Shown piece by piece: positions 1 through 56,751 of a stretch of DNA of 56,751 nucleotides. The stretch is from Candidatus Saccharimonadota bacterium. GTDB lineage: Bacteria > Patescibacteriota > Saccharimonadia > JAGOAT01. The stretch covers positions 1-56,751 of the forward strand of contig JAGOAT010000001.1 in assembly GCA_017983775.1 (NCBI GenBank), read 5' to 3'. Under the pieces are notes generated by a model. That model was not told the DNA's origin and made no database searches. It worked only from the letters and a program-made list of their open reading frames with translations. Every line of letters starts with the position of its first letter. Position 1 is the first letter of the stretch. The position numbers were made by a program, and so were the translations under genes.

Positions 1-1
1 A

Positions 2-196
2 TACCCAGCAGTCGGTGATTTATTCCGACCTCACATTACCCTAACCCGTCTTAAGGAACATAATCCAAATGTATTAGAGTTGCTGCAGCAAGACATCACC
101 ACTTTTAATGGTGTATTTGATAGGTTAGGGCTTTTTGAGATGGGTGAAAATGGTACTTGCATACGAAAAATAGCAGAGTTTCCATTTTCAAATTAA
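2..196 (+). CDS. 3' end of a gene cut by the window edge; possibly a 2H phosphoesterase / LigT-like protein
   Basis: Frame 2 is open from the window edge to TAA at 194-196. The translation ...RPHITLTRLKEH... has one H-x-T-x motif. Only ~65 aa are visible. Confidence 0.3.
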   Translation, partial: YPAVGDLFRPHITLTRLKEHNPNVLELLQQDITTFNGVFDRLGLFEMGENGTCIRKIAEFPFSN

Positions 197-369
197 GGCA
201 AAATATCATTATTGTATAATATGTTAAATAACAGGGGTGGGCGAAAATAACTCTTGCACTTGACAGGCACTATTGTCGCTAAATAAATGACTCTACCCCT
301 GTTAGGGTGTGTCGCTGAATGCACAATGTGCGACACTCGACAATACTCAAACCTGTATTCATGGGAGTA

Positions 370-1104
370 CTATTTAAGTTCAAAATCTAAAATCAAAGCA
401 TTATGGTCAGAGATTATAGTCTGGTCCATAGTAAATTCTTTAACGTCAATGTTTTGACTAACGAAGATGTAATCGCACACTTCATTTTTATAGGTTAATA
501 GTGAACGTGTGGTTTTTAGTGAATACTCAACGGAAAGGTTTCGTAGAACTGAATCGAATTGCTTAATCGATTCACTCTCAGGTGCAAGATTAAAATCTCC
601 ACAAAGTATTACGGCTCCCTCAAGTTGCTTGATGTAATCAATAATCATTGAGGTTTGACGTATGGTTTCTTCGTCACCCAGCTTGTGAGCATCAATGTGG
701 TGCCCATGATGATTAAGAATATGTAGCTTTTTGCCGTTAACCTCTAATGCTACGTGCTGTAATGCCCGTATATTGTAGTCGTCAGCGTCAAAATCAAAGT
801 CTGCCTTATATGAGCCACGTGTAAATATGTTTTCACTCTGTTCGAAGGGCAGTTTAGAATAGATAACGTTTCCAAATGAGAGGTCATTCTTGCCAAATTT
901 TGTTGAATTAAGGGGTGAAAAGAACTGTTGATTAAGTCGAAGGCTTTCACCGATTTTCGAGTATGAGCTGATAATACCACCAGTTTTACCACCGTAATCC
1001 ACTGCTTCTTGCATACATGCAAAATCTATATCTTGTTGTTCGAGATGCTTTAATAGGACTCGTTCAAGTCGTCCTTGCCATACGTTGAGTGTCATTAGTT
1101 TCAT
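370..1104 (-). CDS. endonuclease/exonuclease/phosphatase (EEP) family protein
   Basis: 244-aa ORF. The N-terminus MKLMTLNVW...CMQE and the C-terminus ...SDHNALILDF are typical EEP-fold motifs. Confidence 0.75.
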   Translation of the reverse strand: MKLMTLNVWQGRLERVLLKHLEQQDIDFACMQEAVDYGGKTGGIISSYSKIGESLRLNQQFFSPLNSTKFGKNDLSFGNVIYSKLPFEQSENIFTRGSYKADFDFDADDYNIRALQHVALEVNGKKLHILNHHGHHIDAHKLGDEETIRQTSMIIDYIKQLEGAVILCGDFNLAPESESIKQFDSVLRNLSVEYSLKTTRSLLTYKNEVCDYIFVSQNIDVKEFTMDQTIISDHNALILDFELK

Positions 1105-1361
1105 GAGGGTTATTATATCATCAATTCAGGGGTGGATAGCCTTTAAAAAACGTAGTTAATCAGCATTCAGTATATTATCTTTTCAGTGGCTGCTCTTGCC
1201 GTTGGTATTACTAGTTTGTCTGTAACGTAGCCATCCAAAAGTGCATTAAAAAGTTTGAGAAGATTCTGTAAATGTGCACCATTACAACCCAAATGATACT
1301 TTAATAGGGAGCTTTCTAACATTGAGCTTAAAATAGGCTCTTTTTTTGTTAATCTTTATAT

Positions 1362-1862
1362 ATGGGAAGTTATAAGAAATATACTAAAAAAGACCAAAAA
1401 CTAATGGCGACTTGGTCGCTGGATTGTGCTGAGCGAGTATTGCCATTATTTGAAGTAGCCAATCCTGACGATGAAAGGCCTAGAAAAGCAATTGAGGCTG
1501 GTAGGGATTGGGTCAGAACAGGTAATTTTAAGATGGCCACTATACGAGCCGCCTCATTAGGTGCACACGCAGCTGCTAAAGATGTAAAACAAAGTAACGA
1601 TGAGTGTTTTGCGGCACACGCAGCAGGACAAGCCGTTGCAACTGCCCACGTACCACAGCACGCATATGGCGGCTCATATTATGCGCTCAAGGCAATTGCA
1701 GCTGCTAACCCTGAAAATGCAAAGGAAGAAGTAGAGCAAGAGCTTCAATGGCAAGAACAGAAACTACCCGAACATCTGAGAAACGAGATTATCAACAGAA
1801 TTATTGTTGATGATAGTAAGAGCAAATTAAGAATATCGATTGATAAAAGTGAAGGGTTTTAA
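1362..1862 (+). CDS. helical protein resembling Imm-5-like putative immunity proteins
   Basis: 166-aa ORF. The pattern W..DCAERVLPLFE....DERPRKAIEAGRDW...AA..AHAAA...AAGQAVATAH matches my recollection of this family. Not verified. Confidence 0.45.
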   Translation: MGSYKKYTKKDQKLMATWSLDCAERVLPLFEVANPDDERPRKAIEAGRDWVRTGNFKMATIRAASLGAHAAAKDVKQSNDECFAAHAAGQAVATAHVPQHAYGGSYYALKAIAAANPENAKEEVEQELQWQEQKLPEHLRNEIINRIIVDDSKSKLRISIDKSEGF

Positions 1863-2358
1863 CTATTTAGTGGTCACCAGATAAATTAAATAGTTCGACT
1901 AAATGTTTTAGTTTATAGTCATCTTGTGCATCAATTGCGGCTGTTTGGACTAAAAACTGAGAGGGTTTTATTCTTTGCCTCAACAATAATCATATGAGAA
2001 TGGTTTAACATATCTCTTTGTCGCTTAATCCGGCGATTGAATAACCCTCTCGCCATAGAAATTTGCGAGATCAAAATTAAAGTATATTAGGTGTTACGCC
2101 CTGCGAAGTGTTTTGATAGTCTGGGGCTATAAAGGGCAATTTTGAAGCCATAAGGCTATATAGCAACCGGCTTAATACACATATTCCAAAAGTTTTTATT
2201 GTAACGCTTTATCACCCCACTCCGGACAACTGCTCGACCCACTGAGCCGAATCAAATGCGATTGCTCTGCGGTGGTTGGTGTATATTTCAATACCCAAAT
2301 CAGCACTACCTAGCAGCTGACTACACATTGATGAAAGGTTGATTACACCATCAATCAT

Positions 2359-3564
2359 TTATATCCTTGATGGTCTTAGGAAGCGATGGTATTGGGCATT
2401 TTTAAATGTATCAATAATAGCTTGTCTGTCCCCATCTGTGAAATCAAACTTAGTAAGTAGATAGGTTAATCCTTCTTCGTTGCCGCCCAAACCAAGGCCA
2501 TGCGCAAAAGTTATAGCAATTACTAATAATGCTACATACTCTTGGCCTGGAACAAACAACATATCCAAAATATCCCTACGATCCAGCAATCCAATAACTT
2601 TACAAAAATCATACCCTAGGAATAAGTCAACTGAGCCCTCTTCTGCTAATCGACTGAAATAATCTTGCTTTGCTCGGAGAATAGTGTCCATAACAGCGTT
2701 GCCCCATTCGTAGGTGCCTTCTGGTTTTTTGAATTGTTCGATCATTGATTCCCATAAACCGTCAATTATATGAACCTTAGCCAATATTTCTTCAGCTTTA
2801 CTGAAATTACTAGCCAGCATAGCGGAAGTTAGCTCCCTATTCGCTTCCAGACGAGCTACACTCTCCCTCCAAGAGTCAGTCGTGATCAGCCCTTTAGCTC
2901 GAGCAGCAGTTTCGGGGTCACTTTCTCCCAGAACAACTATGATGTCGAATAGTGCCTCGTTGATCCAGTATGGAGGGGCATCTGTAACTTCGCCTTTTAT
3001 TTTTAGCTTCCGACTGTAAGACTCGACTAATTCAATAATAGGTAAGGCAAACTCAGTAATCGCACTGGTGTATAGGTGATCATAGCCTCTACCCATACAA
3101 CATAGTACTTCCTTGAGATCAAGATAAGCACCTCTTTTAAGTTTACCTTTCTCTTTAATCAGGGACCTAAAATGCATTAGTGCAATCTCAAAACACTTGC
3201 CCATTAATTCATCTTGTTGCGGCTCTGCAAAGTAAACTTTAGCGTATTCGAAAATCGTAAGGGCTACTCTTCTGTTAGGGAAGTTGCTGGCCTCCCAGGC
3301 TAAAACCTTAAACCCTAGACTTTGCTCGTCTGTGTCTTCTGAGTCAAACAGTGGCTCTATAGCTACGCGCATCAGGTCCAAAGATACGCGCATCAGGTCC
3401 AAGGCATCTATCCCTAAAGCTTTTGCCTCACATCGAGCTATAGTTAGAGCTTCTTGTAAGCCTTTCTCGCTTAAGGTATCCCTTAGTAATTTGTTAAAGG
3501 CCTGAGTCTTATCTCCACTACCCTCATGAGAATGGCTGGTATCTAGGTCACCTGTCATAAACAA
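2359..3564 (-). CDS. hypothetical protein (alpha-helical), contains an in-frame 21-nt tandem duplication
   Basis: Long 401-aa ORF with no motif I recognise. The duplicated peptide is LDLMRVS/LDLMRVA. Confidence 0.5.
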   Translation of the reverse strand: MFMTGDLDTSHSHEGSGDKTQAFNKLLRDTLSEKGLQEALTIARCEAKALGIDALDLMRVSLDLMRVAIEPLFDSEDTDEQSLGFKVLAWEASNFPNRRVALTIFEYAKVYFAEPQQDELMGKCFEIALMHFRSLIKEKGKLKRGAYLDLKEVLCCMGRGYDHLYTSAITEFALPIIELVESYSRKLKIKGEVTDAPPYWINEALFDIIVVLGESDPETAARAKGLITTDSWRESVARLEANRELTSAMLASNFSKAEEILAKVHIIDGLWESMIEQFKKPEGTYEWGNAVMDTILRAKQDYFSRLAEEGSVDLFLGYDFCKVIGLLDRRDILDMLFVPGQEYVALLVIAITFAHGLGLGGNEEGLTYLLTKFDFTDGDRQAIIDTFKNAQYHRFLRPSRI

Positions 3565-3673
3565 TCCTTCGTATTTATTATGATATTACCCTAGCATAAC
3601 CCCTATTGCAAGCATAAGGATTAATAGTCTACTAGTAGTGAGGGATTACTGATGCAATATAGGAACAAGCCTA

Positions 3674-4057
3674 CTAAATCCTGACAACATTTTCCCCACC
3701 CTGATTGGCCAATCGTTTGTCAAATGTCGCCAACTGATTGTTACCGGTAGTGGCCTCTGTCGCTACATAACAATCTACTATAGATAAAGCAGCATGATCA
3801 CGATATAAACTAATCACTTCAGGTAGAAAATCTCGGTTTGTAGCCAAATTTGGGAAATTAAAAAAATCACCGACAAGTCTCGCAATGTCTTGTCTAGGTA
3901 TTTGAAATATTTTTTCTAAGACATAGATAGCCTCGATTATCACTACCTCGGTCACATAGACTTGATTATTCAAGATTAGATTTTCTACCTTTTTGGCTTG
4001 TTCGGGCAAGTCATTAAGTAGGAACCTTAATACCAAATTGGTGTCCAGGCTAATCAT
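3674..4057 (-). CDS. vapC: PIN-domain toxin (VapC-like)
   Basis: MISLDTNLVLRFLL... is the N-terminal acidic PIN motif. An ATG at 4057 overlaps the stop of the upstream antitoxin ORF by 8 nt. The track ORF extends to 4165, but that extension overlaps the antitoxin. Confidence 0.75.
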   Translation of the reverse strand: MISLDTNLVLRFLLNDLPEQAKKVENLILNNQVYVTEVVIIEAIYVLEKIFQIPRQDIARLVGDFFNFPNLATNRDFLPEVISLYRDHAALSIVDCYVATEATTGNNQLATFDKRLANQGGENVVRI

Positions 4058-4319
4058 TGATATCATCAACCCAAGAATCACCCCTGGCTTTATTGAGAGC
4101 TTCATCCGATAAACCTTTAAGACAAGCTGGGATATTCTTCGTGATACGAGATCTTGTTTTTGCAAAAGACTTGATATCAGTCCCAGCGTTTAGAATGATA
4201 TTGTTATTCTCATCAAGAGCTAGGGTTAGTTTTTGACCAGATTTGAGGTTTAATGCTTTACGCAGAGGAGAGAGTATAGTAATCGTGCCTTTACTGGTCA
4301 AAGTAGTCTTATAATTCAT
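4050..4319 (-). CDS. vapB: AbrB/SpoVT-family antitoxin (VapB-like)
   Basis: 89-aa ORF. TLTSKGTITILSPLRKALNLKSGQKL is a swapped-hairpin AbrB-type motif. It lies directly upstream of the PIN gene and overlaps it. Confidence 0.7.
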   Translation of the reverse strand: MNYKTTLTSKGTITILSPLRKALNLKSGQKLTLALDENNNIILNAGTDIKSFAKTRSRITKNIPACLKGLSDEALNKARGDSWVDDIND

Positions 4320-4640
4320 GTATTACATACTAACATGCGTAATACATATCGTCAATTTCTTACGTAATCATCCCCCACTTTGCAACATAAATGGTAGGCG
4401 TCCTAAACTGTAGTTACTATTAAATAATTACGAAAGGAGCCTACCATGGCTTATTCTAATAACCCTAGCCTACCTAAAGCTAGAGCAGTTGCTATGCAAT
4501 TACTCATCAGAGAATAACTTCTACTATTGGGTGGTGCATTTTCAAGGAGTCCTCTTGAAAATGGTTTATTAAAATCTATAAGATATTTTGGATATATACT
4601 CAACTTTGAGGCTAGGTAGGCTAGGTGTTAAAATATTCAG

Positions 4641-5396
4641 ATGACTATCACAATCATCGGATATGGGCAATTTGGCAAGTTGCTTGCAAAATTGCTCTCT
4701 CCCTATCTAGAAAAGATTTATCTGGTATCCTCCAAGCAACTAACCAATCTACCAAAAGGTTGCCAGCAAATGAGCCTTGAACAAGCAGTCAACAAATCCC
4801 AGCTCATCATTCCCTCTATTCCAATGCAAAACTTTGATCTAATGCTAGAAAAGATTGCTCCATTACTCCAGCCTGACACCATTATAGTAGACGTTAGTTC
4901 AGTCAAGGTCTATCCGATAGAGCAAATGCAACGATTATTACCCTCAAATGTATCAATCCTCGCTACCCATCCCCTGTTTGGCCCAATCAGCATCAATGAA
5001 CAAGGATTGGTAGGCCAACAAATTGTCCTCTGCCCTACTCGGATCAATTTACCTCAATACCAAATGATCAAAGATTTTCTAACCCAAAAGCTAGGTCTGG
5101 TAACAATCGAAATGTCCCCAGCTGAGCATGACCAAGAAATGGCCTGGATCCATGGTCTAAGCTTTTTTGTTGGCAGAGGTTTGACTCAAATGAGCTTGCC
5201 AAAACTCAAATTAAACACGGGATACTTCAAGAAATTAATTGAGCTGTCAGAGACAGAAAAAACTCATAGCTGGGAACTTTTTGAAACTGTCCAAATCTTC
5301 AATCCGTATGCCAAAAAAGTTCGTCAAGATTTCCTCGACATACTATCCAAGCTCAACCAGCACGTATTAAAAAGCGAGAAAAATGACAGAGATTAG
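4641..5396 (+). CDS. tyrA: prephenate/arogenate dehydrogenase
   Basis: N-terminal Rossmann motif IIGYGQFGK, VDVSSVK, and the ATHPLFGP motif characteristic of prephenate dehydrogenases. Confidence 0.7.
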   Translation: MTITIIGYGQFGKLLAKLLSPYLEKIYLVSSKQLTNLPKGCQQMSLEQAVNKSQLIIPSIPMQNFDLMLEKIAPLLQPDTIIVDVSSVKVYPIEQMQRLLPSNVSILATHPLFGPISINEQGLVGQQIVLCPTRINLPQYQMIKDFLTQKLGLVTIEMSPAEHDQEMAWIHGLSFFVGRGLTQMSLPKLKLNTGYFKKLIELSETEKTHSWELFETVQIFNPYAKKVRQDFLDILSKLNQHVLKSEKNDRD

Positions 5397-5931
5397 TAAT
5401 TCAATCTATATTGATACCCAGTTACAGCTCAGAGCCCTGAATCCCGATGATTCTCCTGCCCTATTTGCCCTAATAGATACCAATCGAGAATATCTAGCCC
5501 GGTTTCTTCCCTGGGTAGAGGACACTCTTTCTATCAATGACTCTCTAGGATTTATTAATAAATCATTTGAAAACTACGCTAATAATATAGAATACAACTT
5601 CGGGATATTTTACCAGGATAGGTTGGTCGGCATGATATCTATCAGAACAGCCAATCATCTCGGGGCACCCCTAGAGATTGGCTACTGGATAGCTGAAGCA
5701 TACTCCGGCAAAGGTATTACCACTCAAGCTACTGATGCGATTACCAAATATGGCTTTGACCAATTAGGCCTCAGTCAAATCTCAATATTCGCCCAAATAG
5801 ACAATCCTGCCAGCAATAAGATTGCTAAGAAGATTGACTACCAACTGATCGACAGTAAGACAAAAATAGATGGCAAAATTATAAATCATTGGATAAAGTA
5901 TCCACCTCCTGACCAAATCAATCCAAAATAA
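5383..5931 (+). CDS. GNAT family N-acetyltransferase (RimJ/RimL-like)
   Basis: 182 aa. LRALNPDD...YLARFLPW...IGYWIAEAYSGKGITTQA is typical of RimJ/RimL-type GNATs. Confidence 0.75.
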   Translation: MTEISNSIYIDTQLQLRALNPDDSPALFALIDTNREYLARFLPWVEDTLSINDSLGFINKSFENYANNIEYNFGIFYQDRLVGMISIRTANHLGAPLEIGYWIAEAYSGKGITTQATDAITKYGFDQLGLSQISIFAQIDNPASNKIAKKIDYQLIDSKTKIDGKIINHWIKYPPPDQINPK

Positions 5932-6161
5932 TGAGACGTAAATACCAATCCCACCGAAGAAACTACTTCAAGCCTTCAGATAGAGCTATCAAGAGGTCTC
6001 AGACTGCCAAATATTTGTCCGATCGCAAGAGAAAACTCCATCTAGCAGATCAAGTGGTAACGATTACCCTTGCTATTCTTGCCATATTGATTATTCAGTT
6101 CTTGTCATACAAAATGCTTAGTCCTACAGAAAGACTGTTGATCCGACTACTGGGAAGGTAA
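5931..6161 (+). CDS. small basic protein with one TM helix (hypothetical)
   Basis: 76-aa ORF whose start abuts the preceding stop. It has one hydrophobic helix. Confidence 0.3.
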   Translation: MRRKYQSHRRNYFKPSDRAIKRSQTAKYLSDRKRKLHLADQVVTITLAILAILIIQFLSYKMLSPTERLLIRLLGR

Positions 6162-6346
6162 GCTATTCTAAAGTGATAATATAAATATTGTCTCAAATAT
6201 CACCCTCCATGAACTCAAAGAACTTGCCCGAAATATATTCGGCGTATTAGTAAAAGCTGACATTGATATCGCGCAAGAAATTGTAATACTAGATATGCTC
6301 ATACACTACGATGGTGAGCAAGACCTAGTGAGGCAGGGAGTCAAAC

Positions 6347-6940
6347 CTATTTAACTTGTACAATAGCCCGATCGGATCTAGCAGAGTTAGGTTTCCAGAT
6401 CATATACTGATGACCTTCCTCGATTGGTACCTCAAAAACTACTTGACCACTTGCAGTACCTCCACTGACAAGGTCTCCATAACCTAAAGCATTGTCAGCA
6501 AGTAATGATTTATCATCTAATACTTGCCCCTGAGCGGTCTGGATACGAAAGTTAGCCTGACTATAAGACACAACCTTATCACTAGTATTTTCTAATACTA
6601 CATCAGCAACAACATAGGTCTTGCCATCACTAGTTGTAAAGAATTGATCGAGACTTGTAGTATAGTTAACCTTACTTACAGTCATCTTCACCCCATCAAC
6701 TGTCCCAGCCTCACCAACTATTATCTCTACATCTTTTTCTTGCTTATCTACCCTATCCGCAAATCGATACTCTTTCGTCTGACTAGAGCTTTCAGATGAG
6801 CTATTTGATTGACCACCATTACTATTGTTTGACTTACTTCCCCCTGAGCTACCTATTATTGCCAAAACTACTAGCACAACGATTACCGTTAGTACTTTAT
6901 GTCGAGCAAACCAGCTCTTTTTCTTATTTGATTCAGCCAT
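6347..6940 (-). CDS. membrane-anchored DUF4352-like protein
   Basis: N-terminal TM helix, a Ser/Gly/Asn-rich linker, then a beta-rich domain ...VVADVVLENTSDKVVSYSQANFRIQ.... An AGGAGG RBS precedes the ATG. Confidence 0.6.
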   Translation of the reverse strand: MAESNKKKSWFARHKVLTVIVVLVVLAIIGSSGGSKSNNSNGGQSNSSSESSSQTKEYRFADRVDKQEKDVEIIVGEAGTVDGVKMTVSKVNYTTSLDQFFTTSDGKTYVVADVVLENTSDKVVSYSQANFRIQTAQGQVLDDKSLLADNALGYGDLVSGGTASGQVVFEVPIEEGHQYMIWKPNSARSDRAIVQVK

Positions 6941-6985
6941 TTTATGACCTCCTATTAGTTAGTTTATTAATCGGAGGCGATAACC

Positions 6986-7106
6986 AAAAAGGACAGCCTC
7001 GCTATGTTGTCTAGACTAATAGAAGAGATTGAACCCTACTATTTGCGTGGCTGCCCATTTCTTAGTTCAATCCACGCAAGAGGCGTTTTCTTCTATTAAT
7101 CTAGAC
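6986..7106 (-). promoter_or_regulatory. structured 5' leader A (riboswitch-like; long P1, H-type pseudoknot, U-tract)
   Basis: P1 pairs 7009-7026 with 7089-7106 (17 of 18 bp). P2 pairs 7027-7034 with 7065-7072. P3 pairs 7043-7050 with 7072-7079 and is interleaved with P2. The loop GAAATGGGCAG (minus strand) is conserved. A T-run follows on the minus strand. It is a paralogue of the element at 25326-25443. Confidence 0.45.
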
Positions 7107-7284
7107 TCAATCATCTTACCATCTAGTTCAAATAATCTCAAAATCTTACAAATTTGAAGGTTATAAATCAGGTATCTTTATTGAAAAATTCAATACACCT
7201 ATTACCCTTGACATCGGGAGTATAATAAGGTTAAGAGATAAATAAAGATAGAATATTACTAACTAATATGATAGGAGGGATGCT

Positions 7285-7848
7285 ATGGCAAAGAATATTG
7301 CTGAGCAAGCTGGCTATGATCTGAGTGGGATCTTGATGGCCAGAGGAGTATTTACAATTATTTTTGGGGTTATTGCCCTAGTCTGGCCAGGTATGACCTT
7401 GGTCACTCTAGCAATAATCACTGCAATCTGGCTGTTTGTCAGCGGTATTACTGGCGCATTATCCAGTATATTCATGCGAGACAATCACCAATACTGGTTC
7501 CTGAGACTAATCCTCTCACTAATCCAGTTTGGAGTAGGGGCATATCTGGTGCAACGACCTGGAATATCCATCCTAACCTTTATGCTAGCGATTGGACTGA
7601 GTTTCATCGTCGAAGGTGTGATCGAACTAGCCATCTCCTTCACAGATTCAGGCATGGATGGTGGTAGTAGAATGTTAGGAGTACTACTTGGTCTACTAAC
7701 AATGGCTGGAGGAATCATGGTCTGGAGATATCCAGATACTGGTTCACTAGCTTTCATTTGGGTTCTCGGTCTAGTAGCTCTAGTCGGTGGTACTGCCACC
7801 CTCTGGAAAGCTATCGATATGCGTCGAGATCTCAAAAAAGACGAATAA
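7285..7848 (+). CDS. HdeD/DUF308 family membrane protein
   Basis: 187 aa with six hydrophobic helices. RGVFTIIFGVIALVWPG is a typical DUF308 repeat. Confidence 0.65.
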   Translation: MAKNIAEQAGYDLSGILMARGVFTIIFGVIALVWPGMTLVTLAIITAIWLFVSGITGALSSIFMRDNHQYWFLRLILSLIQFGVGAYLVQRPGISILTFMLAIGLSFIVEGVIELAISFTDSGMDGGSRMLGVLLGLLTMAGGIMVWRYPDTGSLAFIWVLGLVALVGGTATLWKAIDMRRDLKKDE

Positions 7849-7878
7849 TTCACTAAGGCTTTATTCACTCCACTCAAA

Positions 7879-7905
7879 AACCCGGCTTATAGAGTCGGGT
7901 TTTTT
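7879..7905. terminator. bidirectional intrinsic terminator between convergent genes
   Basis: aacccggc-ttataga-gtcgggtt is followed by TTTTT and preceded by AAAAA. Confidence 0.55.
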
Positions 7906-8245
7906 ATTGAATAACTGCCCCACCTGCAGACTGCAAATCATCAATTCCACCAAGATTTACGACATCAGTATATCCTTCACGCTCTAGGATCTTTTTAGCA
8001 ATCCCTGCCCTGCCCCCACTCCGGCAGTAGAGATAGGTCTTCTGATTTTTGGCTAGCCTGGGCAAGTCCCCATTAGTCAATCTGGCTAAATCCCAATTGA
8101 TTGCTCCCGTAACATAGCCAGTCCTGAACTCTTCAGGAGTCCTGACATCGATCAATGTCACCTGGCCTTGCCTAGCCTCCTCAACTGCTTGCTTAATCTT
8201 GGCTAAATTACTATCTTTATTGGCCAAAAACCACGTATCTGGCAT
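7904..8245 (-). CDS. rhodanese-like sulfurtransferase domain protein
   Basis: LIDVRTPEEF..G...GAIN and the active-site loop CRSGGRAG. Confidence 0.8.
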   Translation of the reverse strand: MPDTWFLANKDSNLAKIKQAVEEARQGQVTLIDVRTPEEFRTGYVTGAINWDLARLTNGDLPRLAKNQKTYLYCRSGGRAGIAKKILEREGYTDVVNLGGIDDLQSAGGAVIQ

Positions 8246-8277
8246 TCTACGATAAATAATCCATATTAAGCCAAATA

Positions 8278-10893
8278 TTAGATAGACTGAAACTTAAATT
8301 GTCCCGACTGATACTCGATGCCAATCCTGTCCCCTTCTTTAATCTGACCATCAATAATCTCGAGAGCTAAGAGATCTAGAATTTCGGACTGAATTAGCCG
8401 CTTGAGTGGTCTAGCCCCAAAGGCTGGATCATATCCAGCAATAGCTAGTTGTTGCTGAACGCTACCATCAAACTCCAGATGAATATCTCTAGCTTCAGCG
8501 ATTTGCTTAGCAACTTTGTCTAGCTGAACTTTGACAATCTCAGTCATATGCTTCTTGTCTATCCGCTCAAAGATCACGATATCATCAAGTCGATTAAGGA
8601 ACTCTGGCCTAAATTGTCGTTTGGCAATATCAATCACCGCTTCACGCATTTTTTCAAAATCCTTGCCATCCCAATCCTGGATATAACTTGAACCAAGGTT
8701 GCTGGTCATGATGATAATCGTATTGGTAAAATTGACCACCCTACCCTGTCCATCGGTTAACCTTCCGTCATCTAATACTTGCAATAAGATATTGAAAATA
8801 TCTGGACTAGCTTTCTCGATCTCATCAAAAAGAATAATCTGATATGGTCTCCTGCGAACTGCCTCTGTCAACTGCCCACCTTGCTCATAGCCAACATATC
8901 CAGGAGGTGAACCAATCAGTCTAGCTACCGAGTGAGACTCCATGTATTCACTCATATCGATCCGAATCATCGCTCGATCATCATCAAAAAGTTCACTAGC
9001 TAGAGCCTTGGCTAGCTCTGTCTTACCCACACCAGTCGGTCCCATGAAGAGAAATGAACCTATTGGGCGATTCTGATCACCAATACCTGCTCTAGACCTT
9101 CTAACGGCACTAGAAACAGCCTTGACTGCCAACTCTTGACCTATCACACGCTTGGCAATCACCGATTCTAGATTGACCAGCTTATCAGATTCACTCTGAA
9201 GTAGCTTATTGACTGGTATACCTGTCCAACGCGCCACAACTTTGGCAATATCTTCACCTGTAACCTCATCCCTCAATAAGCGTTGGCTATCAGGTATCTG
9301 GGCTAGCTGAGACTGAAGCTGCTTGATCTTGTCTTCAGATTTTGGGATCTTATCAAATCGGATCTCACTCGCTCCGGCCAGATCTCCTCCCCTTTCGGCT
9401 CGTTCTTCATCGACCCTTAACCCCTCAATCTCTTCGGATATCTGATTGATCTGATCGATCAAGTCCTTTTCCTTCCTCCAGTGCCCTTCAAGTACTTTAC
9501 TCTTCTCTCCTAGATCAGCTATCTCTTGATTAATCTCAGATAAGCGAGCCTTGGCACTGGCTGATTTGTCCTTTTTGACTGAAGCTTTCTCAATGCTGAG
9601 CTGAGTAATCTTGCGCTTTTGTCGATCGAGTTCGGTAGGCATCGAATCAATCTCAATCTTGATACTACTCGTAGCTTCATCTATGAGATCAATGGCCTTG
9701 TCGGGCAAGAATCTATCCGGTATATACCTTGCAGATAATGTAGCAGCAGAAACAATTGCATCATCAGTGATTCTGACACCATGATGTACTTCGTACTTAT
9801 CCTGTATACCTCGCAAAATCGCGATAGTATCTTCCTGGCTTGGCTCCCCAACATATACTGGCTGAAATCGTCTCTCAAGTGCACTGTCTTTCTCTACATA
9901 CTGACGATACTCGTTGAGGGTTGTGGCACCAATCATATGAAGCTTTCCCCTGGCAAGTAATGGCTTGAGCATATTACCTGCATCTACTGCACCATCAGCC
10001 TTACCAGCTCCGACAATAGTATGTAATTCATCGACAAAAAGAATGATCTGACCATCACTCTTCTCGACCTCTTTAAGGACAGCCTTAAGCCTTTCCTCAA
10101 ATTCTCCACGATATTTTGCTCCGGCAAGTAAGCTAGATATTTCCAGCGAAATTATTCGTTTATCCCTGAGCGAACTTGGCACATCCCCAGAAATAATCCT
10201 CTGAGCTAATCCTTCGACAATAGCTGTCTTGCCAACGCCTGGCTCACCCAATAACACTGGATTATTCTTAGACCTACGAGACAGCACTTGCATACATCTT
10301 CTGATTTCCTCATCTCGGCCGATTACTGGGTCTAATTGACCAGATCGAGCAAGTTCGGTGATATCTTGACCAAATTTCTCTAGAGTATTAATAGTGCTTT
10401 CTGGTGAATCATTTTCCACTTTCTCTCCTCCTCTCAATTTATCTATTAGATCAATTAATTGATCCGGATCTAGCTCTTTCAGTAAATCAATTCTAGCTTG
10501 CTTGACTACTCCAACCAAAAGATGCTCTGTCGATAGGTGACTATCTCCCAGCCTATTTCGTATTTGATCTGCTTTGCCCAACAAATCAACCATACTCTGA
10601 TCTGCTTTCAAATTCATCAGATCGATTGCCTGAGTCAAACTGGGCAATTGTTCAAGCTGGAAAAGCAGGCTGGTACTTAATCCGATTTGATCTACCTCTA
10701 GCTGTTCAAGAATCAAGCAAAAAATCGTATCGGTTTGTAGACTCAGAGCCCAGATCAAATGATCAGCACTCAGGCTAGGATTCTTGAGCTCCAAAGCCTT
10801 GGAACTCGCTACCTCGAACCCCTCTCGGACTTTCTGTGTCATCATCTCAGGCTTCATATTACTTAGTATTATCCCACCAACCCCTTTTTGCAA
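8278..10893 (-). CDS. clpB: ATP-dependent chaperone ClpB
   Basis: Two AAA+ modules (GEPGVGKT and GPTGVGKT Walker A motifs), a long coiled-coil middle domain and a Clp N domain. The true start is probably ATG at 10845 or 10842 (MMTQKV). Confidence 0.95.
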
Positions 10894-10904
10894 GTCTTAC
10901 CCAC

Positions 10905-10963
10905 TCTCCAGGTGCAAGGTCTGACCTCGTTATCATGTCTTCCAACAGATATGAAAAGTCGAG
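10905..10963 (+). promoter_or_regulatory. paired-palindrome promoter cassette, copy 1 (type A)
   Basis: caaggtctgacctcg - N - CAACAGATATGAA - N - cgaggtctgaccttg, about 70 nt upstream of the ORF at 11032. Confidence 0.45.
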
Positions 10964-11031
10964 GTCTGACCTTGTAACAGCAGGATACCTGGCTCTTGAC
11001 AGGGGTAAAACAAACACCCTAGACTAATAGT

Positions 11032-11649
11032 ATGCCAACTCGAAAACCCAATTCAATTCTACCAAAATTCCTACTGATTTTGAGTGTTGTTCTGATATTG
11101 TCGGGCATTGCCTTGACCAAACAAGCTAATCAGATTATTTCTTCACCAGTGGCTCAACAAACCAACACAGCTAATCAACTGACCTCTACTGAATTATTTC
11201 AGATCGAATCAGACCTTACTCCCAACCCGCAACAAGCCTTAACTAAACTTAATCAATTCTCAGCAATAATCTATCTACCTAGTGGTACTCAAGAAACTGG
11301 ATATCAAGAAAATGCCCTGACTCGCAACATTGGCTCAATCAACAACTTCGGCCAGCTCTTCTCCAATCTTCTAAAAGGTCCAAACTATCTTGAGGCCAAT
11401 CAAGGTATTCTACCGGTATTTGAACTTTCAGGAAAGAGTCCAAATATCGACAACTGCCTGAAACACTATGATTACTACCAAAAAGAAACTGATCAAGAAA
11501 TCGTTATCAGGTTCTGTCGAGATATTAAAATCATCGACCAAGATCCAGAATATCAAGCTTTAGCCAAAGACCTGATTAAAAAAACTCTTGATCAAAATTA
11601 TAATAAAGCTTGGCAACTACTCGACAAAAATGGACAACCCCTGCTCTAG
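11032..11649 (+). CDS. hypothetical secreted/membrane-anchored protein
   Basis: 205-aa ORF with an N-terminal signal-anchor helix. No recognisable domain. Confidence 0.45.
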   Translation: MPTRKPNSILPKFLLILSVVLILSGIALTKQANQIISSPVAQQTNTANQLTSTELFQIESDLTPNPQQALTKLNQFSAIIYLPSGTQETGYQENALTRNIGSINNFGQLFSNLLKGPNYLEANQGILPVFELSGKSPNIDNCLKHYDYYQKETDQEIVIRFCRDIKIIDQDPEYQALAKDLIKKTLDQNYNKAWQLLDKNGQPLL

Positions 11650-11688
11650 TAAGCAGACAAATATCTACCAATCAAAAACCCCTTAGTG

Positions 11689-14607
11689 TCAAGCAAAAAA
11701 CTGATCAAACTTGACAGAGCTTCTACCAGAAGCTCGAAAATCCCTCTTGGCTATACCGTCAGCAACCTGACTAATTAACTCCAGGGTCTTATCATGATCG
11801 ATATTATTAGTAGATGTCAGAATATTATGCTCAACAAATTCTAGGCTCAACCTATCTACCTGTTCTTGCATCTCCATCATCCAAGCCAAAGCATAAATTG
11901 GCAATTGGATATTCTCCTTAAGCCGCTTATCCGCCTTCTTCTGATCATCCAGATTGCTAGTCTTATAATCCCGAATCTCTACTAGCCCTTGCTGATGGTA
12001 GATAGCATCAATTCTTAGATTGATTATTACCTTCTGATCTGTCAAAACAATCCTCAATGGCTTTTCAACAATATCTGGAAATATCCCCTTAGCCTCAGAT
12101 AAATCATAATAACGAATAATAGTCTTCTCTGCCTGCTTGAGCCTACCCTTGATATGTGAATAATTAAAGAATCCATCCAGCTTCCAGTTGTCTCTTACCA
12201 CCTGAATTAGCTGGTCTCTGCTGATAACTTGACCCGAGATCTTAGCCCTATTATAGACTTCAATCGCTGCATGAATAGCCGTACCATAAACCAAAGAATG
12301 ATGAGGATTTCTTGGTAATCCAATAACATTCCAATACCAAAATTCCTGAGGACACCTCAAATATTCCTCAATCATATGCGGGGTTAATACTAAATAACCA
12401 TCCGGGTTATAAAGCCTACTGGCCAAATCTTGATCTGTCTTTGGGCTAGTTTGACTAGGATTAATAATCTTCGCCAGATGACTCTGCCATCCAGCTTCCG
12501 ACTTAGATTCAATCATTTGATCGAAAAACTCACTCAAAAATTGAGATGGTTTGCGCGCTCGTTTACCACCATGATCCTTGGAGAAGCTTAGCCAAATGCG
12601 CTGTCTTGCGCGAGTTGTAGCTACATAAGCCAACCTTCGCTCTTCAGCAATATGCCTCTCGCGTGACTTCAGATGGTAACCCTTGATCAACCCAGAGGGC
12701 AGTTCTATCTGATTTTGACGATTTGTACTAGGAAAAGTATTTTGAGATAAATCATAGACAAAAACATAGTCAAACTCTGTACCCTTAGCATTATGAATGG
12801 TCATGATCTGAATCTTTGATGAATCAACTAGCTCTTCAGCCTGATAACTTCCCCCGCTCAAACTAGCCTGCTCCAAAAAATACCAGAAATCATAGACTCT
12901 AGCAGTGTCTTCTATCTCAGAAAATTCTCTAATCAAATCAAAAATTTTACTGATATTTTGGATTTTTCTGGCTGAATCCTGATCGATATCGGCTAGATTG
13001 ATCAGACCTTGAAGATAGCCTGACTGATCTAGAAAACTATACAAAACTTTCCCCACTCCTTGACTTCGAGCCATTAATCGATGTTGATTAACTAAATCTA
13101 GGATATTATTTAAAATATCAGCAACCTCTTGATCTCGATCTTCCAAGACAAGATAATCCTTGAGTATTTGCTCAATCCCTTGATGTTGACGAACGGACTG
13201 TCCAAGTAATTTTACTAAGCTTAGCCAAATATTCCCCCAGATATCTGCAGATAAAAAATTTGCCCAAGCTTGATTGTTATCAGGTTGATTCAGGATAGTC
13301 AAAAAATCCAAGAGAAATTTGACCTCTGGTTTAGTTAATAGTTCCTCGGGATGATGAGTATAGTACTCTAGACCTTGCTTATCTAGAGCCACCTCCAAAC
13401 TCCTAGCCTGACTATGATTGCGAATTAAGATAGCAATCTGTCCAGCTTCAACCTCTGAGCCTTCAAGAACTTGCTTGATCTTGCTAGCCACCAAATCAAC
13501 CTCTTCGACGGTATTACTTGCTAGTAACAATTCTGGCTCAGCACCAATCTGATGGTTGGCAATCAGTCGCTTATCCAGCCCTAGAATCGACTCTAGTCGA
13601 TCTGGATTATTATAACTAATCAATCGATGTGAGTAATTTAAAATACTCTGGTTACTTCGATAGTTATCAGTTAATACAATCAATTTATCTTGATCGATTG
13701 ACTTAGCATAATTCAAGATATTACTCAAATCTGCCCCTCTAAACTGATAGATTGCCTGATCATCATCTCCGACTACCATCAGATTGCCCCGTTCACCAGT
13801 AATCAACTCTACCAACCGATCTTGAGCATAATTGGTATCCTGATACTCATCGACCATCATATACTCAAATCGCTTCTGCCATTTATCTCTAATTTCTACA
13901 TCCTGTTCAATAATCTGAATTGGTAAACTAATCAAATCTGAAAAATCTACTAGCCCCTGCTCTGTCTTATTTTGCTGATAAACTTGATATGCCTCGGCCA
14001 ATTCTTGCTGCCTACCAGCAAACTCTTGCTCCAACTCAGTATCGACAGGAAGTTGCTTAGCCCAATCTTGATATTGCTCTGGTGATACTAAATAATCTGC
14101 CAGTCTTGAAAAATACTGGACTAGTGACTCCAGATATTGCTCTGGCCTATTGAGCGGTGCATAGTATTTAAGACTGAGCTTATCCCAAATAGCACGCAAA
14201 AAAATCTTTTGCTGAAAACCGCTAATCAATCTAGGCTCGCGCGCATAACCCATCCTTAGATATTCTTCAGACAGAATCATCTGACCCAAACTATGAAAGG
14301 TCATAATATTAGTCCCGACTAATCCCAAGGGTACCAATTTATCTACCCTAATCTCCATCTCCTCGGCTGCTTGATCCGTGAAAGTCAAAGCCAAAATCTT
14401 GTCGGGTGCTACTCCTCTATTGGTAATCAAATAGGCTATCCTCCTGGTCACAACCGTAGTTTTGCCAGTACCAGCCCCAGCTACTACCAAGTAGCGACCT
14501 TGATCTGCCAAAATTGCCTGTTCCTGAGCTGCATTCAAGCCCTCAAGAAGTGTCTCGATTCTTCTTGCCATTGATTTATAGTATACTATAACCATATATG
14601 GCATCAC
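11689..14607 (-). CDS. UvrD/PcrA-like superfamily 1 helicase fused to a C-terminal PD-(D/E)XK nuclease domain
   Basis: Walker A GAGTGKTT, DEYQDT, the helicase motif VGDDDQAIYQFRGA, and YVATTRAR. The C-terminus has RIDAIY...EIRDYKT, a nuclease-like motif. The likely start is MARRIE at 14571. Confidence 0.85.
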   Translation of the reverse strand: MMPYMVIVYYKSMARRIETLLEGLNAAQEQAILADQGRYLVVAGAGTGKTTVVTRRIAYLITNRGVAPDKILALTFTDQAAEEMEIRVDKLVPLGLVGTNIMTFHSLGQMILSEEYLRMGYAREPRLISGFQQKIFLRAIWDKLSLKYYAPLNRPEQYLESLVQYFSRLADYLVSPEQYQDWAKQLPVDTELEQEFAGRQQELAEAYQVYQQNKTEQGLVDFSDLISLPIQIIEQDVEIRDKWQKRFEYMMVDEYQDTNYAQDRLVELITGERGNLMVVGDDDQAIYQFRGADLSNILNYAKSIDQDKLIVLTDNYRSNQSILNYSHRLISYNNPDRLESILGLDKRLIANHQIGAEPELLLASNTVEEVDLVASKIKQVLEGSEVEAGQIAILIRNHSQARSLEVALDKQGLEYYTHHPEELLTKPEVKFLLDFLTILNQPDNNQAWANFLSADIWGNIWLSLVKLLGQSVRQHQGIEQILKDYLVLEDRDQEVADILNNILDLVNQHRLMARSQGVGKVLYSFLDQSGYLQGLINLADIDQDSARKIQNISKIFDLIREFSEIEDTARVYDFWYFLEQASLSGGSYQAEELVDSSKIQIMTIHNAKGTEFDYVFVYDLSQNTFPSTNRQNQIELPSGLIKGYHLKSRERHIAEERRLAYVATTRARQRIWLSFSKDHGGKRARKPSQFLSEFFDQMIESKSEAGWQSHLAKIINPSQTSPKTDQDLASRLYNPDGYLVLTPHMIEEYLRCPQEFWYWNVIGLPRNPHHSLVYGTAIHAAIEVYNRAKISGQVISRDQLIQVVRDNWKLDGFFNYSHIKGRLKQAEKTIIRYYDLSEAKGIFPDIVEKPLRIVLTDQKVIINLRIDAIYHQQGLVEIRDYKTSNLDDQKKADKRLKENIQLPIYALAWMMEMQEQVDRLSLEFVEHNILTSTNNIDHDKTLELISQVADGIAKRDFRASGRSSVKFDQFFA

Positions 14608-15563
14608 TTGGTATCAATTTAGTCCAGCTTCGTACCCGGCCTCAACAAAGCAAAGGTGTCAATGATTTTATTGTGATCAGCAATACTGATCACTGGTTGA
14701 TCAACCAGGGTACCGATAATCTAGTAGAAGCCCTGATAGTAGCCGAACTATCTGGCTACAAAGTCACCAAGCCAAACCAAGCTTTCAAAGATACCTTAGA
14801 AAAGATTAAACTCAATCTTGATAGACATCTCAGGGGTTTTAACTTCCAAAAAGCCTCCCTCAAGAAACGTTTTTTAGCAGCATTAGAACAAATCAACCAG
14901 CAAGTCCCTATTTCAAATGAATATGAATTCAATATCTGCCTTTGCCTAGTCCGTGATCAGCAAGTCTTGATTGCTGAAGCTGGCAATAATCGAATCTTTC
15001 ATACTAGGGGAGACGAAGTTGCTGAGCTAAGTGAACCTTCTGACCCTGAAGCGATCAAGAAGCTTTTTTATAATCTGACTGAAGGATCTCTAATACTGGG
15101 TGACAAGCTAGTTATTACTACCAACAAGCTAATATCCCAGTTTAGTCAAACTAAGCTACTAGAATTATTTGACTCTAGTTCTAGTAGTGAATTAGTCGGG
15201 AAGATGGCAGACTATATTAGTACGAAATCCAGTAGTGGAGGAAGCTATGCTGGATTTTGCTTTGATAGTATTGTCCATGCCGACATCACTCCGACCGAAG
15301 AAATAGTCCTGGAATACAAGTCAAACCCATTAAGCTCTATCTTTGGAAATTCCAAATCAATTCCTAGCTCGATCAAATCTCTTTCAGTTAGTAGCCTTGA
15401 GTTGGCCAAAAGAACTACCACCCATCTAGACCTTAGCAAGTTTCGTGAATTCGCCAATGCTAGCTGGCAAACACTTTGGCAAAAAGTATTCAACCGCTAC
15501 CCGAGATTAACTATCATTGGCTTAATCATCTTGGTAGTCCTAATAGCTACAAGATTCATCTGA
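14598..15563 (+). CDS. hypothetical protein with C-terminal TM anchor
   Basis: 321-aa ORF with no confident domain. The C-terminus is the hydrophobic LTIIGLIILVVLIA. Confidence 0.4.
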   Translation: MASLGINLVQLRTRPQQSKGVNDFIVISNTDHWLINQGTDNLVEALIVAELSGYKVTKPNQAFKDTLEKIKLNLDRHLRGFNFQKASLKKRFLAALEQINQQVPISNEYEFNICLCLVRDQQVLIAEAGNNRIFHTRGDEVAELSEPSDPEAIKKLFYNLTEGSLILGDKLVITTNKLISQFSQTKLLELFDSSSSSELVGKMADYISTKSSSGGSYAGFCFDSIVHADITPTEEIVLEYKSNPLSSIFGNSKSIPSSIKSLSVSSLELAKRTTTHLDLSKFREFANASWQTLWQKVFNRYPRLTIIGLIILVVLIATRFI

Positions 15564-15573
15564 TTCACTCTGT

Positions 15574-15999
15574 ATGAAAATCATTGCCAAAAACAAGAGA
15601 GGGGTCTATGACTACCAAATTTTGGATAAATGGCAGGCTGGAATTGTCTTAAGAGGGTTTGAGATCAAGGCAATTCGAGCTGGTAAGGTAAATATCTCTA
15701 CTAGCTACTGCAGTCTAAAAAATCATGAAATCTGGCTGGTTAATGCTACCATAGGACACAACTCTGATTCTGATCAATCAATCATTGCTCGCCACAAGCT
15801 ACTCCTCAAGCATACTGAAATTGATAAGATTGCAAAATTACTTGAGCAACAAGGTACTAGCCTAATTCCTTTGGCTATAGGGCTAAACCGACATCTTGCA
15901 AAGCTTGAAATTGCAATCGGTAAAGGCCTAAAGAAGCACGACAAAAGACAAGTAATCAAAGCCCGCGAGGCTCAGCGAGAGATTTCTCACAAAATCTAG
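15574..15999 (+). CDS. smpB: SsrA-binding protein SmpB
   Basis: IAKNKR..YDY.I....AGIVL.G.EIK..R.GKVN......C......E.WL and a basic C-terminal tail. Confidence 0.9.
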   Translation: MKIIAKNKRGVYDYQILDKWQAGIVLRGFEIKAIRAGKVNISTSYCSLKNHEIWLVNATIGHNSDSDQSIIARHKLLLKHTEIDKIAKLLEQQGTSLIPLAIGLNRHLAKLEIAIGKGLKKHDKRQVIKAREAQREISHKI

Positions 16000-16114
16000 T
16001 ACTACACAATTTTTGCACAATATCTGTCTAAGAATTTTGAGGTGCTATATCTGTTAATGAACTACTAATGTGTTCTTTATATAAAGTTATCCACAGATTT
16101 GTCACTTCGAAGTG

Positions 16115-16300
16115 TTGACAGCAAAAGCCTTATTAGCATAAGATAGATGCAGTGCTGAGCACGTTAGTTGATCCAAAACACAAACAAACAGCCAGAGGTT
16201 GGCTCCAGTAAGCGACCTTTGGCAAACCAGACAAAAGTGAGGGTAAACAAAAAAGCAAAAATAAATGCCCCTAAGACCGCCAGTAGGCGGTCTTTTTTTT
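16115..16300 (+). ncRNA. candidate small RNA unit (promoter-like TTGACA-16-CATAAG through to a strong terminator), function unknown
   Basis: TTGACA at 16115-16120 and a -10-like CATAAG at 16137-16142. There is no ORF of useful length. A terminator lies at 16274-16300. Confidence 0.3.
16274..16300 (+). terminator. intrinsic terminator
   Basis: agaccgcc-agta-ggcggtct followed by T8. Confidence 0.75.
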
Positions 16301-16556
16301 GCTCGGACTATCTTTGCTTCTTATGACAATATTATCCTTGGCAAAGGGGGTATTTTTGAGTCCTGTTCCCTAAGTAATTCTTTGACTCAAGGGTGCTTAA
16401 TTTGATATTGGAATAACCTTTTTATCAAGAACCCCCACTGTGGAATTAAGGTTATGAAATGAAGGGACTATTCTAGCTCAGATTAACTATTATCACCCTT
16501 AAATACTGTGGTTGCTGGCTTGTTGGCTAACCACACCACCACCATCATCAATCTGA

Positions 16557-18362
16557 CTACCCAATCCCAAACTCCTCAAGCTGCTGATGAGCCTGATACG
16601 AACTATCACTCTGGAGCTTGAGCAGTCTGGCATAAATCCCATCTGGATGTTTTGCCAGCTGCTGGGGTGAACCAGATTCCACCACTCTACCCTGTTCAAT
16701 CCCATAAATCTTATCGACCCTAGCTATGGTGCTCAGTCTATGGGCAATGATGACTGTAGTCCGATTCTTCATCAGATTGTTCAGAGCTGTTTGCACCTCC
16801 CCTTCAGCAATACTATCAAGGGATGAGGTTGCTTCATCGAGAATCAAGATCGGAGCATCCTTGAGAATTGCTCTAGCAATCGCAATCCTCTGCTTCTGTC
16901 CTCCGCTCAACTTAACTCCTCTCTCCCCGACTTGGGTATCATATCCATCGCTAAGTTTTTCTATGAATTGATCGGCATTAGCAAGCTTGGCTGCCCGCTT
17001 AACCTGCTTGAGGCTAGCCTTGGTTCCGTAGCTAATATTCTGATAAATGCTTGTAGAGAACATCCAAGGATCCTGGAAAACAATAGCTATCTGAGATCTC
17101 AAGTATTGCAAATCATATTCCCTAATATCTTGGCCATTGATCTTAATTTCACCCTGATAATCTGAATACAGACCGAGTAAAAGATTGGTAATAGTCGTCT
17201 TTCCTTCCCCACTCCTCCCAACCAAAGCAACCTTTTGCCCTGGCTCTACTGCCAAATTGATATCGCTGAGAACTTGATTACCCTGCTTGTAATAAAAACT
17301 AATATGCTCAAAGCTAACTCGAGCTTGCTTCATCTTATCAATAGATTTTGGCTTATGAGTACTCGGCTTGGTATCCTTAGTGGCCAAAGTCTCGATCTCT
17401 TGATCAATCAAGTCAAAGTATTCATTTGTCCCAGTTCTAGCTCTCTGAACACTGTCGACAATAAAAGATATGGCAAACAGTGGAAACTTCGCCTGGGCAA
17501 TCAATTGTATTATCAAGGCGAACTCACCAATATTGATTTTTCCTTTGTAGGCCATCCAGACAACATAGAGATTGACCAGTCCGAGTAAGATATTGAGAAT
17601 AAATTTTCGATAAAAATCATATTGATGCCAACTATTTGATTGCTTGAGGTGGATACTCTCGACATCCTTACGATTCTGATCAAATATTTGCTTCTCAAAT
17701 ACTTCACTGGTATAAGACTTGACCAGTCTCATCTGGGAAGCCACCTGCCCTAATCTACCAAATGCAGTATCTTGTAATTGATTGATTTGCTTTTGAAACT
17801 TCATCCAGCGCTTTGATGATTGCCTAGTAAGGTAGATGTAAATTGGGAACAGTAGGACCAGGATTATCCCTACTGGACCCAGGTAGTAACTAGTAGCAAT
17901 AATCACAAAAATTGTTGTCAGGATAGTACTAATCAAATTGTTGGCCATATTCTGGAAAAAACTCGTCACCGAGGACATCCCCCTATGCAGATATGAGATT
18001 AGTTGACCACTCTCCTGGTCATCAAAAAACCTCTGAGGCAGGTACAGTAACCTATCCAAATATCTTGATGTCAGAATGGTATCTAATCTGACTGCCAATC
18101 TATCCCCCAATCTACCACCAACAAACTGTAAGAAGGTCTGAAATAGATCTGCAGTAAAGATGATTGCTACCAACATAGCTAGAAATATAAAATCATGACG
18201 ATCTGGATTGCCCACTACTTCTACCAGTTGATTAACGATTGAACGAATCGTAAATGGATAAACGAGATTCAGTGAGGCAACCAGCAGATTGATAATTGCC
18301 AGCTTGATATAGAAATCCTTTAAGACAGCCGTGTGTCTAATGAGTTTAATTATTTCTTTCAT
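16557..18362 (-). CDS. ABC exporter, fused permease/ATPase (MsbA-like type I exporter)
   Basis: Six N-terminal TM helices, Walker A GRSGEGKTT, signature LSGGQKQRIAIARA and Walker B ILILDEATS. Confidence 0.9.
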   Translation of the reverse strand: MKEIIKLIRHTAVLKDFYIKLAIINLLVASLNLVYPFTIRSIVNQLVEVVGNPDRHDFIFLAMLVAIIFTADLFQTFLQFVGGRLGDRLAVRLDTILTSRYLDRLLYLPQRFFDDQESGQLISYLHRGMSSVTSFFQNMANNLISTILTTIFVIIATSYYLGPVGIILVLLFPIYIYLTRQSSKRWMKFQKQINQLQDTAFGRLGQVASQMRLVKSYTSEVFEKQIFDQNRKDVESIHLKQSNSWHQYDFYRKFILNILLGLVNLYVVWMAYKGKINIGEFALIIQLIAQAKFPLFAISFIVDSVQRARTGTNEYFDLIDQEIETLATKDTKPSTHKPKSIDKMKQARVSFEHISFYYKQGNQVLSDINLAVEPGQKVALVGRSGEGKTTITNLLLGLYSDYQGEIKINGQDIREYDLQYLRSQIAIVFQDPWMFSTSIYQNISYGTKASLKQVKRAAKLANADQFIEKLSDGYDTQVGERGVKLSGGQKQRIAIARAILKDAPILILDEATSSLDSIAEGEVQTALNNLMKNRTTVIIAHRLSTIARVDKIYGIEQGRVVESGSPQQLAKHPDGIYARLLKLQSDSSYQAHQQLEEFGIG

Positions 18363-19495
18363 CTATATAGAATATCATCTAGTAGCTTGATAGCAAGTTC
18401 TGAATCTACTATTGGCACTGCCTGATTAATAGCCTGAGCCAGTAAAGCTCTCTTGGGCTGGTCTTGGATTAAATCAATAATCAATTGATACAGCTTATCG
18501 CTTGTCAGACCGTCCTCTTTCTGCCAAATAACGGCATTTTTTGACTCTAAGTACTGCGCATTAAACTCAGTTTGATGATCTTTTTTCGTAATAATGATAC
18601 TAGGTTTGGCAAAAGCAGCTATCTCTGTCAAAGTAGATAAGCCACCTCTACCTACTACGATATCTGCCATCTCTAAGACTGCCTGAAACTCATCTCTGGC
18701 AAGGTGTTTAAAAGAATGGTATGTTGGATACTTGTGACTAAAAGCTCTAGATTGGAGATAATTTTCCCTACCTGTTTGATGAAAAATATTTGCCCTAATG
18801 CTCAGCTTATCAATTAAACCAAATACTAGCTGATTGATCCGATCAGCACCCAATCCACCCCCTGTTACCAGGATAACCGGCAAATCTGGTCTGATACTAT
18901 CATGCCATTTTTCATCAATCGCTACAGCTTGATAATTGGAAATAAAATTGCCAATACTCTGAGCTTGATTACCTGCAATATTATCTAGCGGAAATACAGA
19001 CGTCACAAGATTCGCCGACCTAGCCATTATCTTATTGGATAGTCCTACTAAAATATCTTGTTGGTGTACCCAGGATTTGATTCCAAAAAATCTAGCGGCT
19101 AGATGGACTGGCACTGATACAAATCCTCCTGTAGTGACCACAATATTAGGTCGAATCTTGGCAAGTAATGATATCGTATAAAGCAAAACAAAAGGAGCCT
19201 TGATAATATCTCTTAGGTTTTCAAAACTAAAATATCTCCTAAGCTTGACTGTGGCTAGCCTATAGACATTGAGATCTAACCCATTATCCCGATAATACTT
19301 TCTGATAAACTCGTTTTCCGGGCCTTTCCTGGTAATAATCCAAGTAAACTCTATCTCTGGGCGTTGTTGTCTCACAATATCTTCGAGTGCCAGGAGTGGG
19401 ATTACCGAACCCAACGTTCCTCCGCCCGACAAAACTATCCTACGATCAGGTCTCTTATCTCGATTTGCTATATATCTATCTATCCGATCTTTCAC
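18359..19495 (-). CDS. murG: MurG-like GT28 glycosyltransferase
   Basis: N-terminal GGGTLGSVIPLLAL. The C-terminal half has VTGGGLGA...GRGGLSTLTEI, typical of MurG/GT28. It overlaps the ABC gene start by 4 nt. Confidence 0.6.
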   Translation of the reverse strand: MKDRIDRYIANRDKRPDRRIVLSGGGTLGSVIPLLALEDIVRQQRPEIEFTWIITRKGPENEFIRKYYRDNGLDLNVYRLATVKLRRYFSFENLRDIIKAPFVLLYTISLLAKIRPNIVVTTGGFVSVPVHLAARFFGIKSWVHQQDILVGLSNKIMARSANLVTSVFPLDNIAGNQAQSIGNFISNYQAVAIDEKWHDSIRPDLPVILVTGGGLGADRINQLVFGLIDKLSIRANIFHQTGRENYLQSRAFSHKYPTYHSFKHLARDEFQAVLEMADIVVGRGGLSTLTEIAAFAKPSIIITKKDHQTEFNAQYLESKNAVIWQKEDGLTSDKLYQLIIDLIQDQPKRALLAQAINQAVPIVDSELAIKLLDDILYR

Positions 19496-19554
19496 TGTCT
19501 TTTCTATTATAGCAAGGTTAAACCAAAATTAGAAATCCTTTTCTAGCCCTCTCC

Positions 19555-19629
19555 CAAGGAGTCCCCTTGAAATCGACCACCTCAACAGATATAAATCGAC
19601 AAGGGGTGCCCTTGAAAATGGGATTTTAT
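19555..19629 (+). promoter_or_regulatory. paired-palindrome promoter cassette, copy 5 (type B)
   Basis: caaggagtccccTTGAAA - 17 nt - TATAAA - tcga - caaggggtgcccttg - aaaatgggatttt. No plus-strand gene follows it. Confidence 0.4.
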
Positions 19630-19689
19630 AGCTTAAGATCTGCTAAGTTGTTTACTGCCCTAAAACCATTATCTTCGAACTGTTTTATA

Positions 19690-20260
19690 CTAGTTAGTAG
19701 TAGTAGTAACCCCTATAAAATCAATACCTGCTCCATGGGCAGCATAGCCATCTACTAAGCTATCACCCGATATAGAGCATCTTATCGGTGAATATCTGCA
19801 TTGATTGATAATTACTAATAAGGTGCCCAAATACCCTAGAATCAGGTTTGTAATAAGGCTCAGTATCCTCACTAAAATAAAGACTATCAAAATACTTATC
19901 ATAATCTCCGAGTAAATCCTCTAGGGTTGGTCTTGAGACCAACCCAGATCCACCAGAAAGAATGGAGAGTTTTATGCCCCTACTGATCATCTGATCCAAC
20001 ATATGTCTTACTCCAGTCAATAATGCTCTCTTATACTCCTCCTCTTGATTCTTTATTCTAATAAGCTCAATCATCTTACTAGTATCTTCTATCCCGAAAA
20101 GTGCTCTAAGGTATTTGTCCACTGGCAGACCCCAATTTTGGTCAATCTGTTCAGTTGTCAAACTCATCTGATATTGTTCGAGAGCAATATCTTTAAGTAA
20201 ACGCTCAAAAGCTAGGTGACTATCGACAATGGTATCATCAAGATCAAAGATATCAATTGC
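19690..20260 (-). pseudogene. HAD-superfamily hydrolase, frameshifted and lacking a canonical start
   Basis: HAD motif I, DIFDLDDT, is encoded at about 20235-20258 with no ATG/GTG/TTG between it and the upstream in-frame stop. The motif YIGDSLVDG is split by one extra G in the run ATCGGGTGA at about 19763-19771. Confidence 0.55.
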
Positions 20261-20287
20261 TTAGAATTACTAATCCCAAGCACAATA

Positions 20288-20845
20288 CTAGCCTTGACGT
20301 GCTGGAATCAAATCCTTGATTGTTGGCAAACTATATTCTAGTGCCAAGTAACCGACTAAACTATACCCTACGTTACCGATTAATGTGTTGCGGAAAAAAG
20401 GCAAAGCATAATAATAAGCCAAACTTAGGCCAGATAGGTCTTTACTGTACATATCAGTAAATAACCAAACTGCAAAGTTTGTAATCAAAAAGAAAGCCAA
20501 ACCGCTCATCAGGGCAAGACTAACGATATTTAAAACTGAACGGTTATTTCTCAAATAATTGTTTGCAAAAGTAATAAGCAATAATGACCCATAAACTGCA
20601 AGCATTATCCCAGCTTGATAAAAGCCCAACCATAGATCTCCAATCAACATGCCTGATAACCCGACAATCCAAGCAAACTTTCTGCCCTGATAGATACTTG
20701 CAAGCATGATTATTGCGCCAACTGGTACCAGATTGTAAGCATGAGGCAACAACCTACTAATCACTATCACTGCAATCAGTAAAATCGCGAGTACTATCTG
20801 GCTAACCTCAATCTCTGTCGACTTTTTCCCAAAACTTATATTCAT
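20288..20845 (-). CDS. polytopic membrane protein (hypothetical)
   Basis: 185 aa with about 5-6 hydrophobic helices. Confidence 0.5.
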   Translation of the reverse strand: MNISFGKKSTEIEVSQIVLAILLIAVIVISRLLPHAYNLVPVGAIIMLASIYQGRKFAWIVGLSGMLIGDLWLGFYQAGIMLAVYGSLLLITFANNYLRNNRSVLNIVSLALMSGLAFFLITNFAVWLFTDMYSKDLSGLSLAYYYALPFFRNTLIGNVGYSLVGYLALEYSLPTIKDLIPARQG

Positions 20846-20921
20846 AGTCCGTTAATTGTAACACACCGCTGCACCCTATGGTCAACCCCTCCCAAAATCC
20901 ACTCAACCAACTACCACCCCT

Positions 20922-20998
20922 GCGAGGTCTAACCTCGCTTTTGACCCCTGCAACAGATATAAAATTGCGAGGTCTGACCTCGAAATGTGCGTTTTGGG
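20922..20998 (+). promoter_or_regulatory. paired-palindrome promoter cassette, copy 2 (type A)
   Basis: gcgaggtctaacctcgc ... CAACAGATATAAA ... gcgaggtctgacctcg aaatgtgcgttttggg, ending ~25 nt before ATG 21022. Confidence 0.45.
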
Positions 20999-21021
20999 AA
21001 TCGAAAAAAGATGGTAAGATA

Positions 21022-21999
21022 ATGCTTATGTCTAACTTTTTGACTGATTTACCAAATGATTTAGTTTATATTGATATGGCACCGGAATTCAGGCAAGGAT
21101 ATTGGTTTGGCGAAGAAGTAATTATCGCACCAAAGAGAGGCAAGAGACCCCATGAAAACGAAGATAACTCTAGTCTATCGGAGCCACACCTCAAACGATC
21201 CGAGATTGGATTAAGGTTGATTAATGAGCCAGCTATAGATCAAATAGAAGATATTGACGGTAACTGGATCGTAAAATCCATCCTCAATGGCTTTCCTACA
21301 ATCACAGAGGACAATACCAAAGCAAAAGGTAAACAAGAAATTATCATTGATACACCAGAAATTGACAAAAACTTTGAAGATCTAGACATTGGGCAGCTGG
21401 TTAATCTATTTGGTTTCTATCAGGCTAGATCTCGTGCTCTTAGTCGAGTGCCTGGCATTCGCTATATATCGATTTTCAAAAATCAAGGTATCCATTCTGG
21501 AGCTTCAATCGCTCACCCACATACACAGGTTTTTGCCCTCGAACGAATACCTGAAAAAATCCAAAGGCAACACAGGCAATTATTAAGGTTGGACTCATCA
21601 AATCCGATCCAAGACACGATAGAGCAAGAGCTTTCCCAGGCTACAAGACTAGTCACACAGACTGACCAATGGGTTGTATTCTGCCCTTATGCTAGTATTA
21701 ACCCGATGGAAGTCTGGCTAATCCCACTGAGAGGAATCCTTGAATTCTCCCACCTAGACCATCGTGAGATCATTCAACTCACTGGCTTAATCTCACCCCT
21801 AGTCAAACGACTTGGAAATTCAGGAATAGACTTCAATCTGCTAATCGAAAATGGCTTTACCCATCCAGATAGATTGATTATCAAGCTAGTACCCCGTGGA
21901 CTGATCAATTCTGGAGGTCTTGAACTCAGCACCAATATTATCATCAACCCAGTCTCCCCTGAGTCGGCTACTAGCTGGTACAAGCAAGGGTATTTATGA
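21022..21999 (+). CDS. galT: galactose-1-phosphate uridylyltransferase-like HIT-family protein
   Basis: The HPHTQV histidine-triad-type motif (GalT H-x-H-x-Q) in ...GASIAHPHTQVFAL. The start is moved to ATG 21022 because the track's N-terminal 48 aa translate the repeat cassette. Confidence 0.65.
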   Translation: MLMSNFLTDLPNDLVYIDMAPEFRQGYWFGEEVIIAPKRGKRPHENEDNSSLSEPHLKRSEIGLRLINEPAIDQIEDIDGNWIVKSILNGFPTITEDNTKAKGKQEIIIDTPEIDKNFEDLDIGQLVNLFGFYQARSRALSRVPGIRYISIFKNQGIHSGASIAHPHTQVFALERIPEKIQRQHRQLLRLDSSNPIQDTIEQELSQATRLVTQTDQWVVFCPYASINPMEVWLIPLRGILEFSHLDHREIIQLTGLISPLVKRLGNSGIDFNLLIENGFTHPDRLIIKLVPRGLINSGGLELSTNIIINPVSPESATSWYKQGYL

Positions 22000-22011
22000 T
22001 AAACTTGTTCT

Positions 22012-23100
22012 ATGATCGAAGATAACTCAACCTCCCCCTCACAATCCAGCAAAAAATCCCCAAAAGACCAAGAGGATTACAAATTACCAAATATCATCCA
22101 TCCTGCCAAAGACGATCTAGAGATTATTTTTAATCTAAACTTAAATTACTTCTTACCAAGGCTCAATGAACATAACGTTGATCAAGGCACTGTCACCAAA
22201 CTCATATCCAACCTCGCTAAGGAGTCCCACAGAAATCAAGCATATAACGATTTGCGCAAACTATTAAAAAAAGCCAATCTAGATAAGAATGACTATGCTT
22301 ATTGGGCTGCGATTCGTGAATACCAGCTACTAGATGATAATCTTATATACCTATATCAAGACCTCGATGGTCAAGCAGGATCTAAGCTAGTTAATCGAAT
22401 TGCTTGGCAGGCTGGTAAATCTGGTATTAAGAAATTTGATGCCAAATCACTCTTTGAGAAACTTGCCCAAGCCAATCTGATAATTGATACAATCACAAGA
22501 AATATGATAGAAAGTATCTATCAAGATTTCAAAGATAGGAAACCTAGCAATCAGAATAAAAAAGATTATGCTAATTCAAAAATATACATCCTAGAACTTG
22601 CCTCAATCGCCCAAACTATACTCAACTGGCTGACCAACCATGACTATCGAATAGTTGAAGAGAGCTCCGCTCAGAGGTTAGCAGTTTCCTCAGTTATTCT
22701 AGCAAACCAGCTTAATATAATAATAAATCCAGGAATACCAAACTATTATATTTATCCCGAGCTCTTTGATGCCCTAGAATACCCTACACCCGAAGAGGCA
22801 GACTTTAGATTGCAAGTATTGATGAAGGAGCTTATCAATAGCTCTCCTGCTATTGAATTTCTACTTGCCAATCTACCAATCGTACCAAAACAATGGCAGG
22901 AGATAATTACAGAATACAGCAAGGTATTGGAATCGATCGATCCTAATAACCCTCCAGAATTTCCTAAGCCTAAGCCCAAGCAAAAACCTGACAATAAGAA
23001 GGCTGGTAAAAAACCAGATAAAACTTCTTCCCCCACTAAAGATAAGGTATCAAAAGAAACCAAGAAAGAACCCGAGTCTAGTAGCGACATCCAAACATAG
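22012..23100 (+). CDS. hypothetical protein with Lys/Pro-rich C-terminal tail
   Basis: 362-aa ORF with low-complexity PKPKPKQKPDNKKAGKKPDK at the C-terminus. Confidence 0.45.
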   Translation: MIEDNSTSPSQSSKKSPKDQEDYKLPNIIHPAKDDLEIIFNLNLNYFLPRLNEHNVDQGTVTKLISNLAKESHRNQAYNDLRKLLKKANLDKNDYAYWAAIREYQLLDDNLIYLYQDLDGQAGSKLVNRIAWQAGKSGIKKFDAKSLFEKLAQANLIIDTITRNMIESIYQDFKDRKPSNQNKKDYANSKIYILELASIAQTILNWLTNHDYRIVEESSAQRLAVSSVILANQLNIIINPGIPNYYIYPELFDALEYPTPEEADFRLQVLMKELINSSPAIEFLLANLPIVPKQWQEIITEYSKVLESIDPNNPPEFPKPKPKQKPDNKKAGKKPDKTSSPTKDKVSKETKKEPESSSDIQT

Positions 23101-23179
23101 CCATACTTACGACCTCAAAATTCAGCAGACTACGAGAATTTCTTACTTATTTATCGCAAAGAATCTAAGCATATACAAT

Positions 23180-24145
23180 TTATATCGAGATATCCCGAAC
23201 CTCTTTGCCAGCCTTAATATCATCAAAAATTCCGAAATACACCTGATACTTATCCTCTAGCTCAGCCAACTGAGCATTATGCTGATCGGCTAGATCATTG
23301 TAACGATCAACCTGAGCATTATAATTAGCAACTCTGCCATTATACTCACCAATCTGCCCTTCAGCCAGTAACTGTTCGAGCTCTACATTTTGACTTATAA
23401 GGTCTTGATACCTTGCCTCGAGTAAGATACTACTCTGATCCAAGTCACTTGCCAAGTCATTGATTTGATCTAGAATTGGACGAAATATCTGATCAAACTG
23501 TTTGGCAGCATCAACAATCCCTTCTCTATTGTCTAAAATCTCTAGATAAGACTTCAAAATTACTGGATAATCCTGATACTGAGTATCATCTAGTTCTGAT
23601 CCAGCAATAGCATATAGCTCTTTATGTTGATCCTCCTCTGGTAAGTCATTATAGCCAAGAAATCGTTGATCTCGATATTCTGCATTCAAATTGTCCCAGA
23701 AATCATCCAATTGATTGTCGAGAGCCAATTTTTCACTATCAGACTGGAGTTGGTATTCGAAGTGTAATACCTCATGCACCAAGACTGCTAGCTGATAATC
23801 TTTGATTTCTGGTTCCTCGATATCCAAAAGATAAATTCTATACTCAGAGCCATTGTCAGAAAAGAAGCAGCCAAATATCAACTCCGTCTTCCCTTCACTC
23901 CCCTCTGGGCACTTGTCTGTCAAAGTCTGATAATCCACTATCTCAGGATTTGATTGTAAGAATATCGACAATCCATGGTGGCTGAGACCTGCTTTTTCTC
24001 CCAATTCTACTATTGATGGATCTCCTTCGTAGGTATATATCATAAACTGGTCGTATAGCCATTGCCTTCTTGAGTAACCAAAAACAGCTCCCAAAATCAG
24101 AGCGATAAGCAATAGATACTTTAGGACTCTAAAAAAGTATTTCAC
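23180..24145 (-). CDS. membrane-anchored hypothetical protein with HExxH motif and C-terminal coiled coil
   Basis: N-terminal TM helix and VLVHEVLHFEY (HExxH). Acidic, coiled-coil C-terminal half. Confidence 0.4.
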   Translation of the reverse strand: MKYFFRVLKYLLLIALILGAVFGYSRRQWLYDQFMIYTYEGDPSIVELGEKAGLSHHGLSIFLQSNPEIVDYQTLTDKCPEGSEGKTELIFGCFFSDNGSEYRIYLLDIEEPEIKDYQLAVLVHEVLHFEYQLQSDSEKLALDNQLDDFWDNLNAEYRDQRFLGYNDLPEEDQHKELYAIAGSELDDTQYQDYPVILKSYLEILDNREGIVDAAKQFDQIFRPILDQINDLASDLDQSSILLEARYQDLISQNVELEQLLAEGQIGEYNGRVANYNAQVDRYNDLADQHNAQLAELEDKYQVYFGIFDDIKAGKEVRDISI

Positions 24146-24195
24146 AATCTCAAATCTACCATGCTATCATTAATATCAATCAAAAAATGCTAACT

Positions 24196-24732
24196 CTACC
24201 CCAATCTTTCTGCCATCCAATAAAGCTCACTTAAGACCTGCTCTACCTCTTTTTGCTTACTATCATCAATTGGTTCACCAGTATTCTGATCAAAAAATCC
24301 ATAAGAATTACTAAAGTGAATATCATGAGACAATGCTACCATCCCCATCTGCCTGACAGCAGAAAGGATGCTTTCAATAGCCCTGACCCCACCAAAACCA
24401 CCGACAGATACTCCAGCAAAACCAACCGGTTTATGCAAATAATTAGCTAGCTCTGTATCAAGTAGCATTTTGAGACTCCCAGCAAAACTATGGTTATATT
24501 CAGGTAAAACCAGCAGGAAGGCATCTGCCCATTCAGTTAGCTTTGTGTATTCTGGATTTTTATTGTCTGGATCATTACCTTCATGTGGACTAGGATAATC
24601 TTCGGGACAAATTAGCTTGACCTCAAAACGCTGATTCTGATTGGCCAACTTTTCCAAGTATTTTGCAGCAAATATTGATCGACGCTGAGCCCTAATACTT
24701 CCCTCGATAATCAATAGATTTAGCTTTTTCAT
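24196..24732 (-). CDS. NAD(P)H-dependent FMN reductase family protein
   Basis: LLIIEGSIR..R.S......PEYNHS.....K..LD, a typical flavodoxin-like FMN reductase. Confidence 0.8.
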   Translation of the reverse strand: MKKLNLLIIEGSIRAQRRSIFAAKYLEKLANQNQRFEVKLICPEDYPSPHEGNDPDNKNPEYTKLTEWADAFLLVLPEYNHSFAGSLKMLLDTELANYLHKPVGFAGVSVGGFGGVRAIESILSAVRQMGMVALSHDIHFSNSYGFFDQNTGEPIDDSKQKEVEQVLSELYWMAERLG

Positions 24733-24974
24733 AGTCCAAGTGCCTTGTCGAGCTTTGGTTTATCAAAGCCTAAGATACCTATTACTGACCCATCATCTTG
24801 CTCAACCTTGATACAGGGTACCCCAAGACTGTTGCAGGTCTTGATTGCCTCCTGGGCTCTTTCTGGCTGATCGTCTAAGAGCACTTCCTCAAAAGCAATG
24901 CTTTTTGATCTAAGATAATCCTTTGCCAGATGGCAATATGGACACGTTTTGGTGGAATAAACCGTAACATTCAT
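24729..24974 (-). CDS. glutaredoxin/NrdH-like redoxin
   Basis: 81 aa with VYSTKTCPYCHLAKDYL (CPYC active site). Confidence 0.8.
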   Translation of the reverse strand: MNVTVYSTKTCPYCHLAKDYLRSKSIAFEEVLLDDQPERAQEAIKTCNSLGVPCIKVEQDDGSVIGILGFDKPKLDKALGL

Positions 24975-24975
24975 G

Positions 24976-25299
24976 CTACTCCTTATTATGAATTAATTTT
25001 TGATCCATTCTGATGATTTGCGAAATCTGTTGATATTCCTCAAAATCTTGACTAACCTGATAGCAAACTTTCTTTCCTTCTCTGATGTGTTTAATCAGCC
25101 CTGAATTTTCAAGGATCTTTAACTGCTGAGAAACTGCTGGAATACTAACATTCAATTGGCTAGCTAGCTCACTAACACAGATGCCTGGATAGATGGTTAA
25201 TAAGCTATAAATTTGATATCTAGATTGATCACCAAGTGCTGAAAATATCTCTCTTATATTAGTTACTCCTGAATTAGTCATATCACCATCATAATCCAA
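24976..25299 (-). CDS. ArsR/SmtB family transcriptional regulator
   Basis: ALGDQSRYQIYSLL....CVSELA..L.VS.PAVSQQLKILENSGLI is a winged-HTH signature. Confidence 0.8.
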   Translation of the reverse strand: MDYDGDMTNSGVTNIREIFSALGDQSRYQIYSLLTIYPGICVSELASQLNVSIPAVSQQLKILENSGLIKHIREGKKVCYQVSQDFEEYQQISQIIRMDQKLIHNKE

Positions 25300-25325
25300 A
25301 AATACCTTTAAGTAAATACTTAAAC

Positions 25326-25443
25326 AAAAAGGACAACCACTGGTTGTCTATTCCAGCAGAAGGTTTGTATTCTGCCTAAGTGGTTGCCCATTTCATATAC
25401 AAACCACTTGAGCTAGAAGCTCCATATACTGGAATAGACAACC
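25326..25443 (-). promoter_or_regulatory. structured 5' leader B (riboswitch-like; P1, pseudoknot, intrinsic attenuator)
   Basis: P1 pairs 25342-25356 with 25429-25443 (15/15 bp). P2 pairs 25362-25370 with 25397-25405. P3 pairs 25378-25383 with 25404-25409. On the minus strand the terminator GACAACC-agt-GGTTGTC plus T5 (25326-25348) competes with the P1 3' arm. A promoter-like TTGATT-17-TATATT lies at 25446-25474 (minus strand). Confidence 0.5.
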
Positions 25444-25502
25444 CTAATATATATCATCTGAGTACTAAAATCAAACGCTTTCAAATGTGTTAGAATGCTT
25501 AT

Positions 25503-28061
25503 ATGACAAAACCAACAAAAATTACCCAGCTCAGCCAATTCCTTCATATTGATAGCTATCAAATTGAACTCAATATAGACAGATTAGGACTTTGTTACCA
25601 AGGCAAAGTCAAAATTGATGCTACCTGCCAGATAGACCAGGAGTATTTACAGCTTCATGCTAAAGATCTAGAGATTAATGATGTAAATATATCTATAGAC
25701 TACCTAGAGTTTACTCCCGCAAACTACAATCTAATCCCCGCAGATGATCTGATTCAAATCCTAAATCCTACTAAGTTGGAATTCAAAAAAGATCAAAAAG
25801 TAATACTAGAGATCAATTTCTCTAGAAAAATATCAAATAAATTGCAAGGTCTATATCCCTGCAACTATCAAACCTTATCTGGTGAGACTAGTTGGCTACT
25901 TGCTACTCAGATGGAAAGCCACTATGCTAGAGAAGTTTTTGTCTGTCTAGACGAACCAAACGCCAAGTCAAAGTTTGACCTAACTGTAATCCATCACCCA
26001 GCGGACCAATGCCTAAGCAATACGCCGATAATTGAGACAGAGCTAATCTCTGAAGACAAACAAAGGACTAGATTTGCCCAGACTCCAACAATGTCAACTT
26101 ATTTGCTAGCACTAGTAATTGGAGACTTAAGGTACCTAGAAACAATCTCAGATAGTGGTGTAAAAATTCGTACATATGCCACACCTGATAAGATTAAGCA
26201 GACCAAATTTTCTCTAGAAATTGCTAAGAAAGTCCTTGATCTATATGAAAGATTTTTTGAAATACCCTACCCATTAACCAAACTAGATATGGTAGCCTTG
26301 CCAGAATTTGAATCAGGAGCAATGGAAAACTGGGGACTAATAACCTATCGTGAGGCCTGCCTGATCTATGACCCCGACTCGACTAATGTTTTTGTCGAGC
26401 AATTTATCGTCGAAGTCATCGCACATGAAATCGCACACCAATGGTTTGGTAATTTGGTAACAATGGATTGGTGGGAAGATCTTTGGCTCAATGAAGGATT
26501 TGCTAGCTGGATGGCGATCTATGCTGCTGACCAAATCTATCCAGAATGGAATTATTTCGAACAATTTGTAGGCCTCGAAAGACGCAATGCAATGGAACTC
26601 GATAGCCTAAGTGATTCCCATCCAATTGAGGTTGAGATTAATCATCCAGACCAAATTCGAACTGCCTTTGATCAAATTAGCTATGGCAAGGGAGCAAGTA
26701 TAATCCACATGCTTGCTCACTATTTAGGACTTGAGATTTTCCGCAAAGGCATTGTGCTCTATCTAAATCAATATAGTTACAACAATGCCACCACCAAGCA
26801 GCTATGGGACGCCCTGGAACAAGTATCTAGCCAGCCAATCACAGACCTGATGCCAAACTGGACAGAACAATCGGGGTTCCCAGTATTATCGATTGAGGTC
26901 AATAAAGATACTATGACCCTCAAGCAGACTCAATTTTCTTACCAAGAAGAGAATAATCATAAAATCTGGTCTATTCCTCTTAACTTTTCAGATCAATCAT
27001 ACAACCAGCTTCTGATTGGCCAACAAACTGAAATACAGCTTTCCAGCCCATCTGAATTGCCCCCATTGATCAATCCTAACCAAGTAGGCTTTTATTTGAT
27101 CAAGCCAGATAAAACTTATCAAGATAGCCTCAACTCTAGACTTCAGGGTAACCAACTAAGCAATCTTGATATTCAGGCGATAATCCTTGACCACTTAATG
27201 CTTAGCCTCAAAGGAGATAGAAGTATTATCAATCTACTCGATACCTTGGAAACTGTGGCTAATTCGTCTACAAGCTTCCTGGTGTGGTCAGCAATATCTG
27301 AAGTGATTAGTGAGCTCAGGATAAATTTCTACCCAGATAAATCCCAATTTGTGCCTCTATCAAACTGGATTCAAAAATTGATTAAGATGCCACTTGGCCA
27401 AATAGACTGGCGACCCACTCCTGAAGAACCGAAAAACCTTACCCAATTAAGAACACTGTTGCTGGGACTTGGTCTCATCTATAATTATCAGCCTACCACA
27501 GATTGGCTGACTCAATTACCAATACTAAGCCATCCGGACCTAGACCGGCTTTCATTGAAAGCCAAACTGAAAGCTCAACCAGCCAAATTCCAAGCAGAGT
27601 TGCTAGATCTATACTCCAAAGAGTTAAATCAACAAAAGATCTCTGACTACATCTCAGCTTTATCTAGTCAACCAGAACTTAGTCAGTTTGACCAACTCTG
27701 GCAATTTACGATGTCCGATAATGTTCGCAAACAAGATATCCGCTCCTGGTTAACTAATCTCGGTAGCAACCTTAGCTTGCAATCTGTTTACCTTGATAAA
27801 TTATTCTCTGACTATCAGCAAGTCATCAACAAGCTCGACGGTAAAGAACCAATCGCGAGAATCTTTAATCAGATAGGTAGGTATTTTGCTAATTCTGATT
27901 CTTATAAGCTATTCAAAGATTTTGCTGATCAAGACAATCCTGCTATCCAAAGAAGTTATGACCAGCTAATTGAAACTATTGAACTAAGGTTGGCATTCCA
28001 AGACCGTGAACAAACCAAGGTGTTGAATTATTTCAATCAAATTGAGACTAATAATGGATAG
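25503..28061 (+). CDS. pepN: M1-family aminopeptidase N
   Basis: The GAMENWG exopeptidase motif and the zinc motif HEIAHQWFGNLVT...WLNEGFA. Confidence 0.92.
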   Translation: MTKPTKITQLSQFLHIDSYQIELNIDRLGLCYQGKVKIDATCQIDQEYLQLHAKDLEINDVNISIDYLEFTPANYNLIPADDLIQILNPTKLEFKKDQKVILEINFSRKISNKLQGLYPCNYQTLSGETSWLLATQMESHYAREVFVCLDEPNAKSKFDLTVIHHPADQCLSNTPIIETELISEDKQRTRFAQTPTMSTYLLALVIGDLRYLETISDSGVKIRTYATPDKIKQTKFSLEIAKKVLDLYERFFEIPYPLTKLDMVALPEFESGAMENWGLITYREACLIYDPDSTNVFVEQFIVEVIAHEIAHQWFGNLVTMDWWEDLWLNEGFASWMAIYAADQIYPEWNYFEQFVGLERRNAMELDSLSDSHPIEVEINHPDQIRTAFDQISYGKGASIIHMLAHYLGLEIFRKGIVLYLNQYSYNNATTKQLWDALEQVSSQPITDLMPNWTEQSGFPVLSIEVNKDTMTLKQTQFSYQEENNHKIWSIPLNFSDQSYNQLLIGQQTEIQLSSPSELPPLINPNQVGFYLIKPDKTYQDSLNSRLQGNQLSNLDIQAIILDHLMLSLKGDRSIINLLDTLETVANSSTSFLVWSAISEVISELRINFYPDKSQFVPLSNWIQKLIKMPLGQIDWRPTPEEPKNLTQLRTLLLGLGLIYNYQPTTDWLTQLPILSHPDLDRLSLKAKLKAQPAKFQAELLDLYSKELNQQKISDYISALSSQPELSQFDQLWQFTMSDNVRKQDIRSWLTNLGSNLSLQSVYLDKLFSDYQQVINKLDGKEPIARIFNQIGRYFANSDSYKLFKDFADQDNPAIQRSYDQLIETIELRLAFQDREQTKVLNYFNQIETNNG

Positions 28062-29364
28062 GTCTAGCCCCTTTAATCTAGGCAAGTATTTGCTTCTTGC
28101 AATCATTCTAGCTTCAATCTTGCCTTTCGGACTACTAATGGAGGGGACCCTTGACCAAGGCATCAGTTTTGCTGAGTTAATGCTAAAGATTAGCTCAATG
28201 TCTGGGTTAATCGCAGGGGTATTATTCTTTTGGCAGATACTGATTGGTAATCGGTTTTTTAGCATTCTAGTCACTGATGATATCCTTTGGGTTAATCGAA
28301 TTCATCGCCTAATCGGTAAATATGGCGTAATCTTTGCCTTGATTCATCCGATTGCCGTCACTCTCGGCTATAGTAAATCTTTAGCTTGGATAGTATTTCC
28401 TGACTTTCCCCTAGACTTTAGCGATCTCTATCAGCGGGCTTTGGCATTTGGTCGGATTGGACTTGCCCTCCTAGTCATTGTCTGGCTATCGAGTATCACT
28501 CTCCGTTCGGCTATAAAGTATCGCCCCTGGCTATATTTACATTACTTGTCCTACCCAATGCTAGCACTTATATTGCTACACGCCAAAGATATTGGCAGTA
28601 GTATTGCCCAATATCCCGTGCTCAAAGCATTTTGGATCAGCCTGATGTTTCTATCAATATTAGTTTTATTGACTAGACTTTACCAGGCTACCAATCTTGG
28701 TAAGATACCTTACATAGTTACGAAGACTCAAATATCTGGAGATATTGTAATGTTAGCATTAAAACCTCAAAAATCTTCTCGATTTATCACTCCAAGTACT
28801 GGACAATATTGCTATATTCAATCGGGTAAGATTGCTAATTCTCACCCTTATAGTGTACTCCATTACCAAGAGAATAATAGGCTACTATATTTTGCTGTCA
28901 AACAAATCGGTAAACAATCAAAAACACTCAATAATCTCAAACTAGGATCTACTCTCTACTTGGATGGACCCTATGGTAGCTATCTATATGGATTAAATAA
29001 ATCCTTGCCTGTACTGGCAATCATCGGATCTGTTGGTATAGCTCCGTTGTTTGACTACCTTCTAATTAACCCTGTTTCTAGCTATCTAATTTATTGCGGG
29101 ATGCGTCAAGAAGATTTGATCTTTGCTTCCAAATTAAAAACCAAACTAGGTGATCACTACAACCAAATTATTTCTGATGGTATTGGGCCTGACAAGATTA
29201 CTCCTGAAAAAATTACTGCATTTCTTGATCAGCAAAGCCTGAATGTCAAGGGGGTTCAATTTTTGATCTGTGGTAGTCCAGGGTTTAATCGAGGAATCAA
29301 ACAAATGATTTTTGAACTTGGCGTGAGTGACTCCCAAATTCGAGTCGAAGACTTTGGTCTATAA
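28042..29364 (+). CDS. ferric-reductase-like transmembrane protein fused to an FAD/NAD(P)-binding domain
   Basis: The N-terminal half has ~6 TM helices with conserved His residues. The C-terminal half has HPYSV (an R/HxYS FAD motif) and GSVGIAP (an NAD motif). The probable start is ATG 28054, overlapping the pepN stop. Confidence 0.65.
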   Translation: MRLIMDRSSPFNLGKYLLLAIILASILPFGLLMEGTLDQGISFAELMLKISSMSGLIAGVLFFWQILIGNRFFSILVTDDILWVNRIHRLIGKYGVIFALIHPIAVTLGYSKSLAWIVFPDFPLDFSDLYQRALAFGRIGLALLVIVWLSSITLRSAIKYRPWLYLHYLSYPMLALILLHAKDIGSSIAQYPVLKAFWISLMFLSILVLLTRLYQATNLGKIPYIVTKTQISGDIVMLALKPQKSSRFITPSTGQYCYIQSGKIANSHPYSVLHYQENNRLLYFAVKQIGKQSKTLNNLKLGSTLYLDGPYGSYLYGLNKSLPVLAIIGSVGIAPLFDYLLINPVSSYLIYCGMRQEDLIFASKLKTKLGDHYNQIISDGIGPDKITPEKITAFLDQQSLNVKGVQFLICGSPGFNRGIKQMIFELGVSDSQIRVEDFGL

Positions 29365-30231
29365 ATTATCAAACAAGCTAACTTTTGGGTGCTTAGTATG
29401 ATATTCAGAGTCAACCATTAAGTAATCGATTGTAAAATTATCTATAAATTTTTGTCTCTGAATATCCGAAGCTACAGCTATACTCGTAGCCATAATATCT
29501 GCTTCCAGGGCAGTCTTAGCAACGACTAGACTAGCGATCATCCTTTGTCCATCTGAATATATCAAGTGGGTATGATTCTGTCCTGCTTGATCAGTCCAGC
29601 GCCTTTTGACAGGAGATGAATAGGCTAATGCCTGGCTATTCAATAGGATTTTTCCCAAATATTGGCCAGGCTTCCATGGATCCTCTAAGGCAATCCCAAC
29701 CCCAGAACTATCAATATCACCTGCCCTAAGATCACCCCCTCCATTAATCAGATATTTCTTAATCCCATAATCTTGTTCAAAGCTTCTAGCAAGCTTGTCT
29801 ACCAAGTAGCCCTTACCTATGCCCCCCAAGTCTAGCTGCCGATCTCCCGCCAGTATCACCCTATTCTGATCAAAACTAATTATCTGATCCAATCTAGACT
29901 GGAAGTCAGTTGTGGCAATTATTGGTTTACCATAACCATGCTCAGTTAATTGATGAGCCTGACTAATATCAAATACCCCTGCCGTTAATTGATAATAATG
30001 TAGACCAATATCCAACAGATCTTTAAATTCGTCATTTACTTCAGCCTGCCTATTTTTATTGAGCTGGCTTAGTAATGAGTCTGACTTGAAGCGAGAGTAA
30101 TCGGCCTCAAACTGATTTATAGTAGAAAAAAGTTGTTCTTTGAATACTTCTTGATTATTTATCTGTTCAAAGAACTCAAAATACCAAACCGTACCCAAGG
30201 CCTGATACTCAAAACCAAATATAGCTTCCAA
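29359..30231 (-). CDS. apbE: FAD:protein FMN transferase (ApbE family)
   Basis: S.F...S....LN..., DLGGIGKGYLVDK and ...GGD... are characteristic ApbE motifs. Confidence 0.8.
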   Translation of the reverse strand: MEAIFGFEYQALGTVWYFEFFEQINNQEVFKEQLFSTINQFEADYSRFKSDSLLSQLNKNRQAEVNDEFKDLLDIGLHYYQLTAGVFDISQAHQLTEHGYGKPIIATTDFQSRLDQIISFDQNRVILAGDRQLDLGGIGKGYLVDKLARSFEQDYGIKKYLINGGGDLRAGDIDSSGVGIALEDPWKPGQYLGKILLNSQALAYSSPVKRRWTDQAGQNHTHLIYSDGQRMIASLVVAKTALEADIMATSIAVASDIQRQKFIDNFTIDYLMVDSEYHTKHPKVSLFDNL

Positions 30232-30750
30232 CTAATTCTGTTCTGCTTGATTAGCGATATTATCTAATGCTAAGTTGAAAGCATTAGTGGTCAGACTTGC
30301 TCCTGCTACCCTACTGAGATTGATCTGGTTTAAGCTCTTACCGACAACCTGCCCCCTAATCTCTGAATCAAATAGACTTAAAAATGCTCCAGAATCCGGA
30401 TTTGACTCTTGATACCCAAAGTCCATTGCGGTTACAACCTGATCAACAAGTGTTACCCCTACATCTATTGAATCTGTTCTACCACCAGGGGCAAGGTATG
30501 TCTGGTTGGCCTGATATGTACCATCTTGATAGCTACTACCACTCGACTGGTTAGTATTTGAGCTTGTCCCCTGATATTGAGTGGTGGGTCTATCTGTATC
30601 TGACAAATCTGTGTCATCAGAAGTGCTCATCGTAAGCTCTTGTTGAGTACTATTATTATCTTGATCGCCAACAAGACTGATATAAACTATCACAAACAAT
30701 CCTACACTCACTCCTGCTATTGCCAAAATCTTTATCAAACGGTTATTCAT
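30232..30750 (-). CDS. secreted/anchored FMN-binding-domain protein (likely ApbE substrate)
   Basis: Signal anchor, a Ser/Thr/Gln-rich linker, then DGTYQA...V.V.....V......., and VAGASLTTNAF, which resembles the flavinylation motif (GAT-x-TS) of FMN_bind domains. Confidence 0.55.
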   Translation of the reverse strand: MNNRLIKILAIAGVSVGLFVIVYISLVGDQDNNSTQQELTMSTSDDTDLSDTDRPTTQYQGTSSNTNQSSGSSYQDGTYQANQTYLAPGGRTDSIDVGVTLVDQVVTAMDFGYQESNPDSGAFLSLFDSEIRGQVVGKSLNQINLSRVAGASLTTNAFNLALDNIANQAEQN

Positions 30751-30886
30751 AGTAGACTCCTAATTCTTAAACTAAAATTTAATAAACCACAAGCTTAATT
30801 GTATTCTATTGTCCCCTATATTTGCAAGAGTTATATCGGTATATCGACTGTAGCTAGAAAGCTACAAAATCTCCCCCTGTAAAAAA

Positions 30887-32152
30887 CTAACCGAGACTTC
30901 CTCCATCACGCTTGATATGGTCCCAGCCACCTATATCTTGCTCGAGTTGAATAATCTTACGATAATTGAATATACACTTTAACAAAGCCGAATATTCCAC
31001 CAATCCAACTACCAAGAAGAATATGTACCCCAATGGGGCATAAGCTACCAATCTAAATCTTGCCGCAAGACTTAAACGATCTTCAGTCATAGTGATAAGT
31101 AAAACAAAGATCATATAAAAAATAATGATAAATCTAAATGTTCCATAACTACCCATGCGTATAGAAATAGTTAACCAAAAAATAATAATGAAAGGATCAA
31201 GTAATGAAATCAATTCTTGAATTAATGACCAGGGAAGATAAAAAAATGTCAAACTTCGACTATATTTATGATCCTTATTGAGGAATAACTTACGATTTTT
31301 GACAAAAGTCTGAAACCTCCCATACTTCCAGCGATATCTCTGCTTGAGTAAAGCTCTAAAACTACCTGCCCCTTCAGTATAGGTGATAGAATCTCCAGCA
31401 AAGATGATGCGGTTGTCTTTGTTGCCAAGGCTCACAAGCTTTAGTGTCAAATCAATATCTTCAGTCACCGTATCCGTATCAAAAAAACCAACCTTTTTTA
31501 ATGCTGTGTAACGAAAGAAACTCATGCCTCCAATGATATACTCCATATTAAAGGTAGTAAGTGCCCTCTTGAAACGAAAAGATGAACTAAATTCTAGGAG
31601 TTGAATTGCTCCGACTATGCTATTTAAATTGTGAGTGATCCGAACATTGGTAGCGGCTGCTACTACTCTGGGGTTATCAAAATGCCTTACTGCAATTGAA
31701 ATCGTATCTGGTTGAACTACAGAGTCAGCATCCAAGACCATCACTAGGGCAGAACGAACTTTGGCCAGAGCAAGATTGAGCGAATCAGCCTTGCCAGAAT
31801 TTTTTTTGCTAATCAATTGCAAATTGCTAAATCCATGTAATGCCTTAAAATTCTTGACCAATACGGCAGTCTGGTCCGAAGAACCGTCGTCAATCACTAT
31901 GACTTTAATCCTTTTGTACTCACTTGCAAATACAGACTCCAAACAACGGATTATTACACTATCTTCATTGTGGGCAGGTATTAATACTGTAACCTGATAG
32001 CTCTTGGGTTGAAAATTTATAATACTACTAAATCTACGACGCTTAATGATTCGCTTGATCTCATAGATATCACTACCCACAAAAAATAATGTAACTCTAA
32101 GCAGAGTAATTACACCCAAGATTGAAAGAAACCCAAAAATAATATCGGTCAT
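30887..32152 (-). CDS. processive family-2 glycosyltransferase (membrane-embedded)
   Basis: VLIPAHNE, VIDDGSSDQT, LDADS, TEDIDL and the QRYRWKYG (QxxRW) motif, plus C-terminal TM helices. Confidence 0.85.
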   Translation of the reverse strand: MTDIIFGFLSILGVITLLRVTLFFVGSDIYEIKRIIKRRRFSSIINFQPKSYQVTVLIPAHNEDSVIIRCLESVFASEYKRIKVIVIDDGSSDQTAVLVKNFKALHGFSNLQLISKKNSGKADSLNLALAKVRSALVMVLDADSVVQPDTISIAVRHFDNPRVVAAATNVRITHNLNSIVGAIQLLEFSSSFRFKRALTTFNMEYIIGGMSFFRYTALKKVGFFDTDTVTEDIDLTLKLVSLGNKDNRIIFAGDSITYTEGAGSFRALLKQRYRWKYGRFQTFVKNRKLFLNKDHKYSRSLTFFYLPWSLIQELISLLDPFIIIFWLTISIRMGSYGTFRFIIIFYMIFVLLITMTEDRLSLAARFRLVAYAPLGYIFFLVVGLVEYSALLKCIFNYRKIIQLEQDIGGWDHIKRDGGSLG

Positions 32153-32736
32153 TCTACTAAATTAACTGGCTGAAACTTTGACACCAATCTCTCGCTGTCG
32201 AACAATCCGTAACAGGTGAGCAAGGACAACTGTGCCTGACCTTGATAATAAAATATTGATGTATCATTTGGCTTCAAAACTTCAAAACCCTTGAATGTAT
32301 AGGCAATTTTCTTACCTGACTGGTCGGTTAGGATCAATATATCTCCATTGATAAGATCCTTGAGGTTACCAAAAATGTTTTCGAGGTTATGACCATAGAT
32401 CAATGTATTGCCTTGATCAAAATTTGGTAACTGAGTTTGTAAAGCATAGTGGGCACTATCATTACTAAGAGTCCAGGTGCTATTAGAAGAATCGTACTCT
32501 CCATCCAATACATTCAGTTCTATATCAAGTCTCTCAATTTCAATCTTGACAGGAGGCGCGGGAACATAGCTACTATCTTCTTTAGCTTCTTGGCTAATAA
32601 CTGCTAGCTGTTCTTGATTCTGTTCGGATACTGTATGTTCTTGGTATTTAGCATAAATTTCATTACCAAAAAATAAAGCAATTACAACCAAATAAACTAA
32701 TCCAATCTTTAGGCTAAATATTAGCCTATTCATCAA
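32149..32736 (-). CDS. sortase family transpeptidase
   Basis: N-terminal anchor, LIYGHN (catalytic His region) and LSLLTCYG (TLxTC catalytic Cys motif). Confidence 0.75.
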   Translation of the reverse strand: MMNRLIFSLKIGLVYLVVIALFFGNEIYAKYQEHTVSEQNQEQLAVISQEAKEDSSYVPAPPVKIEIERLDIELNVLDGEYDSSNSTWTLSNDSAHYALQTQLPNFDQGNTLIYGHNLENIFGNLKDLINGDILILTDQSGKKIAYTFKGFEVLKPNDTSIFYYQGQAQLSLLTCYGLFDSERLVSKFQPVNLVE

Positions 32737-32742
32737 TACAGC

Positions 32743-32967
32743 CTATTGATATTTTTTAGCTAAATAAGTAATCAGATTGCTGGTCAAAATAACCAACCCA
32801 CAACCCATAGCCACTAATATAGCAAGATGCAAAGCAATCTCGCCACCAGTGCTAGGTAAGGTAGTAATTGCACCTAGTCCATCACCTGATGTCGCACCGA
32901 GAACTGAACCAGCTCCCCCTACTGTTGTTGCTACACCCAAAACTGTTTTATTATCCACGTTTGACAT
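32743..32967 (-). CDS. very small LPXTG-type sortase substrate
   Basis: 74 aa. A Gly/Thr/Ala-rich segment is followed by LPSTGGE, a hydrophobic helix and the basic tail KKYQ. It lies immediately upstream of the sortase gene. Confidence 0.55.
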   Translation of the reverse strand: MSNVDNKTVLGVATTVGGAGSVLGATSGDGLGAITTLPSTGGEIALHLAILVAMGCGLVILTSNLITYLAKKYQ

Positions 32968-33192
32968 TAATCGATCTCCTTCTTATCTTATTGATTACTA
33001 AATTGATTTTATTTATGCTCTAATTATCTATTATAACTTAGATAAAGTCAATACCTCCGAAAACGTAAAGCACCTCCAGAAATACAACTAGGTATAGAGA
33101 TTTGACAACTCTATTCTAGAGGTCTCGGGATCTCTCGTTTGACCTATGTGATCGAATTGAATAGATATACCTTATTATCTTAGTTAACAAGC

Positions 33193-34014
33193 CTATTGAT
33201 CAGCTGGCTCAAACTCATATTGACCACCGCTGACATCAACTATATCCTCATCTCCAATACTATCCTCACTGAGAACCCTCAATGTAGCCCTGAATAAGCC
33301 TATCAATATCTTCTTAGCACCTATTAACTCTTGTTCGTCATACCCTAGCACATCTCGATAGATATCCAATACACTAGCCAAATCAAGTACATAGTAATAA
33401 TCATCGTGTTTTTGCATTAGGTCACGATCGGCACACAAGCTAGAGTCATCAATGATTAGACCCTTTTTTGACATATGTTGACCTGTCCTAGTAATCAGCG
33501 AAACCCCCTGCCTTGAACCTTCTGTACTACTAGTAAAGTTCTTAACTGTCCAGCTGGGGTCGTATACACTAAGATCAAATAATGACTTTGGATCTATCTG
33601 GGAATTATTGTCTTCAAAATATTTTGTTAATATCTTTTCTAATTTAGCCAGAAAACCACAGCCCATCCACCGTTCTTGACCTGAATCATCGTTATGCAAA
33701 CCAACTTCGATGCCATTGCCTGATAATGGTCTCTGAAAATTATTGATAAAACTATCAATAATCTCCCGAGGTTTCTTGTTTTGATTAGGATTAACTCCCT
33801 TTACCATATAATCGGTCAATGCAAATCCAGCTAGTCCTCCAGGCACCCCTAACAATATTTTTTCAAGTTGCCGATCAGTCGGCCTATCATCTACACAGCC
33901 AATTAACTGCTCTCTTTTAGGATCTTTCTCTACAACACAAGCTAGACGACTCTCTGGCGTTTCTTCTACACCTGGATTATGGGCTTCTATTGGTTGACTT
34001 TCAGATTGTGGCAT
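33193..34014 (-). CDS. hypothetical protein
   Basis: 273-aa ORF with no recognisable motif. Confidence 0.45.
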   Translation of the reverse strand: MPQSESQPIEAHNPGVEETPESRLACVVEKDPKREQLIGCVDDRPTDRQLEKILLGVPGGLAGFALTDYMVKGVNPNQNKKPREIIDSFINNFQRPLSGNGIEVGLHNDDSGQERWMGCGFLAKLEKILTKYFEDNNSQIDPKSLFDLSVYDPSWTVKNFTSSTEGSRQGVSLITRTGQHMSKKGLIIDDSSLCADRDLMQKHDDYYYVLDLASVLDIYRDVLGYDEQELIGAKKILIGLFRATLRVLSEDSIGDEDIVDVSGGQYEFEPADQ

Positions 34015-34141
34015 CTTATCTTTTATCCTCGTTTATTTATTGACTATAAATTTGACACGCTGATAATACTAACAAATTATCCTGTTAGAAATCAATAGAA
34101 TAATTTATCAAAGTATAGCCGCCCAAACCGGACTGGTGTCT

Positions 34142-35266
34142 TTATGAATCCACTTCAGGACGTTTTCTTCTATGCTCGCTGATTGATACAAGTAGCCTAT
34201 TTACAATAACACTAGTATATCCCATAATATTATCATAACCTATCTGAATCTTGATATATCCTTGACCTGTTTCTATACCCAATATCACACTGCTAGTATC
34301 CGTTAATACTACATCGTCTAGAATATTTCGTTTTCTGGTACCTTCAGGCATGTCTTTTGCAAATTGAGAGACACCCTTTAACTTACCAACTTTCATTAGA
34401 TCTCTCAAATAATTTTCAATACCTTCTCTGGAAATCTCAATACTGTCCTGGTTAAAAAATAGAGTCAAATCAGCAATGCTACCTGTATCAACATCTACTC
34501 TGATAGAGGTTACTGGTGGAATTACTAGCTTGGCAACCCTACGATCCAGAAGTCTTAATTCCTCAGTTGCCCCAGAGCCAGATACTATCATATTGCCTTT
34601 AATTGCTTCCGGATCATTACTATTTGTCCTAGCATGAGTTGTATTAATAGTTGCAAAATTTGGCGTGATATTTACTTCTTCCAGATAATCCAATAGCCCC
34701 GCCAAAATTGGCAGTGTAGCATTTGTAGTACATGAACTTACTGCAATAACCCTCTTTTGAAAGATATTGGCAATATTTTCAGGCGTATCATTGTAACCAC
34801 AAACAATAGTTAGACCCCGTCTATTTGGATCAGAACCAAATGGACCAGTCAAGATGGCTACCCTTCCATCGTGATCTAGAAAATCTCCATATCCTTGCTG
34901 AGCTGAATCTGGATATTTAAATTCCCCTGTTGCATCTAAGATTGTATTTACGTCTGCTGGCCAGAGAGTATCGGGTCCCCTAGAAACAAGCTTGTTTACA
35001 GGTCGACCTCCAAACAGTAAGTTGCCTTCATTATCCAGCTTTAAACCTAGGCCTAGATCTGGATATTTTGGATGTCTATCCCAACCTTCTTCTGATGTAG
35101 CAGAACCACTTGGCCAGAGATTGGATTCTCGAGTACTAAGAGCAGCTAATGTACCGGGATGACCTGAGTTATCTTGGCAAAATACTGCAATAGCAGCCCT
35201 ACCAATATCACCCCTTGAACCTCTAATTCCTACCTTATTACCCCCTGAACTCTCTTTACTCATCAA
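34142..35266 (-). CDS. gap: divergent glyceraldehyde-3-phosphate dehydrogenase family protein
   Basis: SSCTTNATLPIL (catalytic Cys motif SCTTN), NTTHARTN and RVDVDTGSIADLT parallel canonical GAPDH motifs. The N-terminal half is unusually divergent. Confidence 0.65.
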   Translation of the reverse strand: MMSKESSGGNKVGIRGSRGDIGRAAIAVFCQDNSGHPGTLAALSTRESNLWPSGSATSEEGWDRHPKYPDLGLGLKLDNEGNLLFGGRPVNKLVSRGPDTLWPADVNTILDATGEFKYPDSAQQGYGDFLDHDGRVAILTGPFGSDPNRRGLTIVCGYNDTPENIANIFQKRVIAVSSCTTNATLPILAGLLDYLEEVNITPNFATINTTHARTNSNDPEAIKGNMIVSGSGATEELRLLDRRVAKLVIPPVTSIRVDVDTGSIADLTLFFNQDSIEISREGIENYLRDLMKVGKLKGVSQFAKDMPEGTRKRNILDDVVLTDTSSVILGIETGQGYIKIQIGYDNIMGYTSVIVNRLLVSISEHRRKRPEVDS

Positions 35267-35321
35267 TCCTCCCCTCTTTTATTACCACCTTAGTTGTACC
35301 AAACTATCCGAATCCCCGCAA

Positions 35322-35396
35322 CCAAAAATCCCATTTCGAGGTTAGACCTCGCAAATTTATATCTGTTGAGAGGTACTAATTCGAGGTTAGACCTTG
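35322..35396 (-). promoter_or_regulatory. paired-palindrome promoter cassette, copy 3 (type A), upstream of the gap-like gene
   Basis: Minus strand reads caaggtctaaccTCGAAT - 17 nt - TATAAA - tttg - cgaggtctaacctcg - aaatgggattttt. It is near-identical to copy 4. Confidence 0.5.
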
Positions 35397-35427
35397 CAAA
35401 AATTCTTATGTCTTTGTAATGTAGGTA

Positions 35428-35724
35428 TTGATGAATAATCAAGAAAATAGCTTTTGGTTTAAAAGGAAAAGATATGGTTATGGCTGGGTACCAGCCACCA
35501 AGCAAGGCTGGATCATTATAATCAGCTATATTAGCATTGTGATACTTGGCGGAATATCTATCGAAGATCAATCCGACAACCAACTTACTGCTGAGGTTCT
35601 CACCTACTTATTGCTAGTTTTTCTTGCTACAATTCTTGTAATAGCTATCTCTTACAAGAAAGGACCCAGACCAAAATGGCGTTGGGGCAAAGCAAGTACA
35701 GATAACAGTAGCCAAGACTGGTAA
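35428..35724 (+). CDS. small membrane protein (hypothetical)
   Basis: 98 aa with two hydrophobic helices. Confidence 0.4.
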   Translation: MMNNQENSFWFKRKRYGYGWVPATKQGWIIIISYISIVILGGISIEDQSDNQLTAEVLTYLLLVFLATILVIAISYKKGPRPKWRWGKASTDNSSQDW

Positions 35725-35730
35725 CCCACT

Positions 35731-36375
35731 ATGAATAACACTAGCCAGCCAAAATTTGCTATCTATGATTTGATCCTTGTTAGCTTTGCTGTCTTATTTC
35801 TAATCTCTAATCTATCTGCTACCAAGCTAGTATCATTTGGTCCAATTATTACCGATGGAGGAGCAATCCTATTCCCTCTTACCTATATTTTGGGGGATGT
35901 CTTGACTGAAGTTTATGGGTATAAATATGCAAAAAAAGCAATTTGGGTAGGTTTCGGAGTAATGCTACTAGGCGTAGCGGCCTTTACAATAGTCAGATAC
36001 TTGCCAGCAGCTCCTGAATATACTGATCAAGAAGCATTTGAGACTATCTTGGGCTTTTTCCCTAGGATTGTCCTAGCTAGCCTTTTAGCCTTCCTTGCAG
36101 GATCTTTGCTCAATTCAATCAGTCTAATAAAAATTAGATCGGCCACACATGGCAAGGCTCTCTGGGCAAGACTGATTGGCTCTACTATGGTCGGTGAATT
36201 CTTCGATACTCTAATCTTTGGCGTGGTTGCTTTCGCTGGAATTCTCAGTAATTACGACCTATTCAAGTTCATCCTGATTGGCTGGGTCTTCAAAACAGGC
36301 ACAGAAATCGTACTACTGCCGATAACATACAGAGTAATCGATTGGGTAAAAAAGATTGAAAAATTAGAAAACTAA
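35731..36375 (+). CDS. yhhQ: queuosine-precursor transporter (YhhQ/DUF165 family)
   Basis: GGAILFPLTYILGDVLTEVYGYKYAKKAIW is the hallmark YhhQ region. Adjacent to tgt. Confidence 0.8.
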   Translation: MNNTSQPKFAIYDLILVSFAVLFLISNLSATKLVSFGPIITDGGAILFPLTYILGDVLTEVYGYKYAKKAIWVGFGVMLLGVAAFTIVRYLPAAPEYTDQEAFETILGFFPRIVLASLLAFLAGSLLNSISLIKIRSATHGKALWARLIGSTMVGEFFDTLIFGVVAFAGILSNYDLFKFILIGWVFKTGTEIVLLPITYRVIDWVKKIEKLEN

Positions 36376-36380
36376 TAGAG

Positions 36381-37592
<1,212 letters not shown>

Positions 37593-37640
37593 TTAATTAT
37601 CCTAACATACTGACTAGCAAAACCGCTCTACTTTGCTCCC

Positions 37641-37714
37641 CAAAAATCCCATTTCGAGGTTAGACCTCGCAAATTTATATCTGTTGAGAGGTACTAATTC
37701 GAGGTTAGACCTCG
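37641..37714 (-). promoter_or_regulatory. paired-palindrome promoter cassette, copy 4 (type A), upstream of tgt
   Basis: Roughly 72 nt identical to copy 3. It is flanked by a 10-bp tandem duplication, ctcgtggcaa x2, at 37711-37730. Confidence 0.5.
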
Positions 37715-37791
37715 TGGCAACTCGTGGCAAAATTCATCGGAGTATGACGGAGAAGGCTTAGCCAATTTTGGACAATGGTACTCCGATCAAG

Positions 37792-38679
37792 CTAGGTGAT
37801 CGATGCTTGATAAATGCCCTGAATAGTATCAGCCAACTTTTGATTGAATTGCTGATCAGATTGATCTACTGACAAACCTTCAGCTAGGGCTCGGCTAAAG
37901 CTAGCGATTAGACCTTGATTTCTAGCAAGTCGCTGATTGGCAATCCCCCGATCATATCCTCCAGATAGTGCTACCACTCGTACAACATTTGGAAGACCCA
38001 TCAGATCTTGATAGATATTGTCTTGTTCGGGTATAGTGAGCTTGAGCATTACCAGCTGGTCGGGTGTGAGGTTAGCTAATTCTTCCTGCAGTAAGCCATG
38101 CAAAAGCGATTCTATCTCTCCTTTGCCATCTGCATTGATATCCACCTCTGGCTCGACAATCGGTACTAGGCCAGTAGCACTGATTGCTCGTGCCAATTCA
38201 AACTGTTGCTCGACTACTTTTTTAATGCCAATGCGATTGTTCTGCTTGATCACTGAGCGCATCTTGGTGCCAAAGATATTCTTAACTTTTGCTTCAGCCA
38301 AGATTTCCTCTAGATTGGTAATTGGTTTCATCAACTGAACACCATCCTTAGTATCAGCAAGCCCTAGATCAATTTTGAGAAATGGAACAATTTGCTTCTT
38401 ATTCCACAAATAATCAGCAGTATCAAGACCCTCGATCTGACTTCTCATTGTCTGCTGGAAAAGAATTGCTCCCAAGATATATTCACTAGAAAAAGCTGGG
38501 CTAGTGATGATCCTAGTACGCATCTGGTGGACGAGGTCATACATCTCTACTGCATTATTGTAACTATCCTCCGTGACACCATATGACAAGAGAGCCTTTG
38601 GGGTAGAGCCACCGCTCTGGTCTAATGCAGCTATAAAGCCTTGATTATTTTTGATTTGGTTGAGTTGTGTTTTGTTCAT
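37792..38679 (-). CDS. fba: class I fructose-bisphosphate aldolase
   Basis: [17 protein letters not shown] and ...PFLKID..L... are typical of bacterial class I FBA. Confidence 0.85.
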
Positions 38680-39265
38680 GGTTCTAATTATATCATGCTA
38701 CAATAACCAGATGGAAAACATTACTCCTGATGAAAGTAAAATATTGCTCAATGAAGCACTTAAACAGTTTAATAAAGATCTATGGGAAAATCCAAATTCG
38801 AGACAACTTCTAGCCATCATTAGCGATCTCAATACCCTCAATCTAGATCAAGATACTCCACATCCCGACTTCGAACCAATGATTGACTTATCAAACTACC
38901 CGATAACAACGATATATATCCAATTTGGGACTACTATACTACATCAAGATGGTACTATTTATCAGTCCATAGATGAATTCCCTATTGCCAACTTTGATGA
39001 TCAACCTCAACAAGAAAATATAGAAGAAGCAACAATAATAGCAAAAAAACCAAATTGGCATCCTGTATTCTTACCTGAAACTATCCAAATAAATCCAACT
39101 AAAGAGCTGGCGGAAATAGCAGCCGAGCACAAACTAGACCCTAATGCTCTACTTGAACCTATAATCAACGCGATTCATCAATATTATTGGCAATCCTTTC
39201 TGTATTCTGTATTTAATACTGATGATGGAATTCTTGACCCCTTGACAGAAAAAACTAATCACTAA
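38651..39265 (+). CDS. hypothetical protein
   Basis: 204-aa ORF. The probable real start is MENITPDE at 38711. No domain recognised. Confidence 0.4.
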
Positions 39266-39266
39266 G

Positions 39267-39767
39267 ATGGGTATCATAATAATCCTCGACAATATCCGTA
39301 GTTGTCACAATGTCGGAGCAATCTTGCGGACTGCTGATGGCGCTGGAGTCAGTCAGATAGTCTGTACGGGATTTACTCCCTACCCAGAAATAGTCGGTGA
39401 CACTCGTGATCCCAGAATAATTGCTAAGAATTCCTATCAGATATCCAAGACTGCCCTTGGCGCAGAAAAGACAATAAATATAAGGTATGATATAGATATA
39501 ATTACTACAATAAACCGCTTAAGGTCAGAGGGTAATACCATCCTGTCATTAGAAGAGACCGCAGGCTCTATCGACCTTTATGCTAACCTCTCCGAACTAA
39601 AGTCTTATCCAAAAATTGCCCTAGTGGTGGGCAATGAAGTGACAGGTGTTCAACAATCTGTACTCAATAAATCCGATCAGATCATCTGCCTACCTCAGAT
39701 GGGAGCCAAAAACTCCCTCAATGTTTCAGTGGCTACTGGAATTGCCCTATATAGCTTGCGGTTCTGA
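39267..39767 (+). CDS. SpoU/TrmH-family RNA 2'-O-methyltransferase
   Basis: LDNIRS.HNVGAILRTADGAGV, VVGNEVTGV and IPQMG...SLNVSVATGIALY. Confidence 0.85.
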   Translation: MGIIIILDNIRSCHNVGAILRTADGAGVSQIVCTGFTPYPEIVGDTRDPRIIAKNSYQISKTALGAEKTINIRYDIDIITTINRLRSEGNTILSLEETAGSIDLYANLSELKSYPKIALVVGNEVTGVQQSVLNKSDQIICLPQMGAKNSLNVSVATGIALYSLRF

Positions 39768-39813
39768 CATTGCCACAAGAGTTGCACGGAATTATTCTTT
39801 GCTAAATTTTGAT

Positions 39814-39948
39814 CAAAAGTCATCAGAGTCTTCAGCCAAAACTGCCCTAGTCTCAGATATGAGATCTTCCTTGATAGTTTGTCCGAGATCACGCAAATGA
39901 ACATGGATATCTACCAATCCTGGTAAACCCAATTTATCCTGACTCATC
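39814..39948 (-). pseudogene. 44-codon remnant resembling the N-terminus of a dihydroorotase/amidohydrolase
   Basis: The translation MSQDKLGLPGLVDIHVHLRDLGQTIKEDLISETRAVLAE... contains the D-x-H-x-H metal motif and then stops. No continuation in the same frame. Confidence 0.3.
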
Positions 39949-40086
39949 ACCCTAATCATGCACTACTTTAGTAGGCTTTCTTACTCGACGCTATCAAACC
40001 GCCCATGCTTGCTATCAATAGATTTTAGCGCTAATCTATATACAATAAATTATTATTTTTACTAAATATTATTAACGCTCAAACCA

Positions 40087-41589
40087 ATGCTTACCCTGAC
40101 ATATAGCACTGCCCATATGGGTTTGAATAGTAGAATTATTGACATAGAAACCCATGTCTCGAGTAGGGGTCTGCCCAATATCATTGTAGTTGGACTCGGA
40201 GATAAGGCAATCGAAGAAGCCAGAGAAAGGATCAGCGCTGCAATTCGCAATTCTGGACTCCAGATTCCTCAGAGCCGTATCACGATCAACCTAGCTCCAG
40301 CTGATCTACCCAAGACTGGTTCAAGCTTTGATTTAGCACTAGCTATTGGGATCTTGTCCTGTAGTCAACAAATTACTCCACCCAACAATAAATCTCTATT
40401 CATAGGTGAATTATCCCTGAATGGCAATCTCAGACCGACCAATTCAGTAGTAGCTAGTACTCATCTAGCTATGGAGCAAAAGTTTGATGCCATATATCTA
40501 CCTGCCCAAAATGCTGAGCAAGCCTCCATCATTAACCAGATCAAAATCTATCCGATCACAAGTCTAATCCAGCTCGCTAATCATCTTAATGGTACAGTGC
40601 CAATCAAGCCAATCAGACCCAAGCCACTGAGACTGACAAGAGTAGTTCCAAATCCTGACTTTGCCGAAATCTATGGCCAAAAGGCGGGCAAAAGAGCAAT
40701 GATAGTCGCAATTGCTGGAGGTCACAACATTTTGCTTAATGGCACACCAGGTGCTGGCAAGACAATGCTGGCCAAAGCAGCTAGAGGCATCCTGCCACCA
40801 ATGAATAAATCTGAAATGATGGAAGTCAACAAGATTCATTCTCTGACTCGTGAGCTAAATGACCTAATTAGTGAGAGACCTTTTCGCTCCCCCCACCACA
40901 CCGCTAGCAATATCTCGCTAATCGGCGGGGGCAAGATACCAAAGCCTGGTGAAGTCAGTCTCGCCCACAATGGTATCCTTTTCTTAGATGAGTTACCAGA
41001 ATTCCCCAAAACTGCTCTCGAGGTACTTCGTCAGCCACTGGAAGATGGGTATGTAAGCATCGCTAGAGCTCAAGCAAGCCTGAGCTTTCCGGCTGACTTT
41101 ATCCTGATCGCTACCCAAAACCCTTGTCCTTGTGGCTACTATGGAGATAACCTCAAGGAGTGTATTTGTAACCTTCATCAAATCCAGAGATATCAAAAGA
41201 AGATCTCTGGCCCACTATTGGACAGGATTGATTTATTAGTCAATATTGAGAGAGTACCCCTAGACCAAATGCAAAATCAAACCAATCTAGAGACCTCCGA
41301 AAAACTCAGATCCCAAGTAATCACAGCCCGCAAGCTCCAATCAGATCGCTACAAAGATTGTTCAATCAACCAAAATAGCCAGCTAACCAACAAGCTGATT
41401 AAGCAATTCTGTTCTCTAGATAAAACCTGCCTTGAACTAACCTATCAGGCACAATCGAGACTCAAGCTCACAGGAAGAAGCTATCAGAGGGTTCTTCGGG
41501 TAGCCCGAACAATCGCTGATTTGGATGGTGCTGAAGATATCTCCAGTGATCACCTCCTTGAAGCCCTGAGCTATCGACCAGCTTCTTAG
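40087..41589 (+). CDS. comM: YifB/ComM family Mg-chelatase-like AAA+ ATPase
   Basis: Lon-protease-like N domain (INLAPADLPK.GS.FDLA.A.GIL), Walker A GTPGAGKTMLAK, LFLDELPEF and a Cys cluster C.CGY.......C.C. Confidence 0.9.
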   Translation: MLTLTYSTAHMGLNSRIIDIETHVSSRGLPNIIVVGLGDKAIEEARERISAAIRNSGLQIPQSRITINLAPADLPKTGSSFDLALAIGILSCSQQITPPNNKSLFIGELSLNGNLRPTNSVVASTHLAMEQKFDAIYLPAQNAEQASIINQIKIYPITSLIQLANHLNGTVPIKPIRPKPLRLTRVVPNPDFAEIYGQKAGKRAMIVAIAGGHNILLNGTPGAGKTMLAKAARGILPPMNKSEMMEVNKIHSLTRELNDLISERPFRSPHHTASNISLIGGGKIPKPGEVSLAHNGILFLDELPEFPKTALEVLRQPLEDGYVSIARAQASLSFPADFILIATQNPCPCGYYGDNLKECICNLHQIQRYQKKISGPLLDRIDLLVNIERVPLDQMQNQTNLETSEKLRSQVITARKLQSDRYKDCSINQNSQLTNKLIKQFCSLDKTCLELTYQAQSRLKLTGRSYQRVLRVARTIADLDGAEDISSDHLLEALSYRPAS

Positions 41590-41866
41590 CGAGGCCTGTG
41601 CTGATGAGATCTTCAGCTCCAGACTGCACATTCTGGGCTATAGTTATTGTCTTTTCTCATCTCATCATCTTGACTAACGTTATTATGATATAAACTTGTG
41701 AGGCCAAAACGGATGATTTTTATTCCGTATTGACAAAATGTAACAGCCGCTATGATGTCTAACAGTCCCAAACTAATAGCGGAAGGATTTGTCATCCTCC
41801 GATTGTCCGTAGGCTCCTCTTCTCGTCATCCCCCGAAACCCTCCCCTGTCTCGTCATCCTCCGATT

Positions 41867-41937
41867 GTCCATAGGACAATACGGGGATCCACCTCTACTG
41901 AGATTTGGATAATTAATCGATACGGGATACTGGATCT
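41867..41937 (+). repeat. left copy of the ~71-nt direct repeat flanking the CRISPR-Cas module
   Basis: tgtctcgtcatcctccgattgtccataggacaatacggggatccacctctactgagatttggataattaat. It matches 47494-47566 at roughly 90% identity, by eye. A partial extra copy lies at 41809-41830 and an inverted ctcgtcatc motif at 41981-41995. Confidence 0.85.
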
Positions 41938-42047
41938 CCGATCTTGCCCATCTAGCAACCCGAAGATGACGAGGTGGAGGGCTGGATTTTGGAAGGTGAC
42001 GGAGTGGAGTCAGACCCTAAACTCCACAACCCCATTGAATCTATCAC

Positions 42048-45000
42048 TTAGCGTAATCCTGGATCAAAACCCACTGATGGATAAGTAAGCTGGCTACGGA
42101 TTAGCTCATAAAATGTATCCTGATCCCATTGCTTTTTATCGGATTGTTTCTTGGTGTCTAGATACTCTGATTTTAGTTTTAAATAACCTCGCAATGCTAT
42201 ATTGAGAGCAGCTTGCAAATCTGCATCTGCAATATGTAGACAATCCAAGTATGGACATACAAAGATAGCCGAGTTGGCATTTTGATTGACCCAATCCTTC
42301 GCATCAAGTTCGCTAAAAATCCTATGATAATCCTTATTCTTACCAATAGCGAATTGCATTGCTTGACTATGTATAGGTGGCCTCATAAAAGCATAGATTA
42401 GCTTAAGTTTATTGATCTCCTGACCGCTCACCTGACCAAAATTACCCCCCGTATATGCTAGCAGTTTATTGTTGTCACCAGTGTCAATAGTAGCTAATTC
42501 AGAAAAATCCTCTAGTATTTCAAGCTGATACTGCTCCTTATCTTTGATGTCATATTTGTACCAACGTTTACATTTACCACAAGTCTGACTAGTGCCAGAA
42601 GCAGATACCTCGATTCCTGGCCTTCTTGTCCGTCCCTTTGCAGCTTTACCCCAGTAATGCTCCAGCTTGGCATTGTCCGCACTATTTTGCCCAAAGACAG
42701 ATCCGACTTTGAGTGATTTATAGACTTTGACAATTCGATTTCCACCAGTCTCAAAGGCATTAATATTAAACTCATAGCTAATTCGTGCCTGATACTTCAA
42801 GGCCAAAGCTTCTACTCTAGCTTGATAGCTACTGGCCAATGACTTGCGCAACTCTGCTATATGGGTAGATTGACTAGAAAAAGTTGCAAATCTTTGACGT
42901 TTTTTGAGCTGAGTTACCTGACCGGAGAGAGCCTGGTGTTGATTGTCACGAATAAATCCCTGATCTACAATGACAACATTACCTTCATCACCTACTTCAA
43001 TAACCAACCATGCTAGACCTTTCTCCCCTACATCTACACCAACTATCCGATTGGGGATTTGTTGCTTCTCTAGCCCAAATGCACCCTTTTTGGATTCTTT
43101 GGCCAGGATATTGAAAGGAATACTTGCAAACACCCTCTCCGAACCCTGAATGTTTTCTATATGAAGTCTAGCCTGATCATCCCATCTAATCTTCTTGCGA
43201 GTTTCCGCAATGCTAAAGCCTCCCATAAATGATAATGGATTATGTTTATATTTTGGTTTCTTGATCAACCACCATAAGAATTGTTTCTGATATCTACTAC
43301 CTCCTATACGGTACAGTGCAGAATTCTTTGCTGGCTTATAAGGCTTAGCAACGGGCAAACTACCTGATTTCGGTTTTGGAAATTGTTTGAGATCGTCAAA
43401 GCCACCCTTAAGCTCAGCACCCATCAATCCACCATGTTGCTCTATGTAATATTTTGTACTAGTCACTGGATCTTTTGGATCAAATACTAGCTTGATTTGT
43501 GCTCCATTGACTTCCTGAATAGCAGATCTCTCTATGTATTCTCTCTTTGAGACCAAACTCAACAACCCCTTGAGCTCAGCTAGCAACATTGTCTGCAAGA
43601 AGGTATTTAGGCTGTGATTATTGAGCCTATAGTCCCTAAGAGCTAGGTATATGTCTTGCAGTTTATTAATAGGCTCTACATTGTCTACCTCAAACTGATC
43701 AACCTTACTAATCAATATACTAGATAATATCTTGATCAATTCAATATAGTCTATTGTAGAATCTAGTTGTCTAATGACCGTTACTGGATTCCTAATCTCC
43801 TCTAGGGTCTCTTCTAATATCTCAATTATTGGGAACCTGCTAGCTGGGGTATCTTGATAGCTGATCAATTCCCTCTTTTGCCTAGCAAAAGGTGAATTGT
43901 AAAACACCTTATCTTCGATATTGAGGGTTTCCATATTAAGTCTCAGCTCAACAAGCGCCAATATCTTGAGAGATTTGTGTGATCTCAGCGATACTGCCCA
44001 TTTCCTTAGCCTCTCCAAATCTTTTGCTTGCAAATAAGCATCTGATTGGTATTTGATAATAGGACTAATAGCACTAAGAAGCTTGGTGAATTGACTGATC
44101 AAACCTTGATAATTATCTTTATAATTTACGACTTTGATAAACTTCTCTCGCGCTGACTCTCCAAGCAAGTTTGGTATCCTAGGAAGTTGCTTGGTGAGAT
44201 CTCTAAAATCAGTCTTGAAATCCAAACCCAACCCTGAGTTGGCCTGTAAATGGGCATTTAGGTCTCTCCTAATCCTAGGTAGTAACAATTGAGCACCTTC
44301 TGTCAATAATGGATCAAGGTACTGATCTGCGTGATAGGTATCTAGCAAAGACTGATAGATATTGATCAGATCATTAATACCTATCCCCAAATCAGGGTCT
44401 TGATCAACCAACTTATCTTGATACTTCGTCAGGTTATCTAGGTGTTTGCTGGCTACAGTGACTATCTCCTCTTCTTGCCTCAGCTTATTACTATAAAATG
44501 AACTCATCTTACTAGCGAAATCAACCCGATAGTCACCCCAACTATTAGCTAGCTTGGGCTGGCCAATATTTTTGGCCAACTCAGCTAGTCTTAGCAATCT
44601 AGCTCGCACTATTTCCCTTTCCCGATCTGTGTATTTGAGATACACACTCATGTCATCCAGGTACTGATTGATCACTTCAGCCCCTTGAGAAGCCAGATCA
44701 TTAAAGACTTGATTGAGGAAATTACTGAAACCACTTGCACTATTGGCTAACCCGATCAACTCCTCGATATCTTTTGCATTTAGACGATCTGTCTTGTCTA
44801 CCAAGTCCAAGTGTAACCTCCGAATAATCTGTTCAAACAGCTCAGTCTTACTATCCGCCTCCAGTTCTTCCCAGCTAGGCAAAATCAAAAATGAGATGGA
44901 TTTTCTGGGACTAACGGGTAGTTGTGGGTCTTTGATGCCAAATAATTCTAGCTTGAATAAGGTCTTTTGATTATCCCCAGTAATCTTATTGATTTGCTTG

Positions 45001-45530
45001 GCAAACTGATGAGCTATCTCTAGCAATCTGTCTGAAGGTCTCTCTTGAGCAGAAATTGTAGCATAACGCTTGAGAAAAATCTCTACCAATTCTGTCTCAG
45101 ATCTAGCATTTAATCTACTAGAGGTCAGTATATTTTGCTCCCAACCAGTATAGTTGAGCTCTTGTTTTAGTGCTGGATCTGGAATCTGATTAAATAAGCT
45201 TTCTAGATAAGAATCATTATCTAGAATTATTTCTCCAAGCTTACCCAGTCTAGCTGTCGAGTACATAAAAACTCCGCCCATCGCCAAAGTCTCCAGCCAA
45301 AACTCTAAGATTGAAGACCTCTGAGCTAAATCAATATAATCACTTAATTGCAACCTACCATAAAGTCCTCGGTAGTCACTAGCTATATTCTTAGTCAATG
45401 CTGGTATGTCATCGCCATAGAGTGGAAACTTGATTGTCCGAATTGCGGTACCATTTTCTGCCCAGGACAATCTAGAATCATGCAAGCGATACCCTGTCAA
45501 TAATCTTTGTGATTTGTTGCGTTTTTTCAT
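42048..45530 (-). CDS. cas12d: single large CRISPR effector, RuvC-only (type V; CasY/Cas12d-like)
   Basis: 1160-aa ORF ending 118 nt from the array. RuvC-I is IVGVDVGEKGLAW (D833, nt 43032-43034). RuvC-II is ISYEFNINAFE (E920, nt 42771-42773). The Zn ribbon is CGKC (984-987) plus CPYLDC (1092-1097). RuvC-III is HIADADLQAALNIALRG (D1102/D1104, nt 42219-42227). There is no HNH motif, and the N-terminal ~800 aa have no motif I recognise. The locus has cas1 only, 25-nt repeats and 18-19-nt spacers. Confidence 0.85.
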   Translation of the reverse strand: MKKRNKSQRLLTGYRLHDSRLSWAENGTAIRTIKFPLYGDDIPALTKNIASDYRGLYGRLQLSDYIDLAQRSSILEFWLETLAMGGVFMYSTARLGKLGEIILDNDSYLESLFNQIPDPALKQELNYTGWEQNILTSSRLNARSETELVEIFLKRYATISAQERPSDRLLEIAHQFAKQINKITGDNQKTLFKLELFGIKDPQLPVSPRKSISFLILPSWEELEADSKTELFEQIIRRLHLDLVDKTDRLNAKDIEELIGLANSASGFSNFLNQVFNDLASQGAEVINQYLDDMSVYLKYTDREREIVRARLLRLAELAKNIGQPKLANSWGDYRVDFASKMSSFYSNKLRQEEEIVTVASKHLDNLTKYQDKLVDQDPDLGIGINDLINIYQSLLDTYHADQYLDPLLTEGAQLLLPRIRRDLNAHLQANSGLGLDFKTDFRDLTKQLPRIPNLLGESAREKFIKVVNYKDNYQGLISQFTKLLSAISPIIKYQSDAYLQAKDLERLRKWAVSLRSHKSLKILALVELRLNMETLNIEDKVFYNSPFARQKRELISYQDTPASRFPIIEILEETLEEIRNPVTVIRQLDSTIDYIELIKILSSILISKVDQFEVDNVEPINKLQDIYLALRDYRLNNHSLNTFLQTMLLAELKGLLSLVSKREYIERSAIQEVNGAQIKLVFDPKDPVTSTKYYIEQHGGLMGAELKGGFDDLKQFPKPKSGSLPVAKPYKPAKNSALYRIGGSRYQKQFLWWLIKKPKYKHNPLSFMGGFSIAETRKKIRWDDQARLHIENIQGSERVFASIPFNILAKESKKGAFGLEKQQIPNRIVGVDVGEKGLAWLVIEVGDEGNVVIVDQGFIRDNQHQALSGQVTQLKKRQRFATFSSQSTHIAELRKSLASSYQARVEALALKYQARISYEFNINAFETGGNRIVKVYKSLKVGSVFGQNSADNAKLEHYWGKAAKGRTRRPGIEVSASGTSQTCGKCKRWYKYDIKDKEQYQLEILEDFSELATIDTGDNNKLLAYTGGNFGQVSGQEINKLKLIYAFMRPPIHSQAMQFAIGKNKDYHRIFSELDAKDWVNQNANSAIFVCPYLDCLHIADADLQAALNIALRGYLKLKSEYLDTKKQSDKKQWDQDTFYELIRSQLTYPSVGFDPGLR

Positions 45531-45576
45531 CTTAATTGATACTTAATCTATATGTTATATCTGTAAATCGCGAGAT

Positions 45577-45620
45577 AGTTGGAAAGGCAAGGTAGCGAAT
45601 CAAACGCTACGGAACCAACT
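45577..45620 (-). ncRNA. candidate scout/tracr-like RNA core (stem-loop with a short anti-repeat)
   Basis: Minus strand reads AGUUGG-UUCC-GUAGCG-UUUGAUU-CGCUAC-CUUGCCUUU-CCAACU. The outer 6-bp and inner 6-bp stems are perfect. GCCUUU in the internal loop is complementary to AAAGGC at the spacer-proximal end of the repeat. The transcript ends are unknown. Confidence 0.35.
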
Positions 45621-45647
45621 TTAATTAAAACACTGGGGAGGTGACTA

Positions 45648-46194
45648 ATCTTTTTCCCCATATTTTTCGGGGCTCTCCGCTGCCGCCTCGGCCTTTTTCC
45701 CCATATTTTTCGGGGTGCTTCAGTCCGCTAGGGGCCTTTTTCCCCATATTTTTCGGGGGGCTAAATTACTTGCAGTAGCCTTTTTCCCCATATTTTTCGG
45801 GGCAACAAAAGGATTGGCAGTGCCTTTTTCCCCATATTTTTCGGGGGACATTGCTGTCCCCTCCTGCCTTTTTCCCCATATTTTTCGGGGGCCATGGGGC
45901 AGGTTAGTGCCTTTTTCCCCATATTTTTCGGGGTAGACGCTTACTGGGCGAAGCCTTTTTCCCCATATTTTTCGGGGAGGTCAGTAATAACTTCTTGCCT
46001 TTTTCCCCATATTTTTCGGGGACAGCACGCACGCGTATGTGCCTTTTTCCCCATATTTTTCGGGGTTGTAAATGTAGCTCCTTGCCTTTTTCCCCATATT
46101 TTTCGGGGATGGTAAAATATAGTCAAGCCTTTTTCCCCATATTTTTCGGGGAGCCAGAAAACCTGGATCGCCTTTTTCCCCATATTTTTCGGGG
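45648..46194 (-). CRISPR. CRISPR array with 13 repeats and 12 spacers
   Basis: The plus-strand repeat is GCCTTTTTCCCCATATTTTTCGGGG (25 nt), present as 12 identical copies starting at 45691, 45734, 45778, 45822, 45866, 45909, 45953, 45997, 46041, 46084, 46127 and 46170. A degenerate terminal copy lies at 45648-45672 (ATC in place of GCC). Spacers are 18-19 nt and all unique. The strand is inferred from the degenerate repeat at the left end and the AT-rich leader at the right. The crRNA-sense repeat is CCCCGAAAAATATGGGGAAAAAGGC. Confidence 0.97.
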
Positions 46195-46303
46195 AGATCC
46201 CGCGAATTTACAGATATAAATTTACAAAAAACTATTGTTTTTCTGTTTATATATTAGCAGTAAGTTGATAATTTTCAAGCCAAATTCACGACAATGCATT
46301 ATA
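46195..46303 (-). promoter_or_regulatory. putative CRISPR leader / cas1-array intergenic control region
   Basis: AT-rich sequence next to the non-degenerate end of the array. It contains the right arm of the array-flanking inverted repeat (46197-46219). Confidence 0.4.
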
Positions 46304-47377
46304 ATGGGACAAAATAGTATGAAAATCAAATCCCCAACCAAACAAGCGCATCATAACAAATCTCCCAATAAATCTCGACGTGTACCCGTATGGATTCCTT
46401 ACCCTTCAAGTATCAGCATAGACAGGCAAGCAAAATTGATTACCGAATACAACGGTGGTGATCTCGAAGCTAGCCTAGATGAGATATCTAGCATCATGAT
46501 CTATGGTGAGACAAAAACTAAGATCGAGATATCTACATTAGAAAAGATTGCCCGTAAAGGAATACCCATCATTATCCATAGGCGCAACATGCATCAATCT
46601 ATCATTATTACTGGCTCTGGCAGACCAGACCCTGATGACACCCTAACCAAGCAAATACTATTCCGCACAAACCAACACAAGAGAAACCATATTGCCCGAT
46701 CTTTGCTCAATGCCAAATTTATTTCATCCAGATGTCTAGTATCAGAAACCATCAAACTTGATAAAGATCTAACTCTTGCAGAAATGAGACAGATTGAAGC
46801 CCAATTGGCTAGAGAATATTGGTCAAACTTCTTTGATCAATTATCACCTGATGCTAGTCTTGCTAGAAGGAATAACAACCCATACAGCAAAGCACTGGAT
46901 GCCAGTAGCAAGTTTCTGACTGGAATAATACTACGCTGGGTAAGCTACCATCACCTCTCTCCTTTCCATGGTTTTCTACACGAACCAACTAGCTACCCTG
47001 CATTGATTTATGATTTAATTGAACCCTATCGACCTATATTTGAATATAAGATTCTCCAGAGTTGGCAAAATGTCATCAGTCCAGACCCCTTAAAACTTAC
47101 AGGTATAGCTATTGATACCATAAAAGATAGTCTCAATGAACAAGTCTACGTACCTCTTACTCGGCAAATAGTCACTAGACAGGAGCTACTTCATGGAATA
47201 GTGCTATCACTCAAGCATTATTTGCTAGGTAATCAATCTCGTCTACTGATTCCTCTGGAGGGTAAACCCAACGGAGGAAGACCTCCCAAGGTAAATTTTA
47301 GACTCTATGGTAGGCAAGCTGGCAAGACTGACTTCTGGCAACAAGCCAGCAAGGTAGCAAAAAATTCTCCCACCTGA
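46304..47377 (+). CDS. cas1: CRISPR-associated endonuclease Cas1
   Basis: ...FHGFLHEPTSYPALIYDLIEPYRPIFE... is the Cas1 His / acidic-residue signature (YDLIEPYRP at 47009-47035), with an upstream EAQLAREYW glutamate region. The start is set at ATG 46304 (alternative ATG at 46319). The track ORF begins at TTG 46235. Confidence 0.9.
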   Translation: MGQNSMKIKSPTKQAHHNKSPNKSRRVPVWIPYPSSISIDRQAKLITEYNGGDLEASLDEISSIMIYGETKTKIEISTLEKIARKGIPIIIHRRNMHQSIIITGSGRPDPDDTLTKQILFRTNQHKRNHIARSLLNAKFISSRCLVSETIKLDKDLTLAEMRQIEAQLAREYWSNFFDQLSPDASLARRNNNPYSKALDASSKFLTGIILRWVSYHHLSPFHGFLHEPTSYPALIYDLIEPYRPIFEYKILQSWQNVISPDPLKLTGIAIDTIKDSLNEQVYVPLTRQIVTRQELLHGIVLSLKHYLLGNQSRLLIPLEGKPNGGRPPKVNFRLYGRQAGKTDFWQQASKVAKNSPT

Positions 47378-47493
47378 CTAAATATTTGCTCAAGGCATCG
47401 ACTCTGACCCCTATCAAGATATCACTTTCTTAAAGTAGCTGTTGCTTAGATTTGCGGGATAACCCTTTGCCCTGCTAGTCCTTTGTCTCGTCA

Positions 47494-47566
47494 TCCTCCG
47501 ATTGTCCATAGGACAATACGGGGGATCCACCCCTACTGATATTTGATAATAATTATTTTTGTTTTG
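47494..47566 (+). repeat. right copy of the ~71-nt direct repeat flanking the CRISPR-Cas module
   Basis: tgtctcgtcatcctccgattgtccataggacaatacgggggatccacccctactgatatttgataataattat. Confidence 0.85.
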
Positions 47567-47640
47567 GTTTTTTAATAACACAAAATTTCAGTCAAGTACT
47601 GAAGATGACAGGAAGGTATAAACCCCTCAATAAGCTCCCC

Positions 47641-47994
47641 CTACAAGGTAAAGAATTCGATTGCCTGGCCACCCAGATCAGTCTTCTCTAGAACGAAGTA
47701 GATAGCCAGATAAATCACCCCTACTATCATCACCATCATCAATGACCGTTTAATCTCACGCGTAACATAGTGCAATCTCTGATCAATGTAGACCTTATCA
47801 TGCTCTGCCTTGGCTGATAGTTTAATCTTCCCTGATCCCTGAACAGGTTTGACTCCATCTGTAGACCTACCCTTGGCTATACTCGGCTGAATAGCTTGAT
47901 CAGAATCCTTGGCAATAACCTTAGGTTTATTACTAAGCTTTTGCTTCTTCTTGATGTGAGATTTTGGCATAGCTACATCATAACACAAATCCAT
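47641..47994 (-). CDS. hypothetical basic protein with C-terminal TM helix
   Basis: 117-aa ORF with a Lys-rich N-terminal half and one TM helix. Confidence 0.4.
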   Translation of the reverse strand: MDLCYDVAMPKSHIKKKQKLSNKPKVIAKDSDQAIQPSIAKGRSTDGVKPVQGSGKIKLSAKAEHDKVYIDQRLHYVTREIKRSLMMVMIVGVIYLAIYFVLEKTDLGGQAIEFFTL

Positions 47995-48013
47995 ATGCTA
48001 TGATTAATAGTAC

Positions 48014-48487
48014 ATGGAAAGAATTGTTCTAGGTATAGCACTTGTGAGCTTATTGCTATCAGTATTTGCAATCAAAAAATTACTTGATCTCAGAGCTATT
48101 TATAATAAGATCTTTACTCTTAATCAGTCAGGTGATCAGACGACAAGCCTCAAGGATCAGCTAGAGCAGTACAGTAGTGAAGTCAACCAGTGCCTAGACC
48201 AACTCGACCAATTGGCTAGCTATACTGCCAAACTCCACAAACAACTCCAGACTAGCTCTCAAAAGATAGGCCTAATTCGCTTCAACCCTTTCCAAGATAC
48301 TGGTGGCGATCAAAGCTTTTGCTTGACTATTCTCGATGCCAAAGACACTGGATACTGTATATCTAGCATCCATACTAGATCAGGTACTAGGGTGTATTGC
48401 AAAGAAATCCAAAAAGGCAAGAGTCTCCATCATCTTTCAGAAGAAGAACAAGCTTCTATTGCCAAAGCAATCAGTGTAAAATATTAG
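48014..48487 (+). CDS. DUF4446 family protein
   Basis: N-terminal TM helix, a coiled coil, then GLIRFNPFQDTGGDQSFCLTILDAKDTGYCISSIHTRSGTRVYCKEI. Confidence 0.7.
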   Translation: MERIVLGIALVSLLLSVFAIKKLLDLRAIYNKIFTLNQSGDQTTSLKDQLEQYSSEVNQCLDQLDQLASYTAKLHKQLQTSSQKIGLIRFNPFQDTGGDQSFCLTILDAKDTGYCISSIHTRSGTRVYCKEIQKGKSLHHLSEEEQASIAKAISVKY

Positions 48488-48491
48488 CTGT

Positions 48492-48869
48492 ATGTTATTT
48501 AGAAAAAAGCTCCAAAACCATAAAGTATCCCAGCAAACAGCTGTCTTATTTGAGACAGTCCTTGGTGACAATCTCGAAAGTGAGGGAAATCTATATAGTG
48601 ATACTGATATAGTGATCAATTCCAAATTTCGAGGTCAGATCAAAACGACTGGCAAACTAACTGTGGAACAAAATGCAGAAGTAGACGGCGAGATCCAGGC
48701 TCAGGATTTGATCGTAGTTGGCAAACTCAGTGGCAAAGCGACAATCAATGGTCAATCTATCCTACTTAGTACAGCTATCACCAATGCTAATATCCGTACT
48801 GGCACATTAAGGGTCGAAACTGGTGCAATATTAATCGGCAAAATCTCTACTGCCGTGGTAGGTAAATAA
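48492..48869 (+). CDS. bactofilin (polymer-forming cytoskeletal protein)
   Basis: Beta-helical repeats: G....D..I.....G.I.T.GKL.V...A.V.GEI.A.DLIV.GKL.G. Confidence 0.8.
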   Translation: MLFRKKLQNHKVSQQTAVLFETVLGDNLESEGNLYSDTDIVINSKFRGQIKTTGKLTVEQNAEVDGEIQAQDLIVVGKLSGKATINGQSILLSTAITNANIRTGTLRVETGAILIGKISTAVVGK

Positions 48870-48870
48870 A

Positions 48871-49689
48871 ATGTATGCCTTCTTGCTCGATACTACCGCA
48901 AAACTTGGCAACAAGAAAGATCTGCTCAAAAAAATCCGCCAATCAGCCGCCAAACAATCTGTATTCGGAGCCAATTTTGCCTTGTCAGATGAAAATCGGG
49001 CAGGTCAAGAAATCTCCTCTTTTGTTAAGCAGGTCAAGAAAGATTATCAGACTATTATAGTAGTAGGTGATGACTGGACACTTGAGAGTGTGATCAACGA
49101 AGTCCATAGCCAGCAAGCAGATATTACCCTAGGATTTATACCCATCGATAAGAACTCCCATTATGCTGAGCTGCTCAATATCAAAGGCTGGAAGCAAGCA
49201 GTCCAAATACTACCTCAACGTAGGACAGTTGGTCTGAACCTTTGTTCAATCAATAATGAACTTTTTATTGACCAAGCAAAGCTCAGAATTATCAATACTT
49301 CTACTGACCTGCTTCCTCATCTAAAATTTCAATTTGACGACAAGCTAACTGTCAAAGCTAGCACCGTCTGGGGTATCCGAGTAATCAACAACAACCTTTG
49401 GCGAACCGAAACCTTAGACCAGTACCAAAGAAACCTTCTGGTTGAAGGCTATGGAGGTGACCAGTCTGGCAAAATAATGGGCACAAAATTACTAAAAAGA
49501 CTCAACAAACCCCTGCAACCCCAGCTCAGTGACCAGCTAATCAATATCCATGCTGATAAATTAGAGATCACTATTCGCAATGGACACTTCCACTATCAAG
49601 GTCAAGAACTCAGCGTCAACAAATTGACTATTGGCGAGAGCTACCCAAGGCTCAACTTCATTGTGCCAAAAAAAACCCTGTCTAGATAA
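48871..49689 (+). CDS. diacylglycerol-kinase-catalytic-domain-like protein (divergent)
   Basis: IIVVGDDWTLESVINEV...LGFIPIDKNSHYAELL parallels the GGDGT...lGiiPlGtgNdfa pattern, but the glycine motif is degenerate. Confidence 0.45.
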   Translation: MYAFLLDTTAKLGNKKDLLKKIRQSAAKQSVFGANFALSDENRAGQEISSFVKQVKKDYQTIIVVGDDWTLESVINEVHSQQADITLGFIPIDKNSHYAELLNIKGWKQAVQILPQRRTVGLNLCSINNELFIDQAKLRIINTSTDLLPHLKFQFDDKLTVKASTVWGIRVINNNLWRTETLDQYQRNLLVEGYGGDQSGKIMGTKLLKRLNKPLQPQLSDQLINIHADKLEITIRNGHFHYQGQELSVNKLTIGESYPRLNFIVPKKTLSR

Positions 49690-49741
49690 GATTAATTACA
49701 GTCTAGGCTATAGTTAATCTTGATCAAAAGGCTCCACAAAG

Positions 49742-49917
49742 TCATATTTATTTAAAATACACAAATCAAACCATAAAATCTTGCAAGCCTATCCCTACAA
49801 AGAGCCAAATAACCCCCTTCGTGCTTTTCAAGGAGTCCCCTTGAAAAGCACTATCCCAACAGATCAAAAAGCCCAAGGAGTCCCCTTGAAATGGCCAAAA
49901 TTGACCTTGTTTTGAGA
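49742..49917 (+). repeat. left arm of a 176-bp inverted repeat (contains promoter cassette copy 6 at 49829-49900)
   Basis: It is the reverse complement of 53322-53497 with one mismatch seen (C at 49895 versus T). It is followed by a vestigial proS-like start, ATGAAATTCTCAAAATTT..., at 49920. Confidence 0.9.
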
Positions 49918-49946
49918 CTATGAAATTCTCAAAATTTTCTATCAGT

Positions 49947-51554
49947 CTAAAAAGTTAATTTTGTCATCACCTGACTAGGGTAAATCAAAGCCAAATCTCC
50001 ATCACCCAATTCCTCAATGTCAGACCATTCTCCAAGCTGGTTTTTTATATCCTCAACACCGCAATCACTGAGTGGTCCCCTGATTAACTCCTTGCCAACA
50101 ATGATTGATGTTTTCTTGTCCCGATCTTCTATCTTATCAAATACTCCTTTGTCAAAAAATAAATTGACCTTGTATAGCTTATTGTCCCGACAATCAAGTG
50201 GGAAAATCACCTTATCTGAATCCCTACCAAAAAAATATTCTGCAGGGATGGCCGTGCTCATATCAGCATATCCATAGCTAAAATCACTACCAACAATATA
50301 ATCGTATCGTCTCTCTAGGACATCAATTCCCTCCAATCTATTATTACTAACCCCAGCCAGCGACCGAATTAATCCGTAACTATTAACCAATATTACGACT
50401 GTAAATATTGCTATCAAGCTCTGCTTTGGCACTGCCTCCAAGGTAGCTATCAACATAATCAATCCCGGAAATAGCATGATCAAATATCTTGATGTTCCAG
50501 GCAAAAGAGGCTGTCCACTCGCAAAATATATAGCTACAGGAAAAACCAATGCCAATACTATCAATACCATCAGCTTCCTATTATGGCTATACAGTTTGTA
50601 TCTGATATATAGCCATACCGTCATAGCAAATAAATATAATGTGAAGACATTATTGAGACGCCGTCTCCACCTGCCCATTTCCTCGGTACCTGAAAAAATA
50701 TCAAGGATATTCCTAATGGTTTGCTTTATTGCAGGGCTAAGATTATTTAAGACATCCAAGCTTTGATTCAATGATCCAACCTTGAAAAAAACTATACCAA
50801 AAAATTTTCTTGCAAAAAGCTGAATAGCTAAACTCAACAAGAAGGCTATTAGTATCACGATCAAGACCTTGATCGCTGATTTTTTATTCCGTCTATCAAG
50901 GAAGAGGCTATCTAGTATTATATAGGCAGCTAGTATTGTACCCGATACATAGATCTGCATAGGATCTGAGAAAAATACCAGAGCTAAGTAGATTACAAAA
51001 GGAATCAAGGATACTAGAGACTTACCCTCATAACACCTAATCCCGAGATAGATAATACCAAGACCAGCAACAATCTCTAGGTTTCTTGAATTCGAAAATT
51101 GTATCCAAAACACCGATCCTGCTATAGTAGATATCCATAGAAACATCATATTAAAATACATCCCAGGATCAATACTAAACTTTTTTAAGATTCTATAGAG
51201 GATATAGTAGATGCCGATTATGGTTAAGATATTGATCAACAATGTAGACAAGATCAAAAATAACGTTGGATCTAGATTGAATATCTCCGCTGGCATATAA
51301 AATACAAAAATCTTGAATATATAGTTTGTAGGTGCAGTTAAGACACCCTCAGTATAGCCACTAAGCCAATGCCTAGCTAATAATTGTTGCCCTATCAAAT
51401 CAAAGTTTATAGGCTGAGAAAGAAATCTAAAGATTGTCCAAATTGAAACTATTGTACAGCTTAAAAAAATTGTCACTATAGTAGACATATTTCGCCTTAC
51501 AGTATGCCAAAAATTTGCTAACAATCTTGAATTCATAACCCAGGATTGTCCCAT
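49947..51554 (-). CDS. polytopic membrane protein, possibly a GT-C-type glycosyltransferase
   Basis: 535 aa with about 12 hydrophobic helices followed by a soluble C-terminal domain. The assignment rests on architecture only. Confidence 0.4.
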   Translation of the reverse strand: MGQSWVMNSRLLANFWHTVRRNMSTIVTIFLSCTIVSIWTIFRFLSQPINFDLIGQQLLARHWLSGYTEGVLTAPTNYIFKIFVFYMPAEIFNLDPTLFLILSTLLINILTIIGIYYILYRILKKFSIDPGMYFNMMFLWISTIAGSVFWIQFSNSRNLEIVAGLGIIYLGIRCYEGKSLVSLIPFVIYLALVFFSDPMQIYVSGTILAAYIILDSLFLDRRNKKSAIKVLIVILIAFLLSLAIQLFARKFFGIVFFKVGSLNQSLDVLNNLSPAIKQTIRNILDIFSGTEEMGRWRRRLNNVFTLYLFAMTVWLYIRYKLYSHNRKLMVLIVLALVFPVAIYFASGQPLLPGTSRYLIMLFPGLIMLIATLEAVPKQSLIAIFTVVILVNSYGLIRSLAGVSNNRLEGIDVLERRYDYIVGSDFSYGYADMSTAIPAEYFFGRDSDKVIFPLDCRDNKLYKVNLFFDKGVFDKIEDRDKKTSIIVGKELIRGPLSDCGVEDIKNQLGEWSDIEELGDGDLALIYPSQVMTKLTF

Positions 51555-51557
51555 AGA

Positions 51558-53303
51558 TCACTTCAAAGAAGTAGAAGCCTGATCAATATTTAACATCTCT
51601 ACCTGATCTTGATTGCGATATTTGAGCTCAAGTTGATTATCGGCCAGAGTTTTAGCGCTAACTACCAAGCGAATTGGGTTACCGATCAGATCAGCATCGG
51701 CAAACTTCTCTCCTGCCCGAACATCCAATCGATCATCCCAAATCACCTCCAAGCCTTGACTAATCATCGACTGATATAATTCTTCTGTTCTAGTATAAAC
51801 AGGGTCATCCTCACTCCTGGCTAACGAAATCAGATGATATTTGTATGGAGCTACAATTTCAGGCCAAATTATTCCCTTATCATCATGATATAGCTCAACA
51901 ATTGTGGCAATTGTTCTTCCAACCCCTATCCCATAACACCCCATATAGTATGGCTTTCTGTCTCCATCCTGATCAGTATAATTAGCATTATCCATTAATG
52001 TCGAATAGTGATACCCCAACTGAAAAATATTACCAACCTCCACACCCTTCTTACCTTCAAGCTGTCCTCCGGAAACTGCAATATACCCCGACTGAGCTAG
52101 GGCGATATCTGCGACTTTATCAGCTAGAAAATCACGCTGATAATTGATACCCAGATAATCAAAGTTCTTTTTGTTTGACCCGCTGGCAGCATTAACCATC
52201 TTGGCCACAGTATCATCAATAATAACTATTAACTCTTCATCTTCTGATAAATTCTCCCTGATATCTACTGGAGAAATGAAGCCTGGATAACTACCTAGCC
52301 GCTCAATTACTTCTTGATCCGTCAATGGCTCAATATGGTTGGCATCGACCTGATGTGCTAGCTTCACTTCATTGACATCTAAATCTGCCCTAATACAAGC
52401 TAGTACGAGCTGATTCTTTCCTGTCTTGTAGGCAACATTCTTGATGTGATTAACTAAACTCAATTTATGGAATTCTACTCCGTCTGCCATTGTCTTACCC
52501 CGATTGGCCTCTACCATATTAAGCTTTTGAGGCTTGCTCTTCTGGGTAATTTTCTCTGGTTTTGAGCTACTATAATCATAGCTTTTATCAAAAACGGCTA
52601 CATCCTGATGGGCTTGATAAGAACCAGTTTGGTCGACCAAATAATCACTTTCTCCAGCATCGGTATCAACGATATATTCATGACAATACTCACCCCCGAT
52701 GTAGCCATTGTCGGACTCCACACGATGAGCATCAAGACCCAGCTTGGTGAATATTGCCTGATAGGCATCTGACATTGATTGATACTCATTAGCAAAATCA
52801 GCCTCAGAACTATGAAATGAATAGGCATCTTTCATAATAAATTCTCGAACTCGCAATAACCCTCCCCTAGCCCTCAGCTCATCTCTAAATTTCATTGAGA
52901 ATTGGTAAAGATTTAGTGGCAAATCTCGATAGCTAATATTAAACTTCCTGATCAGGTCTACCACCATTTCTTCAGCGGTACCTCCCAAGACAAATCTTGC
53001 CCCCCTCCTATCTTCGACTTGCATCAGTTCAAAACCTGCCGCCTGATCTCGATTGGTCTCTTGCCATAGATCTAATGAATGCAGGACTGGGGTGATGATT
53101 TCTTGAGCCCCTCTCATATTCATTTCTGCCCTAATCACTTCAGTCAGTTTATGCTGAACCCTAATACCAAGTGGCAACAAATAGTACCTTCCAGCACTAG
53201 ATTCCCTAATAAATCCTGCTTGGGTCAAAAGCCGATGTGAATCAACCTTATAATCCAGCCCAACCTCTTTACTTGGTTTGGCGAATAACTTTGAAAATCT
53301 CAT
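51558..53303 (-). CDS. proS: prolyl-tRNA synthetase
   Basis: MRFSKLF.KP.KE......SH.LL..AGFI......G.Y..LPLG..V..K, class II aaRS motifs, and a C-terminal anticodon-binding domain. The start is set at ATG 53303 because the track's 15-aa extension translates the repeat. Confidence 0.92.
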   Translation of the reverse strand: MRFSKLFAKPSKEVGLDYKVDSHRLLTQAGFIRESSAGRYYLLPLGIRVQHKLTEVIRAEMNMRGAQEIITPVLHSLDLWQETNRDQAAGFELMQVEDRRGARFVLGGTAEEMVVDLIRKFNISYRDLPLNLYQFSMKFRDELRARGGLLRVREFIMKDAYSFHSSEADFANEYQSMSDAYQAIFTKLGLDAHRVESDNGYIGGEYCHEYIVDTDAGESDYLVDQTGSYQAHQDVAVFDKSYDYSSSKPEKITQKSKPQKLNMVEANRGKTMADGVEFHKLSLVNHIKNVAYKTGKNQLVLACIRADLDVNEVKLAHQVDANHIEPLTDQEVIERLGSYPGFISPVDIRENLSEDEELIVIIDDTVAKMVNAASGSNKKNFDYLGINYQRDFLADKVADIALAQSGYIAVSGGQLEGKKGVEVGNIFQLGYHYSTLMDNANYTDQDGDRKPYYMGCYGIGVGRTIATIVELYHDDKGIIWPEIVAPYKYHLISLARSEDDPVYTRTEELYQSMISQGLEVIWDDRLDVRAGEKFADADLIGNPIRLVVSAKTLADNQLELKYRNQDQVEMLNIDQASTSLK

Positions 53304-53321
53304 AGTCTTATCATATAGGAC

Positions 53322-53497
53322 TCTCAAAACAAGGTCAATTTTGACCATTTCAAGGGGACTCCTTGGGCTTTTTGATCTGTTGGGATAGTGCTTTTCAAGG
53401 GGACTCCTTGAAAAGCACGAAGGGGGTTATTTGGCTCTTTGTAGGGATAGGCTTGCAAGATTTTATGGTTTGATTTGTGTATTTTAAATAAATATGA
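53322..53497 (-). repeat. right arm of the 176-bp inverted repeat (contains promoter cassette copy 7 at 53339-53410, upstream of proS)
   Basis: See 49742-49917. Confidence 0.9.
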
Positions 53498-53534
53498 TAA
53501 GTTAGTAACGAATAAATGATTAAGAATTTCAAGT

Positions 53535-54074
53535 TTGAATAACAAAGCGTCACAACCTAGGCGCGACTATGTGCGGATCAATCATCAGATACGCGCTGAA
53601 GAAGTGCGTGTTTTGTCTGAAGATAAAGAAATGCTAGGCCTGATGACACTGTCAGATGCCCTTGCCAAGGCTCAAGCAGCTGAGCTAGACTTAGTCGAAA
53701 TATCACCTGATGCCAAGCCTCCAGTAGTCAGGATAGTGGATTGGGGTAAGTATCGCTATGAAAAAGAAAAACAAGCCAAGCAAAATCAGAAAAATCAAAA
53801 GCAACAAGAGCTCAAACAAATTCGCCTAAGTCTAAAGATTAGCCCCCATGATTTGGAAATCAAAACTGATCAAGCGAAAAAATTTCTTACCAAGGGCCAT
53901 AAGGTCAAACTAACTGTCAGGCTCAAGGGGCGCGAGATGCACCATAGCTACCTGGGTAAAGAAGTGCTAGAAAAATCCCTAGAGATCCTTGCTGACTATG
54001 CCAAAGCGGATAGCACTGTCCGCAAATCAGGTCGAGAATTCTCGATCACTGTCTCACCGATTAAGAAGAGTTAA
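53535..54074 (+). CDS. infC: translation initiation factor IF-3
   Basis: INHQIRAEEVRVL...G..LG.M....AL..A....LDLVE.SP.A.PPV.RI.D.GKY.YE..K. The start is non-ATG (TTG), as is common for infC. Confidence 0.9.
   Translation: MNNKASQPRRDYVRINHQIRAEEVRVLSEDKEMLGLMTLSDALAKAQAAELDLVEISPDAKPPVVRIVDWGKYRYEKEKQAKQNQKNQKQQELKQIRLSLKISPHDLEIKTDQAKKFLTKGHKVKLTVRLKGREMHHSYLGKEVLEKSLEILADYAKADSTVRKSGREFSITVSPIKKS
54032..54067 (+). repeat. 36-bp direct repeat, copy 1 (within the infC 3' end)
   Basis: tcgagaattctcgatcactgtctcaccgattaagaa is identical to 56116-56151. Confidence 0.9.
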
Positions 54075-54817
54075 AATAACTGAAGATTTGAGCCAGAAGC
54101 ATCAGTCTTTTCCCGAAATCCAACGTAATCTCTCCAATATAGCCAAACAATCGCCTGAAGCTGATTGGGTACTAAATCCAATGCCTTAGCAGTATCAGTA
54201 ACCATCTTCGAAGATTTTTCGTACTCATCTGGTGATAACCAATTCTTGTCATGCCTACTTATTGGTGTGCCGACCAGTAGTCCAAACATGTGACGATCAA
54301 TAGTAACGTATTCTGGATTATCTGGCTCTGCTATATTCATAAAAAATGCACGCATTTTTGGGTTATTACGCTCTGGATTAAACAACACATCCTTAGGATC
54401 TTCACCATTATTAATACGCATAGCGTCGTTTCTCGTATATCCAAGTCCGCTATATTTACCGTTTAGCACAAGCTCCCTGGCATTAACCAAATTCCTTGTC
54501 CATGACTGCATGGGCGAGGTAGCAGCAACAATTCCAGCTATACTTTCAGGGCTCAACTTGACATCCTTATCCATAGAAAGCTCTTGGCACCATTGATGTG
54601 CCTTTTGATACCACTCAAGCCCTGAATTCTTGTGAGGTAATGTTGCAAGATTAAATGCGATTATAAGTCTTCCAATTCCCGTGTCTAAATCAGGGAAGGT
54701 TGGCATCCTCCTTTCTCTTTCTCCAGAGTTTAATTCAAATAATCTTTCTAGCTCTACCATTTCACTAAGAGTTACTACCATTAAAAGTCGATGCCATTGA
54801 CTGTACAGCAGTCCCAA
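54071..54817 (-). CDS. hypothetical protein carried on the insertion
   Basis: 248-aa ORF. The probable start is MVELERLF at 54760, just after the upstream gene's stop. No domain recognised. Confidence 0.45.
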   Translation of the reverse strand: MGLLYSQWHRLLMVVTLSEMVELERLFELNSGERERRMPTFPDLDTGIGRLIIAFNLATLPHKNSGLEWYQKAHQWCQELSMDKDVKLSPESIAGIVAATSPMQSWTRNLVNARELVLNGKYSGLGYTRNDAMRINNGEDPKDVLFNPERNNPKMRAFFMNIAEPDNPEYVTIDRHMFGLLVGTPISRHDKNWLSPDEYEKSSKMVTDTAKALDLVPNQLQAIVWLYWRDYVGFREKTDASGSNLQLF

Positions 54818-56033
54818 GATTATTAAAGAGGGTTTCTATTACTCTTGAATCAGCCACCACTGTACAAAAAACTTCTTTGTGAGCTGACAAAACATGTTGC
54901 AGATCACCATTTGCAACACGGGTCACCCCGTCTAATGCTTCCATAAAACGTTGCCTTGCTTGATCTGAATAAGTCTTAAAGAGATCTGCCTGGCTTTCTT
55001 CAAAAAGCCTTAAGGCGTCATTCTCTTCCTGAGCCTCAGACCAGCTAGCCTTGTAACCACGTGCACGTTGTTTAAAAAAGCCCACTAATGCCCTCTTTTC
55101 AGATCCAGTCTTATCCTGAATATGAGCAATCTCAGTTCCAAGAAAAAGAATCCACTGTTCTTTTAACTTTTCTTCTTCATCATCGGTTAAGCTATCTTTG
55201 CTCCTTCCTTTAAAAAAGGTTCTCATCTGATAGTCTCGATAGGGCTCTTCCAGCATAGCGAGTTCTACACCTATAGTATAACTCAACAACCCCCCTCGAA
55301 ATATATCTCGATACGCCCCAGGTAACCTAGAGAATGCTATAGCGCTCTTAATTCTTTTGTAGCTAATTTTATCTCTGGACTCTCTCGCAAATTCTGCTGG
55401 AGAACTCCATAGATTATTTTCTAGACCATAGTAATATATTTCAACTATTGCTAGAAGTTCTCTTGCTTCTGAAACATTACTATGGATATTTTCTGCAATC
55501 TGTATCTCTAATATTTCTTGGGGAGAGGGTAAAAAATGCAAATCACAAGCCACATATGCAATATCTTCATCCTTAGCAACAATATTCCTGATTGCCTGAA
55601 TCCTACTATGACCAGCCATAACCACTAGATAATACCGTCCATTATCCATTATAAAACTATCTCCAGGTGGATACTTGTTAATTAAAGCAGCTATCATCTG
55701 TTCTGGAACGGCTGGCATGTCCTCCAACCTGTGTTCTGATCCCCATAAAGAGTTGACAACTCTAATATATTGATCTAACCCATCTTCAGACATCAATGCA
55801 ATTGTGGGTTTATGAATCAAACCCACCTCGTTAATCGACCTCTGTAATGCTGCCATTGACCGATTGGTATCTTCTCTAGTTTGTGACAAGCTGATTATTG
55901 AAGGCAAAGGTAGACTGTGATTCTTAGCAGATCCAAATTCTACCCTGTCCCTACAACCGTCACCCCCTAAATGATATCTGTCCTCGTCAAGCGTTAACTT
56001 ACCTGAACTAATTCCACCTTTCAAGCTATCCAA
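54765..56033 (-). CDS. ParB N-terminal-domain-like (ParB/Srx nuclease fold) protein
   Basis: ...LPSIISLSQTRED...L.RSINEVGLIHKPTIAL... and VVMAGHSRIQAIR resemble the ParB-N box (GHxR). The remainder is unassigned. Confidence 0.5.
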   Translation of the reverse strand: MDSLKGGISSGKLTLDEDRYHLGGDGCRDRVEFGSAKNHSLPLPSIISLSQTREDTNRSMAALQRSINEVGLIHKPTIALMSEDGLDQYIRVVNSLWGSEHRLEDMPAVPEQMIAALINKYPPGDSFIMDNGRYYLVVMAGHSRIQAIRNIVAKDEDIAYVACDLHFLPSPQEILEIQIAENIHSNVSEARELLAIVEIYYYGLENNLWSSPAEFARESRDKISYKRIKSAIAFSRLPGAYRDIFRGGLLSYTIGVELAMLEEPYRDYQMRTFFKGRSKDSLTDDEEEKLKEQWILFLGTEIAHIQDKTGSEKRALVGFFKQRARGYKASWSEAQEENDALRLFEESQADLFKTYSDQARQRFMEALDGVTRVANGDLQHVLSAHKEVFCTVVADSRVIETLFNNLGTAVQSMASTFNGSNS

Positions 56034-56115
56034 ATCACAACCCCCTCAATTATTTCTTTAAGAACATTGTACTTCAAAAAATATTTTATAGCAAAAACGA
56101 TAAATTTCTATCCTT

Positions 56116-56151
56116 TCGAGAATTCTCGATCACTGTCTCACCGATTAAGAA
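56116..56151 (+). repeat. 36-bp direct repeat, copy 2 (orphan infC 3' end; reads ...REFSITVSPIKK-stop)
   Basis: Identical to 54032-54067 and followed by TAA in the infC frame. Confidence 0.9.
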
Positions 56152-56160
56152 ATAACTTTG

Positions 56161-56361
56161 TTACCAAACATTTGGGTCACGCTTGAGCAGGGCTTTGCAA
56201 AAATCCAATAAGTTCCATACCTTGCCATCTCTTCCTTTCTCTACCCAGATTGATAGAATAGTTCTGGCAAGTCTCCTTTTTGTGGTGATATCTCTTTCTT
56301 GGTCAGTATTAGGCTTACTAGGTGGTTCGCTTAGAATACCTAGGTTGACTTGCTCACTCAT
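56161..56361 (-). CDS. hypothetical small protein
   Basis: 66-aa ORF whose start overlaps the upstream ORF's stop by 8 nt. Confidence 0.3.
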   Translation of the reverse strand: MSEQVNLGILSEPPSKPNTDQERDITTKRRLARTILSIWVEKGRDGKVWNLLDFCKALLKRDPNVW

Positions 56362-56692
56362 GATAGCCCAAAGCTACCTGAGCAAACTCTAGTGATTGAT
56401 CAACACAATTTTGGGTAGTTGTCACTACTATACCTGTTGTACTCGGTGTCTCAGAAGAATTCGCTCCTATAGTCAACTCATGCTCACCTGAAGCAGCATA
56501 TTGAGCTAAGCCAGCAATTATTCTCTGCAAGAGTATCTGATCTATCGCTTGACCAAATGAGTCTTGCTTGATCTTTTGATCTGCTAGATCTTTATTATCA
56601 GGAAATTGTTCTCGTATACCCTCAAGAACACTAATATAAATCTGCCCTAATGATACATTTAGCTCAGTAGCCCCATCCTCTAGCTTGTTCAA
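56354..56692 (-). CDS. hypothetical protein
   Basis: 112-aa ORF with no recognisable motif. Confidence 0.35.
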   Translation of the reverse strand: MNKLEDGATELNVSLGQIYISVLEGIREQFPDNKDLADQKIKQDSFGQAIDQILLQRIIAGLAQYAASGEHELTIGANSSETPSTTGIVVTTTQNCVDQSLEFAQVALGYHE

Positions 56693-56751
56693 ATCCCACC
56701 CTTCTTCATTGACATACTCTCCACCAATACGAATCGTAAACCCTTCTAGGG

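Follow-up and report, generated by a model that had tools for sequence, protein, structure and literature searches.

A structured leader RNA family of Saccharibacteria, their phages and islands in which a long-range helix and a local terminator share one strand

Our results identify a new family of leader RNAs, which matches none described, occurs in Saccharibacteria and their phages, and is of a known general kind. The family comprises 21 sequences, of which 19 differ from one another in the key strands, and its only universal parts are a helix P1, a helix S2, the two strands of a long-range helix (LT) and a terminator. We propose, with moderate confidence, that the element is a cis-acting attenuator leader RNA of Saccharibacteria and their phages and islands, in which mutually exclusive helices would gate both termination and the access of the ribosome. 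The window analysed here, a stretch of 56,751 nucleotides from a Candidatus Saccharimonadota bacterium, carries two members, copies A and B, both on the minus strand. Covariance-model searches of the window for a third copy returned A and B only; a partial match at 43990-44004 was rejected as a third copy since it lies inside a coding sequence.

Copy A lies upstream of a gene for a DUF4352 protein. All the parts that the preliminary description had listed for it were found in the sequence, on the minus strand: the promoter, the long P1, the two interleaved helices, TAGACA..TGTCC, the U-run, the ribosome-binding site and the ATG. The features of copy A are as follows:

7113..7141, minus strand: promoter-like TTGAGA-17 nt-TAAGAT, sigma-70-type, with TG before the -10 box
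7106-7090 / 7025-7009, minus strand: P1, 17/17 pairs, -22.5 kcal/mol, enclosing the inner helices
7074..7086, minus strand: P2 hairpin ACGC-CUCUU-GCGU, its 3' arm overlapping the S1 5' arm
7077-7072 / 7050-7045, minus strand: S1 (P3 of the preliminary description), GCGUGG/CCACGC, -13.2 kcal/mol with flanks
7071-7065 / 7034-7028, minus strand: S2 (P2 of the preliminary description), AUUGAAC/GUUCAAU, with a 30-nt loop that holds seg3
7061-7051, minus strand: loop GAAAUGGGCAG
7045..7061, minus strand: seg3, GAAAUGGGCAGCCACGC (purine tract, variable base, GGGCA, S1 3' arm)
7002-6986, minus strand: UAGACAAC..GGCUGUCC + U5
6986..7002, minus strand: seg4 and U-run, GCGAGGCUGUCC UUUUU, the LT 3' strand; 16/19 pairs, -22.3 kcal/mol
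6948..6978, minus strand: downstream platform, with GCCUCC at 6978-6973, the Shine-Dalgarno sequence (SD) GGAGG at 6952-6948 and the ATG at 6940

In this copy 6 nt separate the end of the -10 box from GUCUA, and in all 21 members the -10 box lies 5-7 nt upstream of GUCUA. P2 and S1 cannot form together, as the 3' arm of the former shares nucleotides with the 5' arm of the latter. S1 interleaves with S2 and acts as the "closer" of the 3' part of seg3, which is the LT 5' strand. The local terminator hairpin (T) of copy A, formed by seg4 with GACAAC (7011-7006), is weak (-2.6 kcal/mol), as had been said of it before. Downstream, GCCUCC has two possible pairing partners, GAGGC of seg4 and the SD GGAGG.

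Copy B (25443..25326) has the layout of copy A, with helices of other sequence that are nevertheless complementary. Its P1 is wholly unlike that of copy A, and both S1 and S2 differ yet stay complementary, confirming the earlier claim of an equivalent architecture with compensatory changes. The features of copy B are as follows:

25446..25474, minus strand: promoter TTGATT-17 nt-TATATT
25443-25429 / 25356-25342, minus strand: P1, core GUCUAUUCCAG/CUGGAAUAGAC plus a species-specific extension GGUU/AACC
25422-25410, minus strand: P2, GAGCU-UCU-AGCUC
25409-25404 / 25383-25378, minus strand: S1, AAGUGG/CCACUU
25403-25397 / 25370-25364, minus strand: S2, UUUGUAU/AUACAAA
25394-25379, minus strand: seg3, GAAAUGGGCAACCACU
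25326..25348, minus strand: terminator T, GACAACC-AGU-GGUUGUC, then C + U5; 7-bp stem, -8.5 kcal/mol
25341-25331, minus strand: seg4, AGUGGUUGUCC, with seg3 as alternative partner (LT, -20 kcal/mol)
25281..25316, minus strand: second promoter, 3' of copy B, TTTACT-17 nt-TATGAT, ending 6 nt before the arsR-type ATG at 25281

The genes downstream of copy B encode an ArsR-type regulator, a glutaredoxin and an FMN reductase. The orthologous locus, L001, has an equivalent promoter (TTTACT-17-TATAAT-6 nt-ATG), and a separate downstream promoter was seen only in this copy B type (copy B of the window and L001), the other loci having been inspected by eye. Judging from its position, this second promoter predicts a leaderless arsR mRNA whose synthesis would not depend on the RNA element. 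Copy B may therefore function mostly as a short RNA in its own right. The preliminary description had named metals and redox cofactors as candidate ligands. The basis for this was the arsR-glutaredoxin-FMN reductase operon, and the idea found no support: the operon also has its own promoter, set for a leaderless mRNA, and the genes found family-wide are those for DUF4352 proteins, methylases and small membrane proteins.

Both copies fold better than shuffled sequences (copy A, z = -5.3; copy B, z = -5.5), with 0/200 shuffles as good. Moreover, in a structural alignment of nine distinct leaders, hand-fitted to the structure and sampling about four lineages, 94% of the P1+S1+S2 cells were paired, compared to 81% in shuffled alignments (0/500) and to 35-39% when the partners were slid. 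Two-sided changes were present at 18 pairs of these helices (17-18 across the alignment tests). On the nine-sequence alignment LT itself was 92% paired, compared to 82% shuffled and 36-45% slid.

The RNA had been described as belonging to no recognised class, and this held. A scan of the whole window with all 4227 models of Rfam 15 at the gathering threshold gave zero matches, a search of both copies at E<=10 gave chance-level matches only, and the motif in 13 related loci matched no Rfam family. A DPB match at 7167-7260 (E 0.05) and miRNA/snoRNA matches, all from the permissive scan, were rejected as chance. In the literature searched, we found no paper on such an RNA in Saccharibacteria or beside DUF4352.

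Next, the family was assembled by several routes. A strict DNA pattern run over the GTDB species genomes found one true homologue only, L001, the copy B orthologue in a Saccharibacteria/Nomurabacteria MAG; a Tannerellaceae gene matching the same pattern was rejected as chance. Starting from homologues of the DUF4352 protein, we reached contigs in which the motif precedes the gene (L009, L011, L012, L038, L039 and L041). The ArsR-protein route yielded nothing beyond the same species, L001 and an unrelated high-GC contig that lacks the motif. A covariance model (R2) built from the gathered sequences then confirmed matches of three pattern scans of IMG/VR, which added 12 elements from 11 viral contigs (L048-L053 and L056-L061; two in L049). 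L054, L055 and L062 were rejected as chance matches to the terminator only, and BLAST of the element against annotated phage records gave no match.

Several of the viral contigs carry portal, capsid, tape-measure and terminase-like ORFs and are real phage genomes. Other contigs are islands with a large serine recombinase beside a tRNA; in L011 a recombinase stands beside tmRNA. On the viral contigs the element precedes genes for DUF4352 proteins, DNA methylases and small membrane proteins. In the phages the element precedes isolated cargo genes, at times oriented against the structural module. Every element has its own promoter and terminator, and all 21 are co-oriented with an adjacent gene that starts 18-53 nt past the U-run, its SD lying 10-45 nt past the U-run. 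Within this 18-53 nt gap no separate promoter for the downstream gene was visible, by eye, in 19/21, in keeping with the earlier view of the U-tract as part of an attenuator.

The downstream gene encodes a DUF4352 protein in 11 sequences (10 by the distinct-sequence tally), an N6_N4 DNA methylase of restriction-modification type in 2 (in one followed by a probable endonuclease), a member of a 53-56 aa membrane protein family in 3 and other small proteins in 4; the remaining 2 (copy B and L001) precede the arsR-glutaredoxin-FMN reductase operon. Note that this tally sums to 22: the near-identical L048 and L051 count once among the 21 and are both within the DUF4352 tally. The cargo includes 190-aa DUF4352 proteins. 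Mpr, a mycobacterial protein of phage resistance, has a DUF4352 domain (PMC12596739, PMC9262609). More distant DUF4352 loci have no leader and carry instead a divergent XRE-type HTH gene and a palindromic operator. The motif was in none of the 25 loci from a metagenome scan with a DUF4352 alignment, where a divergent XRE-type HTH gene is present, and it was absent too from L043-L047, again with such a gene in its place. This swap suggests that the leader does a job equivalent to that of the XRE repressor in the other lineages, keeping the gene off until some state is reached.

We then compared the parts of the element across the family. The base of P1, GUCUA/UAGAC, is invariant in 20/21 and is replaced by the compensatory GUCCA/UGGAC in L049b. 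S2 is present in 21/21, with 7-13 bp of freely varying sequence, and its loop of 23-32 nt holds a purine tract, one variable base and GGGCA (seg3). Directly 3' of P1 stands the hairpin T, with the 3' strand GGYUGUCC (seg4), one variable base and the U-run; this is the arrangement of an intrinsic terminator as read from sequence, a G+C-rich stem directly before a U-run, the local stem of copy A being the weak one. The conserved GAAAUGGGCARCC segment pairs with the loop of the terminator, its 3' arm and the U-run, and this is helix LT.

LT pairs 14-18 of 19 positions in 21/21 sequences, at -20 to -28 kcal/mol, a strength that equals that of P1. Over the 19 distinct combinations, 85% of its cells are paired, compared to 76% when the strands were permuted (0/5000); in the variable columns the values are 76% and 59% (0/5000). 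Moreover, LT covaries, with two-sided change at 7 positions. Position 6 is G:C, A:U or C:G, and positions 8-12 likewise change two-sidedly. Next to GGG/UCC, 9 combinations have U.U (as has copy A), 5 have U:A, 2 have C:G, 2 have A:U and 1 has G.U. The further homologues with covariation that the preliminary description had called for do exist. It had also singled out a conserved loop. The conservation is real; the loop is not a free, ligand-type loop but a strand of LT, with 14-18 pairs to the 3' tail, and it is conserved because it is a helix strand.

The architecture of LT is terminator-like, with the purine tract opposite the U-run. Where the first base of the tail is not U, an extra LT pair abuts the U-run; LT abuts the U-run in 21/21. 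The hairpin T reaches -8.5 to -14.4 kcal/mol in 16/21 and is weak only in five A/A' leaders, which retain LT and S1. T also covaries (GACAACC/GGUUGUC, GACACC/GGUGUC, GACAGCC/GGCUGUC, GGACGCC/GGUGUCC). T and LT use the same 3' strand, seg4, and T in addition overlaps the last 3 bp of P1. LT crosses P1 and S2, so the whole is a pseudoknot; reasoned on paper, P1 (14-18 bp), S2 and LT could coexist as a side-by-side bundle with S2 folded back.

The non-Watson-Crick cells of the LT core are nearly all G.U, a bias that points to an RNA of the element's own strand. This bears on the idea that the signal is one of DNA, an operator palindrome or a recombination site, for which it can be said that T is a DNA palindrome and that some copies stand beside serine recombinase genes. 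We rejected it on the G.U bias and the strand asymmetry: the helix mismatches are almost all G.U on the element strand, not A.C, and covariance-model scores on the reverse strand are far lower (about 21 compared to about 110 bits). The AUG in AAUGGGCA, which opens a 15-codon ORF in copy A and a 23-codon ORF in copy B, could similarly be taken to start the leader peptide of a translated attenuator. We rejected this as well: L039 and L049b carry ACG in its place, compensated by a G in the tail, and L057, L058 and L059 have no AUG at this site. Together, these DNA-level and leader-peptide explanations are very improbable.

In 13 sequences, the 3' half of seg3 is contested between LT and S1; S1 has -8 to -14 kcal/mol and covaries with both of its competitors. 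In most of the S1-type leaders the small hairpin P2 overlaps the S1 5' arm and is a further alternative; P2 also covaries (ACGCC/GGCGU, ACGCA/UGCGU, GAGCU/AGCUC, GGGC/GCCC). S1 and P2 are absent in the other 8/21, six of which have a different closer of seg3, at -5 to -7 kcal/mol: a self-hairpin (e.g. AAAUGG-GCAG-CCAUUU) or an internal UGUCC decoy. L059 has neither S1 nor a replacement. The H-type pseudoknot first described for copy A, S1 interleaved with S2, thus exists and covaries in both window copies, and in 13/21 members overall, but it is not the core of the family.

At least 10 members have a downstream seg5 that matches seg4 as its complement and is often a copy of the seg3 core. The seg4:seg5 hairpin has 7-9 bp in L009, L011, L039, L041 and L038, the seg5 of the A-type leaders contains CCUCC facing the SD, and in L061, L058 and L048 seg5 locks the SD in a strong hairpin. 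This downstream platform varies among members, and in the short ones the SD can pair directly with seg4 and the U-run. The minimal members have about 100 nt: P1, S2 and T.

These comparisons bear directly on the term riboswitch-like, which holds in part. The leader is structured, covarying and promoter-proximal, and it offers a platform of mutually exclusive helices; it has no conserved unpaired or junction aptamer core common to every member, and the mixed genes downstream are not coherent with one ligand. In a true small-molecule or ion riboswitch, the P1/S1/S2 pseudoknot (or P1/S2 with the self-hairpin) would be the aptamer, and the ligand would either lock seg3 shut (an ON switch) or stabilise LT (an OFF switch). 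Since no known class fits, this would be a new class. In its favour, the RNA is complex and conserved and lies directly after a promoter; moreover, GUCUA/UAGAC and GGGCA/UGUCC (including the G.U pair) are invariant while other parts of the helices vary. However, alternative base pairing explains every invariant stretch, the closer is swapped from member to member (S1 pseudoknot, self-hairpin, internal decoy, none in L059), and the minimal members consist of P1, S2 and T only. The downstream genes share no common pathway either: they are phage or island cargo and defence-type genes, and the arsR operon has a promoter of its own. We consider a riboswitch in this strict sense unlikely.

Slightly less probable still is that the terminated RNA, with about 100-135 nt, is itself the main product and acts in trans as a stable, compact, pseudoknotted sRNA (P1 + S2 + LT) with its U-tail paired to the purine tract, and that the read-through expression of the downstream gene is incidental. 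Such an sRNA might titrate a protein, or its seg3 or seg4 might pair with the seg5/seg6 copies of sibling mRNAs. The consensus promoter and the terminator that every unit possesses agree with this, and the 3' end would be buried in LT. The LT core sequences are identical between the copies of one genome, which makes cross-pairing possible. The copy B type is followed by a separate promoter, predicted to give a leaderless arsR mRNA, and this promoter is kept in L001. Against an sRNA stand the invariable adjacency to, and co-orientation with, a gene that has no visible promoter of its own in 19/21 (by eye) and an SD shortly past the U-run, and the fact that the seg5/anti-SD modules are wired in cis to seg4.

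A third possibility is that the element is a constitutive damper or insulator for phage "moron" genes, a leaky terminator cassette whose 3' arm has redundant partners and which undergoes no regulated switching. It is found in bona fide phage genomes before isolated cargo genes, and T by itself is predicted to be a good terminator in most members. However, three or four exclusive helices (S1 or the self-hairpin, LT, T and seg4:seg5) are kept by compensatory change, and this upkeep is hard to explain in the absence of switching. We regard a mere damper as improbable.

Given helices that covary and exclude one another, we infer which state of the proposed attenuator terminates, and what would shift the balance, as follows. 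Transcription would start at the base of P1, and the S2 loop would present seg3. Seg4 would then have three competing partners, namely the 5' arm of the local T, seg3 (forming LT) and, in many members, the downstream seg5, which would mask the ribosome-binding site whenever it is not paired with seg4. Seg3 would be held shut by S1, in the pseudoknot with S2, or elsewhere by the self-hairpin. With seg3 open, LT would form and termination would be efficient, and any read-through mRNA would keep its SD masked, giving a tight OFF state. With seg3 shut, only the weaker T would compete, and T would have to open the last 3 bp of P1; some polymerases would then read through, seg4 would pair with seg5, and the SD would be freed, giving the ON state.

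Yarnell and Roberts reportedly found in 1999 that release at a terminator requires no more than pairing of its 3' arm with a strand provided in trans; on this basis LT should be able to terminate transcription. If T and LT both terminate, the ON state in the members with a strong T would depend on leaky termination. The downstream gene would need read-through because, outside the B-type, neither room nor signal for a second promoter is visible by eye. As for the effector, we think a metabolite less likely than a protein, a factor of the phage or the host, or control by kinetics alone; this is the weakest part of our account.

We also considered seriously the opposite assignment, in which LT would be the antiterminator of T, nucleating on the T loop before T closes. 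The upstream part by itself is compatible with this assignment, which we did not adopt as the main model: LT would then leave seg5 masking the SD, so the read-through mRNAs of L061, L058 and the A-type leaders would be SD-masked. Moreover, it is LT that abuts the U-run, not T, which can be two bases away from it.

Carried one step further, the attenuator that we favour would be a scaffolded upstream loop clamping the loop, the 3' arm and the U-run of a terminator, gated by an effector: a new attenuation principle in a new family specific to Saccharibacteria, a lineage of the Patescibacteria (CPR), and their phages. We put this forward as a tentative and rather doubtful extension. The effector could be a new ligand, in which case the family would be the first riboswitch class specific to the CPR, or it could be a factor of the phage or the host that reports the state of infection or lysogeny. 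If this were true, it would govern the control of superinfection-exclusion-like DUF4352 genes, restriction-modification systems and small membrane proteins.

The Patescibacteria have tiny genomes and few known regulators. In the literature searched, we found no lineage-specific regulatory RNA described for them. The structured RNA family reported here is common to Saccharibacteria chromosomes and their phages and islands, where it stands before defence-type and cargo genes. Its structure is well supported; the direction of the switch and the effector are proposals. The family provides a handle on how Saccharibacteria epibionts and their phages control such genes. It is also a possible natural control part for the emerging genetic tools of Saccharibacteria, for which a review has called for riboswitch-type parts (PMC11665869).

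Finally, we compared the element with known systems. As in the ON-switch platforms of the pbuE adenine, ZTP/pfl and fluoride/crcB riboswitches, a promoter-proximal leader contains a P1 and a pseudoknot, the terminator shares nucleotides with the sensor domain, and exclusive helices decide on termination. In those riboswitches the shared strand is the 5' arm of the terminator, and the aptamer core is conserved. In the present RNA, in contrast, the upstream loop pairs with the terminator loop, the 3' arm and the U-run, the closing module differs between members, the genes point to no ligand, and Rfam has no match. To our knowledge, it is unusual for a terminator to have its 3' arm and U-run paired with a loop that lies upstream.

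The trp-type multi-segment attenuators work by 1:2 / 2:3 / 3:4 pairing. The present RNA resembles them in its complementary chain, P2a : S1a : seg3 : seg4 : seg5 : SD region, with two global registers. Unlike them, it has no leader peptide, the AUG not being conserved, and its chain sits in the P1/S2 scaffold, which makes the terminator helix a pseudoknot. As in the RAT/terminator overlaps of BglG, SacY and LicT, the invariant base of P1 overlaps the terminator 5' arm, here by 3-5 nt, and as with the phage antitermination RNAs (HK022 put), the element occurs in phage genomes directly after promoters. It differs from both RAT and put in having no sequence or shape similarity to them and no candidate binding protein linked in the loci; moreover, P1 is long and regular and lacks the internal loops that RAT uses.

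Long-range pairings that mask an SD or induce a terminator are also known from the hok-type type I toxins and from the countertranscript attenuation of pT181 and pIP501. As in those systems, the genes belong to mobile elements and need a tight OFF state, here small membrane proteins and restriction-modification systems. Unlike in those systems, no antisense RNA gene was found, the partners lie within one transcript, and the cargo extends to the 190-aa DUF4352 proteins and methylases. The HMP-PP riboswitch (thiS motif) has its aptamer embedded in the terminator, in a small hairpin tied to thiamin genes (PMC6478431). The two are alike in that the sensing and regulatory structure is merged with the intrinsic terminator and not placed upstream of it; the present RNA, in contrast, has 100-140 nt, combines a P1/S2 scaffold with a long-range helix, and precedes phage and island cargo.

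Synteny surrounds the window leader upstream of the DUF4352 gene (copy A): the order ClpB, rhodanese, DUF308, leader, DUF4352 is common to the window and to L009, a contig of GCA_020428505.1 labelled Candidatus Saccharibacteria.

Window 7904-10893, minus strand, and L009 5850-8774: the syntenic ClpB-rhodanese-DUF308-(leader)-DUF4352 stretch
Window 7167-7260, minus strand: weak Rfam match to DPB (POLB stem-loop II), a eukaryotic element

This common gene order supports the window's taxonomic placement. The DPB match lies in the AT-rich spacer between the copy A promoter and the DUF308 gene and was taken as chance. At 26 bits (E 0.05), it falls short of the gathering score, which is 40.

At the window leader upstream of the arsR-type operon (copy B), a second promoter follows the terminator, and its arrangement is kept in the sister MAG locus L001.

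Window 25281-25316, minus strand: second promoter, between the copy B terminator and the arsR-type gene
L001 about 7407-7455, minus strand: the conserved counterpart of this promoter, TTTACT-17-TATAAT-CAAAAT-ATG

Because just 6 nt separate the end of the -10 box from the ATG, a leaderless mRNA is predicted for the arsR-type gene. If so, its true start is the ATG at 25281, giving 101 aa, rather than the TTG at 25299.

Elsewhere the leader occurs beside tRNA genes and in genomic islands carrying a large serine recombinase gene, which abuts a tRNA in L049 and L050 and the tmRNA in L011.

L052 (viral contig) 3965-4726: tRNA-leader-ORF-tRNA stretch
L049 1-1719 and 2149-4933; L050 6450-8720; L011 15644-17565: island regions
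L049 2287-2454; L050 about 6431-6261, minus strand; L057 about 685-846: family of 53-56 aa proteins

In L052, two tRNA genes flank one leader copy (4181-4312) and its 90-aa membrane ORF. In L049, two consecutive leader copies precede a 55-aa membrane protein and then a RAMA-domain methylase, and behind the methylase lies a 306-aa ORF, a probable restriction enzyme. The 53-56 aa proteins lie behind the leader in all three contigs, with leaders widely divergent in sequence. They have a conserved ..REQKGHS.. motif, carry NHYWH(A/L) at the C terminus, contain a single transmembrane stretch, find no match in Pfam, and could be toxin or exclusion-type peptides.

Among the leader-bearing DUF4352 loci, the window and L009 excepted, an ORF with an MgsA_C domain lies 3' of DUF4352 together with a tyrosine integrase (Phage_integrase) (L011, L012, L039, L041), and beyond the integrase comes variable cargo including recombinases and, in L041, type III restriction-modification. 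The DUF4352 gene may form the boundary of an element that has integrated there. At Saccharibacteria DUF4352 genes that have no leader (L013-L030, L043-L047), its place is taken by a long palindrome, such as AAACAGATAGTT..AACTATCTGTTT, together with a divergently transcribed HTH gene of the XRE type.

L011 10701-12175: example of this DUF4352-MgsA_C-integrase arrangement
L043 9725-9949; L046 1785-2051: examples of the XRE-type HTH gene and palindrome

RNA leader and protein repressor seem to serve the DUF4352 gene as interchangeable controls.

Follow-up and report, generated by a model that had tools for sequence, protein, structure and literature searches.

An uncatalogued structured RNA family of Saccharibacteria and two siphovirus contigs with a core complementary to its own terminator

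The adenine pbuE and ZTP classes are ON-type riboswitches with terminator/antiterminator platforms. The PyrR and T-box systems use chains of anti-antiterminator, antiterminator and terminator, and the Bacillus subtilis infC/L20 leader forms a long-range antiterminator. The C4 antisense RNA of the phages P1 and P7 (RF01695) pairs at the ribosome-binding region of a downstream gene and is not known to pair with its own terminator. To our knowledge, almost no RNA regulators have been described in Saccharibacteria (CPR/Patescibacteria), and gene control in these organisms is little understood. Here we analyzed a stretch of 56,751 nucleotides from a Candidatus Saccharimonadota bacterium, hereafter the window, in which an earlier note had described a riboswitch-like leader (copy B) ahead of an arsR operon and a related copy A. 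Judged by its sequence and that of its homologues, copy B is a member of an uncatalogued structured RNA family that occurs in Saccharibacteria and on two siphovirus contigs.

The new family resembles several known systems in part and is a member of none of the pbuE/ZTP-type, PyrR, T-box, L20, thiS or C4 systems. As in the pbuE/ZTP-type platforms, a helix or pseudoknot in a 5' leader competes with an intrinsic terminator for one strand; however, the competing helix targets here the terminator loop and 3' strand, the first helix (P1) is very long, and neither an apparent ligand pocket nor an Rfam match was found. With the PyrR, T-box and L20 attenuators it shares chained alternative pairings and a long-range pairing that would decide on terminator formation, but it lacks the T-box, PyrR and L20 sequence features, and its antiterminator would capture the 3' strand, not the 5' strand, of the terminator. 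The HMP-PP (thiS motif) riboswitch likewise includes the terminator stem itself in the conserved motif, yet that riboswitch is a small hairpin whose ligand is defined and whose gene context is coherent, whereas the present RNAs are 95-130 nt long, contain P1, a helix P3 and a long-range (LR) helix, and precede heterogeneous genes. Finally, the C4 antisense RNA also derives from the 5' part of an operon, has loops that can pair further 3' within its own transcript and is associated with prophage or moron genes, but Rfam scans revealed no match in sequence or structure between it and the new family. An RNA core antisense to its own terminator, from the loop over the 3' strand to the U tail, is an unusual build for a termination switch as well as for the sealing of a small RNA.

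All features of copy B described in the earlier note were found between 25326 and 25474 on the minus strand. They are given below together with the parts added here, the adjacent genes and copy A.

25469-25474 and 25446-25451, minus strand: promoter-like site of copy B, -35 TTGATT and -10 TATATT with a 17-nt spacer (9/12 match)
25448-25456, minus strand: alternative extended -10 of copy B, TGATATATA
25429-25443 with 25342-25356, minus strand: perfect 15-bp complement of GGTTGTCTATTCCAG and CTGGAATAGACAACC
25440-25443, minus strand: GGUU, which lengthens this complement at the DNA level and may be untranscribed
25427-25439, minus strand: 5' strand of P1, GUCUAUUCCAGUA, with GUCUA invariant across the family
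25410-25422, minus strand: small hairpin P1a of copy B, GAGCU-UCU-AGCUC
25404-25409 with 25378-25383, minus strand: helix P2, AAGUGG with CCACUU
25397-25405 with 25362-25370, minus strand: helix P3, (GG)UUUGUAU with AUACAAA(CC)
25382-25394, minus strand: core, GAAAUGGGCAACC
25379-25394, minus strand: core plus flank, GAAAUGGGCAACCACU, the 5' strand of the LR helix and complement of 25326-25341
25346-25358, minus strand: 3' strand of P1, UGCUGGAAUAGAC, with UAGAC invariant
25332-25348, minus strand: intrinsic terminator hairpin GACAACC-AGU-GGUUGUC, then U5 at 25326-25330
25326-25341, minus strand: 3' strand of the LR helix, AGUGGUUGUCCUUUUU, consisting of terminator loop, 3' half and U tract
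25308-25323, minus strand: inverted repeat TTAAGTA-TT-TACTTAA, likely the ArsR operator, beginning 2 nt past the U tract
25311-25316 and 25288-25293, minus strand: arsR promoter-like site, TTTACT and TATGAT with a 17-nt spacer
24196-25281, minus strand: genes for an ArsR-family regulator, a glutaredoxin and an NADPH-dependent FMN reductase
23180-24145, after the FMN reductase gene: gene for a 321-aa protein with no Pfam match
6986-7106, minus strand: copy A element, same anatomy as copy B
6986-7141, minus strand: copy A element including its promoter TTGAGA-17-TAAGAT
7089-7106 with 7009-7026, minus strand: P1 of copy A
7049-7061, minus strand: core of copy A
6986-7002, minus strand: 3' strand of the LR helix of copy A
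6347-6940: DUF4352 gene downstream of copy A

P2 and P3 of copy B are interleaved and form an H-type pseudoknot, in which the last bases of core plus flank double as the 3' strand of P2. At the position of P1a, the orthologous arsR locus L032 has GGGC-UUU-GCCC, a compensated change relative to copy B. The terminator of copy B, a 7-bp stem with 4 G-C pairs and a 3-nt loop directly followed by CUUUUUGUUU, has the G+C-rich hairpin before a U tract that defines intrinsic terminators, and it was picked up by a scan that found 6 terminator-like sites here against 1.2 expected. For promoter-like sites the count (6 found, 6.1 expected) does not depart from chance; hence, TTGATT-17-TATATT at 25446-25474, although present as the earlier note had reported, proves little by itself. 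The folding energy of the 151-nt region amounts to -50 kcal/mol (z = -4.2), which was equaled by 0 of 200 shuffled sequences. The interleaved pseudoknot with the GAAAUGGGCAA segment, which recurs in copy A, and the 7-bp hairpin with U5, whose 5' half overlaps the 3' end of P1, likewise agree with the earlier description.

The family also helps to place the start of transcription. A -10-like hexamer is found exactly 6 nt ahead of GUCUA in 16 of the 17 tabulated members, and 7 nt ahead of it in L054; most tabulated members additionally have an upstream TG, i.e. an extended -10. The fixed register of the -10 before the invariant GUCUA indicates that the copy B RNA probably has its 5' end at G25439 or no more than about 3 nt away. 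The best extended -10 of copy B (TGATATATA) is shifted by 2 nt, and its start could sit 1-3 nt further upstream, in which case the transcript would include just part of GGUU. The four bases 25440-25443 may be wholly or partly untranscribed; if they are untranscribed, the P1 helix of the RNA comprises 13 bp and overlaps with the terminator via GAC only. The perfect 15-bp P1 of the earlier note is thus present as a complement in the DNA, while its length in the RNA is perhaps 13 bp.

At least 17 distinct homologues were collected, which include copies A and B, further Saccharibacteria contigs and the two siphovirus contigs. L032 was recovered by scanning a genome collection with the pattern GTGG..GAAATGGGCARCCAC and is the sole real one among the 43 matches listed; the other 42 are coincidences in coding sequences, for example an ABC-transporter motif or the opposite strand of a conserved gene. 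Its genome is titled Candidatus Nomurabacteria, and the NCBI name of its ArsR protein is Candidatus Saccharibacteria. Pattern scans of metagenomes yielded six contigs with the element (L048, L050, L051, L054, L055 and L057), the real ones among 14 matches listed. A tail pattern identified, among 51 matches listed, two shorter variants (L089 and L090) on IMG/VR siphovirus contigs, while core-based patterns applied to viral sequences gave first no match and then 22 listed matches, all due to chance. Moreover, the element was present upstream of the DUF4352 orthologues (57-86% identity) at all seven proteins tried, i.e. at L156/L157, L158, L159, L173, L174/L175 and L176/L177. Among relatives of the phage neighbour gene, none of seven further loci contained the element when searched with the tail and core patterns.

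A covariance model trained on the 15 long members scores copy A with 114 bits and copy B with 84 bits, against at most 17 bits for the rest of the window, and it also detects, at 47 and 36 bits, both phage variants, on which it had not been trained. Scans with the descriptor and the covariance model found no extra copies in the window and in about 480 kb of related loci. No match was obtained with Rfam 15 for the whole window at gathering thresholds; at relaxed thresholds, the segment 24900-25700 and five homologous loci gave only chance matches and one unrelated tRNA. BLAST searches against phage and plasmid collections found no match, and a literature search retrieved no prior description of the RNA family. 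A ribozyme (pistol, twister) or a T-box-like tRNA sensor was dropped, because no relevant Rfam match appeared even at relaxed thresholds. A leader-peptide attenuator was considered in view of a 10-codon AUG frame in copy B and set aside, as no Shine-Dalgarno sequence (SD) was seen ahead of this frame, and a function on the opposite strand was discarded because the reverse complement lacks a U tract after the hairpin. Between the window and L032 the element is far better conserved than its flanks, which indicates that the copy B element is under selection.

The helices of the family are maintained to different degrees. P1 joins the 5' end of the RNA to ...UAGAC, is 13-18 bp long in most members and about 20 bp or more in the phage variants, and its sequences are unrelated between lineages. 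In test windows for P1, the LR helix and the terminator, which were cut by hand around invariant anchors, gap-free and with no fitting per sequence, 87.5% of the P1 cells are paired compared with 33-40% in slid controls, and both sides are changed in 38 cells, which none of 500 shuffles attains. P3 is a helix of 8-12 bp that was found at the same place just 5' of the core in 12 of 12 long members tested, again with unrelated sequences. P2 covaries in the copy A and copy B lineages (GCGUGG/CCACGC, CGUGUG/CACACG, GCGUGA/UCACGC and AAGUGG/CCACUU); as a family-wide helix it was rejected, since its pairing in L048, the L050 group and L057 does not exceed chance expectation. Within the copy A lineage, one strand of P2 is contested by a hairpin ACGC(N)/(N')GCGU that shows compensated changes. 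The terminator has the form GACAACC-loop-GGUUGUC(C)U5-8, a hairpin of 7-9 bp, and its stem is conserved apart from the copy A sub-lineage, where it is mismatched. GAC, in copy B up to GACAACC, belongs both to the 5' half of the terminator and to the 3' end of P1.

The main new finding on the family is the complementarity between its core and its terminator. Read as their reverse complement, the invariant core GAAAUGGGCARCC and the 3-6 nt on its 3' side match the loop of the terminator, its 3' strand and the first U's. This LR pairing is anchored on GGGCA/UGUCC and comprises 8-14 contiguous base pairs in 14 of 14 sequences tested, to which A-U pairs into the U tract are added; the full helix amounts to 12-17 bp. 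In copy B, GGGCAACCACU pairs with AGUGGUUGUCC over 11 contiguous base pairs within 25379-25394 and 25326-25341, and beyond one U.U mismatch the helix goes on as GAAA/UUUU with A-U and G-U pairs. At this usual U.U position, L158 has a U-A and L174 a C-G pair. The part of the core flank that pairs with the terminator loop differs by lineage and covaries with it (ACU/AGU, CGC/GCG, CAC/GUG and UCACGC/GCGUGG, furthermore GUUG/CAAC, AUUGU/GCAAU and UAUUUC/GAGAUA). In the gap-free anchored windows, 29 cells of the LR helix are changed on both sides, which none of 500 shuffles reaches, and the paired fraction is 85% compared with 39-57% in slid controls. RNAalifold, applied to an unbiased MAFFT alignment of the 15 long members, returned the LR helix as the sole consensus structure; 6 of its 16 pairs covary. 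The GAAAUGGGCAA segment, described by the earlier note as a loop, is thus, with its 3' flank, complementary to the loop, 3' strand and U tract of the terminator, and the two sides covary.

It follows from these complementarities that GGUUGUCC has two alternative partners, the core GGGCAACC or the terminator 5' half GACAACC: pairing of the terminator 3' strand (GGYUGUCC) with the local GACAACC gives the terminator, pairing with the distal core gives the LR helix, and the two are mutually exclusive. GACAACC is in addition common to the terminator and the base of P1. The family therefore shows the arrangement of an attenuator, with mutually exclusive helices on one terminator strand that are each evolutionarily maintained; the competing pairs are LR helix versus terminator for the 3' strand and P1 base versus terminator for GAC(AACC). 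The invariant columns of the family, GUCUA, AA.GGGCA.C, UAGACA and G.UGUCC.UUU, all lie within the P1-base, terminator or LR pairings. We infer that such a four-way pairing network would explain the invariant segments while P1 and P3 drift freely. Beyond a handful of single positions that are nearly invariant, only the A of a UAG in the linker stands out.

These findings bear directly on the reading of copy B as a classical ON riboswitch, in which a ligand would bind the P2/P3/GAAAUGGGCAA core, stabilize P1 and thereby withhold GACAACC from the terminator. Much of what the earlier note called riboswitch-like stands up, namely a conserved, structured RNA in 5' leaders with covarying P1 and P3, a pseudoknot whose P2 covaries in the A and B lineages (e.g. 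GCGUGG/CCACGC versus GCGUGA/UCACGC), a terminator, and a GAC(AACC) segment common to P1 and terminator; the compensated hairpin that competes with P2 in the copy A lineage also fits this reading. However, nearly all conserved bases are accounted for by the pairing network, and those that look unpaired are explained by complementarity to the terminator strand, so that no independent ligand pocket is visible; conserved pocket bases beyond the expression platform were not found. Moreover, the terminal 3 bp of P1 (up to 7 in copy B) that compete with the terminator would lie far from a ligand in the inner core, given a P1 of 13-18 bp or, in the phage variants, 20 bp or more, which weakens the claim that stabilization of P1 is the ON signal. 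The short phage variants lack P2 and P3 and still keep the complementarity between core and terminator, the same terminator is used in every member with no alternative expression platforms, and the downstream genes have no metabolic theme in common. Collectively, we regard a classical ON riboswitch as improbable.

We consider it about an even bet that the family represents a conditional-termination leader in which the terminator 3' strand chooses between alternative partners. When the core is sequestered in the P3 loop or the P2 pseudoknot, the emerging 3' strand would displace the last few P1 pairs, and the displaced GACAACC would pair with it to form the terminator and to release a short RNA (about 115 nt). 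With a free core, the bases of the terminator loop, which emerge first, could nucleate on the 3' flank of the core, the 3' strand would zip onto the core, and the blocked hairpin would permit read-through by the polymerase. For an antiterminator directed against the 3' strand, such complementarity to the loop would be required, because the loop emerges first and can be used as a toehold. The availability of the core would be set by P3, P2 and, in the copy A lineage, the ACGC(N)/(N')GCGU hairpin, and the bias between the two outcomes could come from a small molecule, an ion, a protein or the kinetics of RNA polymerase.

The calculated energies are in line with such a competition. With the 5' end set at GUCUA, 12 of 17 members favor the full-terminator conformer, by 1-7 kcal/mol, over a complete P1 that leaves the 3' strand unpaired; the exceptions are the copy A sub-lineage (copy A, L156, L158, L174 and L176). 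For the LR duplex, -15 to -26 kcal/mol were calculated, and P1 plus LR has by far the lowest summed energy among the states compared if the penalty for the pseudoknot is ignored. After release, P1 and the LR helix could seal both ends of the RNA. By a geometric estimate, the two helices would be compatible in the long members and not in the short phage variants with their too-short connecting loops. The reach of the LR helix into the U tract suggests an additional role in the finished RNA, since this part cannot sway the decision on termination, and such a role may be the sealing of the 3' end.

The polarity of the proposed switch may depend on the lineage. In copy A, L156, L158, L174 and L176, the local hairpin contains an A.C mismatch and the LR helix is perfect. 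When the 3' strand is blocked, as in the LR state, GCCUCC, an anti-SD sequence, is set free and pairs with the SD in 5 of 5 members of this sub-lineage. On these models the LR helix would be the OFF state in the DUF4352 sub-lineage and the ON state in the terminator-type members, and the polarity assigned to it is thus provisional.

With regard to the downstream genes, the other members precede genes for DUF4352, bPH_2, TM2, small membrane-anchored or Sie-like proteins, and several of these proteins match, mostly weakly, PHROG families of morons or superinfection exclusion. In the siphovirus contigs L090 and L089, the downstream gene is an opposite-strand moron adjoining the tape-measure gene. 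At the more distant DUF4352 homologues (L160-L172), a divergent XRE regulator is located where the RNA would be. The functional coherence of downstream genes expected of a riboswitch is thus lacking. The distance from the terminator to an SD and ATG is about 30-50 nt in L048, L050, L054, L055, L057 and the DUF4352 lineage, which leaves no room for a promoter. The element is hence the only plausible transcription route into the downstream gene in most members, and a cis-regulatory leader is a reasonable assumption. The positions at phage morons and in the neighborhood of integrases or recombinases, and the Sie-like and moron matches, might also be explained by a constitutive promoter-terminator cassette that insulates mobile or moron genes and permits a low, fixed and unregulated expression. 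A simple attenuating terminator, however, needs neither a P1 of 13-20 bp nor P3 nor a complement of 12-17 bp kept by compensatory changes, and we regard this cassette as the least likely of the three rival explanations, with a slim chance at best.

In its broadest form, our reading of the family as a conditional-termination leader would make it a self-contained switch of Saccharibacteria and their phages that gates superinfection-exclusion-like surface proteins, with an antiterminator that captures the terminator loop and 3' strand by way of a toehold, an end-sealed, stable small RNA as a functional terminated product, and a balance set by a ligand, a protein or the contact between host and phage; we put this forward tentatively and consider it rather doubtful as a whole. 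In any case, the family offers a covariation-supported RNA whose pairing network is defined, together with a covariance model that works and clear mutational predictions, and is therefore a testable entry point for studying how surface and phage-exclusion-like genes are controlled, both in these episymbionts and in their phages.

The situation of copy B differs from that of most members, which have no promoter between terminator and SD. The conserved ATG of arsR (25279-25281) is situated 7 nt past the -10 of the promoter-like site TTTACT-17-TATGAT, implying a leaderless start, and the L032 counterpart reads TTTACT-17-TATAAT-6-ATG with no SD. Hence, arsR probably has its own autoregulated, leaderless promoter 3' of the element. 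The earlier note had described the element as a switch-like leader upstream of the arsR operon and had named a transcription start downstream of it as evidence to the contrary; the -35/-10, operator and leaderless ATG of arsR fit such a start. The copy B element may mainly yield a terminated small RNA, or serve as a conditional second promoter.

A stable small RNA as the actual functional product is a serious rival to conditional termination, especially for copy B, whose own promoter and terminator and apparently independent downstream gene fit a stand-alone RNA by sequence. In such a scenario termination would be normal, P1 would seal the 5' end and the LR helix the U tail, the RNA would act in trans or on sister transcripts, and the downstream genes would be expressed by leakage or from promoters of their own. 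This is in agreement with the promoter and strong terminator that bracket about 115 nt, with an LR helix that runs into the U tract and has compensatory changes at the first position (U-A in L158, C-G in L174), with P1 plus LR as the state of lowest summed energy, again ignoring the pseudoknot penalty, and with the much stronger conservation of the element than of its flanks between the window and L032. Two observations speak against it: most members have an SD and ATG within 30-50 nt and no recognizable promoter, so that their gene needs read-through, and core flank and terminator loop covary locus by locus, which favors self-pairing over a shared target in trans. On balance, a stable small RNA as the main product across the family seems unlikely to us, though somewhat less so than a ligand-binding ON riboswitch.

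The link between the RNA family and arsR is weak. The upstream regions of the more distant arsR homologues (L131-L141), which sit upstream of pentose-phosphate plus glutaredoxin or of glutaredoxin plus thioredoxin genes, were examined and none contained the element. Together with the unrelated downstream genes of the other members, this takes the ground from the metal or redox signal considered in the earlier note, so that the present result corrects an attractive but unsupported idea of ligand sensing for arsR. The inverted repeat at 25308-25323, the likely ArsR operator, overlaps the -35 element TTTACT (25311-25316) of the arsR promoter-like site. A similar repeat, TTAAGCGATTACTTAA, is located upstream of an arsR homologue in L141.

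At the copy B locus of the RNA family, the start region of arsR could be read as follows from its sequence:

Window 25279-25323, minus strand: candidate ArsR operator, arsR promoter-like site and ATG

The inverted repeat TTAAGTA-TT-TACTTAA is likely the ArsR operator and overlaps with the -35/-10 pair, while the arsR ATG is situated 7 nt past the -10 element. The position of the putative operator over the promoter together with this spacing implies that the arsR transcript would be leaderless and autoregulated. The TTG start at 25299 given for arsR in the ORF list was probably placed too far upstream. Homologues of arsR at more distant loci showed 43% (L131-L140) and 52% (L141) identity and stand each at the head of an operon, which includes genes for 6-phosphogluconolactonase, 6PGD, G6PD and glutaredoxin in the former and for glutaredoxin and thioredoxin in the latter. 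These operon partners suggest that, in these bacteria, genes of thiol/NADPH redox metabolism form the regulon of this regulator family.

In the sub-lineage of copy A, the members of which are found upstream of DUF4352 orthologues, an anti-SD region follows the terminator:

Window 6947-6978, minus strand, also in L156, L158, L174 and L176: GCCUCC anti-SD region

The GCCUCC motif is located 8-10 nt downstream of the U tract and has two possible partners, the SD GGAGGU or the GAGGC(UG) of the terminator loop and 3' strand; the local terminator hairpin contains an A.C mismatch. The alternative pairings of GCCUCC might add a translational layer on top of the switch. At DUF4352 loci of more distant Saccharibacteria (L160, L161, L163-L172), the RNA element is absent ahead of DUF4352 and a divergent XRE-family (HTH_3) gene precedes it instead, with an intergenic gap of only about 50-135 nt.

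Short variants without P2 and P3 were found in two IMG/VR siphovirus contigs:

L089 569-661, plus strand: short variant
L090 7529-7624, plus strand: short variant

Both run on the opposite strand to their neighbours, with the tape-measure gene on one side and the upstream tail genes on the other, and a small membrane protein is encoded downstream. The L090 capsid shares only about 30% identity with those of phages that infect Bifidobacterium, Cutibacterium and Gordonia.

Terminator-like sequences also occur separately:

Window 11626-11646, minus strand: GGGGTTGTCCATTTTT, similar to the family's terminator 3' strand

Core and P1 are both missing at GGGGTTGTCCATTTTT, the covariance model scored it at 12.7 bits (E = 0.49), and it is probably a chance match or an ordinary terminator. 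The pattern hit in the IMG/VR contig L103 comprises the promoter-like TATTATACAT directly followed by TAGACAACC-ACATTTT-GGTTGTCCTTTT, likewise lacking P1 and core; here a copy of the terminator hairpin of the family stands alone.

Several family members adjoin recombination genes:

L048 1622-3247 and L050 4833-6313 (oriented; metagenome contigs), L158, L159, L174, L176: recombination-gene neighbourhoods

Hence, there are hints that members may ride as mobile-element cargo. One kind of neighbour is a serine recombinase; another set comprises an excisionase-like protein and a tyrosine integrase, followed by a stretch which, by eye, we take to resemble a tRNA in reverse orientation. An MgsA_C protein together with a phage-integrase pair is located downstream of DUF4352 in L158, L159, L174 and L176. 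Finally, the window contains a further gene pair:

Window 3674-4319, minus strand: two overlapping ORFs, one for a PIN-domain and the other for a MazE/AbrB-like protein

The MazE/AbrB-like match falls slightly under the Pfam cut-off, and the two ORFs probably represent a type II toxin-antitoxin pair.

Follow-up and report, generated by a model that had tools for sequence, protein, structure and literature searches.

The window analysed here, a 56,751 nt stretch of contig JAGOAT010000001.1 from a Candidatus Saccharimonadota bacterium, harbors a type V-D CRISPR-Cas module between comM and a conserved gene of no known family (Table 1). The cas12d gene matches its NCBIfam equivalog at 1024 bits (cut-off 250) over profile positions 1–1179 of 1180 and the PADLOC Cas12d profile with E 3.5e-136. 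Array repeats follow one another with a period of 43–44 nt, leaving spacers of ~18–19 nt; the first repeat carries one mismatch and the spacer sets vary among public samples. This spacer length fits the 17–19 nt given for V-D systems in a published report (10.1101/2023.12.12.571249). Between cas12d and the array there is a terminator-like hairpin in minus-strand orientation (45610–45592), no Rfam match was returned for positions 41500–48000, and cas1 is the only adaptation gene seen at the module. A full-length Cas12d match, cas1 and a short-spacer array are equally found at type V-D (Cas12d/CasY) loci of Candidate Phyla Radiation bacteria, and the module itself presents nothing unusual in comparison with them. 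We found no other genome with this cas12d.

The two neighboring genes are the anchors of a variable slot. On the left, comM is conserved, with an ortholog 82% identical at the protein level in G001, the only other genome of the same genus; on the right, homology to G001 resumes at the stop codon of the 117-aa gene (74% in BLASTN over 47638–49676).

Table 1. Genes, CRISPR array and repeat-element parts at the comM slot (positions in the window).
Feature	Position	Strand	Basis
comM/YifB-like Mg-chelatase-family gene	40087..41589	+	Pfam Mg_chelatase, ChlI, Mg_chelatase_C
Truncated element piece: 12-mer module and 5′ half of hairpin 1	41791..41813	+	Repeat family D2; 95.7% over 23 nt to full copies
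Solitary 12-mer module variant GTCATCCCCCGA with 5′ TCTC	41821..41836	+	Repeat family D4, cluster listing
Left full unit, 118 nt, REPIN-like inverted doublet	41853..41970	+	Unit extraction, alignment, DNA fold
3′ tail of left cluster: further inverted 12-mer-like module copy GGAAGGTGACGGAG	41975..42007	+	Sequence reading, cluster listing
cas12d (casY), 1160 aa	42048..45530	-	NCBIfam NF033951 Cas12d/CasY equivalog; PADLOC Cas12d
Non-coding stretch from cas12d start to array; candidate leader and/or scoutRNA region	45531..45648		Sequence reading
CRISPR array, 13 repeats, 24-nt core	45649..46194	+	13 matches vs 0 expected
cas1, 380 aa	46235..47377	+	Pfam Cas_Cas1 73 bits; PADLOC Cas1
Right unit, 120 nt; 5′ half intact, sister of left copy	47490..47609	+	Unit extraction, alignment
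Conserved 117-aa gene of no known family	47641..47994	-	Without Pfam or PADLOC match

The first-pass annotation had described the module as bounded by two repeats in the same orientation, and BLAST confirms a direct pair, although its coordinates had been shifted: the copies placed at 41867–41937 and 47494–47566 actually lie at 41847–41913 and 47484–47553. Their similarity, put at ~90% over 71 nt, is both shorter and closer (95.2% identity over 62 nt), and the sequences diverge beyond position ~62–67. A 34 nt core is identical in both (41853–41886 and 47490–47523) and is present just twice in the window, where 100 shuffles give an expectation of zero. The hairpin core noted earlier (TTGTCC-ata-GGACAA) is present left and right, and two other observations made on the left flank are also sound. 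The partial third copy corresponds to the D2 piece, beyond which lies a further 16 nt element piece (D4) in the ~28 nt module-plus-spacer form typical of these clusters; the inverted motif sits at ~41956–41974 (pair I7) and is the 3′ arm of the left palindromic unit. As had been claimed, the repeats enclose exactly cas12d, the array and cas1 (ORF list, profile matches and array scan), the remaining ORFs of at least 50 aa between them being short (51–87 aa) and all overlapping one of these three.

Both repeats belong to larger units. The left unit runs in the order 12-mer, hairpin 1, GGGGATCCA, linker, TGGATCTCC, hairpin 2, CCGAAGATGAC, the repeat first noticed being its 5′ half plus 6 nt upstream, and its DNA fold gives z −2.5 (plus strand) and −3.2 (minus strand). 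In the right unit (z −3.9) the 3′ half is an AT-rich replacement in which the terminal CTGAAGATGAC alone is retained. Both flanks are whole clusters, built in the usual way, and neither is one half of a split cluster. Across this genome and G001, a 19 nt variant of hairpin 1 is found at 41864 and 47501 only; being private to the left and right copies, it identifies them as sisters rather than random members of their family. Over the 3′ tail of the left cluster, public-run contigs that derive from other element copies hang loose.

The element is far from restricted to this locus. Counted with at most one mismatch across the 43 contigs of this genome, the 12-mer GTCATCCTCCGA has 80 copies, grouped into 43 clusters on 22 contigs, against 0–4 in five shuffles; by a crude greedy ORF caller, 37 of these clusters are intergenic and six lie inside an ORF. 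In G001, the single sister genome on which all comparisons below rest, 381 copies form 104 clusters. Exact 12-mers number 48 here, 331 in G001 and 0–1 in each of 39 other relatives, and a gapped pattern returned 52 stretches among representative species genomes, all on two contigs of one record. This element family (family 1) is confined to the genus, where it makes up 0.75% of the DNA here and 2.75% in G001.

Unit extraction yielded 97 full units of 110–128 nt (typically ~115 nt), inverted doublets of two ~40 nt REP-like stem-loops joined by a variable linker of ~35–45 nt. Their halves align as inverted homologs (score 11.2, compared with −8.7 when shuffled and −6.2 in direct orientation; 75 units), and the outer 12 nt of the termini, GTCATC...GATGAC, are 81% identical to the inverted opposite end. 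Clusters often carry tandem ~28 nt copies of the 12-mer module before the unit and a solo stem-loop after it. In the stems 98.1% of cells are paired, 237 cells show double changes against 66 in shuffles (none of 500 shuffles reaches 237), and the covariation score is 0.283 versus 0.103 for shuffles and no more than 0.075 when partners are slid. A direct target-site duplication of 2–8 nt was found at the ends of none of 95 units. The inverted stem-loop doublet, the compensatory variation and the absence of target-site duplication liken family 1 to REPINs or BIMEs, so that of the initial description as a MITE/REP-like palindromic cluster the REP-like half is borne out and the MITE half is not.

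High-copy intergenic palindromes of the same kind are known from the REP/BIME/REPIN and RAYT systems (Y1, IS200/IS605-like) of Enterobacteria and Pseudomonas. Occurrence in one lineage only adds to the likeness, as do Y1_Tnp genes (PF01797) in both genomes. Two inverted stem-loop sequences and a spacer also make up the REPIN as defined in two papers (PMC3337134; PMC3390384), the second of which portrays Pseudomonas REPs as inverted pairs that mark older genome regions and flank RAYT genes. IS110-family elements, which insert into family 1 (see below), are reported to target REPs (PMC11208160).

There are differences as well. Around the intact Y1 genes (C40 and C22 of G000, three in G001) the repeats are of a second, unrelated family, and beside family-1 copies there is no Y1 transposase whose catalytic motifs are intact, which leaves family 1 without a cognate RAYT of the kind that defines REPIN-RAYT pairs and weighs against its being an ordinary dispersed element. 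The sole Y1-like paralog near family-1 clusters has, on our reading of its sequence, lost the HUH and Tyr motifs. We know of no tandem ~28 nt modules, such as family-1 clusters carry, in classical REPINs, and the host, with a ~0.8 Mb Candidate Phyla Radiation genome, is of another kind. MITEs, Correia/NEMIS, BOX and RUP elements are likewise small, non-coding, structured intergenic repeats with inverted termini and modules varying in copy number, all of which applies to family 1; unlike MITEs, it lacks target-site duplications, and we found no related autonomous IS that shares its ends. A full-text literature search on REPs of the Candidate Phyla Radiation, MITEs of Patescibacteria and REP-flanked CRISPR islands gave no match in title or abstract, the terms occurring in body text only. 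The remaining interest of the locus lies in such a repeat family in so small a genome, along with the second family around the RAYT-like genes.

Family 1 occurs in either orientation to genes, with a mild preference for convergent gaps: in G001, 35 clusters are same-sense, 34 antisense, 20 convergent and 12 divergent, the background of convergent to divergent gaps being 96:96. Adjacent clusters tend to be co-oriented (66 of 102 pairs in G001, permutation mean 51.9, p 0.0025; 16 of 21 here), 44 such co-oriented pairs in G001 being no more than 8 kb apart, and for 15 of 73 G001 units the best-matching unit lies within 10 kb, where 2.1 are expected. Since copies tend to resemble their physical neighbors and to be co-oriented with them, a gene block bounded by direct copies is the normal state in this lineage. 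Near-identical direct pairs are also seen around housekeeping genes (a Mur ligase together with an arginase-family gene; ribosomal protein S20) and around a DUF4878 gene. Sites are shared too, with 23 of the 28 conserved-adjacency gaps that bear elements here also bearing them in G001.

Where a genome is full of a repeat, finding two direct copies of it on either side of a defence module does not argue for a cassette; the whole-genome count decides. The first-pass annotation had read the module as a mobile cassette and had named two things as speaking against this. The first is a high-copy intergenic element scattered genome-wide, which is what the 43 clusters here and 104 in G001, the shared sites and the flanked housekeeping genes amount to; the second, related genomes with the module but not the repeat, presupposes another genome with this cas12d, and none was found. 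With most variable cargo free of the element besides, the cassette proposal finds no support. In our view the flanking repeats are probably ordinary members of a dispersed REPIN/BIME-type family. The element at the comM gap is most likely older than the cargo: elements would have occupied the slot first, and the type V-D module would have entered it afterwards as accessory DNA. Family 1 itself may have spread via single-strand hairpin DNA with the help of an HUH/Y1 (RAYT-like) transposase, and its copies could act as gene-end hairpins.

One further lead comes from the comM slot and from IS110. In G001 the slot holds a RelB/YafQ-ParE toxin-antitoxin pair instead of CRISPR-Cas, and in both genomes the cargo sits between co-oriented element clusters. 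The two clusters of the G001 slot are near-identical over ~170 nt by eye, which, like the sister status of the copies around the CRISPR module with their private hairpin variant, weighs against the ordinary-element explanation. All three IS110-family copies of G001, identical to one another (transposase with Pfam PF01548 and PF02371), lie within the CTGGAT-C-run motif of the element; their ends differ from those of the element, which is their target and not their own ends. This family, present in G001 only, is the sole multi-copy transposase gene that we noticed, outside any systematic transposase search. The shared slot with its different cargo and the IS110 copies inside the element suggest that elements may be landing pads, where accessory DNA integrates and is lost; the module would then have arrived, or could leave, through the repeats, and the hairpin variant private to its two copies fits this as well. 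Possible routes would be homologous recombination between copies (e.g., Campbell-type integration of a one-copy circle) or recombinases that recognize the element, such as the IS110 type. Five cargos have elements on both sides, and every one is of a defence or mobile kind: the CRISPR-Cas module, two toxin-antitoxin pairs and two IS110 copies; elements are also ~2.5 times commoner in variable-cargo gaps (odds ratio 2.46, p 0.007 in G001; 2.8, p 0.04 here). Both observations count against an ordinary dispersed element. The enrichment is, however, confounded by gap length, because long gaps gather both elements and stray ORFs, and most variable-cargo gaps contain no element at all (35 of 41 here, 37 of 54 in G001). 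Broken adjacencies show no clear enrichment either (4/29 versus 28/423 conserved ones, p 0.14).

Other features of the locus also speak against landing pads. Sister direct pairs surround housekeeping genes too, and the module is not bordered by the halves of one split cluster. The ORF list and a Pfam scan of the module and its neighbors bear out the earlier statement that no integrase or transposase gene lies inside and extend it to the genes beside, and IS110 is absent from this genome. The likeness to an att-bounded island, with an accessory defence module between co-oriented repeats beside a conserved gene and another cargo in G001, is countered by repeats that are not specific to island borders and by a module whose base composition equals that of its flanks. 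Among the assembled contigs of four public runs, which are unable to show rare forms, there is no empty site or excision junction, and the G001 slot, with its own cargo, is not an empty site. We judge recombination through element landing pads unlikely as the origin of this arrangement. A more far-reaching form, slightly less likely again, would make the REPIN-like clusters reusable docking sites at which defence modules are swapped by recombination between copies, with the IS110-type recombinase of the sister genome exploiting the same sites; the repeats around the CRISPR module would then be the scar of a swap and could still delete it. The comM slot and the element-aimed IS110 copies offer a concrete place to ask whether repeats of this sort direct gene flux in uncultured bacteria such as these.

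Roles at gene ends, as transcription stops, transcript stabilizers or binding sites, have been proposed for REPs elsewhere. Were family-1 copies kept mainly for such action on flanking genes, with stops working both ways, this would explain why they lie at the 3′ ends of comM, cas12d, cas1 and the 117-aa gene, the gap on either side of the module being a convergent one. The strong compensatory variation that keeps both stem-loops paired and the preference for convergent gaps in G001 agree with this, and a palindrome would work either way round, which fits the even split between same-sense and antisense copies. Mismatches in the stems are, by contrast, about equally often of the G-U type (~18) and of the A-C type (~21; hand count from the pair table), and thus do not point to selection on a single RNA strand. 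No T run follows the units, in which a simple terminator scan hit nothing but a single short hairpin inside the right copy, and 52 conserved gaps bear an element in G001 and none here, which makes it dispensable at most sites. As the main reason for the copies, gene-end action therefore appears quite improbable, while such a role is compatible with a dispersed family.

That the flanking repeats are an assembly artefact or a chance similarity is a negligible prospect: metagenome contigs do often break or mis-join at repeats, and in this genome the 12-mer is found no more than 400 nt from four of the 86 contig ends, but the shared 34 nt core has an expectation of zero, and in an independent public run (X2) single contigs spanning 41857–47513, 39500–41876 and 47494–49500 reproduce both junction sequences of the module.

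The two same-orientation repeats that enclose cas12d, a 13-repeat array and cas1 were taken by the first-pass annotation for the borders of a cassette that arrived, or can leave, by recombination between them. The pair itself exists, at coordinates 10-20 nt lower than first placed, and its copies are direct; in place of the roughly 71 nt at about 90% identity read by eye, BLAST gives 95.2% over 62 nt. Both copies contain an identical 34-nt core (2 occurrences in the window, 0 expected). The proposed contents of the enclosed block, the partial third copy and the inverted motif were all recovered, together with an additional 16-nt piece of the element, and the interior is indeed free of integrase and transposase, with no recombinase gene in or adjoining the module. 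GC content does not differ between module and flanks.

Coordinates of the features discussed (window: contig C9 of this genome; C, contig; L, 20-kb locus of the sister genome)
Feature	Genome	Coordinates	Remarks
Family 1, left copy	window	41847-41913	direct orientation
Family 1, right copy	window	47484-47553	direct orientation
Family 1, partial third copy	window	41791-41813	
Family 1, 16-nt piece	window	41821-41836	
Inverted motif	window	about 41956-41974	
Lone 12-mer module	window	37737-37748	minus; 1 mismatch; in gap upstream of aldolase-like gene; no hairpin after
cas12d	window	42048-45530	minus
CRISPR array	window	45649-46194	repeat nearest cas12d has one mismatch
cas1	window	46235-47377	plus
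117-aa gene	window	47641-47994	minus
Gap upstream of comM	window	39768-40086	319 nt
Gap upstream of comM	sister	C1:41480-45601	4.1 kb, 5 ORFs
Family 2, inverted pair	window	49742-49917; 53322-53497	176 nt, 99.4% identical; brackets 3.4 kb
535-aa ORF	window	49947-51554	within family-2 pair
IS110-family genes	sister	L037:8865-10121; L039:5109-6365; C2:31367-32620	
Y1 genes with HUH and Tyr motifs	this genome	C40:21940-22665; C22:21798-22451	motifs by eye
Y1 genes with HUH and Tyr motifs	sister	C2:188067-188720; 276616-277170; 298649-299299	motifs by eye
Motif-less Y1-like paralog	this genome; sister	C35:4511-5209; C2:20719-21420	71% identical between species
Heliorhodopsin gene (PF18761)	sister	L030:13554-15424	E 2.5e-86; between 120-nt direct repeats, 96.7% alike, without family-1 12-mer
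Long tandem repeats	this genome	C22:37133-39036; C30:6014-6660	periods about 633 nt and about 108 nt

The flanking repeats belong to a dispersed REPIN-like family (family 1), of which they are neighbouring sister copies. A search of the genome (786,922 bases in 43 contigs, the window being one entire contig) for further copies, suggested as a check on the cassette idea, returned near-full-length BLAST matches to either copy on many contigs at 88-94% (e.g. C8, C34, C35, C20, C37, C15, C29 and C4). The conserved 12-mer module of the family, GTCATCCTCCGA, is found with at most 1 mismatch in 80 copies on 22 of 43 contigs, compared with 0-4 in shuffles, and of 43 clusters 37 were called intergenic and 6 lie within an ORF of the crude gene caller; these counts are probably too low because the assembly is fragmented, with 4 of 86 contig ends in elements. 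In the sole same-genus sister genome (G001; 817 kb, 2 contigs) there are 381 copies, grouped into 104 clusters. Family-1 elements occur in about 14% of its gene gaps; the median length of gaps so occupied is 561 nt, versus 35 nt overall. Family 1 accounts for 0.75% of the bases here and 2.75% of those in the sister. The 12-mer has 48 exact copies here and 331 in the sister, and each of 39 other relatives from the same order or class has none or one. A gapped pattern run over one genome per species returned 52 stretches, and a single record accounts for them all, on two of its contigs. Family 1 is confined to this genus.

Clusters are modular: tandem 12-mers (zero to several), each with a ~16-nt spacer, lead into at least one full unit, and a solo stem-loop often closes the cluster. 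The 97 full units (22 here, 75 in the sister) are 110-128 nt long. Our alignment comprises both window copies together with 73 sister units, two that cross a 20-kb locus border having been left out along with all other units of this genome. It gives the order GTCATCCTCCGA, hairpin 1, ACGGGGGATCCAG, variable linker, CTGGATCTCCGG, hairpin 2, CCGAAGATGAC, and a consensus fold of two long stem-loops closed by outer GTC/GAC pairs and an inner CCAG/CTGG helix. About eight sequence versions of each hairpin can be told apart by eye, with pairing kept in all. Consensus stems are paired in 98.1% of cells and show 237 double-change cells versus 66 in shuffles (reached by 0 of 500), cell numbers that are inflated because many copies inherited the same few hairpin versions. 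Covariation scores 0.283, compared with 0.103 when shuffled and at most 0.075 with slid partners. Because its halves are inverted homologs of each other, the unit reads as a doublet of REP-like sequences, the layout described for REPINs in PMC3337134. Of the earlier MITE/REP-like label the REP-like half therefore stands, while the target-site duplication of a MITE was seen at 0 of 95 units (two too near a contig end omitted). Stem mismatches of G-U type (~18) and A-C type (~21, manual count) are about equal and so give no pointer to one transcribed strand for a possible RNA. From REPs we infer, by analogy, how family 1 may move and any service it may render the cell.

Copies of family 1 tend to have close kin nearby. 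For 15 of 73 sister units the best match is no more than 10 kb away, versus 2.1 expected, and local sister copies are therefore usual. The window pair conforms to this, a 19-nt version of hairpin 1 being exclusive to it; compared over its whole length, though, the left unit has its nearest match on C37, and the right unit is degenerate in its 3' half. Adjacent clusters are co-oriented above chance (66 of 102 pairs in the sister, p 0.0025; 16 of 21 here). Of 72 sister neighbour pairs no more than 8 kb apart, 44 are co-oriented. Relative to neighbouring genes, sister elements are same-sense in 35 cases, antisense in 34, convergent in 20 and divergent in 12, and a fixed orientation to genes was ruled out by the 35 versus 34; the gaps on both sides of the CRISPR module are convergent. 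Element density, local spread and shared orientation together make element-bounded gene blocks common. Near-identical direct pairs bracket a Mur ligase with an arginase-family gene, the gene for ribosomal protein S20 and a DUF4878 gene. Given that 23 of 28 conserved element-bearing gaps here also bear elements in the sister (a further 52 do so in the sister only), most element sites here are common to both genomes and are probably old, or else persistent hot spots. In Pseudomonas, REPs are described in PMC3390384 as markers of older regions, with mobile elements in REP deserts.

The genome-wide comparison rested on crude ORF calls, 489 reciprocal best hits and 423 conserved-adjacency gaps against one sister genome, cargo being non-shared and at least 90 aa and elements being counted beside it. 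Here, 41 gaps hold cargo: one (the CRISPR module) has elements on both sides, five on one side and none inside only. In the sister there are 54, with elements on both sides of four (a RelB/YafQ pair, a MazE/PemK pair and two IS110 copies), on one side of 12 and inside only in one. Elements are enriched in cargo gaps (odds ratio 2.46, p 0.007, in the sister; 2.8, p 0.04, here), an effect confounded by gap length. A looser cargo-versus-element count (37, 60, 43, 283) was discarded, as 60-aa ORFs in repeat-rich gaps inflate it. Elements at synteny breakpoints showed no clear enrichment (4 of 29 broken versus 28 of 423 conserved adjacencies, p 0.14).

The slot between comM and the 117-aa gene was compared directly. 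The sister lacks cas12d, its comM (82% identical) and DUF4446 gene are syntenic with the window, and DNA homology ends at the comM stop codon and restarts at that of the 117-aa gene. The search for an empty site in the sister genome found a second cargo in its stead: 1.5 kb with a RelB-like antitoxin and a YafQ/ParE-family toxin gene, flanked by two co-oriented clusters that by eye are nearly identical over about 170 nt, a likeness read from sequence only and absent from the self-BLAST list at ≥93%. The 80 comM loci kept from metagenome contigs share no more than 50% identity, too remote for an empty site to be recognised, and their 888 kb contain 6 12-mer matches, close to background. Upstream of comM the gap is also longer in the sister, and it is free of family-1 elements; variable cargo thus occurs on the other side of comM too.

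A weaker form of the cassette idea takes element copies as a landing pad for incoming genes. The changing cargo of the comM slot speaks for it, as do the defence or mobile character of all five cargos flanked on both sides and the targeting of the element by IS110; yet 35 of 41 cargo gaps here and 37 of 54 in the sister have no element, and near-identical direct pairs also flank housekeeping genes. We regard it as unlikely. The full cassette reading is not needed and is mostly contradicted, by the genome-wide copies, by the bulk of cargo without elements and by the flanked housekeeping genes. Across 11 studies, 20 public runs contain the region, and wastewater and sludge metagenomes predominate among them. 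Assembled Logan contigs of four of these runs (X2, X5, X12 and X9) were compared with 39500-49500. They reproduce both junction sequences and break at both element copies, where loose ends from other copies hang; the sole joints lie inside the array and stem from spacer differences. No contig of the four runs skips from left to right copy as excision or a circle would require, contigs being prone to drop rare forms and so unable to show absence. That one cluster was split by the insert was rejected by eye, each flank having the usual full cluster build.

The module itself holds a full-length cas12d (NCBIfam NF033951, 1024 bits versus a cut-off of 250) and an array with a 43-44-nt period. Close cas12d relatives were found neither in 40 relatives nor in metagenome contigs or species genomes, and solved structures gave no sequence match to the protein. 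Rfam over 41500-48000 (E up to 1) returned one chance-level match inside the array and none to the elements. Since spacer sets vary between public samples (contigs of the same four runs), the Cas12d array is alive in nature; in X9 the spacers differ along most of it, and in another run about 104 nt are replaced by one 18-nt spacer.

All three identical copies of a 418-aa IS110-family gene (PF01548 and PF02371) in the sister sit within a family-1 element, in the C run of a CTGGAT-CCC motif, matching the IS110-family habit of targeting REPs reported in PMC11208160; this genome has no copy. In two of the three the left flank is identical for 260 nt or more, a hint that a longer segment was duplicated. 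PF01797 (Y1) genes are present in both genomes, and each that keeps its motifs is bracketed by direct repeats of 62-80 nt, 93-100% alike, of a second, unrelated family (family 2). Family 2 with its intact Y1 genes is the classical RAYT picture of a flanked transposase, RAYT-like in a Candidate Phyla Radiation genome, and it is family 2, not family 1, that matches it. Among the PF01797 genes of both genomes no motif-keeping one lies near family-1 clusters; the sole paralog that does, its clusters lying at a distance of one gene (here on a single side, in the sister on both), has lost the HUH histidines and catalytic tyrosine in both species. Family 2 has its own hairpin (GTGCTTTTCAAGG...CCTTGAAAAGCAC), and one flank query gave 109 matches in the sister, hence many copies there. 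A genome self-comparison also showed two long tandem repeats in this genome with 96-99.6% identity.

Follow-up and report, generated by a model that had tools for sequence, protein, structure and literature searches.

The window, by which we mean the whole 56,751-nt stretch of DNA that was analysed, carries a locus in the order cas1, leader, 13-repeat CRISPR array, scoutRNA, and cas12d (Table 1). The effector is a Cas12d of full length whose RuvC and zinc-ribbon nuclease module is intact, and it lies beside cas1, a 12-spacer array, and a predicted scoutRNA gene. The initial annotation had described a 1160-aa minus-strand ORF ending 118 nt from the array. The ORF and its adjacency to the array were found as described, but it is the start codon that faces the array, and 117 nt lie between the two.

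Table 1. Features of the type V-D locus in the window.
Feature	Position	Strand	Description
cas12d (casY)	42048-45530	-	1160-aa type V-D effector; C-terminal split RuvC with inserted zinc ribbon
Predicted helix, 3' arm	45538-45576	-	Perfect core 45555-45568; directly after the scoutRNA, ends 8 nt before the cas12d ATG
Predicted scoutRNA core	45577-45620	-	44 nt, not annotated before
scoutRNA outer stem, 3' strand CCAACU	45582-45577	-	
scoutRNA dock GCCUUU	45588-45583	-	Complementary to the last 6 nt (AAAGGC) of the repeats
scoutRNA linker CUU		-	Between hairpin and dock
scoutRNA hairpin GUAGCG-UUUGAUU-CGCUAC	45610-45592	-	
scoutRNA UUCC	45614-45611	-	
scoutRNA outer stem, 5' strand AGUUGG	45620-45615	-	
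CRISPR array	45648-46194	-	13 direct repeats of 25 nt, 12 unique spacers of 18-19 nt
Terminal repeat	45648-45672	-	Degenerate, oldest copy; ends AAAGAT, not AAAGGC
Leader and divergent promoter region	46195-46303	-	Between repeat 1 and the probable cas1 start
Predicted helix, 5' arm	46196-46236	-	Perfect core 46206-46219; ends 1 nt before repeat 1
cas1	46304-47377	+	Probable ATG start 46304, 357 aa; ORF open from TTG 46235

The divergent gene across the array, proposed earlier to be cas1, matched Pfam Cas_Cas1 (E 2.4e-20) and the PADLOC Cas1 model (E 1e-25). Its start is most likely the ATG rather than the upstream TTG, since the public protein collection does not contain the 380-aa form. No Cas2 or Cas4 was found in the flanking ORFs scanned, in agreement with the cas1-only locus described before; the ORFs with a Pfam match belonged to housekeeping families, and three had no match. 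The AT-rich leader region borders the array at its non-degenerate end. A sigma-70-like site (TTGAAA-16-TAATAT, with a TG upstream) is present at 46278-46251 of the minus strand and a second at 46325-46298 of the same strand. These sites could drive the array; they are consensus matches only, and their count is not above the shuffled expectation.

Read on the minus strand, the array repeat is CCCCGAAAAATATGGGGAAAAAGGC. It ends in AAAGGC, as the initial annotation had noted, and 12 of the 13 copies are identical, the copy nearest cas12d being degenerate. The position of this degenerate copy at the leader-distal end sets the polarity of the array. Because of its altered end, the terminal repeat has lost the anchor for the scoutRNA dock, a loss that would stop junk crRNA from forming out of trailer sequence. 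The spacer length had been given as 17-19 nt; lengths of 18-19 nt were obtained together with the 25-nt repeat, and 17 nt was not borne out. Five of the six spacers scanned against IMG/VR had no exact match. Spacer 3 gave three exact matches, which by a rough estimate is about the number expected by chance for an 18-mer, and only one of them has a 5' TA flank. When up to 2 mismatches were allowed, none of the spacers had a further site in the window, and no convincing protospacer was found for the six spacers in IMG/VR or in the window scan.

Related loci were retrieved with a 6-sequence alignment; a single-protein query of genome contigs found none, and a 25-sequence alignment was too divergent to serve as a seed. 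Among about 50 related loci, the repeats were 25 nt long, ended in AAGGC, and in nearly all loci were oriented as cas12d.

The predicted scoutRNA lies between the terminal repeat and the cas12d ATG, as in the locus of KbCas12d (CasY.1). The initial annotation had asked for the 45531-45647 region to be supplied in functional assays, and we judge this region to be important because the scoutRNA lies there. The predicted RNA shares with the active KbCas12d scoutRNA1 the order of its elements, the UUCC and GCCUU motifs, and the 44-nt length. A strict-descriptor search of the whole window returned it as the sole match, and its score was reached by none of the 1855 other window tiles. In the 7-kb locus, the covariance model R2 which was trained on a different subclade, ranked it at the top but weakly (13.5 bits, E about 0.1), a match seen only with the filters off; with default filters, the models R1 and R2 missed the compact scoutRNA of the window. 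In the relatives, 96% of the cells of the family structure were paired, compensatory changes were present in all 14 pairs, and the covariation score was 1.02 against 0.21 in shuffles, none of 500 shuffles scoring as high. Iterative covariance models were used here instead of MAFFT alignments, which shifted the stems against each other and from which RNAalifold obtained no more than 5 pairs. Rfam gave no family match anywhere in the window and appears to hold no scoutRNA model.

The leader beside repeat 1 shows complementarity to the stretch that follows the scoutRNA closely on its 3' side, and the core of this complementarity is a 14-nt perfect inverted repeat. RNAduplex gave -30.9 kcal/mol (z = -6.9) for the two arms, and when the 718-nt putative transcript was folded, the MFE structure and the centroid structure each contained the helix. 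The KbCas12d locus and most of 23 related loci are arranged in this way too, although their arm sequences are unrelated, and the helices there contain bulges and G-U pairs. Over the 23 loci, the mean duplex energy was -28.2 kcal/mol for same-locus arms versus -14.0 kcal/mol for cross-locus arms, and the same-locus partner was better than all 22 cross-locus partners in 17 loci (Mann-Whitney p = 1e-9). The sense-strand duplex was the more stable one in 18 of the 23 loci (Wilcoxon p = 0.0014); base composition explains about half of this strand asymmetry, and the remainder lies beyond the compositional control (p = 0.009). Mismatches in the helices were G:T in 40 cases versus A:C in 18 (p = 0.003). 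The pairing was absent where the array and the scoutRNA are not contiguous or where the array is downstream of cas12d; a trans-acting anti-leader, i.e. a general pairing in trans, was rejected because of its absence in the latter loci.

Since most related loci show this pairing with sequences that differ between them, it resembles the leader-trailer helices of rRNA. We tentatively propose, at slightly under even odds, that V-D loci with the array directly upstream of the scoutRNA have a conserved leader-trailer helix of 14-45 bp that encloses both, its sequence varying while the pairing is kept. A limited literature search found no mention of leader-trailer pairing, and the helix is the only element of the locus that is possibly new.

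The arm sequences diverge widely between clades whereas their complementarity is kept, which is the signature of pairing and not of a protein-binding motif. This argues against the inverted repeat acting in DNA, as a promoter or operator motif upstream of cas1 and cas12d, although in the window each of the two genes is preceded by the motif ATTTACAGATATAA, oriented alike with respect to both, and a TTTACA hexamer within it resembles a -35 element. A part of the leader arm, ATCTGTWA, is also conserved in sequence in several loci, and the compositional half of the strand asymmetry fits a DNA motif as well; the other half, the excess of G:T over A:C, and helices that reach 20-45 bp with bulges and G-U pairs included do not. 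Moreover, the arms abut repeat 1 and the 3' end of the scoutRNA, they keep no fixed distance to either start codon, and the pairing is lost when the array and the scoutRNA are separated. We consider a role as a DNA motif rather unlikely.

In regard to the effector, all motifs quoted in the initial annotation were found at the residues given there: RuvC-I IVGVDVGEKGLAW (829-841, including D833), RuvC-II ISYEFNINAFE (917-927, including E920), the zinc-ribbon motifs CGKC (984-987) and CPYLDC (1092-1097), RuvC-III HIADADLQAALNIALRG (1099-1115, including D1102 and D1104), EFWLETL (76-82), and FMRPP (1048-1052). In an alignment of 25 family members, D833, E920, and D1104 are nearly invariant, and of the zinc-ribbon ligands C984, C987, and C1092 are invariant and C1097 nearly so. 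Of the two aspartates put forward as RuvC-III residues, D1104 is therefore upheld, whereas D1102 is not among the nearly invariant columns listed. In KbCas12d, the residues aligned with D833 and E920 are the catalytic D and E, whose alanine mutants lose cleavage (bioRxiv 10.1101/2023.12.12.571249). Pfam gave only a Cas12f1-like TNB match and, as had been stated, no HNH domain.

The AlphaFold model of the effector (pLDDT 85.3) was nearest to Cas12c2 (E 8e-26) and Cas12c1 (TM 0.60) and also matched Cas12e and Cas12a structures; the superposition on Cas12 lobes suggested in the initial annotation thus succeeded, with Cas12c as the best match. A single-sequence search of the PDB with the effector gave no match, and the family profile reached Cas12c2 (4e-41), Cas12c1 (3e-28), and also Cas12e. 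Cas12c proteins are the closest solved structures because no Cas12d structure was found in the PDB. The N-terminal 800 aa or so, in which no known domain had been recognised, are not without relatives: the alignment of the protein to the Cas12d model is full-length, and about 1100 columns of the predicted fold match Cas12c.

Nuclease activity is not readable from the motifs alone, because relatives such as Cas12c2 keep their RuvC residues and bind DNA without cutting it (PMC9522604). The present locus might likewise have ceased to provide DNA-cutting immunity, being silent, decaying, or restricted to binding or to regulation like Cas12c2, and some RuvC-intact relatives indeed do not cleave dsDNA (PMC9522604). 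We regard such a state as improbable, since the ORF is full length with all catalytic residues and zinc ligands kept, the identical repeats (12 of 13) and unique spacers (12 of 12) are those of a maintained array, and cas1, the predicted scoutRNA, and the leader-trailer helix are all intact. The absence of Cas2 would fit a non-functional system but is normal for V-D, as in the CasY.1 locus. The lack of credible phage targets for the six spacers compared with IMG/VR would also fit a non-functional system, but phages of CPR bacteria are poorly sampled.

The 1160-aa ORF matched the NCBIfam model NF033951 (Cas12d/CasY equivalog, cut-off 250 bits) with 1024.2 bits (E = 0), residues 11-1118 being aligned with positions 1-1179 of the 1180 in the model, and PADLOC Cas12d matched it with E 3.5e-136. 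The Cas12c model NF033950 gave 41.3 bits against a cut-off of 250, in the C-terminal RuvC region only, and the Cas12e/CasX model NF045604 gave 23.9 bits against 200, which places the effector in neither family. An exhaustive HMMER search was needed because a word-indexed search gave 3 relatives only, and it yielded 231 representative relatives. The effector is identical to GenBank MBP6005326.1, annotated as Cas12d; this label is an automated annotation. Further features that mark a Cas12d/CasY effector were found: a single split RuvC (D, E, D) with an inserted zinc ribbon/TNB and no HNH, an adjacent array whose 25-nt repeats end in AAGGC and whose 18-19-nt spacers are unusually short (about 25-26 nt and 17-19 nt being typical of the family), a minimal adaptation module of cas1 without cas2 or cas4 in the flanking ORFs scanned, and a predicted scoutRNA gene, the dock of which contains the conserved five nucleotides and is complementary to the 3' end of the repeat. 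Since the effector matches the Cas12d model at full length and lies beside an array and cas1, a TnpB/IS element is ruled out.

The proposal of CasY/Cas12d is therefore borne out by NF033951, PADLOC, the family profile, the AlphaFold model, and the GenBank name. The alternative of an unclassified type V subtype, also raised in the initial annotation, is rejected because the tests named there came out positive for Cas12d, the profile, structure, and GenBank comparisons all supporting it. That the effector merely resembles CasY and belongs to another or unclassified subtype (Cas12c of V-C, Cas12e, or a new branch) is most improbable: its protein identity is only 28% to CasY.1/KbCas12d and at most 40% to any other relative in the homologue searches, and the nearest solved structures are Cas12c, but the end-to-end match to the Cas12d equivalog model scored four times the cut-off, Cas12c reached 41 of the 250 bits required and Cas12e 24 of 200, and the repeat, spacer length, cas1-only module, and scoutRNA architecture are of the V-D type, including CasY.1. 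We estimate a probability of about 93% that the locus is a type V-D CRISPR-Cas system carried on the chromosome of a Candidatus Saccharibacteria (CPR/Patescibacteria) bacterium. It is an intact but ordinary type V-D (Cas12d/CasY) system, already labelled Cas12d in GenBank.

KbCas12d/CasY.1, reportedly from candidate division WWE3 / Katanobacteria and described by Burstein et al. in 2017, matches the same family model as the window effector. Its locus has the same gene order (cas1 divergent, leader, array, scoutRNA, cas12d), likewise a 25-nt repeat with a CCCC/GGGG-type hairpin and an AAAGGC end, and spacers of a similar length (17-19 nt). The 44-nt scoutRNA core also runs from outer stem through UUCC, hairpin, linker, and GCCUU dock to outer stem, the RuvC D and E are at aligned positions, and a leader-trailer inverted repeat also brackets the array and the scoutRNA. 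The two systems differ in effector sequence (28% identity), in effector length (1125 versus 1160 aa in the window), and in host (WWE3 versus Saccharibacteria); the scoutRNA stems and helix arms are unrelated in sequence, and the terminal repeat is truncated in KbCas12d whereas that of the window is point-mutated. For Cas12d15 (CasY15), Harrington et al. in 2020 reportedly described a short-complementarity scoutRNA with a conserved five-nucleotide sequence that is needed alongside the crRNA. A 5'-TR PAM and RuvC cleavage of dsDNA would be expected for the window orthologue by homology.

Cas12c (7V93/7V94, 7VYX) resembles the effector structurally (TM 0.54-0.60 over about 1100 columns) and, in the RuvC and TNB region, at the profile level (4e-41), and it also has a short-anchor scoutRNA/tracrRNA and short spacers. 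In contrast, the Cas12c family models fall far under their cut-offs on the window effector, V-C loci usually have cas4 with cas1, as in the distant locus L004, and their RNA scaffolds are unlike those of V-D. In regard to the helix, structured non-coding RNA is flanked by leader-trailer helices in bacterial pre-rRNA (PMC11404451, PMC10250234), which likewise show long-range complementarity, variable sequence with kept pairing, and closure of the whole unit. The unit enclosed here differs in being a CRISPR array and a scoutRNA, and any RNase III processing or other function of its helix is putative.

Judging by published work on KbCas12d and Cas12d15, minus-strand transcription of the array and scoutRNA would start in the leader and proceed in the direction of cas12d, and the scoutRNA would pair through its free GCCUUU dock with the 3'-terminal AAAGGC of each repeat. 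The crRNA:scoutRNA pair would then be bound by Cas12d, and the 18-19-nt spacer would find dsDNA by a 5' T-rich PAM, reportedly TA or TR in the studied orthologues. Target DNA would be cut by the single RuvC site (D833, E920, D1104), and new spacers would be added at the leader end by Cas1 alone, without Cas2 or Cas4. The comparative data suggest that the primary transcript is closed by the helix between the leader and the sequence 3' of the scoutRNA. As in rRNA, this helix probably defines or protects the ends of a pre-crRNA-scoutRNA precursor and splits it off from the cas12d mRNA.

The locus is one more divergent Cas12d orthologue and adds little itself; the additions made here are the position of the predicted scoutRNA and a conserved, predicted leader-trailer RNA helix enclosing the array and the scoutRNA. 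Exact coordinates are given for the RNAs needed for reconstitution, namely the 25-nt repeat, the 18-19-nt spacers, and the predicted 44-nt scoutRNA, and the confident model (pLDDT 85) predicts a Cas12c-like architecture for Cas12d, of which no structure was found in the PDB. The comparative result on the helix may matter more than the locus. In type V-D systems, crRNA processing reportedly does not require RNase III. The helix suggests how minimal V-D systems may mature or protect two RNAs and uncouple them from the effector mRNA, and if it acts at the RNA level and is undescribed, it would be a new layer of guide-RNA biogenesis. Speculatively, it might act as a stem for processing or end protection, as in rRNA, by which the non-coding unit is cut away from the cas12d mRNA, it might bring the scoutRNA beside the newest repeat, and in some loci (the window and Kb) it might occlude the translation start of cas12d. 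If confirmed, the helix would guide the design of compact expression cassettes for Cas12d editors.

We searched the 1160-aa ORF against profiles of the Cas12 subtypes. NF033951, the curated NCBI equivalog of Cas12d/CasY, matched it nearly end to end with 1024 bits (cut-off, 250 bits; residues 11–1118 against model positions 1–1179 of 1180). The rival Cas12c and Cas12e models gave 41 and 24 bits, and the PADLOC Cas12d models gave E values of 3.5e-136 and 8e-125. These results indicate that the CasY/Cas12d identity proposed in the initial annotation was correct; the sequence is identical to GenBank MBP6005326.1, which is already annotated as Cas12d. An exhaustive HMMER search of 1.84 billion representative proteins gave 231 relatives at E ≤ 1e-3, and the closest of them was 40% identical once a truncated copy of the effector itself was set aside. 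KbCas12d/CasY.1 was identified as a 1125-aa protein of candidate division WWE3. Its locus carries the 1041-bp cas1 and 3378-bp effector gene reported for Kb, together with the crRNA repeat and scoutRNA published for that system. The effector was 28% identical to this protein over the full length (E 2e-83). All of the motifs initially quoted were found at their residues, and D833 and E920 align with D827 and E913 of Kb (preprint numbering), the alanine mutants of which lose DNA cleavage (bioRxiv 10.1101/2023.12.12.571249). Among 25 relatives, C984, C987, and C1092 were invariant and D833, E920, D1104, and C1097 were nearly so.

No solved structure in the PDB matched the effector in a single-sequence search. 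The family profile matched Cas12c2 (7V93, 4e-41), Cas12c1 (7VYX, 3e-28), and, weakly, a Cas12e, and neither search found a Cas12d structure. An AlphaFold2 model calculated from a 25-sequence alignment was confident (mean pLDDT, 85.3; pTM, 0.76). Superposition of the model using Foldseek placed Cas12c2 and Cas12c1 closest (approximately 1100 columns; E 8e-26 and 7e-24; TM 0.54–0.60), followed by Cas12e/CasX and Cas12a. The N-terminal 800 residues or so had been described as matching no known domain; judged by the fold match of the model to Cas12c, they form instead the REC and WED lobes typical of Cas12c-like enzymes rather than an unknown domain. A distant relative of 1255 aa (P0003), 27% identical over 42% of the query, is encoded in a locus (L004; 3141–3912, 4199–5926, and 6001–9768) with cas1 plus a PD-(D/E)XK Cas4-like gene. 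The array of that locus, which is possibly V-C-like or intermediate in type, contains 18 repeats on the opposite strand, and the repeat likewise ends in AAAAGGC.

On the minus strand, the repeat unit of the array is the 25-nt CCCCGAAAAATATGGGGAAAAAGGC, present 13 times and separated by 12 different spacers. The spacer length, initially given as 17–19 nt, was measured as 18–19 nt. Twelve of the 13 repeats were identical and the copy nearest cas12d was degenerate, which puts the leader at the cas1 end and directs transcription towards cas12d. The mutation in this terminal repeat (45648–45672) falls exactly in the scoutRNA anchor, changing AAAGGC to AAAGAT, whereas the terminal repeat of the Kb locus (L075) is truncated. 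Either change would block the formation of junk crRNA from trailer sequence. As initially described, cas1 is divergent from the effector gene (plus strand; Pfam Cas_Cas1, E 2.4e-20), and its likely start codon is the ATG at 46304, not the TTG at 46235. No Cas2 or Cas4 match was found among the neighbouring ORFs scanned. Those with Pfam matches were housekeeping (YifB-type Mg chelatase-like ATPase, SpoU methylase, aldolase, bactofilin, and ProRS), and three had no Pfam match. The host is recorded as Candidatus Saccharibacteria in GenBank, and the relatives come overwhelmingly from Patescibacteria MAGs. The initial description of the locus was confirmed, with small corrections only.

Coordinates of the features of the locus in the window
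Feature	Position	Strand	Basis or location
cas12d ORF, 1160 aa	42048–45530	minus	ORF translation
CRISPR array	45648–46194	transcribed minus	Tandem Repeats Finder and repeat finder
Predicted scoutRNA, 44 nt	45620–45577	minus	in the 117-nt gap from terminal repeat to cas12d ATG
Putative helix arm, leader (abuts repeat 1)	46196–46236	minus	complementarity
Putative helix arm, just 3′ of scoutRNA	45538–45576	minus	complementarity

[quoted passage not shown] The window candidate, AGUUGG UUCC GUAGCG UUUGAUU CGCUAC CUU GCCUUU CCAACU, shares element order and total length with Kb scoutRNA1, AAAGGGU UUCC AGUUU UUAACU AAACU UUA GCCUUCC ACCCUUU (bioRxiv 10.1101/2023.12.12.571249, supplement), and the validated Kb RNA likewise lies in the gap that separates the terminal repeat from the ATG of cas12d. 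The dock of the candidate, GCCUUU, would pair with the AAAGGC at the end of each repeat other than the terminal copy. When both strands of 72 sequences were searched with a strict structural descriptor, 46 matches resulted; most were on the same strand as cas12d and shortly upstream of it, and the window contained exactly one, at 45577–45620. With a relaxed parse, 48 of 50 loci had the element upstream of cas12d. Among 117-nt tiles elsewhere in the window, 0 of 1855 scored as high as the candidate, and among random tiles in the related loci only 12 of 2840 did.

A covariance model (R2), built iteratively from the relatives with the window left out, identified 25 sites with E < 0.01, each of them upstream of cas12d and on its strand. 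In the alignment, which was fitted to the model and is thus biased in favour of the structure, 96% of the cells pair, compensatory changes occur in all 14 pairs, and the covariation score is 1.02, compared with 0.21 for shuffles (0/500 reached the observed value) and 0.08–0.18 for slid registers. The compact candidate of the window was the top R2 match in the 7-kb locus with a weak score (13.5 bits, E ~0.1), and its main support accordingly comes from synteny, shared architecture, and the descriptor null. A weak second R2 match at 36052–36090 (plus strand; 22.9 bits, E 0.025 over 634 kb) is probably due to chance, because it lies within a 214-aa ORF (35731–36375) far from any array. One related locus (L069) has the scoutRNA in two identical copies (4608–4655 and 4824–4871), which lie between the array and cas12d and belong to a duplicated segment of approximately 216 nt.

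The array and scoutRNA are bracketed by a perfect 14-nt inverted repeat (46206–46219 and 45555–45568), and the Kb locus is bracketed in the same way by unrelated sequence, TATCAACAAAATC and GATTTTGTTGATA (L075, about 3243–3262 and 3977–3999). This complementarity looks like an RNA helix analogous to the leader-trailer helices of pre-rRNA. We compared 23 loci in which the array immediately precedes the scoutRNA. In approximately 14 of them, the longest exact inverted match of the leader to the post-scoutRNA region was significant by shuffling (p < 0.05). The helices calculated using RNAduplex were 20–45 bp, typically ending 0–7 nt before repeat 1 and starting 0–3 nt after the scoutRNA. The mean duplex energy was −28.2 kcal/mol within loci versus −14.0 across loci, and the true partner beat all 22 foreign partners in 17 loci (Mann-Whitney p = 1.2e-9). 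The sense-strand duplex was the more stable in 18 of the 23 (Wilcoxon p = 0.0014). Approximately half of this asymmetry is compositional, which would suit an inverted repeat acting at the DNA level as a promoter or operator motif shared upstream of both cas genes. However, the same-locus sense-strand excess persists beyond composition (p = 0.009), G:T mismatches (wobble in the sense RNA) beside the exact seeds exceed A:C mismatches (40 versus 18; binomial p = 0.003), and the arms vary in sequence between loci yet keep their complementarity in most of the 23, so that a DNA motif appears less likely. In the putative 718-nt primary transcript of the window, the RNA helix was present in both the MFE and centroid folds (z = −6.4). 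No description of it was found in the searchable literature, the scope of which excludes the original scoutRNA paper, and the helix may be the one feature of the locus that is new.

The distance from the end of the 3′ arm to the cas12d start codon is 8 nt in the window (ATG at 45530) and 2 nt in the Kb locus. Should the array and scoutRNA share a transcript with cas12d, the helix could occlude initiation of cas12d translation. No intrinsic terminator was found between scoutRNA and cas12d in the window, whereas a related locus (L001) has one, GCCGCCCGAAAGGGCGGCTTT, after the helix arm. The leader/post-scoutRNA pairing was absent in loci with the array downstream of cas12d, such as L014 (4899–4959), L037 (4931–4987), and L055 (185–243), in which the scoutRNA is still directly upstream of the gene. 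The outer stem of the scoutRNA in these loci is much longer, 13–14 bp (GCGCCYTTGCGCT...AGTGCAARGGCGC), and may substitute for the leader-trailer helix of the contiguous array-scoutRNA loci.

In a scan of six spacers against IMG/VR, spacer 3 had three exact matches, by a rough estimate about the chance number for an 18-mer, and the other five had none. One match (AAGGAGCTACATTTACAA; 805–822 of viral contig L072, IMGVR_UViG_3300017913_002256) has a 5′-TA flank on a contig of 39% G+C, similar to the 40% of the host; the other two have an AC flank. The spacers did not match the rest of the window. Some Cas12d loci (L007, L010, L012, L013, L017, L026, L034, and L036) occur in MAGs labelled outside CPR (Actinomycetota, Propionibacteriaceae, Gammaproteobacteria, Burkholderiales, Leptonemataceae, and Bdellovibrionales). 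These labels could reflect mis-binned contigs of epibionts (Saccharibacteria/CPR) in host bins or real spread of V-D systems beyond CPR.

The window effector is a further, divergent member of an established family, and its label from automated annotation was already correct, so that the finding itself is of modest interest. The locus is a bona fide type V-D system, apparently intact, and the predicted scoutRNA coordinates complete its parts list.

Follow-up and report, generated by a model that had tools for sequence, protein, structure and literature searches.

A putative scoutRNA gene beside the CRISPR array of a divergent Cas12d (CasY) locus

Genes and array of the locus

The window, by which we mean the whole 56,751-nt stretch of DNA that was analyzed, contains a CRISPR array with an effector gene on one side and cas1 on the other. 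The effector gene, cas12d (casY), occupies positions 42048..45530 on the minus strand and encodes 1160 aa from an ATG start. Its product matched the NCBIfam equivalog model for Cas12d (NF033951) over residues 11-1118 with a score of 1024 bits (cutoff, 250); the NCBIfam Cas12c model scored 41 bits, which is under its cutoff, and the Cas12e model was also far under its cutoff. Comparison with KbCas12d/CasY.1 (P0033) revealed 28% identity from end to end (E 1e-82), with D833 and E920 of the RuvC domain aligning with the catalytic D and E of KbCas12d (D827 and E913 in the preprint) and a conserved DADxQAA motif at residues 1102-1108. An exhaustive HMMER search yielded 184 clusters (50% identity) at E<1e-10, the nearest of which was 40% identical to the effector, and no solved structure was related to it in sequence. 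Based on the full-length equivalog match and the intact RuvC residues, the 1160-aa effector is, by homology, Cas12d/CasY of type V-D.

The CRISPR array lies at 45648..46194 on the minus strand and comprises 13 repeats of 25 nt and 12 spacers of 18-19 nt. In the RNA sense the repeat reads CCCCGAAAAAUAUGGGGAAAAAGGC, and its AAAGGC, hereafter called the anchor, adjoins every spacer. This repeat is strongly similar to the KbCas12d crRNA repeat, CUCCGAAAGUAUCGGGGAUAAAGGC, the two being of near-identical design with a hairpin, an A-rich stretch and AAAGGC, and the similarity indicates that the minus strand is the transcribed one. The minus-strand sense that the initial annotation had assigned to the array and the effector is thus set by homology to the Kb crRNA and, as described below, to the Kb scoutRNA. 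In the terminal repeat (45648-72), the one closest to the effector, the sequence has degenerated and the anchor is gone (…AAAAAGAU as opposed to …AAAAAGGC in the others); the altered end is the one that, in every other copy, adjoins a spacer. The terminal repeat is separated from the cas12d ATG by a gap (45531-45647) whose length is 117 nt, as originally given.

On the other side of the array, cas1 (46235..47377, plus strand; Pfam Cas_Cas1, 73 bits) is divergent from the array, its true start being likely an in-frame ATG at 46304 or 46319. None of the ORFs neighbouring the array matched Cas2- or Cas4-related Pfam families. The short repeats, the 18-19-nt spacers and the presence of cas1 as the only adaptation gene mark a type V-D locus; the array of KbCas12d has 26-nt repeats and 17-18-nt spacers (10.1101/2023.12.12.571249). 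No tRNA gene was detected at threshold across the 56.7-kb window (1-56751).

The hairpin between the array and cas12d

A two-tier stem-loop with the stems agttgg/ccaact and gtagcg/cgctac had been noticed in the gap, together with a GCCUUU complementary to the six repeat nucleotides that abut the spacers (AAAGGC), and both observations were reproduced from the sequence. The hairpin occupies 45577..45620 on the minus strand and is 44 nt long. Its outer stem is formed by agttgg (45577-82) and ccaact (45615-20), and its inner stem by gtagcg (45592-97) and cgctac (45605-10), which enclose a 7-nt loop (45598-604). In the RNA sense the element consists, in order, of AGUUGG, UUCC, GUAGCG, UUUGAUU, CGCUAC, CUU, GCCUUU and CCAACU. 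The 3′ internal loop, read on the minus strand, is CUUGCCUUU (45583-91) and includes GCCUUU (45583..45588), hereafter called the dock, while the 5′ internal loop is the UUCC at 45611..45614, which is conserved across loci. The element is separated from the terminal repeat by 27 nt and from the cas12d ATG by 46 nt. As a refinement of the 117-nt candidate, we regard these 44 nt as the functional core and the remainder of the gap as a linker (45621-47) and a tail (45538-76). The linker (45621..45647, minus strand, 27 nt) contains CCUCCCCA, which is able to pair with UGGGGA(A) of the repeat, and together with the degenerate terminal repeat it folds into a hairpin of 6 bp. At the equivalent place in a related locus (L001, ~4833-4850) lies GCCUUCCCCCAUUAU, which is anti-repeat-like.

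The fold energy of the 117-nt gap was unexceptional when compared to that of shuffled sequences (z -0.15). The two-tier fold was the centroid of the ensemble and the minimum free energy (MFE) fold was a near-isoenergetic alternative. In the MFE fold of the 44-mer, GCC of the dock pairs with GGU of the 5′ outer arm and the outer stem is unformed; similar alternative folds were also obtained for the Kb, L010 and L005 elements. The alternative could be a conformer in which the dock is masked, or an artefact of the energy model. A simple descriptor comprising U[UC]C, GCCUU and two stems no shorter than 6 bp was matched by chance ~0.2 times per shuffled window on both strands, corresponding to ~2e-4 for the 117-nt gap on one strand. 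What sets the element above chance is its homology and its covariation, described below, and not the hairpin itself.

The best KbCas12d scoutRNA in vitro, scoutRNA1, is a 44-nt RNA with the sequence aaaggguUUCCaguuuuuaacuaaacuUUAGCCUUCCacccuuu (10.1101/2023.12.12.571249, supplement), and it supports DNA cleavage in trans in vitro (10.1101/2023.12.12.571249). It shares with the window element a common layout, consisting of an outer stem, UUCC, an inner hairpin, NNN-GCCUU and the other strand of the outer stem. We found the exact scoutRNA1 sequence at positions 21-64 of contig L015, which encodes P0033, where it follows a truncated repeat at the edge of the contig and lies 24 nt upstream of the cas12d ATG. 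The Kb and window elements therefore lie on the same strand and in the same place, with a degenerate terminal repeat on one side and the cas12d ATG on the other. By contrast, the sequences of their stems are wholly different, their effectors are only 28% identical, and the dock is complementary to the repeat over 6 nt in the window (GCCUUU:AAAGGC) and over 5 nt in Kb. The experimental support belongs to the Kb RNA.

Classical tracrRNAs (type II, V-B, V-E, V-F, V-G and V-K) carry anti-repeats of roughly 10-25 nt or more. The window element would resemble them as a small RNA that is encoded beside an array, pairs with the repeat and forms part of the effector complex, but it differs from them in that its complementarity is limited to 6 nt. 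If it were nevertheless a classical tracrRNA, with extensive repeat pairing and RNase III processing, its location next to the array of a type V locus and the weak possible pairing of the linker (45621-47) with the repeat (RNAduplex -14.8) would be accounted for, and the 'scoutRNA' of Cas12c did prove to be more extensively paired (PMC9522604). However, no anti-repeat longer than 8 nt was found within 5 kb on either side of the array on either strand, the longest exact matches (8 nt) fall in coding regions, and the 6-nt dock is the only complement of the repeat within the conserved core. Since no longer anti-repeat lies nearby, the element is better described as a scoutRNA, and a classical tracrRNA has in our judgement a very small chance of being correct. 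ScoutRNAs are defined by having few repeat-complementary nucleotides (3-6; PMC9522604), consistent with the 6-nt dock:anchor complementarity found here without a long anti-repeat. We also considered a pairing of UUCC with GGAA of the repeat, and rejected it: GGAA is present in the window repeat and missing from the L001, Kb and L008 repeats.

Searching Rfam did not reveal any family at the gathering score anywhere in the 56.7-kb window, and the best match within 41500-47000 (E 0.21) was unrelated. No scoutRNA family was matched, and such a family is apparently absent from Rfam 15.

A comparison outside type V-D is offered by Cas12c, where a scoutRNA dock of 3-5 nt pairs with the repeat nucleotides beside the guide and the RNA is needed together with the crRNA (PMC9522604). 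A short dock acting on the guide-proximal nucleotides of the repeat is also what we propose for the window element. The Cas12c2 RNA is longer, with several stems and three repeat:anti-repeat duplexes (Kurihara et al. 2022, PMC9522604), and the Cas12c2 structures revealed more crRNA pairing than the scout model had predicted (PMC9522604). The window differs in showing no such extra complementarity in the 5-kb flanking search and in encoding an effector of another subtype. By analogy with Cas12c2, the true contacts in Cas12d may be more extensive than the 6-nt dock.

Conservation and covariation in related Cas12d loci

Loci for Cas12d homologues (27-40% identity to the window protein) were retrieved through the contigs encoding the cluster representatives. 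Besides the window, 12 independent loci contained a scout-like element. A conserved hairpin at the same position was recovered in 11 of the 12 loci with upstream sequence (L001, L005, L007, L008/L009, L010, L011, L012, L013, L014, L015/L016 and L017), in each case on the cas12d strand and 24-79 nt upstream of the gene. Wherever an array was present on the contig the element was downstream of it, with the exception of L004, in which the scout (3143-3105, minus strand) precedes the array, runs antisense to the cas genes and is distant from cas12d. The L004 protein is a distant relative (1255 aa, 27% identity over 42% of the window protein). In that locus (2141-3143) the array and the scout are on the strand opposite the cas genes, which include cas1 and a PD-(D/E)XK (Cas4-like) gene.

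Considering this position, the element might mainly be a cis-acting leader of the cas12d mRNA that controls translation or stability, rather than a trans-acting RNA. Such a leader is expected close to the cas12d ATG and on the strand of the gene, as the element is in 11 of 12 loci; our scans placed no promoter-like site between the scout and cas12d, and the tail, which pairs with the array leader as described below, extends to ~8 nt from the ATG. On the other hand, the L004 element could hardly act on cas12d in cis from its distant, antisense position upstream of the array, the Kb homologue acts in trans in vitro, and a dock complementary to the repeat has no obvious purely cis role. We consider a mainly cis-acting element improbable; cis and trans roles are mutually compatible, and a dual role is possible.

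Several features of individual loci deserve description. In L005, which encodes a Cas12d homologue of 30% identity, two tandem scout-like copies (~3609-3654 and ~3833-3878) were observed within 3500-3900; no canonical array lies within 4 kb, and short pieces ending in CAAGGC are found between the two copies. The leader of L017 contains, at 4899-4919, an 18-21-nt sense-strand anti-repeat whose complementarity to the initial 18-21 nt of every repeat is 89-90%. The metagenomic contigs L011, L012, L013, L014 and L015/L016 start 88-339 nt upstream of cas12d, in or at the edge of the array; on such broken contigs the scout is usually kept while the array and the leader are lost. Searching for related loci with a single protein and then with a 3-sequence alignment returned none in genome contigs or viral contigs and only L005 in metagenome contigs. 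A homologous-protein search with a 37-sequence alignment returned nothing new, and a scan of viral contigs for the repeat pattern found nothing.

UUCC and GCCUU are the sole primary sequences conserved among the scout elements. GCCUU was present in 12 of 12 aligned loci and also in L017, and UUCC in 10 of 12, the remaining two having UCCC and UUUC. Of the nine repeats examined, Kb included, all end in AAGGC and eight in AAAGGC, the L017 repeat ending in UAAGGC. The dock and the anchor are thus invariant across loci, which places their pairing beyond the reach of covariation analysis.

Because the stems have no sequence in common, plain MAFFT failed to align the scouts correctly, and a hand-made structural alignment padded with N was used instead. 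Both stems, whose comparison in homologous loci had been suggested by the initial annotation, covary across the 12 loci: with the caveat that the alignment was fitted by hand to the structure, which inflates these figures, 94% of the cells were standard pairs compared to 33-48% when the partners were slid by 1-3 columns, 15 of 15 base pairs changed on both sides, the outer helix was 100% paired, and none of 500 shuffles reached as high a covariation score. In independent MFE folds of the single sequences, the inner hairpin formed in all 12 loci and the outer stem in eight. We then searched the 56.7-kb window with a covariance model (R2) that had been trained on L013, L008, L011, Kb and L004, the window being left out. 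On both strands and with the filters off, the top match was 45577-45620 on the minus strand (23.7 bits, E 5.3e-5), and R2 also recovered L007, which was outside the training set. We attribute the second match (36052-36090, plus strand; 19.6 bits, E 0.0013) to chance; its outer stem is broken and it lies inside a Vut_1 transporter gene (35731-36375). The longest sequences outweighed the others in another model (R1), for which the fully N-padded alignment had been used; R1 missed the window element, matched the array repeats and was discarded.

The conservation of the outer stem bears on whether the hairpin simply stops the array transcript ahead of cas12d, as an intrinsic terminator or attenuator would. 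A consensus scan flagged the inner hairpin followed by the CTTGCCTTTC tail as terminator-like, and in several loci the dock enters a U tract, e.g. GCCUUUUUU in L014 and GCCUUUUU in L010. However, the 3′ arm of the outer stem lies downstream of that tail, and in the hand-fitted alignment all 7 of its pairs show compensatory changes and its pairing is 100%, indicating that it must be transcribed. Moreover, GCCUU is invariant and not merely U-rich, and the Kb homologue, also 44 nt long, sustains the cleavage of DNA in vitro. In L001 the scout is followed by what resembles, by eye, a separate GC-rich hairpin with a T-run, although it was not called by the scan. Taken with the covariation, these observations leave a terminator very improbable.

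We conclude, with a probability of about 0.9, that this type V-D (Cas12d/CasY) locus has its scoutRNA gene at 45577-45620 on the minus strand. This assignment is based on the homology of the effector, the repeat and the scout, on the conserved position, on the covariation of both stems and on the lack of a long anti-repeat; the element lies next to the array in the crRNA sense and is homologous in sequence and structure to the validated Kb scoutRNA. The proposal that the gap encodes a scoutRNA-like RNA for an effector of the Cas12c/Cas12d kind is accordingly strengthened by the NF033951 match, the Kb layout, the top match of R2, the covariation and the position. It is a known kind of element, found here in a new, divergent Cas12d locus, and the finding is of use in annotation and guide design and is unsurprising.

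A scoutRNA was described as required for DNA cleavage by Cas12d by Harrington et al. 2020 (Mol Cell 79:416), as cited in PMC8616872, PMC9522604 and PMC11127173, and in the Kb preprint (10.1101/2023.12.12.571249); the published data concern CasY15 and KbCas12d. By analogy, we infer that the window element is expressed, bound by Cas12d and required for activity. Its transcription would follow the sense of the array and cas12d, and the RNA would most likely form the 3′ portion of the array transcript. Folded into the two-tier hairpin, it would expose UUCC and the dock GCCUU(U) on opposite sides of the internal loop. Cas12d would bind this RNA, and the dock would pair with AAAGGC, the anchor that directly precedes each guide at the end of the repeat, thereby holding the very short crRNA handle in the protein. 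The crRNA, the scoutRNA and Cas12d would together constitute the DNA-cutting complex, and with crRNA alone the enzyme is expected to be inactive or poorly active.

Complementarity between the array leader and the scout tail

The tail directly 3′ of the scout core (45538..45576, minus strand) is complementary to the leader segment abutting repeat 1 (46196..46236, minus strand). The perfect core of the match is 14 nt long (45555-45568 in the tail and 46206-46219 in the leader) and grows to ~22 nt with one G·U pair and one bulge, the two arms abutting the scout and repeat 1. The predicted tail:leader duplex (RNAduplex, -30.9 kcal/mol) had a z of about -6.5 to -6.9, with none of 1000 shuffles as good, and no other 100-nt minus-sense segment of the window paired with the tail as well as the leader did (next best, -25.0 kcal/mol). 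Such complementarity was present in all five independent loci in which both array ends are available, namely the window, L001 (4563-78/4929-44, 16 nt), L007 (291-322/696-727, 32 nt), L008/L009 (L008 coordinates 4382-4405/4967-90, 24 nt) and L017 (4858-90/5868-5900, 33 nt). The sequences of the arms vary by locus, and the tail arm starts within a few nucleotides of the outer stem of the scout. When compared to dinucleotide shuffles, the RNAduplex energies of the five loci had z values of -4.2 to -6.9, and at most one shuffle in 500-1000 was as good.

Upstream of the leader arm of the window, a consensus scan placed a promoter-like site at 46251..46278 on the minus strand (TTGAAA-16-TAATAT with an upstream TG), which would, as a consensus match, start the array transcript ~8 nt ahead of the leader arm. 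Promoter-like sites were found just upstream of the leader arm in L008 and L017 as well as in the window, in a number not above the shuffle expectation.

One possible explanation, which we put forward tentatively, is that the array and the scout are carried on one transcript, whose leader and tail pair into a 14-33-bp helix that encloses both and serves as a processing or stability stem. The helix may be an RNase III site that sets the 3′ end of the scoutRNA. It may also part the non-coding RNAs from the downstream cas12d message, possibly masking the cas12d translation start. Alternatively, the leader and tail copies might represent one DNA motif, such as a promoter or an operator; the copies are in the same orientation relative to cas1 and cas12d and upstream of both. 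As to the level at which the complementarity acts, the sense duplex was more stable than the antisense duplex in five of five loci, and the mismatches in the arms called by the tool comprised eight G·U on the sense strand versus one A·C (binomial p 0.02), a bias suggestive of an RNA helix.

We also considered whether the scout and its tail could be a natural guide that represses the leader in the manner of a tracr-L, and regard this as unlikely. The outer stem, rather than the dock:anchor helix, is the point from which the tail extends; the leader site follows AG/GA, whereas the reported PAM is TA/TR; and the mismatch and the bulge are at the PAM-proximal end.

Precursors of rRNA are bracketed by processing stems that are substrates of RNase III. 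The likeness to them concerns the leader:tail pairing only, in which a complementary 5′ leader and 3′ trailer would enclose functional RNAs. To our knowledge, no such enclosing stem has been described for CRISPR arrays, and the literature that we searched, which did not extend to the original scoutRNA paper, makes no mention of the leader:tail feature. The complementarity may be the only part of the present findings that is new.

In practical terms, users of this divergent Cas12d (28% identical to CasY.1) would need its scoutRNA, and the 44-nt core and the 25-nt repeat could be taken directly into guide design, following the reported KbCas12d sgRNA design. The multi-locus consensus could seed a covariance model for scoutRNA annotation. 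A 2024 review lists the processing of the V-D pre-crRNA and scoutRNA as an unknown step (PMC11127173), and leader:tail pairing, if it takes place at the RNA level, would bear on this step.
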